Part shown: piece after piece, positions 1 through 20,305 of the stretch
Numbering within the stretch: position 1 is the first letter of the stretch
Layout of the letters: each line of letters begins with the position of its first letter
IMG/VR virus record: IMGVR_UViG_2855689977_000003
Length of the DNA: 20,305 nucleotides
Direction: 5' to 3' (one strand)
Source of the DNA: an uncultured virus (IMG/VR IMGVR_UViG_2855689977_000003)
Lineage: Duplodnaviria > Heunggongvirae > Uroviricota > Caudoviricetes
Notes under the pieces: generated by a model
Databases searched by the model: none
Told to the model about the DNA's origin: nothing
What the model saw: only the letters and a program-made list of their open reading frames with translations
Program-made: the position numbers and the translations under genes

Positions 1-303
1 GGCGTCCGCCGGAACGTCCTCGAGGAAGCTTGCCGGCTGGTCGACCGGCTGGATCGGCTCGACGCGATCCTTAACGGCCGGGACCGGGCGTGGCTGACGT
101 TGGAGCTCGACGACGAGACCGGCGAGATCACCGTGGTCGTCGACAAGATCCTGTCGGAGTCCCGCCAGCAGCAGTTGGCGCTGAAGCAGCTCGCCGGGGA
201 ACTGCGAGCGGGTGGCGGCGCCGCGAAGCCCGCGACGGGAGGCAGCATCCTTGACCAGCTCGCTGCTCGACGTGCGCAGAGGCTCGCAAACCCCGCGGGT
301 TAG
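1..303 (+). CDS. terS: Terminase small subunit (5' end outside window)
   Basis: Frame is open from base 1 (GVRRNVLEEACRLVDRLDRLDAIL...ESRQQQLALKQL...LDQLAARRAQR); lies directly upstream of and overlaps terL. Confidence 0.8.
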   Translation, partial: GVRRNVLEEACRLVDRLDRLDAILNGRDRAWLTLELDDETGEITVVVDKILSESRQQQLALKQLAGELRAGGGAAKPATGGSILDQLAARRAQRLANPAG

Positions 304-1741
304 CACCTACCCGACCGCCCCTTACAGCTCTGGCCCCGATGTGGCGGACCTGGCGGAGGCGGCGGGGCTGGTGCTGGACCCGTGGCAGCGGTACGTGCTG
401 GAGCACGGCCTGGGCGAGCGGCCGGACGGGAAGTGGTCGGCGCTCGAGGTGTCCTGCTGGGTGCCACGCCAGAACGGCAAGGGCGCCGTCATCGAGGCCC
501 GCGTGTTGGCTGGCCTGTTCCTCTTCGGCGAGAAGAAGATTCTCTGGAGCGCACACGAGTACAAGACCGCGCAGGAAGGGTTCCTGCGCATCCGGGAGTT
601 GATCCAGGCCGCCCCGGACTTCAACCGGCTGGTGAAGCGGTACTGGGAAGGCTCCGGCGAGCAGGGCATTGAGCTGACCACCGGCCAGCGGTTGAAGTTC
701 ATCGCCCGCAGCCGCGGCTCCGGCCGAGGGTTCTCCGGTGACTGCATCATTCTCGACGAGGCGCAGGAACTGACCCTGCTTCAGATGAAGGCGCTGTTCT
801 CGACGATGAGCGCCAAGTCGATGCACGGGAACCCGCAGATCTGGTACTTCGGCACCCCGCCTGAGGATCCGGCTGCATGGGTGTACGGCATCCGCAAGGA
901 CGGGGAAGCCGGGAAGGACCGGCTGGCGTACTTCGACTGGGGGTTGGGTGAGATTGACCCGGCCGTCCCGCTGAAGGACCGGCTGAAGGAGTACGCCGAT
1001 CGGGACCTCTGGTACCGGGCCAACCCGGGGCTGGGCATCCGGATCAGCGAGGAGTTCTGCGAGAACGAGCTGTCCCGGCTGAAGGAAGGCTTCGCCCCTG
1101 AACGGCTGGGCATGTGGCTTCCGTGGGCGGGCGAGGGCGTGCCGAAGTGGCAGGTCATCTCCGAGGCCGCGTGGACGGCCCGGTGCAACCCGGATTCCAA
1201 GCGCGACGGGCGACCCGCGTTCGGGGTGTACGTGCCGCCCGACAGGTCGTACACGGCGATCGGCGCCGCCGGCGTATCCACGCTCGGCGGCAGGCACATC
1301 GAGGTGACCGGACGTGACGGTGTCCTCGACTACCGCCCCGGCGTCAAGTGGGTCGTGGCGCGGCTGAAGGAACTTGAGCGGCATCAGCCGTCCGTGCTCG
1401 TCATCGACGACAAGGCCCTGGCCGACGAGGCGGAAGCCGCCGGCCTGACGGTGCACCGCGCCACTCCTAGCGATGTGGTGACCGGCTGCCAGCTGTTCTA
1501 CGACGGGGTTGCCGGCCCTGACGAGGATGCGCGGGACGTGTGGCACATCGGCCAGAAAGAGGTCGACGACGCCGTTGAAGGCGCGGTGAAGCGGGACGTG
1601 GGCGGTTCGTGGGCGTGGCAACGCCGGGACCTGGCCGTCGACGTCACCACGCTGCCCGCCCTGTCCCTGGCGCTGTTCGGCCACTCGACCAAGCGTGTGC
1701 ACCGGCCCAGCCGGCCAACACCGATGGCGGCATTCGCCTGA
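251..1741 (+). CDS. terL: Terminase large subunit
   Basis: Walker A PRQNGKG, Walker B IILDEAQ, coupling motif YFGTP, WYRANPGLG, C-terminal nuclease region. TTG at 251 chosen because GGGAGG (237-242) precedes it; the ORF is open from 212. Confidence 0.95.
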   Translation: MTSSLLDVRRGSQTPRVSTYPTAPYSSGPDVADLAEAAGLVLDPWQRYVLEHGLGERPDGKWSALEVSCWVPRQNGKGAVIEARVLAGLFLFGEKKILWSAHEYKTAQEGFLRIRELIQAAPDFNRLVKRYWEGSGEQGIELTTGQRLKFIARSRGSGRGFSGDCIILDEAQELTLLQMKALFSTMSAKSMHGNPQIWYFGTPPEDPAAWVYGIRKDGEAGKDRLAYFDWGLGEIDPAVPLKDRLKEYADRDLWYRANPGLGIRISEEFCENELSRLKEGFAPERLGMWLPWAGEGVPKWQVISEAAWTARCNPDSKRDGRPAFGVYVPPDRSYTAIGAAGVSTLGGRHIEVTGRDGVLDYRPGVKWVVARLKELERHQPSVLVIDDKALADEAEAAGLTVHRATPSDVVTGCQLFYDGVAGPDEDARDVWHIGQKEVDDAVEGAVKRDVGGSWAWQRRDLAVDVTTLPALSLALFGHSTKRVHRPSRPTPMAAFA

Positions 1742-1756
1742 GACAAGGAGGCCCCG

Positions 1757-2029
1757 GTGACGGTGCTGGAGTACACGGACGTGACCAGGGCCGAACGGGT
1801 GGACCGGATCACCGCCAAGGCGCGGCAGTGGACGCCCGGCCGGGTGCTGCTGGGGCTGCTCGCGGCGATCCTGGTCGGCGTGGGGCGGCTGGCGTTCGCG
1901 CTGTTCGCCGCCCTGTGGCTGGCGGTCACGTGGTGTGCGGCGGCGGTCAAGGTCGGGTGGGACGACGCCCGGCAGGCCCGGCAGGCTGCGGTTGGCGAGG
2001 CGATGAGGCAGGGCGATGTCGACGCTTGA
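1757..2029 (+). CDS. Small membrane protein between terminase and portal
   Basis: AAGGAGG RBS; long hydrophobic stretch VLLGLLAAILVGVGRLAFALFAALWLAVTWCAAAV. Confidence 0.75.
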   Translation: MTVLEYTDVTRAERVDRITAKARQWTPGRVLLGLLAAILVGVGRLAFALFAALWLAVTWCAAAVKVGWDDARQARQAAVGEAMRQGDVDA

Positions 2030-3416
2030 TCGGGTGACCGCCCGGCATCGGGCGATGAGCCGGCCGGGCGGGGACCGCAAGCAGTGGTCCGAACCGCCGT
2101 TCTGGCGGCTCGACCAGCTACGCAGCGCCCTGCTGGGTGTGACGGCGCCCGACCGTGAGGGCATCGAGCACGAGTTCGAGGGCTACGTCCAGCGGGCGGG
2201 CAAGGCCAACGCGGTCGTCTTCTCCTGCTGCTACGCCCGGCTGCGGGTGTTCGCCGACGCCCAGTTCCTGTGGCGGGACCGCGTGGACGGGCAGCTGGGC
2301 GCGCACTACGACTCGCCGGACCTCGCACTGCTGCGCCGGCCGTGGCCGACCGGGACGCTGGCGAACCTGCTCGCGTGGATGGAAGTTGACGCCACCTACG
2401 CGGGTAACTCGTACTGGACGGTCTGCGACGACGAAGGCCGGTACGGGCGGGACGCGCGGGGTCCGGGCCGACGGTTGACGCGGCTGCGGCCCGACTGGGT
2501 GACGCTGGTCATCGACTCGGCCAGCGGAGACCCGTACGCGATCGACGCCCGGGTGGTGGGGCTGATCTTCGAGCCGCCGTCGTCAGGTGTCGGCGGGGTT
2601 CGCACCAAGCCGGTGCTGCTGATGCCCGACGAGGTGTGCCACTATTCGCCGATCCCGGACCCGGCCGCCCGGTTCCGCGGCATGTCGTGGCTGACTCCGG
2701 TGCTGCGGGAGATCGGCGCGGACCTCGCGGCCACCGAACACAAGCAGAAGTTCTTCGAGAACGGCGCCGCCCTGTCGACGGTGGTGAGCCTCGACAAGGA
2801 CGTCACTCCCGAGCAGTTCGCCGAGTTCGTCCAGCTGTTCAAAGCGCAGCACGAGGGCCCACGCAACGCCTACAAGACGTTGTTCTTCGGCGGCGGCGCG
2901 GACGTGACGATGCGCGGCGTCGACCTGAAGAACCTCGACTTCAAGCAGGTTCAAGGCGGCGGTGAGACGCGGATCGCAGCAGCGGCGGGCGTGCACCCGG
3001 TCGTGGTGGGCCTGTCCGAGGGTCTGTCCGGGTCGTCGCTGAACGCGGGCAACTACTCGGCGGCCCGGCGCAACGTCGCGGACGGAACGCTGCGGCACCT
3101 GTGGAACGAGGCCGGGGCGAGCCTGGAAACTCTGTTCCCGCGGCCCCGGCCGACTGCCGAGCTGCTGGTGGACACGCGGGAGACGGCGTTCGTCCGCGAG
3201 GACGCGAAGGACATCGCGCAGATCCAGCAGACCCGGGCGACGGCGCTGCGGGCGTTGATCGACGCCGGATGGGACCCGGACGCGGCAGTCGACTATCTGC
3301 GCACCGATGACCTGGCCCGACTGGTCGGCCATCACAGCGGTCTGTTCAGCGTGCAACTACAACCGCTCGGAAGCGGTCAGGGCGGCAACCCGTCGAGCGG
3401 AGGAGGCACGGCGTGA
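2016..3416 (+). CDS. Portal protein (HK97-like)
   Basis: 466 aa after terL; motifs GNSYW, LRPDWV, EVCHYSPIPDP..RFRGMSWL, FFENGA, RIAAAAGVHPVVVG. Confidence 0.93.
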   Translation: MSTLDRVTARHRAMSRPGGDRKQWSEPPFWRLDQLRSALLGVTAPDREGIEHEFEGYVQRAGKANAVVFSCCYARLRVFADAQFLWRDRVDGQLGAHYDSPDLALLRRPWPTGTLANLLAWMEVDATYAGNSYWTVCDDEGRYGRDARGPGRRLTRLRPDWVTLVIDSASGDPYAIDARVVGLIFEPPSSGVGGVRTKPVLLMPDEVCHYSPIPDPAARFRGMSWLTPVLREIGADLAATEHKQKFFENGAALSTVVSLDKDVTPEQFAEFVQLFKAQHEGPRNAYKTLFFGGGADVTMRGVDLKNLDFKQVQGGGETRIAAAAGVHPVVVGLSEGLSGSSLNAGNYSAARRNVADGTLRHLWNEAGASLETLFPRPRPTAELLVDTRETAFVREDAKDIAQIQQTRATALRALIDAGWDPDAAVDYLRTDDLARLVGHHSGLFSVQLQPLGSGQGGNPSSGGGTA

Positions 3417-3607
3417 CGATCGAGGTAAAGAAGATCGGCTACGCGGTGCCGGTCAACGTGGTCGACGGGGTTCCGCAGTGCCACTGCTGCCAGGAACCCA
3501 TGGTCAAGCGCAACGGCGGATGGATGTGCGCCCTCGGCGCTGCCATCCTCGACGCGCTCGCGCCGGCGATGGCCCGGCTCGACGCACTCACCGGAGGGGT
3601 GGCGTGA
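3413..3607 (+). CDS. Small Cys-containing hypothetical protein
   Basis: GGAGGAGG RBS, GTGA overlap with portal stop, TGATG overlap with protease; CHCC...WMC. Confidence 0.65.
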   Translation: MTIEVKKIGYAVPVNVVDGVPQCHCCQEPMVKRNGGWMCALGAAILDALAPAMARLDALTGGVA

Positions 3608-4353
3608 TGCAGGTCAAGGCGCTGCGCGGAGTCGAGATCAAGGACGCCGACAAGGGCACCGTCGAGGCGGTGTTCTCCACGTTCAACGTCATCGACTCCG
3701 ACAAGGACGTCACCCTCCCCGGAGCGTTTCAGGACGGGGCCCCGTGGAAGATCTCCGCGTACGGGCACCGGTCCTGGATGGGTGCCCTGCCGGTCGGCAA
3801 GGGCACCGTCCGCACCACCAACACCGAAGCCATCCTGCAAGGCCAGTTCTTCATGGACACCCAGCACGGCGCGGACACATTCCGCACCGTCAAGGCCATG
3901 GGCGACCTTCAGGAGTGGTCCTACTCGGTGCACCCGCTGAAGCAGTCGTTCGGCGAGTTCGAGGGCCAGCAGGTGCGGTTCCTCGAGCAGCTGGGCTCCG
4001 GCGAGGTGTCCCCCGTGCTTGCGGGCGCCGGGATCGGCACCCGCACCCTGGCGGCGAAGTCCGAAGGCGGGCTGCTGCTGCACGAAATAGAGACGGCGCT
4101 GGAGGCCATGGGCGTGGTCGACAGCGCGATCACAAGCGCAAGCAGAGTGGGCGCTCTCCGCGCTGAAAAGGGCAAGTCCCTGTCCCGGGTCAACGCCGAC
4201 GCGCTCGACCGCCTCGGCGGCGAGTTGGAGCGGCTACGCGAGGCGTACGCAGCCCTCAAGAGCGACGACCCGGACCCCAACCCCGACGAGGCCCTGGCCG
4301 ACCAGGCCGCCAGCGAACTGCTGCGGGCCATCGCACGAGCAAGGAGAGCGTGA
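3607..4353 (+). CDS. HK97-family prohead (capsid maturation) protease
   Basis: GTVEAVFSTFNVIDSDKDVTLPGAF, His in YGH, EWSYS, EVSPVLAGAG; between portal and capsid. Start set at ATG 3607 (GGAGGGG upstream), not the track's 3307. Confidence 0.92.
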   Translation: MQVKALRGVEIKDADKGTVEAVFSTFNVIDSDKDVTLPGAFQDGAPWKISAYGHRSWMGALPVGKGTVRTTNTEAILQGQFFMDTQHGADTFRTVKAMGDLQEWSYSVHPLKQSFGEFEGQQVRFLEQLGSGEVSPVLAGAGIGTRTLAAKSEGGLLLHEIETALEAMGVVDSAITSASRVGALRAEKGKSLSRVNADALDRLGGELERLREAYAALKSDDPDPNPDEALADQAASELLRAIARARRA

Positions 4354-4357
4354 CGCC

Positions 4358-5611
4358 ATGAGCGACACCCTGGAAGTCGAGTTCCCCGCGCTGAAGGAGG
4401 CGCAGGAGCGGCTCGACGCGAAGAACAAGGAGCTGTTCGCCGTCCTCGACGAGGCCGGCCCGACCTACGACATGAAGCTGGTGAAGTCGCTGGACGGCGA
4501 CACCCAGGCCAAGGTCGAGTGGATCCGGGCGAAGAACGCCGAGATCGACGAAATCGGCAAGGAGGTCGAGGGCTTCCGCCAGGTGGCGAAGGCCGCGGCC
4601 CGGCGCAAGACCACCGGCGGGCAGGAGGCGGGCTCGGAGCCGGACGCCCGCAAGGGCCGGCCGGGCGACCCCGGGTACTCCGAGGTGCCGGAGTCGTTCG
4701 GTGAGCTGTTCCTCAAGTCGAAGGCGTTCACCGCCCGGGCCGGACAGAACGGCCCGGAGGCGACCCTCGACCTGGATCTGAAGACCCTCATGCAGACCAG
4801 CGCGGGCTGGCTGCCGGAGACCACCCGCACTGGTCGGGTCGTCGACTTCGCCACCCGGCCGATCCAGATCCTCGACTACATCCCTACCACCAACACCGGC
4901 CAGGCGGCCGTCGTCTACATGGAGGAGACGACGTTCACCAACGCCGCGGCGGAGGCGGCCGAGGCGGGGACCTACGCCGAGTCGGCGCTGGCGCTCACCG
5001 AGCAGTCCAGCCCGGTCCGGAAGATCGCCACGTTCATCCCGGTCACCGACGAGCAGCTGGAGGACGTGGACCAGGTCCGCGGCTACCTCGACAACCGGCT
5101 GCGGTTCATGGTGCGGCAGCGCCTCGACGGGCAGCTGCTGGTCGGCAACGGCACCGCGCCGAACCTGCGCGGTCTCAACAACGTCGTCGGCATCCAGACG
5201 CAGGCGAAGGGCACCGACCCGACCCCGGACGCCTTCTACAAGGCGATGACGCTGGTGCGGGTGACCGGTCGGGCGATCCCCGACCTGCACATCATGCACC
5301 CGAACGACTGGATGGACATCCGGCTGCTCCGCACCGCCGACGGCGTCTACATCTGGGGTAACCCGTCGGAGGCGGGCCCGGAGCGGCTGTGGGGCCTGCC
5401 GGTCGCCCAGTCCGACGCGCAGACCCAGAACACGGGTCTGACGCTCGACACCACGTTCACGGAGCTGTCGGTGCGCCGGGGTGTGGTCGTGCAGGTGAGC
5501 AACTCGCACGGCACGTACTTCATCGAGGGCAAGCAGGCGGTCCGCGCCGACATGCGGGCCGCGTTCATCGTGTACCGGCCGGCCGCGGTCTGCACCGTCA
5601 CCGGCATCTGA
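4358..5611 (+). CDS. Major capsid protein (HK97 fold with N-terminal delta/scaffold domain)
   Basis: 417 aa; coiled-coil N-terminus; VRKIATFIPVTDEQLED, QLLVGNGTAPNLRGL, IMHPNDW..IRLLRTADGVYIW, LWGLPV, YRPAAV. Confidence 0.95.
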   Translation: MSDTLEVEFPALKEAQERLDAKNKELFAVLDEAGPTYDMKLVKSLDGDTQAKVEWIRAKNAEIDEIGKEVEGFRQVAKAAARRKTTGGQEAGSEPDARKGRPGDPGYSEVPESFGELFLKSKAFTARAGQNGPEATLDLDLKTLMQTSAGWLPETTRTGRVVDFATRPIQILDYIPTTNTGQAAVVYMEETTFTNAAAEAAEAGTYAESALALTEQSSPVRKIATFIPVTDEQLEDVDQVRGYLDNRLRFMVRQRLDGQLLVGNGTAPNLRGLNNVVGIQTQAKGTDPTPDAFYKAMTLVRVTGRAIPDLHIMHPNDWMDIRLLRTADGVYIWGNPSEAGPERLWGLPVAQSDAQTQNTGLTLDTTFTELSVRRGVVVQVSNSHGTYFIEGKQAVRADMRAAFIVYRPAAVCTVTGI

Positions 5612-5619
5612 GACGGCTG

Positions 5620-5653
5620 AGGCGAGGGCCCTTCGGGGCCCTCGCCTTGGTTT
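5620..5653 (+). terminator. Perfect 12-bp hairpin with C(UUCG)G loop after the capsid gene
   Basis: AGGCGAGGGCCC-TTCG-GGGCCCTCGCCT followed by TGGTTT. Confidence 0.8.
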
Positions 5654-5668
5654 AGGAGAGGACTGATC

Positions 5669-5881
5669 ATGCCGATCATCACGGGCGGGCAGGTCATGCC
5701 GGGCAACGGCGTTCCGGTGCAGGCGTTCACGAAGGCCGGCGCGCTCGCCGCGAACGACTTCGCCGGCCAGTGCGCCGTCGGGTCGCTGGCCATCAACACC
5801 TCGGCGGGCGTGCTCTACATCTGCACGGCCACGAACGGCACGACCACGTCGACGTGGGTGACCGTCGGCTCGCAGACCTGA
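5669..5881 (+). CDS. Small virion-associated protein (possible head decoration/fibre-like)
   Basis: AGGAGAGG RBS; beta-rich Thr/Gly sequence GSLAINT..GVLYICT...TWVTVG; follows the capsid gene. Confidence 0.65.
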   Translation: MPIITGGQVMPGNGVPVQAFTKAGALAANDFAGQCAVGSLAINTSAGVLYICTATNGTTTSTWVTVGSQT

Positions 5882-6159
5882 TGGCTCTCGAAGTCAAGAC
5901 ACTCAGGGATCAGGAGGGTACGCCGATGGCAGGCGCAACGAAGGCAGAGCTGCGGGTCTGCCGAACGGCCGACGGGCATCTGGTGCGCGAAGACGACCCG
6001 CGCAGCGCGTTCCTCGCGTATGCCGTCGGCGATCAGGTCGCCGACGGTGACCTGGACGCCTACCGGGATCTGGTCGACGGCAAGAGCCGCCGGCAGGCCG
6101 GTACGAAGGCCACGGCGAAGCCGGCCGACAAGGCGACTACCAAGCCCGAGGACAAGTAG
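5881..6159 (+). CDS. Hypothetical head-region protein with Lys/Ala/Thr-rich tail
   Basis: TGATG overlap at 5881; alternative ATG at 5926 has an AGGAGG RBS; ends KATAKPADKATTKPEDK. Confidence 0.7.
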   Translation: MALEVKTLRDQEGTPMAGATKAELRVCRTADGHLVREDDPRSAFLAYAVGDQVADGDLDAYRDLVDGKSRRQAGTKATAKPADKATTKPEDK

Positions 6160-6162
6160 CCC

Positions 6163-6981
6163 ATGTACGACGTCGGGGACACGATCATTCTCAGCGCCAC
6201 GTGTCGCGACGCGGCGGGTGTTCTGGCGAACGCGACGAACGCGACGCTGAGCGTGACCCGCCCCGACGGCACCGTGGAGGCGCAGACGCCGGCGAACCCG
6301 CCGGTGTCTGCCGGCCTCTACCAGCACCCGTACGTGCCCACCCAGTACGGCCGGCATCTGGTCCGGTGGACCTTCACCGGCGGCGTCCCCGACCAGGCGT
6401 ACCCGGACGTGGTGAACGTCGCCGACGCGTCATGGCCGGCGATCGTCGGCCTCACCGAGACCAAGAAACACCTCAACATCGACCTGGCGAACACCACCCA
6501 CGACGAGGAGCTGCGCGGGTTCATCCTCTCCGCCAGCGAGGTCGTCGAGTCGATCGTTGGGCCCGTCGCCCGCCGCAGCGTCGAAGAAACCCACAGCGGC
6601 CGTGGTGACGTCGTGCTGGTGCTGCGGAAGCGGCCCATTCTGTCGGTGGCCAGCGTGACCGTAGACGGCGTGCTCCTCGACGCGTCGGAGTACACGGCGA
6701 GCCCCTCCGGCGTGCTCACCTGCGGCTGGGGCTGGCCGTGGGGCGACAACAACATCGCCGTGACGTACGTCGTTGGCCGGGTCGCGGCGGGTGCCGCCGT
6801 GATCGATGGGACGAAGGAGCTGATCCGACTCAACTGGCGCCCGCAGACGGGTGGCAGCGGATCAGTGTTCAACCAGGGCGCCGAGGACCGCGGCGGCGGT
6901 GAGATCCGGCTCGGATTCTTCATCCCGAACACGGTCATGCAGCGGCTACAGCCGTCGGCGCTCGGCCCGTTGGTGGCGTGA
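6163..6981 (+). CDS. Head-tail adaptor with extra N-terminal beta-sandwich domain
   Basis: IVGLTETKKHLNID...DEELRGFILSASEVVESIVG connector signature from about aa 94; RPILSVASVTVDG; NIAVTYVVG. Confidence 0.8.
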   Translation: MYDVGDTIILSATCRDAAGVLANATNATLSVTRPDGTVEAQTPANPPVSAGLYQHPYVPTQYGRHLVRWTFTGGVPDQAYPDVVNVADASWPAIVGLTETKKHLNIDLANTTHDEELRGFILSASEVVESIVGPVARRSVEETHSGRGDVVLVLRKRPILSVASVTVDGVLLDASEYTASPSGVLTCGWGWPWGDNNIAVTYVVGRVAAGAAVIDGTKELIRLNWRPQTGGSGSVFNQGAEDRGGGEIRLGFFIPNTVMQRLQPSALGPLVA

Positions 6982-7448
6982 TGGCGACCTCAAGCATCCC
7001 CGCCGCCATCGACTACCTCGTAGTTACTGCGCGTGCCCTGCCCGGACTGCCCGAGGGCACCGTGTCGGACGGGTTCCCGGTCGGCGTCGCCGATCCGGCG
7101 TTCGCGATCGGCATCGTGCCGTACGACGACGGCGACACCCCGAATGACGTGGTGCATGCCCAGCTCGGCGCGCAGATGGAACGGGAGTACTACGACATCC
7201 CGTGCGAGATCGCGGCCAGCGCGGGCGGCGGCGAGGAAGCGGCGAAGACGGCCCGGGACCAAGCGTTCGCCATCTACGACGCGTTCGTGACGAAGATCCG
7301 CGCCGATCGGACCCTCGGCGATGCGCTGCAGTCCGGCGCCGCGCTCGTCACCGGGATGCGCATGGATCAGACGGCAACGCCGGACGAAGCCGGCCGCGGC
7401 CGGGTCTGCTCAATCAAGTTCGTGGTCCGCTGCGAGAACCGCTTCTAG
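6981..7448 (+). CDS. Tail terminator / head-tail joining protein
   Basis: Position and size (about 155 aa); ARDQAFAIYD....IRADRTLG; terminal beta strand; in-frame GTG at 6978 also possible. Confidence 0.65.
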   Translation: MATSSIPAAIDYLVVTARALPGLPEGTVSDGFPVGVADPAFAIGIVPYDDGDTPNDVVHAQLGAQMEREYYDIPCEIAASAGGGEEAAKTARDQAFAIYDAFVTKIRADRTLGDALQSGAALVTGMRMDQTATPDEAGRGRVCSIKFVVRCENRF

Positions 7449-7458
7449 GAGGGGCGTT

Positions 7459-7638
7459 GTGGCGAGGGTAAAGCAGCCGTACGACGAGGAGCGGTTCGTG
7501 CCGTGGCTCGGCCGGAACGTCGCGCCGGGCGAGGTCGTCGAGGTCCCCGAGCGGGACCTGGCGTCGTACGTGGAAGCCGGCTGGCAGCCGGACAAGGGCA
7601 AGGGCGGCAAGCCCGCCGCAAGTGAGGGGCAGAGCTGA
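7459..7638 (+). CDS. Small hypothetical protein preceding the tail tube (59 aa)
   Basis: AGGAGGGG RBS then GTG; VAPGEVVEVP; TGATG overlap with the tail tube gene. Confidence 0.7.
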   Translation: MARVKQPYDEERFVPWLGRNVAPGEVVEVPERDLASYVEAGWQPDKGKGGKPAASEGQS

Positions 7639-8627
7639 TGGCGATCGGATCGGGGCTCGGCTCCAGCTTCGGCATGGCGGCGGAAACGGTCTACGGCACG
7701 TACGTCGCGCCGACGCGGTTCCTCGAGGGAACCGCGCAGCTGACGAAGCGGAAGAACACCTACCAGGGCGGCGGCATGGCCGCCGGCCGGATGGTGCAGC
7801 CCGGCGGGCGCCGCTACGTCACCAGCAAGGGCGCCGGCGGCACCCTCAACACGTCGGTCTACAGCAAGGGCATGGGGCTGCTGCTCAACGGCTTGCTCGG
7901 CGGGACCGTCACGCCGGTGCAGCAGGGCGCGACCGCCGCCTACCTCCAGACGCACGCCCTCGCGGACCCGCAGGGCAAGTACTTCACCATGCAGTCGGGT
8001 GTGCCCGACCTCGGCGGGACGGTCCGCCCGTACACGTACCTGGGCTGCCAGGTCATGGCGGTCGAGTTCTCCTGCGAGATCAACGGTGCGTTGACCGCGT
8101 CGTGGGAGATCGAGGCGCGGGACGTGTCCGAGAGCCAGACCATCGCCGCCCCCTCGTATCCGACCTGCAACGAGTTCCACTTCGCCCAGTCCGCGGTCAA
8201 GCTCGGCACCGTGGGTGCGGAGGCGCAGGTCGACGGCATCCGGTCGATGTCGGTGCGGATCGAACGTCCGCGGCATGACGGCGGCCCGTACATGGGCAAC
8301 CAGGGTCTGCGGTCGGCGGGTGTCCTGAACGGATGGTCCGTCGTCTCGGGGTCGATCTCTGCGGACTTCCTCAACAAGGCGGACCTGGCGGACCGGTTCG
8401 CGTCGGACGCGCCGACGTCGCTGGTGTGGGAGTTCGTCGGTCCGACGATCGCCTCCACGTACGCGGAGACGTTCCGCATCAAGGTCCCGATGGTGTTCCT
8501 GAACGGTGACACCCCGACCGCGGGCAGCCCGGACGTGGTCAACACCAGCTTCCCGTGGGTGGGGCAGCACGACGGCACCACCCCGCCGGTCACCGTCGAA
8601 TACATCTCCAGCGACCTGGCGCTCTGA
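7638..8627 (+). CDS. Major tail tube protein
   Basis: 329 aa; GMAAETVYGTYVAPTRF N-terminus, YTYLGCQV, DTPTAGSPDVV; synteny. Confidence 0.85.
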   Translation: MAIGSGLGSSFGMAAETVYGTYVAPTRFLEGTAQLTKRKNTYQGGGMAAGRMVQPGGRRYVTSKGAGGTLNTSVYSKGMGLLLNGLLGGTVTPVQQGATAAYLQTHALADPQGKYFTMQSGVPDLGGTVRPYTYLGCQVMAVEFSCEINGALTASWEIEARDVSESQTIAAPSYPTCNEFHFAQSAVKLGTVGAEAQVDGIRSMSVRIERPRHDGGPYMGNQGLRSAGVLNGWSVVSGSISADFLNKADLADRFASDAPTSLVWEFVGPTIASTYAETFRIKVPMVFLNGDTPTAGSPDVVNTSFPWVGQHDGTTPPVTVEYISSDLAL

Positions 8628-9139
8628 TGTCGGTCCACGTCGAGGGCGTGGACCGCTTCCGGGTGGTTGCCCGCCGGCTGAAGCAGGCCGCCGACCGCAA
8701 GGAACTCACGCGGGAACTGCGCAAGGGGATCCTGAAGGCAGTGCCGGATCTGAAGAACGCCGTCCGGGAAGACGCCGCCGCATACCTGCCTGACGCGTAC
8801 GCGGAGGAGCTGGTGCCGGCGTTGCGCATGACCACCTCGTCCAGCTTTAACGGAGACCAGGTGACCGTGCGGATCACGGTGACAGCAGTAGGGAAGGGCG
8901 GCAACGCCCGCCATGTCGGGGCGCTGGAGGACGGCGACCTGCGGCATCCCGTGTTCGGCCGCAGCCGGGCGCTTAAGCGGCACGCCGTCCACAAGGCCAC
9001 GTCCAAGGCCAACCCGTGGGTTCGCCAGCAGGTCAAGCCCGGATTCGTCTCCAAGTCGATGAATGCCGGGCAGCCGGCTGTCCGCAGGGAAATTGAGGCC
9101 GCTGTGGACCGCGTCCTAGACAAGATCGCGAGAGGTTGA
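8627..9139 (+). CDS. Tail completion protein (HK97 gp10-like), basic
   Basis: MSVHVEGVDRFRVVARRLK, LRHPVFG, WVRQQVKPGF, AVDRVLDKI; TGATG start at 8627. Confidence 0.65.
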   Translation: MSVHVEGVDRFRVVARRLKQAADRKELTRELRKGILKAVPDLKNAVREDAAAYLPDAYAEELVPALRMTTSSSFNGDQVTVRITVTAVGKGGNARHVGALEDGDLRHPVFGRSRALKRHAVHKATSKANPWVRQQVKPGFVSKSMNAGQPAVRREIEAAVDRVLDKIARG

Positions 9140-9528
9140 GCATGACCATCATCCGGGTGCGGCTGTGCGAGGCCGACCGCAAGGAATACGGCATCGACGG
9201 GGAGCCGCTGCCCGAAGAGATGACCCTCGACGTGGAGGGCCTGGTCGACCTGCGGGCGCGGGAGCTGGTGGCGCTCGACCGGGCGCTCGGCATGCCTGTG
9301 AAGCTGTTCTTCGAGCCGCTGCTGACGTGGTCGCTGAACGTCGCCGAGGTGGCCCAGGTCGCCGCGTTCCTCGCCGCGCATCAGGCCGGGTCGCCGGTGA
9401 AGTTCGACGACTTCGACCCGCGGCTCGGTCGCGCCGAGCTCGTGCGTGAGGCGAGCGACGCCCCTTTGGCTGGGGCCTCGGAGCGTTCCTCCGAGGCCCC
9501 GACACCGAGGCGTTCCTCCAGTCGATAG
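9136..9528 (+). CDS. Tail assembly chaperone (gpG-like)
   Basis: Lies between tail tube and tape measure; carries an in-frame slippery heptamer near its 3' end; start is TTG 9136 or ATG 9142. Confidence 0.75.
   Translation: MSMTIIRVRLCEADRKEYGIDGEPLPEEMTLDVEGLVDLRARELVALDRALGMPVKLFFEPLLTWSLNVAEVAQVAAFLAAHQAGSPVKFDDFDPRLGRAELVREASDAPLAGASERSSEAPTPRRSSSR
9462..9468 (+). other. Programmed -1 ribosomal frameshift site C_CCT_TTG
   Basis: X_XXY_YYZ pattern in the correct phase (GCC CCT TTG = A-P-L); the -1 frame is open to TGA 9654-9656. Confidence 0.75.
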
Positions 9529-9656
9529 AGCCGTTCTTCACCTTCGCGGCGGGCGTCCCGCCGGCGGCGCTGCGTGAGCTGACGGTGCGGCAGATCCGCG
9601 CCCACCTGTTGTGGTGGGAGTCCAACCGCGGCCCCCTCGAATGGGGCAAGACCTGA
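9462..9656 (+). CDS. Frameshift extension of the tail assembly chaperone (gpGT-like); not in ORF track
   Basis: -1 frame reads PFGWGLGAFLRGPDTEAFLQSIEPFFTFAAGVPPAALRELTVRQIRAHLLWWESNRGPLEWGKT* and fills the gap to the tape measure gene. Confidence 0.7.
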   Translation, partial: PFGWGLGAFLRGPDTEAFLQSIEPFFTFAAGVPPAALRELTVRQIRAHLLWWESNRGPLEWGKT

Positions 9657-9669
9657 TCGGGGGTGACCG

Positions 9670-11787
9670 GTGGCCAGGGAGCGGGTCGAGTACGACGTCG
9701 TCGGCAATGACCGCGGTGGGTCGAAGGCGTTCAAGGACGTTGGGGACGCTGCGGACAAGGCCGCCGACAAGGTCGACGATCTCGGCAAGGCGTCCGCAAA
9801 GGCCGGCGACGAGGTTGACGGACTCGGCGACAAGGCGAGCGGGACCGGGGGCAAGGTCAAGGACTCGGGTGACAAGGCCACCGACGCCGGTGAGAAGTAC
9901 CGCGGCCTCGCCCGCGACATCGAGCAGGTCGAGGGCAACATCCGCCGGCTCGCCGAGGAGATCGACCGGACCGGCAACAAGGACCTGATCAAGGACGTTG
10001 ACCGGCAGAAGCGTGAGCTGCGGAAGCTGACCCGCATTCAGGATCTGCTGCCCGACATGGACAAGGCCGGCGACGAGGCCGCCCGCGGGTTCGGGGCAAG
10101 TTTCGTCACCCGGATCGGGCCGGTCCTCGCCAGCGCCCCGATGGGCCCGGCTGGGGCGGCGATCGGTGGCGCCCTGGCCGTCACCGTCGTGCCCACGGTT
10201 GCTGCGGCTATCGGCGGCGCGGTCGTCGGCGGTATCGGCATCGGCGGTGTCGTCGGCGGTGTGGTGCTTGCGTCGAAGGACGCCCGGGTGCGGCAGGCCG
10301 GGAAGCACCTCGGCGAGGCCGTCATGGGCGACCTCGAAGAGTCCGCCTCCCGGTTCGTGTCCCCGACTATCGCGGGTATCGGCATCATCCGCACCGCCTG
10401 GGACGACGTGGCGGGCGACGTGGACGCCCTGTTCGAGTCGACCGCCCGGTATGTGGAACCCCTCGCCGAGGGCGTCGGCGACTTTATCCGCGAGCTCATG
10501 CCTGGCATCCGCGACGCGGCCGAGGCAGCCGGCCCGGTCATCCGGGAAATTAGCGAGGGTCTACCGCGCGTCGGCCGCGCCCTGTCGGACCTGTTCTCCG
10601 GCTTCGCTGACGACGCCGACGCGGGCGCGTCCGCACTCCGGGCCGTGTTCATCGCCGTCGAGGAAGGCATCGGCTTCGTCGGCGGCGCCGTCAGCTTCTT
10701 CTCCGACATGTACCGGATCCTGCTGGATATCGGCGATGCCGGCGGGGCGGTCGCGGACATCCTGTGGGGCTGGAATCCGATCTTCTCCGGCCCGATCGAC
10801 GAGGGCCGGGCGAAGATCGCCGAGCTGAAGGGTGCCCTGGACAAGGGCGGCGACGCCGGCAAGGACGCCGGAGACAAGATCGGGGACGGGCTGCAAAAGG
10901 CCGACGACAAGGCCACCGACTCCCTCGCCGCACTGCGGGAGTGGCGGGCGGAACTCGACCGGATGACGGGCACCAACCTGTCCGCCCGGCAGGCGCAACG
11001 CGACCTTGAGGCGGCGATCGACGACGCTACGGCGGCGGTCAAGGAGAACGGCAAGACGGCGATCAACCACGGCGCGGAGTTGGACATCAACACCGCGAAG
11101 GGTCGGGCCAACGCCGCCGCCCTCGACAAGATCGCCAAGGAGGCGAACAACGCCTACGACGCGATCCTTGAGCAGACCGGGTCGCAGGATCTGGCCAACG
11201 CCGCAGCTGATCGTGGTCGGGCGAAGTTCATCGAGCTGGCCCGCAAGATGGGCCTGTCGGAGTCCGCGGCGGCCACTCTCGCCGACGAGCTGCTGCGCAT
11301 CAAGGACCGGAAGGTCACCGTCACCGCGAACACCCAACCGGCGCTCGAGGCCGCGAAGGGGATCGTGGCGCGGATCAACAACATGCACGCCCGGATCTCC
11401 GTGTCCGCGCGGGGAACAACCAGCTACGGCGGGTCCGCGCACACCGGCGACGGCTACTCCACCGGCATGTCCGACGGCGGCATGGTCACCGGCACCGGGC
11501 CGAAGGGCGTCGACTCGGAATGGCGGCTGCTGGCCCCCGGTGAGGGCGTCCTGTCGGACGACGAGATCGACGCGTTGGGCGGTCCGTCCGGGTTCGCGCG
11601 GCTGCGGGCCGCGATCCGCACCGGCCAGGGCTACAGCGGGGCAGCTGCCTCCGCCAGCCAGGGTCCGAGCCAGCCGGCGCTCAACGTCGAGGACCTGTAC
11701 CGGGCGTTCGTTCGGGCGCTGCAAACCGTCCCGGTGACCCGAATCGACTCGGGCCGGACGGCTGACCTGTACGCACGGGGAGGATAA
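9670..11787 (+). CDS. Tape measure protein
   Basis: Longest gene (705 aa); Ala/Gly-rich and helical with hydrophobic segments; C-terminal GGMVTGTGPKGVDS..RLLAPGEGVL motif. Confidence 0.92.
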   Translation: MARERVEYDVVGNDRGGSKAFKDVGDAADKAADKVDDLGKASAKAGDEVDGLGDKASGTGGKVKDSGDKATDAGEKYRGLARDIEQVEGNIRRLAEEIDRTGNKDLIKDVDRQKRELRKLTRIQDLLPDMDKAGDEAARGFGASFVTRIGPVLASAPMGPAGAAIGGALAVTVVPTVAAAIGGAVVGGIGIGGVVGGVVLASKDARVRQAGKHLGEAVMGDLEESASRFVSPTIAGIGIIRTAWDDVAGDVDALFESTARYVEPLAEGVGDFIRELMPGIRDAAEAAGPVIREISEGLPRVGRALSDLFSGFADDADAGASALRAVFIAVEEGIGFVGGAVSFFSDMYRILLDIGDAGGAVADILWGWNPIFSGPIDEGRAKIAELKGALDKGGDAGKDAGDKIGDGLQKADDKATDSLAALREWRAELDRMTGTNLSARQAQRDLEAAIDDATAAVKENGKTAINHGAELDINTAKGRANAAALDKIAKEANNAYDAILEQTGSQDLANAAADRGRAKFIELARKMGLSESAAATLADELLRIKDRKVTVTANTQPALEAAKGIVARINNMHARISVSARGTTSYGGSAHTGDGYSTGMSDGGMVTGTGPKGVDSEWRLLAPGEGVLSDDEIDALGGPSGFARLRAAIRTGQGYSGAAASASQGPSQPALNVEDLYRAFVRALQTVPVTRIDSGRTADLYARGG

Positions 11788-11790
11788 AGG

Positions 11791-13650
11791 GTGCCTGACG
11801 TCGTCCAGTTCGTCGACAGCATCTCCGCAACACCCACGGTCCGCCTGGACCTCAACGACGATCAGGTGTGGTCGCTGAAGTACGAGGGGACCGACTTCAC
11901 GCCGCCGCCGTTGCGGCGGGCGGTCGCGCAAACCCTGCTCGCCGACGGTGGGAGGGTGACCGCGGCGGCGTACGACAACCGGCTGCTGCGGCTGCGCCTG
12001 GAGTTGAAGGACACCACCGTGGATGCGGTTGCGTCGCGGACGCAGGAGCTGATGCGGGAGCTGGACCGGCCGACGAACATCCTGAAGTGGCAGCCCGGCA
12101 CGACCGAGCCGGTTTTCTTCCGGACGATGCGGTCAGACACGAACCGGGTCACGGAGGTGCCCGGCACGGGCACGTTCAAGCTGTTCGACGTGGACGTGCT
12201 CGCGGAGCCGTTCGCTTACGGGTTGAAGGAAACCCTGCCGCAGACGACGGTGTACCAAGACCCGGCCAACCCGGGTCCGGACCTCAACGCCAACCCGTAC
12301 TTCGAGACGGACACGGCGGACTGGTCGGCGGTGGGTGGCACGATCGCCCGGTCGACGGCGCAGGCGCATGAGGGTGTGGCGTCGCTGCTGCTCACCCCGG
12401 ACGGTGTGACCGCGACTGTGGAGGCGCAGGCTACCCCTCTGGCGGTTTCCGCTGGGGTGGCGTATCAGGCGTCGGCGTGGGTGCGGTGCGCGGTGACTCG
12501 CACGGTCAACGTGGGGCTCAACTGGCGGCGGGCGAACAACTCGCTTATCTCGGCGCCTCGCGTGGGGGTGGGGGTGGCCGCGAACACGTGGACGCTGATT
12601 GAGGCGGCGTTTACTGCGCCTGCTGATGCGGCGACGGCGACTCTGGTGGCGGGCAACATGACCGGCACCCCGCCCGCGTCGAACACGGTGTTCATCGACG
12701 AAGCGCGGCTCAGGCAGGTCGGCGGCGGCAACGCCTGCTACTTCGACGTCAGCGGCATCCGCGGCGACGTGGAAACCCCGCTGTTCCTCCGCTTGGAGCA
12801 GGGGTCGATCACCGACCAGCGGCGCAGCGTCATCGGGGTCCGCCGGCGAGGCAATCCCGCGGCCATGCCGCTGGCGGTACAGGCGGAGACGATGACCCTC
12901 GGCGCGGACGCCACCCTGGGGGTGTCGACCGATGCCGCAATGTCCGGTACTGGGCAGAACTATGCGAGGGTCAACTTCGCGACGCTGGCCGGCGCGGTTC
13001 GGGTGGCGGCGGTGAACTGGCCGCCGGCTGGGACAGACGTGCGCGGAACGTACCGGGTGTTCCCCCGGGTACGCGTGTCGGTGCCGGCCGATGTCATGTC
13101 GCTGTGGTTCGAGCTGGCTCCCGCCGGCGGCGGCAACCAGGTTGTGGGCGACAAGGTGACCCCGCCACTGTCCACGGCACCCCGCTACATCGACCTGGGG
13201 CTGATCCAGCTGCCGATAGGCGCGGACCCGGTCACCGACGGATACTCCGGTGTTCCCCTCGCCGTCGGGGCAGCGCAAAACCTGAGCGTGGGCGTGCAGC
13301 GGGTGTCAGGCACCGGCACCCTCGACATCGACAACATCCTGCTGGTCCCGGCCGACGACCGGCTGTGCATTGTGGACTGGCCGGTCGATGCGACGCTGAC
13401 CGCTCTGGTGCTCGACTCGGCACGCGCCAGCGTGTACGCGGTCGGCCCGTCAGGTGAGGTACGCGCGACGCAAGCTGTTCCGCTCGTCGGCGGCCCGCCG
13501 CTCGTGAGCCCGAATGTCAGCAACCGCATCGTTTTCGTCCAGGACACCGGCGAGCGTCAGTCCGGCGTCGCGAACCGGCTGACCTCGACCACCCTCGTCA
13601 CCCCGTACTACTGGCCGAAGTACTTGTATGTGCGAGGGGTGGGGTCGTGA
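11791..13650 (+). CDS. Distal tail protein with inserted carbohydrate-binding-like module
   Basis: Directly after the tape measure; N-terminal Dit-like part ends AEPFAYG; insert NPYFETDTADW...AHEG...YQASAWVR...WTLIEAAFTAPA...FIDEARL resembles a CBM4/9-type fold. Confidence 0.75.
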   Translation: MPDVVQFVDSISATPTVRLDLNDDQVWSLKYEGTDFTPPPLRRAVAQTLLADGGRVTAAAYDNRLLRLRLELKDTTVDAVASRTQELMRELDRPTNILKWQPGTTEPVFFRTMRSDTNRVTEVPGTGTFKLFDVDVLAEPFAYGLKETLPQTTVYQDPANPGPDLNANPYFETDTADWSAVGGTIARSTAQAHEGVASLLLTPDGVTATVEAQATPLAVSAGVAYQASAWVRCAVTRTVNVGLNWRRANNSLISAPRVGVGVAANTWTLIEAAFTAPADAATATLVAGNMTGTPPASNTVFIDEARLRQVGGGNACYFDVSGIRGDVETPLFLRLEQGSITDQRRSVIGVRRRGNPAAMPLAVQAETMTLGADATLGVSTDAAMSGTGQNYARVNFATLAGAVRVAAVNWPPAGTDVRGTYRVFPRVRVSVPADVMSLWFELAPAGGGNQVVGDKVTPPLSTAPRYIDLGLIQLPIGADPVTDGYSGVPLAVGAAQNLSVGVQRVSGTGTLDIDNILLVPADDRLCIVDWPVDATLTALVLDSARASVYAVGPSGEVRATQAVPLVGGPPLVSPNVSNRIVFVQDTGERQSGVANRLTSTTLVTPYYWPKYLYVRGVGS

Positions 13651-15272
13651 GTCTGCCGATTCCGCTGGCTGTGCGGCTGCGCGACCGCGACGTAACCGCC
13701 GACGCCCGTGACCTGACGTTCCGGTGGACCGACCCCGGCGGGTACGCGTCGTGTGTCGTGCCGCTGGACCGGCCGCTCACCATGCAACCCGACGAGATCG
13801 CCTACTACAGCCCGATGACCATCTACGACCGCCAATCCGGCGCGGTGGTGTGGGACGGCCGGCAGGAAGACCCGGGCCGGTCCGCACGCGACGGGCAGGT
13901 GTGGGAGCTGGCCGGCGTGGGCGGGCAGGCCCACACCCGCGACCGGTCGTTTCCGATCATCTACGCCGACCGGAGCATCGAGTCCTCGGCGTGGGCACCG
14001 GCGGACATCCAGCCCGGCCAGGCCAAGGGCGGATCGCAGGTGGGGTCGCCGGACGCGACGGACGCGCGGGTGGCGGCGCTTCGCCTGTACTGGGACTCCG
14101 GCCTGGCGGTGAAGACCAACGACCGTGTGGCCACCCAGTACGTGCGGTTGCGGGACACCGGCCAGTGGGTTGCCAGGGTGGGCGCCGACCACCGCGAGGG
14201 TGTTCCGTCGACCCAGCTTCAGGTGCAGTACGTGTCCCGGCATGGGAGTTTCCCGGGCACGGACGCGGCGTTGGAGTCCGACAACTGGACCACCAGCACG
14301 GCCTCGATCTTGCAGCAGATCGGCGTCGGTGGGATGGACAAGCACGCCGCGCCGGAGTTGAGGCTCTACAACCCCGGCGGAACCGCCACCAGTGGCGACA
14401 CCTACTGGACCGAGTTCTCCAACGTCTACGTGATTGGGTCGCGGTATCTGAAGGGCGGGACGGAGAAGCTGTCCGGCTACGCCTCGACGGTCCTCGCCTC
14501 GGATGTGGTGGAGGACCTACTCGGCCGGGTCCTCACCCAGTTCGACGGCGCCAACGCAATCGTCACCCCAACCTCCCTCGCGATCGACCAGCTGGCCTAC
14601 CCGGATGGGGTCACGCCGGACCGGATCCTCTCCGATCTCCTGGCGTTGGAGGGCGGGTTTACGTGGCGGGTGTGGGAACGCGGCAGCACCGGGAAGTTCC
14701 GGTTCGAGTTCGTTCCGGTGCCGTCGCAGGTGCGGTACGAGGCGGACGTGGTCGACGGCTACGACTCGCAAGGGTCCGGCGACGGCCTCTACAACCGCGT
14801 CACGGTGCGCTGGCGGGACTCCTCCGGCAAGTACCGGACGATCGTGCGGACGGCCACGGTGCCCGCCCTCGACGCTGTCAGCCTGATCCGTCAGGGGCAG
14901 CTCGACCTGGGCGACGAGGTGGGTTCCCTGTCGGCGGCGCAGGCGGCCGGTGACCGGTGGCTGGCGGAACGCCAGTACCCCGCGAACGGCGGCCGACTCC
15001 GTATCGCCCGCCCGATCCTCGACCTGTTGTCGGGGCGGATGGTCATGCCGTGGGAGGTCCGGCCCGGACTGATCCGGGTGCGGGGGATCCTCCCGAGACC
15101 GGACGCCCTCAACGGCGTCAGCCGAGACGGGGTGACGATCTTCCGCATCGTCTCCAGCGAGTACCGGGCATCCGACGGGTCGGCGACGCTGGAACTGGAC
15201 TCGTACGCCCGCACCACACCACGGATGATCGCCGACCTCGTCCGCCAGCGTGTCCCGATCCGCCGCCGATGA
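13647..15272 (+). CDS. Tail tip hub / minor tail protein
   Basis: 541 aa; DPGGYASC, VVWDGRQEDPG, GLYNRVTVRW; synteny after Dit. Confidence 0.75.
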   Translation: MSLPIPLAVRLRDRDVTADARDLTFRWTDPGGYASCVVPLDRPLTMQPDEIAYYSPMTIYDRQSGAVVWDGRQEDPGRSARDGQVWELAGVGGQAHTRDRSFPIIYADRSIESSAWAPADIQPGQAKGGSQVGSPDATDARVAALRLYWDSGLAVKTNDRVATQYVRLRDTGQWVARVGADHREGVPSTQLQVQYVSRHGSFPGTDAALESDNWTTSTASILQQIGVGGMDKHAAPELRLYNPGGTATSGDTYWTEFSNVYVIGSRYLKGGTEKLSGYASTVLASDVVEDLLGRVLTQFDGANAIVTPTSLAIDQLAYPDGVTPDRILSDLLALEGGFTWRVWERGSTGKFRFEFVPVPSQVRYEADVVDGYDSQGSGDGLYNRVTVRWRDSSGKYRTIVRTATVPALDAVSLIRQGQLDLGDEVGSLSAAQAAGDRWLAERQYPANGGRLRIARPILDLLSGRMVMPWEVRPGLIRVRGILPRPDALNGVSRDGVTIFRIVSSEYRASDGSATLELDSYARTTPRMIADLVRQRVPIRRR

Positions 15273-15502
15273 ATCCTGGGGGTGCTGTGAGTCTGCAACT
15301 GCCCGACCCGCCGACGACCGGAATCGTCACTGACCGGTCGGGGATCACATGGCGGCGCGACGCGGCCGGCATGTGGACGCCGGACGCGTGCCCGACGTGC
15401 GGGACGTGCCTGCCGCCGATGCCGTGGCCGGAACTGCTGGAACGGCGGGGATCGCTGACGCCCGCCGAGGGTGCCAGCCTGACACAGGAGGCATCCCGAT
15501 GA
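15269..15502 (+). CDS. Small hypothetical protein with CPTCGTC
   Basis: ATGA overlaps at both ends and fills the hub-lysin gap; alternative GTG at 15287. Confidence 0.55.
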   Translation: MNPGGAVSLQLPDPPTTGIVTDRSGITWRRDAAGMWTPDACPTCGTCLPPMPWPELLERRGSLTPAEGASLTQEASR

Positions 15503-16236
15503 CCTGGAGAAAGGGCCAGCCGTGGCGGCGCGTCCACAGCCTGGATCGGCTCAACGAGCAGATCCGGGCGGCGTACCCGCGGGCCGTGCCGCCGGCTACC
15601 CCGGCGACAGCGTGGGGCAGCCTCGCCGACGACGCGCACAGCAGCGACAGCGACCACTTCCCGCACTACTACGCGGCGCTGGGCAAGGTCGCCGTGGTGT
15701 GCGCCGGGGATTTCCCCCACGCGCCGGAGCTGGGGCTCGACTTCGGCGAGGCCGCCGAGGCGCTACGCCTCAGCAAGGACCCACGCATCAAGTACGTGAT
15801 CTTCGACGGGCGGATGTTCAGCTCGTACGCCGCCCACGGGTATGCGCCGTACACCTGGCGGCCCTACTCGGGCAAGGACATGCACCGCACCCACGGGCAC
15901 ATCAGCACCGTGGCCACCGCCGCGGCGGACGACCCGCGAGACTGGCAGATTGGAGAGGACGACATGCCGATCACCGACGCCGACGCCGTGAAGATCGCGC
16001 GCGCGATGGTCAACCAGAAGGTGGGCGGCTCGTCGTCCCCTACAGTCGGCGAGCTGTTGCAGGCGCTGGAGCCGGCGATCGCCCGGGAGGGCACGAACCC
16101 GACCGAGCTGGCCGCCGCCCTAGCCGGCCTGCCGCAGGTGGACCCGGCGAAGCTGGCGGCGCAGATCGCCTCACTGCTGCCCGCCACGCAGGTCAAGCAG
16201 CTCGCCGACGAGCTCGCCCGCCGTCTCGCGTCGTGA
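15499..16236 (+). CDS. Endolysin (Zn-peptidase M15-like catalytic domain)
   Basis: AGGAGG RBS before ATG 15499; SDHFP...VCAGD...RIKYVIF...WRPYSG..MHRTHGHIS (H, D, HxH ligands); helical C-terminus. Confidence 0.8.
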   Translation: MTWRKGQPWRRVHSLDRLNEQIRAAYPRAVPPATPATAWGSLADDAHSSDSDHFPHYYAALGKVAVVCAGDFPHAPELGLDFGEAAEALRLSKDPRIKYVIFDGRMFSSYAAHGYAPYTWRPYSGKDMHRTHGHISTVATAAADDPRDWQIGEDDMPITDADAVKIARAMVNQKVGGSSSPTVGELLQALEPAIAREGTNPTELAAALAGLPQVDPAKLAAQIASLLPATQVKQLADELARRLAS

Positions 16237-16565
16237 GCCTTCAGCAGTGGGCCGGGGCCAGCATCATCCTCGGCGTCATCCTCACCGCCGTCACCCTCGC
16301 GGTGATGATCGGAAAGCCGCTGCGCAGGCTCGCGAAGCAGAACGATGAGTTCCGTGAGGACTGGTACGGCACGGCGGCGCGGCCGGGCCGGCCGGCTGTG
16401 CTCGGCGTGCCGGAACGGCTCGCGCGGCTCGAGCAGCAAGCGACCGGCCGCGACGGAGCGCTCGCGCAAGCGGTCGCCGCGCTGCGTGAGGACGTCGGCG
16501 CGACCCTGCTCCGCGTCGAGACGCGCCTCGACGACCACATCAGGACCCATCACAGCGGGGTCTGA
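16233..16565 (+). CDS. Lysis-cassette membrane protein (1 TM plus coiled coil)
   Basis: GTGA overlap with the lysin; TM ASIILGVILTAVTLAVMIG; FREDWYG..ARPG...GVPERLARLE; ends RLDDHIRTH. Confidence 0.75.
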   Translation: MSLQQWAGASIILGVILTAVTLAVMIGKPLRRLAKQNDEFREDWYGTAARPGRPAVLGVPERLARLEQQATGRDGALAQAVAALREDVGATLLRVETRLDDHIRTHHSGV

Positions 16566-16603
16566 CGGCAACGGTGGTCCCGGTCGACCACCGCGTCCCG
16601 TCA
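16563..16603. terminator. Hairpin between convergent stop codons, possibly a bidirectional terminator
   Basis: Inner stem CGGTGGTC/GACCACCG (16572-79/16586-93), outer stem TGACGG/CCGTCA; no U-tract. Confidence 0.5.
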
Positions 16604-16960
16604 CCGCTCGCCGAGGGCCTTGAGCAGGCTCATCCGGTCGATGCCTACCGCCCTCGCGGCGCCGGCCTTCGGGTAGCCGTGGCGGACCATCATGACGGCG
16701 ATGGTCTCGGCGACCACGTACGCCTCCCGCTCTCGGAGGCGGGCGTCGATGAGCGCCCGGTTGGCGTCCTCGGCGCTGGTCTCGCCGAGCAGGTACTGGA
16801 CGACGGCGGACAGGGCCGCGTGCCGCTCGGGCTGCTCATCAGGGTCGGGGTAGCGCTCGTCGACGCGCTGCCACTGCTCGGCGAACATCTCGATTTGCTC
16901 GGGGGTCATCTCGCCGGCGGCCGGGCCGAGCCAGGTCAGCATTCCGTCGGTGATCTGCAT
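16601..16960 (-). CDS. Helical protein with C-terminal helix-turn-helix (putative repressor/antitoxin), 119 aa
   Basis: GAGGAG RBS overlapping the upstream gene end, ATG 16960; C-terminus GYPKAGAARAVGIDRMSLLKALG is HTH-like. Confidence 0.8.
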   Translation of the reverse strand: MQITDGMLTWLGPAAGEMTPEQIEMFAEQWQRVDERYPDPDEQPERHAALSAVVQYLLGETSAEDANRALIDARLREREAYVVAETIAVMMVRHGYPKAGAARAVGIDRMSLLKALGER

Positions 16961-16965
16961 GGTGG

Positions 16966-17304
16966 TCACTCCTCGTCGAAGTCGGGGCCGTCGGTGCAGC
17001 AGCCGTGCAGGCAGGGCAGGGTCTCGCCGCCGACGCTGCGGGCGAAGCGGTCGCCTTCGTAGGTGCGGTGCGCCTCGGGCGCGTGGAAGATGGCGATCTC
17101 GCTGGCGGCCTGGCGGTAGAGGGTGCTGGCGTAGCCGTTGCCCTGATGCGCGGCCGGGGTCTCGACCTGCGCGATCTCGCCGGTCTCGGGGTCCACCCAC
17201 AGCTTGGAGACGGTCTCGCCGTCGATCACGAGCGACCACCGGTGAGCCAGGTCGTCGTGCTCGTCGTATCGGGCCATGTCCCGGATGATCTGCCGCTCGC
17301 TCAT
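16966..17304 (-). CDS. Minimal GNAT-family acetyltransferase
   Basis: IAQVETPAAHQGNGYASTLY matches acetyl-CoA binding motif A (Q/RxxGxA); downstream TYEGDRF; C-terminal CLHGCC and acidic tail. Confidence 0.8.
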   Translation of the reverse strand: MSERQIIRDMARYDEHDDLAHRWSLVIDGETVSKLWVDPETGEIAQVETPAAHQGNGYASTLYRQAASEIAIFHAPEAHRTYEGDRFARSVGGETLPCLHGCCTDGPDFDEE

Positions 17305-17342
17305 GTAGATGAGTCTACAGGCAGACTGTAGGTCTGTCTACA
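17304..17342 (-). promoter_or_regulatory. Leaderless promoter with two palindromic operators
   Basis: Minus strand TAGACA(17340-35)-N17-TAGACT(17317-12)-N7-ATG; TGTAG-N6-CTACA at 17304-17319 and 17327-17342. Confidence 0.75.
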
Positions 17343-17356
17343 CCCGAGGCGAGGAA

Positions 17357-17554
17357 TCACGTGCCGTGCTGGTGGTCCGGGTCGTACACCACCTCACCGC
17401 ACTCCCGGCACCGCCAATACCGCACCGTCCACCGGCAGTCCGGGCAGCCCGTCGTGCCCGGCGACCACTCGTCGTGCCCTTCCAGGCAGGGGGTGGGCCG
17501 CCACTCCTGCCACACCCGCTGACCCTTGCGGGTCACCCATTCACCGGACACCAC
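17357..17554 (-). CDS. Small Cys/Trp-rich Zn-ribbon-like protein (65 aa)
   Basis: CLEGH...CPDC...CRECG...H; GTG start preceded by TACGGT-N6. Confidence 0.6.
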   Translation of the reverse strand: MVSGEWVTRKGQRVWQEWRPTPCLEGHDEWSPGTTGCPDCRWTVRYWRCRECGEVVYDPDHQHGT

Positions 17555-17581
17555 CAGCAGACCGTACCCGGGAGGTACACC

Positions 17582-17884
17582 ATGCAGCCCACCATCGGCC
17601 GCGTCGTCCACTACACCCTCAACGAGTTCGACGCCGAGTCGATCAACCGGCGTCGCAAGGACTTCGCTGACCAGACCACGCCCGGCAACACCGGCTTCCA
17701 GGGCCACGTCGGCAACGCCGCCGAGGCCGGGCACACCTACCCGGCCGTCGTGGTCCGCACCTTCGGCGGCAGCGCCGCCAACCTGAAGGTGCTGCTCGAC
17801 GGCAACGACGACTACTGGGCCACCTCCCGGACCGAGGGCGAGCCCGAGCAGCAGGGCTGCTGGATCTGGCCGCCCCGAGTCTGA
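17582..17884 (+). CDS. Conserved phage hypothetical protein (100 aa)
   Basis: GGGAGG RBS; MQPTIGRVVHY...PAVVVR...NLKVLLDGND..WATS...WIWPPRV, a pattern I recognise from small phage proteins. Confidence 0.8.
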   Translation: MQPTIGRVVHYTLNEFDAESINRRRKDFADQTTPGNTGFQGHVGNAAEAGHTYPAVVVRTFGGSAANLKVLLDGNDDYWATSRTEGEPEQQGCWIWPPRV

Positions 17885-17895
17885 GGAGGCTCACC

Positions 17896-18072
17896 ATGAA
17901 GTTCAAGCCGTACGCGAAAGCGATCGTCGGCGGGCTGGTCGCGGGTCTGACCGCGCTCGGCACCGCCCTGGCCGACAACCAGGTGACCACGGTCGAGTGG
18001 GTCGGGGTGGCCGTGGCCACGCTCGCCGCCCTCGGCATCGTCTACGCCGTACCCAACCAGCCGGCGGAGTAG
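17896..18072 (+). CDS. Holin (2 TM, 58 aa); not in ORF track
   Basis: GAGGAGG RBS; MKFKPYAKAIVGGLVAGLTALGTALADNQVTTVEWVGVAVATLAALGIVYAVPNQPAE. Confidence 0.8.
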   Translation: MKFKPYAKAIVGGLVAGLTALGTALADNQVTTVEWVGVAVATLAALGIVYAVPNQPAE

Positions 18073-18152
18073 AATCGGCTCCGTGCCGTGGGGCCCCGGT
18101 GGTGCGGGGATACGGCTGGAAGCGGATTCGACCCCGCAAACCGCGCTACGCC

Positions 18153-18215
18153 AAGCGCCCCTCGCTCTAGCTCACGTCGGAAATGGGCCGACGTTGGGCG
18201 AGCGGGGGGCGCTTT
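18153..18215 (+). terminator. Long-stem terminator ending the late operon
   Basis: AAGCGCCCCTCGCTC...ACGTCGG-AAATGGG-CCGACGT...GAGCGGGGGGCGCTT followed by TGTCGT; lies between convergent genes. Confidence 0.75.
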
Positions 18216-18222
18216 GTCGTGT

Positions 18223-18588
18223 CTACAGTTTGCCGAGGCACAGCGCGGCGATCGCCACGCCGACCGTCAGCCACAGCAGCAGCTTCCGGTTGGAGGTGAC
18301 CCGCCGCGCGGTGGTGCCGTCGCCCTCAGCGTCCAAGCGGAGGGTGGTGAACCCCTTGACGGCGATCGCCCAGTCGTCGCCCCGGCCTGTGATCTTCCAG
18401 CCGGCGGCTTGGAGTTCGGCGAGAGCGTCGAGGATGTGCACCGGGGCGTGGACCGCGTCCGCCCTGCCCGGACGGCTGCCGCCGCCGCCGGAGACGGAGA
18501 ATGGGCCGACGGTGGCGCCCATGTTGACGCGGCCGGAGCTGGAGACGCCGACGCGGAACGGGCCGGGAAGGCGGGCACCGAAGTTCAT
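18223..18588 (-). CDS. Membrane-anchored protein with DUF4236-like N-terminus
   Basis: GPFRVGVSSSGRVNMGATVGPFSVS beta-hairpins; C-terminal TM LLLWLTVGVAIAALCLG. Confidence 0.65.
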   Translation of the reverse strand: MNFGARLPGPFRVGVSSSGRVNMGATVGPFSVSGGGGSRPGRADAVHAPVHILDALAELQAAGWKITGRGDDWAIAVKGFTTLRLDAEGDGTTARRVTSNRKLLLWLTVGVAIAALCLGKL

Positions 18589-18610
18589 GCCCGCACCGTA
18601 GCGCCCGACG

Positions 18611-18886
18611 TCAATCCGCGGTACCCACGAACCGGGCGTACGTCCGCACCAACGTGCCGTCGGTGCGGGTCACGGCCTCGAAGCTGCCGGCCGGCCGGAA
18701 CGCCGGGTACATGCCGCCGCGGATGTGCGAGGCAAGGTTCAGCCGGTTCGGGGACTCGTCGACGAGCGCCCACCGGCCGGGATGCTCGCGGAGGTCGCGG
18801 GCGACCAGCTCGGCGGGGAACCCGCTGGGACGGCGCCCGCCGCGCTGCTGCGGTGGCGGATCTTCCCAGCGGATCACCCCGAGCAT
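18611..18886 (-). CDS. Conserved actinophage-type small protein, possibly DNA-binding
   Basis: WEDPPP, LREHPGRWALV, AFRPAGSFEAVTR, YARFVG; starts 2 nt after the upstream stop. Confidence 0.7.
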   Translation of the reverse strand: MLGVIRWEDPPPQQRGGRRPSGFPAELVARDLREHPGRWALVDESPNRLNLASHIRGGMYPAFRPAGSFEAVTRTDGTLVRTYARFVGTAD

Positions 18887-18888
18887 GG

Positions 18889-19173
18889 TCAGCGGTAGCA
18901 GAAGTGGGTGGTGAGGTAGGTGCCGCCGAGCTGCATGCCCTTGCTGGCCTGGTAGACGAGGTCGACGGTGGGGGTGGCGGCGTTGTCCTTCAGCCAGCCC
19001 CGGATGCCCCGGGTGGGGTCCGGCTTGGAGGCGATGGAGTGGCAGTCGTGCATGGCGATGAGCTGGTCGTTGGTGGTGCCGGGCCGGGTCGCGGCCTGGG
19101 CGGGAATGGCCGCGCCGAGGAGGGCGGCGGTCAGGGCCAGGGCGGCGAGTAGGTGACGTGTCATCATCTTCAT
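18889..19173 (-). CDS. Small secreted protein
   Basis: Sec signal RHLLAALALTAALLGAAIPAQA|A; two Cys in the mature part. Confidence 0.75.
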   Translation of the reverse strand: MKMMTRHLLAALALTAALLGAAIPAQAATRPGTTNDQLIAMHDCHSIASKPDPTRGIRGWLKDNAATPTVDLVYQASKGMQLGGTYLTTHFCYR

Positions 19174-19258
19174 GTCCTCACTGTACGAACGGTTGTCAAC
19201 GGACTGTTTTCGCGTGGTGCTGGGTTGACGCTGTGTGTTCGTGCTGCATACTGGCCGC

Positions 19259-19411
19259 GTGGATGGTTGGAGACTGAACCCGCCCGAGCCGTTCTACTGG
19301 CTTCCGACGCAGCGCCCGCCGTGGTGGCGGCAGCTACTCGCCTTCATCCGCTACTACGGCTGGACGAGGGTCGTCCACTGGAGGCGTTACCACGGCGCTA
19401 CTGCGCGGTGA
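19259..19411 (+). CDS. Putative 50-aa Trp/Arg-rich peptide; not in ORF track
   Basis: TTGACG(19225-30)-N16-CATACT(19247-52)-N6-GTG; MDGWRLNPPEPFYWLPTQRPPWWRQLLAFIRYYGWTRVVHWRRYHGATAR. Confidence 0.4.
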   Translation: MDGWRLNPPEPFYWLPTQRPPWWRQLLAFIRYYGWTRVVHWRRYHGATAR

Positions 19412-19829
19412 CCAGCGTGCACAGCACTTCCTTCTTGCCGTAGCGCCTGTCGCGGTTCCGGACGCCGTCGTCGATGAGGCAGCCGAACCTGTCCTCGGCG
19501 TGTCCGGTGACGTGCATCCGGACCTCGATCTTGGACCCGCACTCGTAGACGATCTTCTTGCTCCAGCCCTTGGCGATGCTCTTGTCGGTCCTCCAGTCGC
19601 CAAGGCCCGTGCCAACCCGGCTCGCACGTACTCGCACCGTGTACGGCCCGCTGGCGTCCGTTACCTTCGCCGTGACTACGCACGGCTTCTCGGGTGGCAG
19701 CTTGTCTGTCGGCGGCCGGTTGCTGCCCTCCTTGCTCTCACATCCGCCGTCGGCGCCCATCATTGCGGCGAGCAGCGCGACCGCGGTCAAGGTCTTGACG
19801 GTCGTCCGGTATCGGTGAAATCTGTGCAT
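19398..19829 (-). CDS. Exported/lipoprotein-like protein with MmpS-like Cys pattern
   Basis: Basic N-terminus, hydrophobic core, then GADGGC; C-terminal FGCLIDDG...VLCTL; GGAG RBS. Confidence 0.65.
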   Translation of the reverse strand: MHRFHRYRTTVKTLTAVALLAAMMGADGGCESKEGSNRPPTDKLPPEKPCVVTAKVTDASGPYTVRVRASRVGTGLGDWRTDKSIAKGWSKKIVYECGSKIEVRMHVTGHAEDRFGCLIDDGVRNRDRRYGKKEVLCTLVTAQ

Positions 19830-19901
19830 GGGTCAGGACTCCACTTCCTGATCAGGCCCCGGGCTGGCGCTGCAATCGCCGTGTCCGGGGCCGTCCAAAT
19901 T

Positions 19902-20135
19902 TCAGCGGGTGGGTGCCCGCTTCGGGGTGGGTTTGCCGTTCGGCCCGCAGGTCGGCAGCGGGCACTGGCAGGCCCCCCACAACTCGCCGGTCACCGACAG
20001 TTCCCGCCCGCACGCGTGGTCCTTGTCGGAGATCGCCAGCGCGCAGCCGAGGCAGCGCACCACCTGGCCCGGGTGAACGACCGGCGGACCCACGGCGGGC
20101 GGTGTCACGAGCGGGTGGGACCTCAGCGTCGGCAT
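19902..20135 (-). CDS. Small Cys/Pro-rich hypothetical protein
   Basis: CLGC...HAC...CQC...C; ATG 20135 overlaps the upstream gene end (track start 20180). Confidence 0.55.
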   Translation of the reverse strand: MPTLRSHPLVTPPAVGPPVVHPGQVVRCLGCALAISDKDHACGRELSVTGELWGACQCPLPTCGPNGKPTPKRAPTR

Positions 20136-20305
20136 GGCTGCCGCCGGGCGAGGTGCTTGGCGCGCTGCTCCAACGCCCACTGTGTCTCCGGGCTGTCGTC
20201 GGGGCCGCAGGACTGGCAGGTGCCGCCCGCGGCGTGATGGTCGAGGACCTTGCCGGCCACCTCGTACACGGTGGCCGGGTCGACAGGCTCGTCCATGCGG
20301 CTCAC
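20123..20305 (-). CDS. Small hypothetical protein with HH...CQSC (start may lie outside window)
   Basis: VLDHHAAGGTCQSCG...QWA. Confidence 0.55.
   Translation of the reverse strand: MSRMDEPVDPATVYEVAGKVLDHHAAGGTCQSCGPDDSPETQWALEQRAKHLARRQPCRR

What the first reader, a model, noticed from the sequence alone, without database searches (positions are those of the whole stretch)
16601..17342. Autonomous GNAT + HTH two-gene module inserted antisense in the lysis cassette: candidate reverse-order toxin-antitoxin or defence system
Seen: a 112-aa protein with GNAT motif A (HQGNGYAS) sits 5 nt upstream of a 119-aa helical protein with a C-terminal HTH. The pair has its own promoter, twin palindromes and a downstream hairpin. 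Established: characterised GNAT toxins (AtaT, TacT, ItaT, KacT) are about 160-180 aa and follow an RHH antitoxin. Here the GNAT is minimal, comes first, carries a CLHGCC/acidic tail and pairs with an HTH. Inference: this is a self-regulated lysogen-expressed module, either a new TA type, an anti-phage or anti-defence acetyltransferase, or an HTH cassette with a swappable upstream cargo gene.
Basis: partly seen in the sequence, partly recalled or inferred. Interest (0 to 1): 0.8.

Follow-up and report, generated by a model that had tools for sequence, protein, structure and literature searches.

The report
Self-repressed phage cassette with swappable enzyme
A prophage carries a small acetylating enzyme under a repressor that probably binds twin DNA palindromes in its own promoter, and the same repressor family looks like the unidentified protein that reads the repeated regulatory motifs of well-studied mycobacterial phages.

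Summary
The anatomy is real: a 112-aa GNAT (fold confirmed), a 119-aa HTH protein 5 nt downstream, a predicted leaderless promoter covered by two TGTAGA-N4-TCTACA palindromes, and a hairpin. A toxin-antitoxin pair is not the best reading. The palindromes travel with the HTH, not the GNAT. Upstream of 60 HTH homologues sat this GNAT (26), an ADP-ribosyltransferase-like gene (17), other genes (7) or nothing (10), with no cargo signal on the HTH tree. The HTH is a full-length homologue of cluster K mycobacteriophage gp36 (ZoeJ; HHalign 98%), and the palindrome pair has the build of the cluster K ESAS motifs, whose binding protein a 2024 paper calls unclear. The residue after 'DR' in the recognition helix tracks operator base 4: Met with A, Leu with T. 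This holds at distant sites in five cluster K genomes (A in 51 of 54 half-sites, T in 49 of 54). Best reading: an autorepressed, probably lysogen-expressed accessory cassette whose cargo here is a minimal RimI-like acetyltransferase of unknown target. Binding, expression and toxicity are untested, and a reverse-order toxin-antitoxin pair is not excluded.

The parts
16966..17304 (-). Minimal GNAT acetyltransferase, 112 aa (cargo). Motif A Q54-x-x-G57-x-A59; no helices between strands 1 and 2; net charge -13; Cys-rich acidic tail of low model confidence
16601..16960 (-). Predicted autorepressor, 119 aa: acidic N-terminal three-helix bundle, long helix 63-93, C-terminal HTH with D108-R109-M110; homologue of cluster K gp36 ('LamD-like' in GenBank)
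17304..17319 (.). Proximal palindrome TGTAGA-N4-TCTACA (perfect); covers the -10 box and ends on the A of the GNAT start codon
17327..17342 (.). Distal palindrome (one mismatch), 23 bp from the first; covers the -35 box
17312..17340 (-). Sigma-70-type promoter-like site TAGACA-17-TAGACT; its spacing to the ATG implies a leaderless transcript (inferred)
16969..16974 (-). GAGGAG ribosome-binding site for the HTH gene, inside the last codons of the GNAT (translational coupling inferred)
16563..16603 (-). GC-rich hairpin between the HTH stop and the convergent gene 16233-16565; likely terminator, no U tract

Best explanation
A portable, negatively autoregulated accessory cassette of actinobacterial phages. 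RNA polymerase starts a leaderless message at the GNAT ATG (inferred). The HTH protein, last in the operon, dimerises through its long helix and binds the two palindromes over -35 and -10, holding expression low and steady in the lysogen (inferred from co-occurrence and covariation; binding not shown). The first gene is exchangeable cargo. Here it is a minimal RimI-like GNAT that most likely uses acetyl-CoA to acetylate a basic protein target of the host or of a competing phage (fold shown; target inferred). The same repressor family, with the same kind of site, is predicted to be the protein that binds the ESAS motifs of cluster K mycobacteriophages. I put the repressor-operator part at about 0.9, the ESAS link at about 0.75 and 'cargo is not a toxin held by the HTH' at about 0.65.
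For: The twin site lies just upstream in loci with GNAT, ART-like, unrelated or no cargo; a twin was found for 55 of 73 motif rows scanned. It is replaced by other palindromes in L030 and L034, where the GNAT has other HTH partners. Cargo on a tree of 60 HTHs: GNAT 18 changes against 19.6 shuffled (137 of 500 as low), ART-like 14 against 15.0 (160 of 500). Close HTH pairs with different cargo are 81-91% identical in the N-domain, and no column separates the cargos (92 of 300 shuffles as high). HTH family against ZoeJ gp36: probability 98%, E 3e-13, 102 columns; gp36 homologues in 239 phage records, 236 named Mycobacterium, TM4 included. Helix-operator match next to the gene: xRM gives A in 183 of 192 half-sites (143 of 152 without loci picked by the operator pattern), DRL gives T in 12 of 12. 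At distant sites, half-sites 2-4: A in 18 of 18 (Yasnaya_Polyana), 23 of 24 (Aminay), 10 of 12 (Boilgate), all DRM; T in 22 of 24 (ZoeJ), 27 of 30 (Pixie), both DRL. One record has three twin sites and one HTH match. Best PDB hits of the wider GNAT profile are ribosomal-protein alanine acetyltransferases (E 7e-5, 1e-3).
Against: No binding, expression or activity was measured. The GNAT is nearly always next to this HTH: 31 of 38 distinct loci, and 14 of 18 among loci fetched with GNAT queries, which also fits a toxin-antitoxin pair. The HTH stands without cargo in 10 of 60 loci, while the enzymes rarely lack a regulator, the asymmetry expected of an antitoxin. The cluster K phages are related, so the Met/Leu match rests on few independent switches. 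L112 pairs T sites with Gly, not Leu, and Anaya (NRL) has mixed sites, so it is no simple one-residue code. The tree has 118 columns, its bootstrap had not settled, and all four labels together are slightly clustered (9 of 200 shuffles as low). This genome has no second twin site, so a regulon is not shown here.
Confidence: 0.6

Rival explanations
1. Reverse-order type II toxin-antitoxin pair with a promiscuous antitoxin: the GNAT (or the ART-like swap) poisons an essential target, and the HTH both binds it through the N-terminal bundle and represses the operon; the role would be prophage maintenance or abortive defence.
For: Coupled two-gene operon with autoregulation; GNAT adjacent to the HTH in 31 of 38 loci and ART-like gene in 18 of 23; both main cargos are group-transfer folds used by toxins (established knowledge); HTH residues 69-114 superpose on the antitoxin RpnA-S (7TH0, Z 6.6, rmsd 1.4, 46 aligned); the N-bundle is well conserved.
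Against: No cargo-linked signal in the HTH. GNAT, ART-like protein and HTH N-domain are all acidic (-13, -16, -9). The model lacks the helices between strands 1 and 2, whereas the review describes the GNAT fold with four helices. GNAT and HTH are separated by two insertion-sequence-like genes (recognised by eye) in L088 and by an antisense ORF in L093. The domain also occurs, often repeated, in 1,200-4,700-aa proteins. Cluster K homologues have no enzyme upstream. The RpnA-S match has Z below the tool's noise level for helical models and covers only a common long-helix-plus-HTH shape.
Confidence: 0.22
2. The cargo enzymes tune the repressor itself: the acidic GNAT acetylates conserved lysines (K98, K114), or the ART-like protein modifies R109, so that operator binding follows acetyl-CoA or NAD levels.
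For: Two unrelated acidic modifying enzymes replace each other in front of one basic HTH; K98, R109 and K114 are conserved in 111, 119 and 104 of 120 rows. Overexpressed cluster K homologues are mildly to moderately toxic (Amelie gp32, Hammy gp36, Waterfoul gp38; passages), which an upstream modifier could blunt.
Against: The HTH works without an enzyme in cluster K and in other loci; non-enzymatic cargos occur; Adephagia gp36 was non-toxic; the GNAT occurs without this HTH in 6 of 38 loci.
Confidence: 0.1
3. The cargos inactivate small molecules: the GNAT acetylates a polycation (aminoglycoside or polyamine) and the Arr-like swap modifies another metabolite, protecting the phage from chemical defences of antibiotic-producing hosts.
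For: Polyamine and aminoglycoside acetyltransferases are among the tied best structural hits (Z 8.6 and 8.4); the alternative cargo's best named ESM Atlas match is Arr-ms at 0.95; the enzyme is acidic. That actinomycete aminoglycosides inhibit phages is recalled, not checked here.
Against: The top Z-scores are tied with protein acetyltransferases (ESCO1 Z 8.5, rmsd 2.8); the sequence profile prefers RimI-type enzymes; the missing helices remove the usual small-molecule pocket (inference).
Confidence: 0.08

Closest known systems
ESAS motifs and gp36 ('LamD-like' HTH, PHROG 2311) of cluster K mycobacteriophages (Pope 2011, PMC3203893; Freeman 2024, PMC11373665)
   Same: Pair of palindromes with 6-bp half-sites and 4-bp centre over a SigA-type promoter; full-length homologous HTH whose own gene sits behind such a pair, near the lysis genes. 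Sites of K4 and K7 phages nearly equal the window's, several ending on the A of an ATG.
   Different: Here the site is single in the genome, has no SAS, and drives an enzyme gene placed before the HTH. In cluster K the HTH is first in its operon and the sites are spread over the right arm. The papers read do not link gp36 to ESAS.
GNAT-RHH toxin-antitoxin systems (AtaRT, TacAT, ItaRT, KacAT)
   Same: GNAT with the R/Q-x-x-G-x-A/G motif in a coupled, autoregulated two-gene operon.
   Different: 112 aa and acidic, without the helices between strands 1 and 2; enzyme first; partner is an HTH with a helical bundle, not RHH; partner exchangeable; none of these toxins is named among 26 PDB profile hits.
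RimI-like GNATs of phage polyvalent proteins (Iyer 2017, PMC5512222)
   Same: RimI-like sequence neighbours; the domain recurs in very large proteins, one with an Arr-type ART domain as well; the paper reports GNAT beside ART and solo versions in Actinobacteria (passages).
   Different: Here a solo gene under its own repressor, not a virion-borne polyprotein; identity with either of the paper's two families was not tested.
RpnA-S intragenic antitoxin of E. coli (PDB 7TH0; bioRxiv 10.1101/2023.05.02.539157)
   Same: Long dimerising helix plus HTH-like bundle superposes on residues 69-114.
   Different: RpnS is made from inside its toxin gene and blocks it by oligomerising; here the protein is a separate gene with an extra N-domain and a matching operator.

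Membership tests
GNAT superfamily | Central beta-sheet with motif A helix | tested here: met
   Model pLDDT 88; VIA-align and Foldseek lists dominated by GNATs; ESM Atlas 0.98
GNAT superfamily | R/Q-x-x-G-x-A/G acetyl-CoA loop conserved | tested here: met
   Q54 in 70, G57 and A59 in 78 of 78 rows
GNAT superfamily | Acetyl transfer activity | not testable with these tools
   needs an assay
GNAT-RHH toxin-antitoxin (AtaRT type) | Upstream RHH antitoxin | tested here: not met
   Partner is downstream, all-helical, with a C-terminal HTH
GNAT-RHH toxin-antitoxin (AtaRT type) | Toxin belongs to the tRNA-acetylating GNAT clade | tested here: inconclusive
   None named among the structural rows shown or the 26 profile hits; absence from such lists does not exclude it; no tree with these toxins was built
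Type II toxin-antitoxin in general | Cognate antitoxin specific to its toxin | tested here: not met
   Cargo label random on the HTH tree; 81-91% identical N-domains with different cargos. A promiscuous antitoxin would also fail this test
Type II toxin-antitoxin in general | Toxicity, rescue and direct binding | not testable with these tools
   no complex prediction or assay was available for this window
Cluster K gp36 / PHROG 2311 HTH family | Full-length homology, bundle plus HTH | tested here: met
   HHalign 98%, E 3e-13, 102 columns, 30% identity; PHROG E 3.8e-15
ESAS motif | Two palindromes of 6-bp half-site, 4-bp centre, spacer of 4-13 bp, over a SigA-like promoter | tested here: met
   definition; half-site TGTAGA as in K4 and K7 sites
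ESAS motif | Linked SAS GGGATAGGAGCCC and several copies per genome | tested here: not met
   No SAS, the site abuts the ATG; single twin in the genome. It is ESAS-like, not an ESAS by the 2011 definition
ADP-ribosyltransferase fold (alternative cargo in relatives, not in the window) | ART fold with catalytic triad | tested here: inconclusive
Known anti-phage systems (PADLOC 2.0) | Profile match | tested here: not met
   0 families at E 0.1

The most novel reading that the evidence does not exclude
The gp36-type HTH is the ESAS-binding regulator of cluster K mycobacteriophages and the core of a wider actinophage repressor-operator module with a helix-residue/operator-base code. In Micromonosporaceae and related hosts one such protein also tames two unrelated modifying enzymes (a minimal GNAT and an ART-like protein) that act as interchangeable lysogen-expressed toxins or defence effectors.
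Probability: 0.2. Interest if true: 0.9.

Novelty: new variant of a known kind. Interest (0 to 1): 0.72.

Why it matters
The ESAS motifs were described in 2011, and a 2024 paper states that the identity of their regulator is unclear. This module points to a specific, already annotated gene with homologues in 239 phage records, TM4 and ZoeJ among them, and predicts which base each variant prefers, so one gel-shift experiment can settle it. It would also explain the subcluster differences in ESAS consensus, and why TM4, which lost its integration module, keeps its ESAS sites. Separately, the twin palindrome is a handle for finding lysogen-expressed accessory genes, and two recurring cargos are uncharacterised modifying enzymes.

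Tried and rejected
Pfam gave no hit above cut-off and NCBIfam and PADLOC no hit for either protein. Fold search of the HTH model found no whole-protein match (best Z 6.6). No TA-type GNAT was named in the fold lists; this is inconclusive. A scan for a leaderless TGTTGA twin in viral contigs found 0; without the ATG it found 13 stretches in 8 records, all cluster-K-sized, 7 with a DRL HTH and 1 with no match, so this check is not independent of cluster K kinship. HHalign of the ART-like family against an Arr-bearing protein gave nothing. No RNA holder was listed for the locus; no evidence either way. No complex model could be obtained. The GNAT was found in 2 of 400 family genomes and 0 of 400 phylum genomes searched, the HTH in 9 of 400: rare and mobile. 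An RNA structure role for the palindromes is unlikely (z -1.5). The endolysin and holin labels could not be confirmed. Three look-ups of earlier scan findings returned nothing. Literature searches for a named ESAS-binding protein found none; the ZoeJ paper (Dedrick 2019) is not held and was not seen, and its GenBank record already notes gp36 as 'putative transcription factor', so a prior suggestion there or in unseen supplements cannot be ruled out.

Full report
Context. The window is part of a siphovirus-like prophage: portal, capsid and tail-tube domains score above Pfam cut-off, an excisionase-like gene lies upstream and a tyrosine-recombinase fragment downstream. The nearest named homologues of both proteins come from Micromonospora and relatives. 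The two genes lie on the minus strand among plus-strand late genes; that these are lysis genes is a positional reading only.

The first ORF (17304-16966) gives 112 aa, the second (16960-16601) 119 aa, 5 nt apart. The first folds as a GNAT: pLDDT 88, strands at 4-12, 19-27, 30-37 and 43-48, helices at 58-69 and 82-91; the best VIA-align rows are acetyltransferases tied at Z 8.0-8.6. It has no helices between the first two strands and a net charge of -13. Q54, G57 and A59 of motif A are kept in 70, 78 and 78 of 78 rows. The Cys-rich tail is modelled poorly and is missing in some distant relatives. The second protein is a three-helix bundle, a long helix and an HTH (PHROG 2311). Two palindromes TGTAGA-N4-TCTACA, 23 bp apart, cover the only promoter-like site in the region. 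The proximal one is the only perfect copy in 9.24 Mb, and there is no other twin. It ends on the A of the start codon, which implies a leaderless message (inference). The downstream hairpin folds better than 198 of 200 shuffles.

The palindromes belong to the HTH. I fetched loci around HTH and GNAT homologues from genomes, viral contigs and metagenomes. The same twin site lies directly before the first gene whether that gene is the GNAT, a second family of about 118 aa, an unrelated gene, or the HTH itself. Where the GNAT has a different HTH partner (L030, L034) the site is replaced by other repeats. A scan of viral contigs with the twin pattern alone returned 21 stretches; in 13 the first or second gene matched the HTH profile, and three stretches lie in one record that has a single HTH match. 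A motif scan found a twin for 55 of 73 rows; the 18 misses include truncated loci, variant sites and two spurious motif matches.

The cargo is exchanged freely. Of 60 HTH homologues with a readable upstream region (duplicates and truncated loci left out), 26 follow the GNAT, 17 the second family, 7 other genes and 10 nothing. On the tree the GNAT label needs 18 changes (shuffled 19.6; 137 of 500 as low) and the second label 14 (15.0; 160 of 500); well-supported branches force at least 8 and 7. The tree is short (118 columns), its bootstrap had not settled, and all four labels together show slight clustering (9 of 200). L056 was labelled by its nearest gene although the second family sits one gene further up. 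Close pairs with different cargos share 81-91% identity in the N-domain, and no column separates the two cargos better than shuffles (92 of 300). The second family is probably an ADP-ribosyltransferase fold: ESM Atlas 0.95 to Arr-ms, 162 of 256 features, with invariant R and S and a nearly invariant E. Pfam, PDB, PHROG and one HHalign test gave nothing, so this stays a lead. One locus carries both enzymes in one gene run without this HTH (L148).

Toxin-antitoxin or not. For: coupling, autoregulation, the GNAT next to the HTH in 31 of 38 distinct loci (14 of 18 among loci fetched with GNAT queries), HTHs that stand alone, and a match of residues 69-114 to the antitoxin RpnA-S (Z 6.6, rmsd 1.4). 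Against: no co-evolution, like charges on both proposed partners, insertions that separate the genes in L088 and L093, other partners for the GNAT, repeats of the domain in very large proteins, and a profile whose best solved relatives are RimI-type protein acetyltransferases, with no TA toxin named in 26 hits. Iyer 2017 (passages) places polyvalent-protein GNATs in the RimI-like clade, often beside ART domains, and infers protein substrates. Makarova 2009 (passages) lists GNAT-Xre pairs but judged them unlikely TA systems; GNAT-RHH pairs were later shown to be toxins (review passages), so that judgement carries little weight. I put a reverse-order TA pair at about 0.2.

The unexpected link. 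The HTH matches cluster K mycobacteriophage gp36/37; HHalign with ZoeJ gp36 gives 98%, E 3e-13 over 102 columns. ZoeJ gp36 has homologues in 239 phage records, TM4 included at 95.5%. Each homologue inspected (ZoeJ, Larva, Pixie, Anaya, Unicorn, Aminay, Boilgate, Yasnaya_Polyana) sits behind a palindrome pair. Pope 2011 (section 15 read) named these pairs ESAS, gave TGTTGA-N4 as the half-site in TM4 and Pixie, noted subcluster differences and suggested an unknown DNA-binding protein. Freeman 2024 (passages) found SigA-like promoters in them, saw genes 36-38 expressed in lysogens, and called the regulator's identity unclear. The 2025 Yasnaya_Polyana paper (passages) reports sites ending on the first base of the start codon, found no ESAS in Boilgate, and calls their role unverified.

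A covariation test. The residue after D/N/S-R in the recognition helix tracks base 4 of the half-site. Beside the gene, Met goes with A in 183 of 192 half-sites (143 of 152 without loci picked by the pattern) and DRL with T in 12 of 12. The harder test uses distant sites, scanned with that base left free, in right-arm stretches of six cluster K genomes (shuffles gave 0-1 twins). Half-site 1 is mostly T in all, as it overlaps the -35 TTGACA. In half-sites 2-4 the DRM phages have A in 18 of 18 (Yasnaya_Polyana), 23 of 24 (Aminay) and 10 of 12 (Boilgate; one site counted twice) and never T; the DRL phages have T in 22 of 24 (ZoeJ) and 27 of 30 (Pixie). Anaya (NRL) is mixed. Several K4 and K7 sites are nearly the window's operator, ATG overlap included, and Boilgate has such sites although none were reported. 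Limits: these phages are kin, so the independent switches are few, and L112 pairs T sites with Gly.

How it most likely works. Shown: the genes, the folds, the site, their co-occurrence, the exchange of cargo, the homology and the covariation. Inferred: the HTH dimer binds both palindromes and represses its own leaderless operon; the cassette is expressed at a low level in the lysogen, as the cluster K homologues are; the GNAT acetylates a basic protein of the host or of a rival phage. Unknown: the target, and whether the enzyme is toxic.

Novelty. The parts are known kinds: a GNAT, an annotated phage HTH family, an ESAS-like site. In the searches made I found no report of the enzyme-first cassette or of gp36 as the ESAS binder. 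The ZoeJ paper and all supplements were not seen.

Noticed in passing
window 17357-17539 (-): Small ORF with CxxC pairs (weak zinc-ribbon Pfam hits, PHROG 12017 E 9e-4) ending 15 nt before the distal palindrome, on the same strand as the module.
   Followed up: no
L115:10934, 29621, 30464 (Boilgate, MZ274310): Twin TGTAGA/TGTTGA palindromes in the K8 phage for which a 2025 survey found no ESAS; one lies between genes 40 and 41.
   Followed up: partly
L001, L007, L019, L020, L110 downstream of the HTH: A second, unrelated GNAT-like gene of about 150-170 aa, and in several loci a 250-aa helical repeat gene, follow the HTH on the same strand; the operon may carry downstream cargo too.
   Followed up: no
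L148:1654-4400: A run of genes holds both the GNAT and the ART-like family, with other repeats upstream and no HTH of this family within 2.3 kb.
   Followed up: partly
L102:3088-3836 (Gordonia phage Finkle genes 31 and 30): An isolated phage carries the ART-like cargo plus HTH (TRRT helix) behind TGTACAC/TGTATAC palindromes: a ready experimental system.
   Followed up: partly
L034:5983-6927: GNAT appears fused in frame to a different HTH gene; the usual acidic end lies in another frame, so a frameshift or sequence error is likely.
   Followed up: partly
proteins P0227, P0233, P0264, P0287, P0281: Proteins of 1,300-4,700 aa hold up to nine stretches matching this GNAT; P0281 also has an Arr-type ART domain at its N-terminus.
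   Followed up: partly
L144:1844-2200 (-): [quoted passage not shown]
   Followed up: no
L063, gene upstream of the HTH: Cargo with a YIRFG...GVSVY pattern that by eye resembles another ART-like family.
   Followed up: no
Microbacterium cluster EF phages (PMC7302621, passages): Their ESAS is centred on GTAGAG, like the half-sites here; whether they encode a DRM-type HTH was not checked.
   Followed up: no
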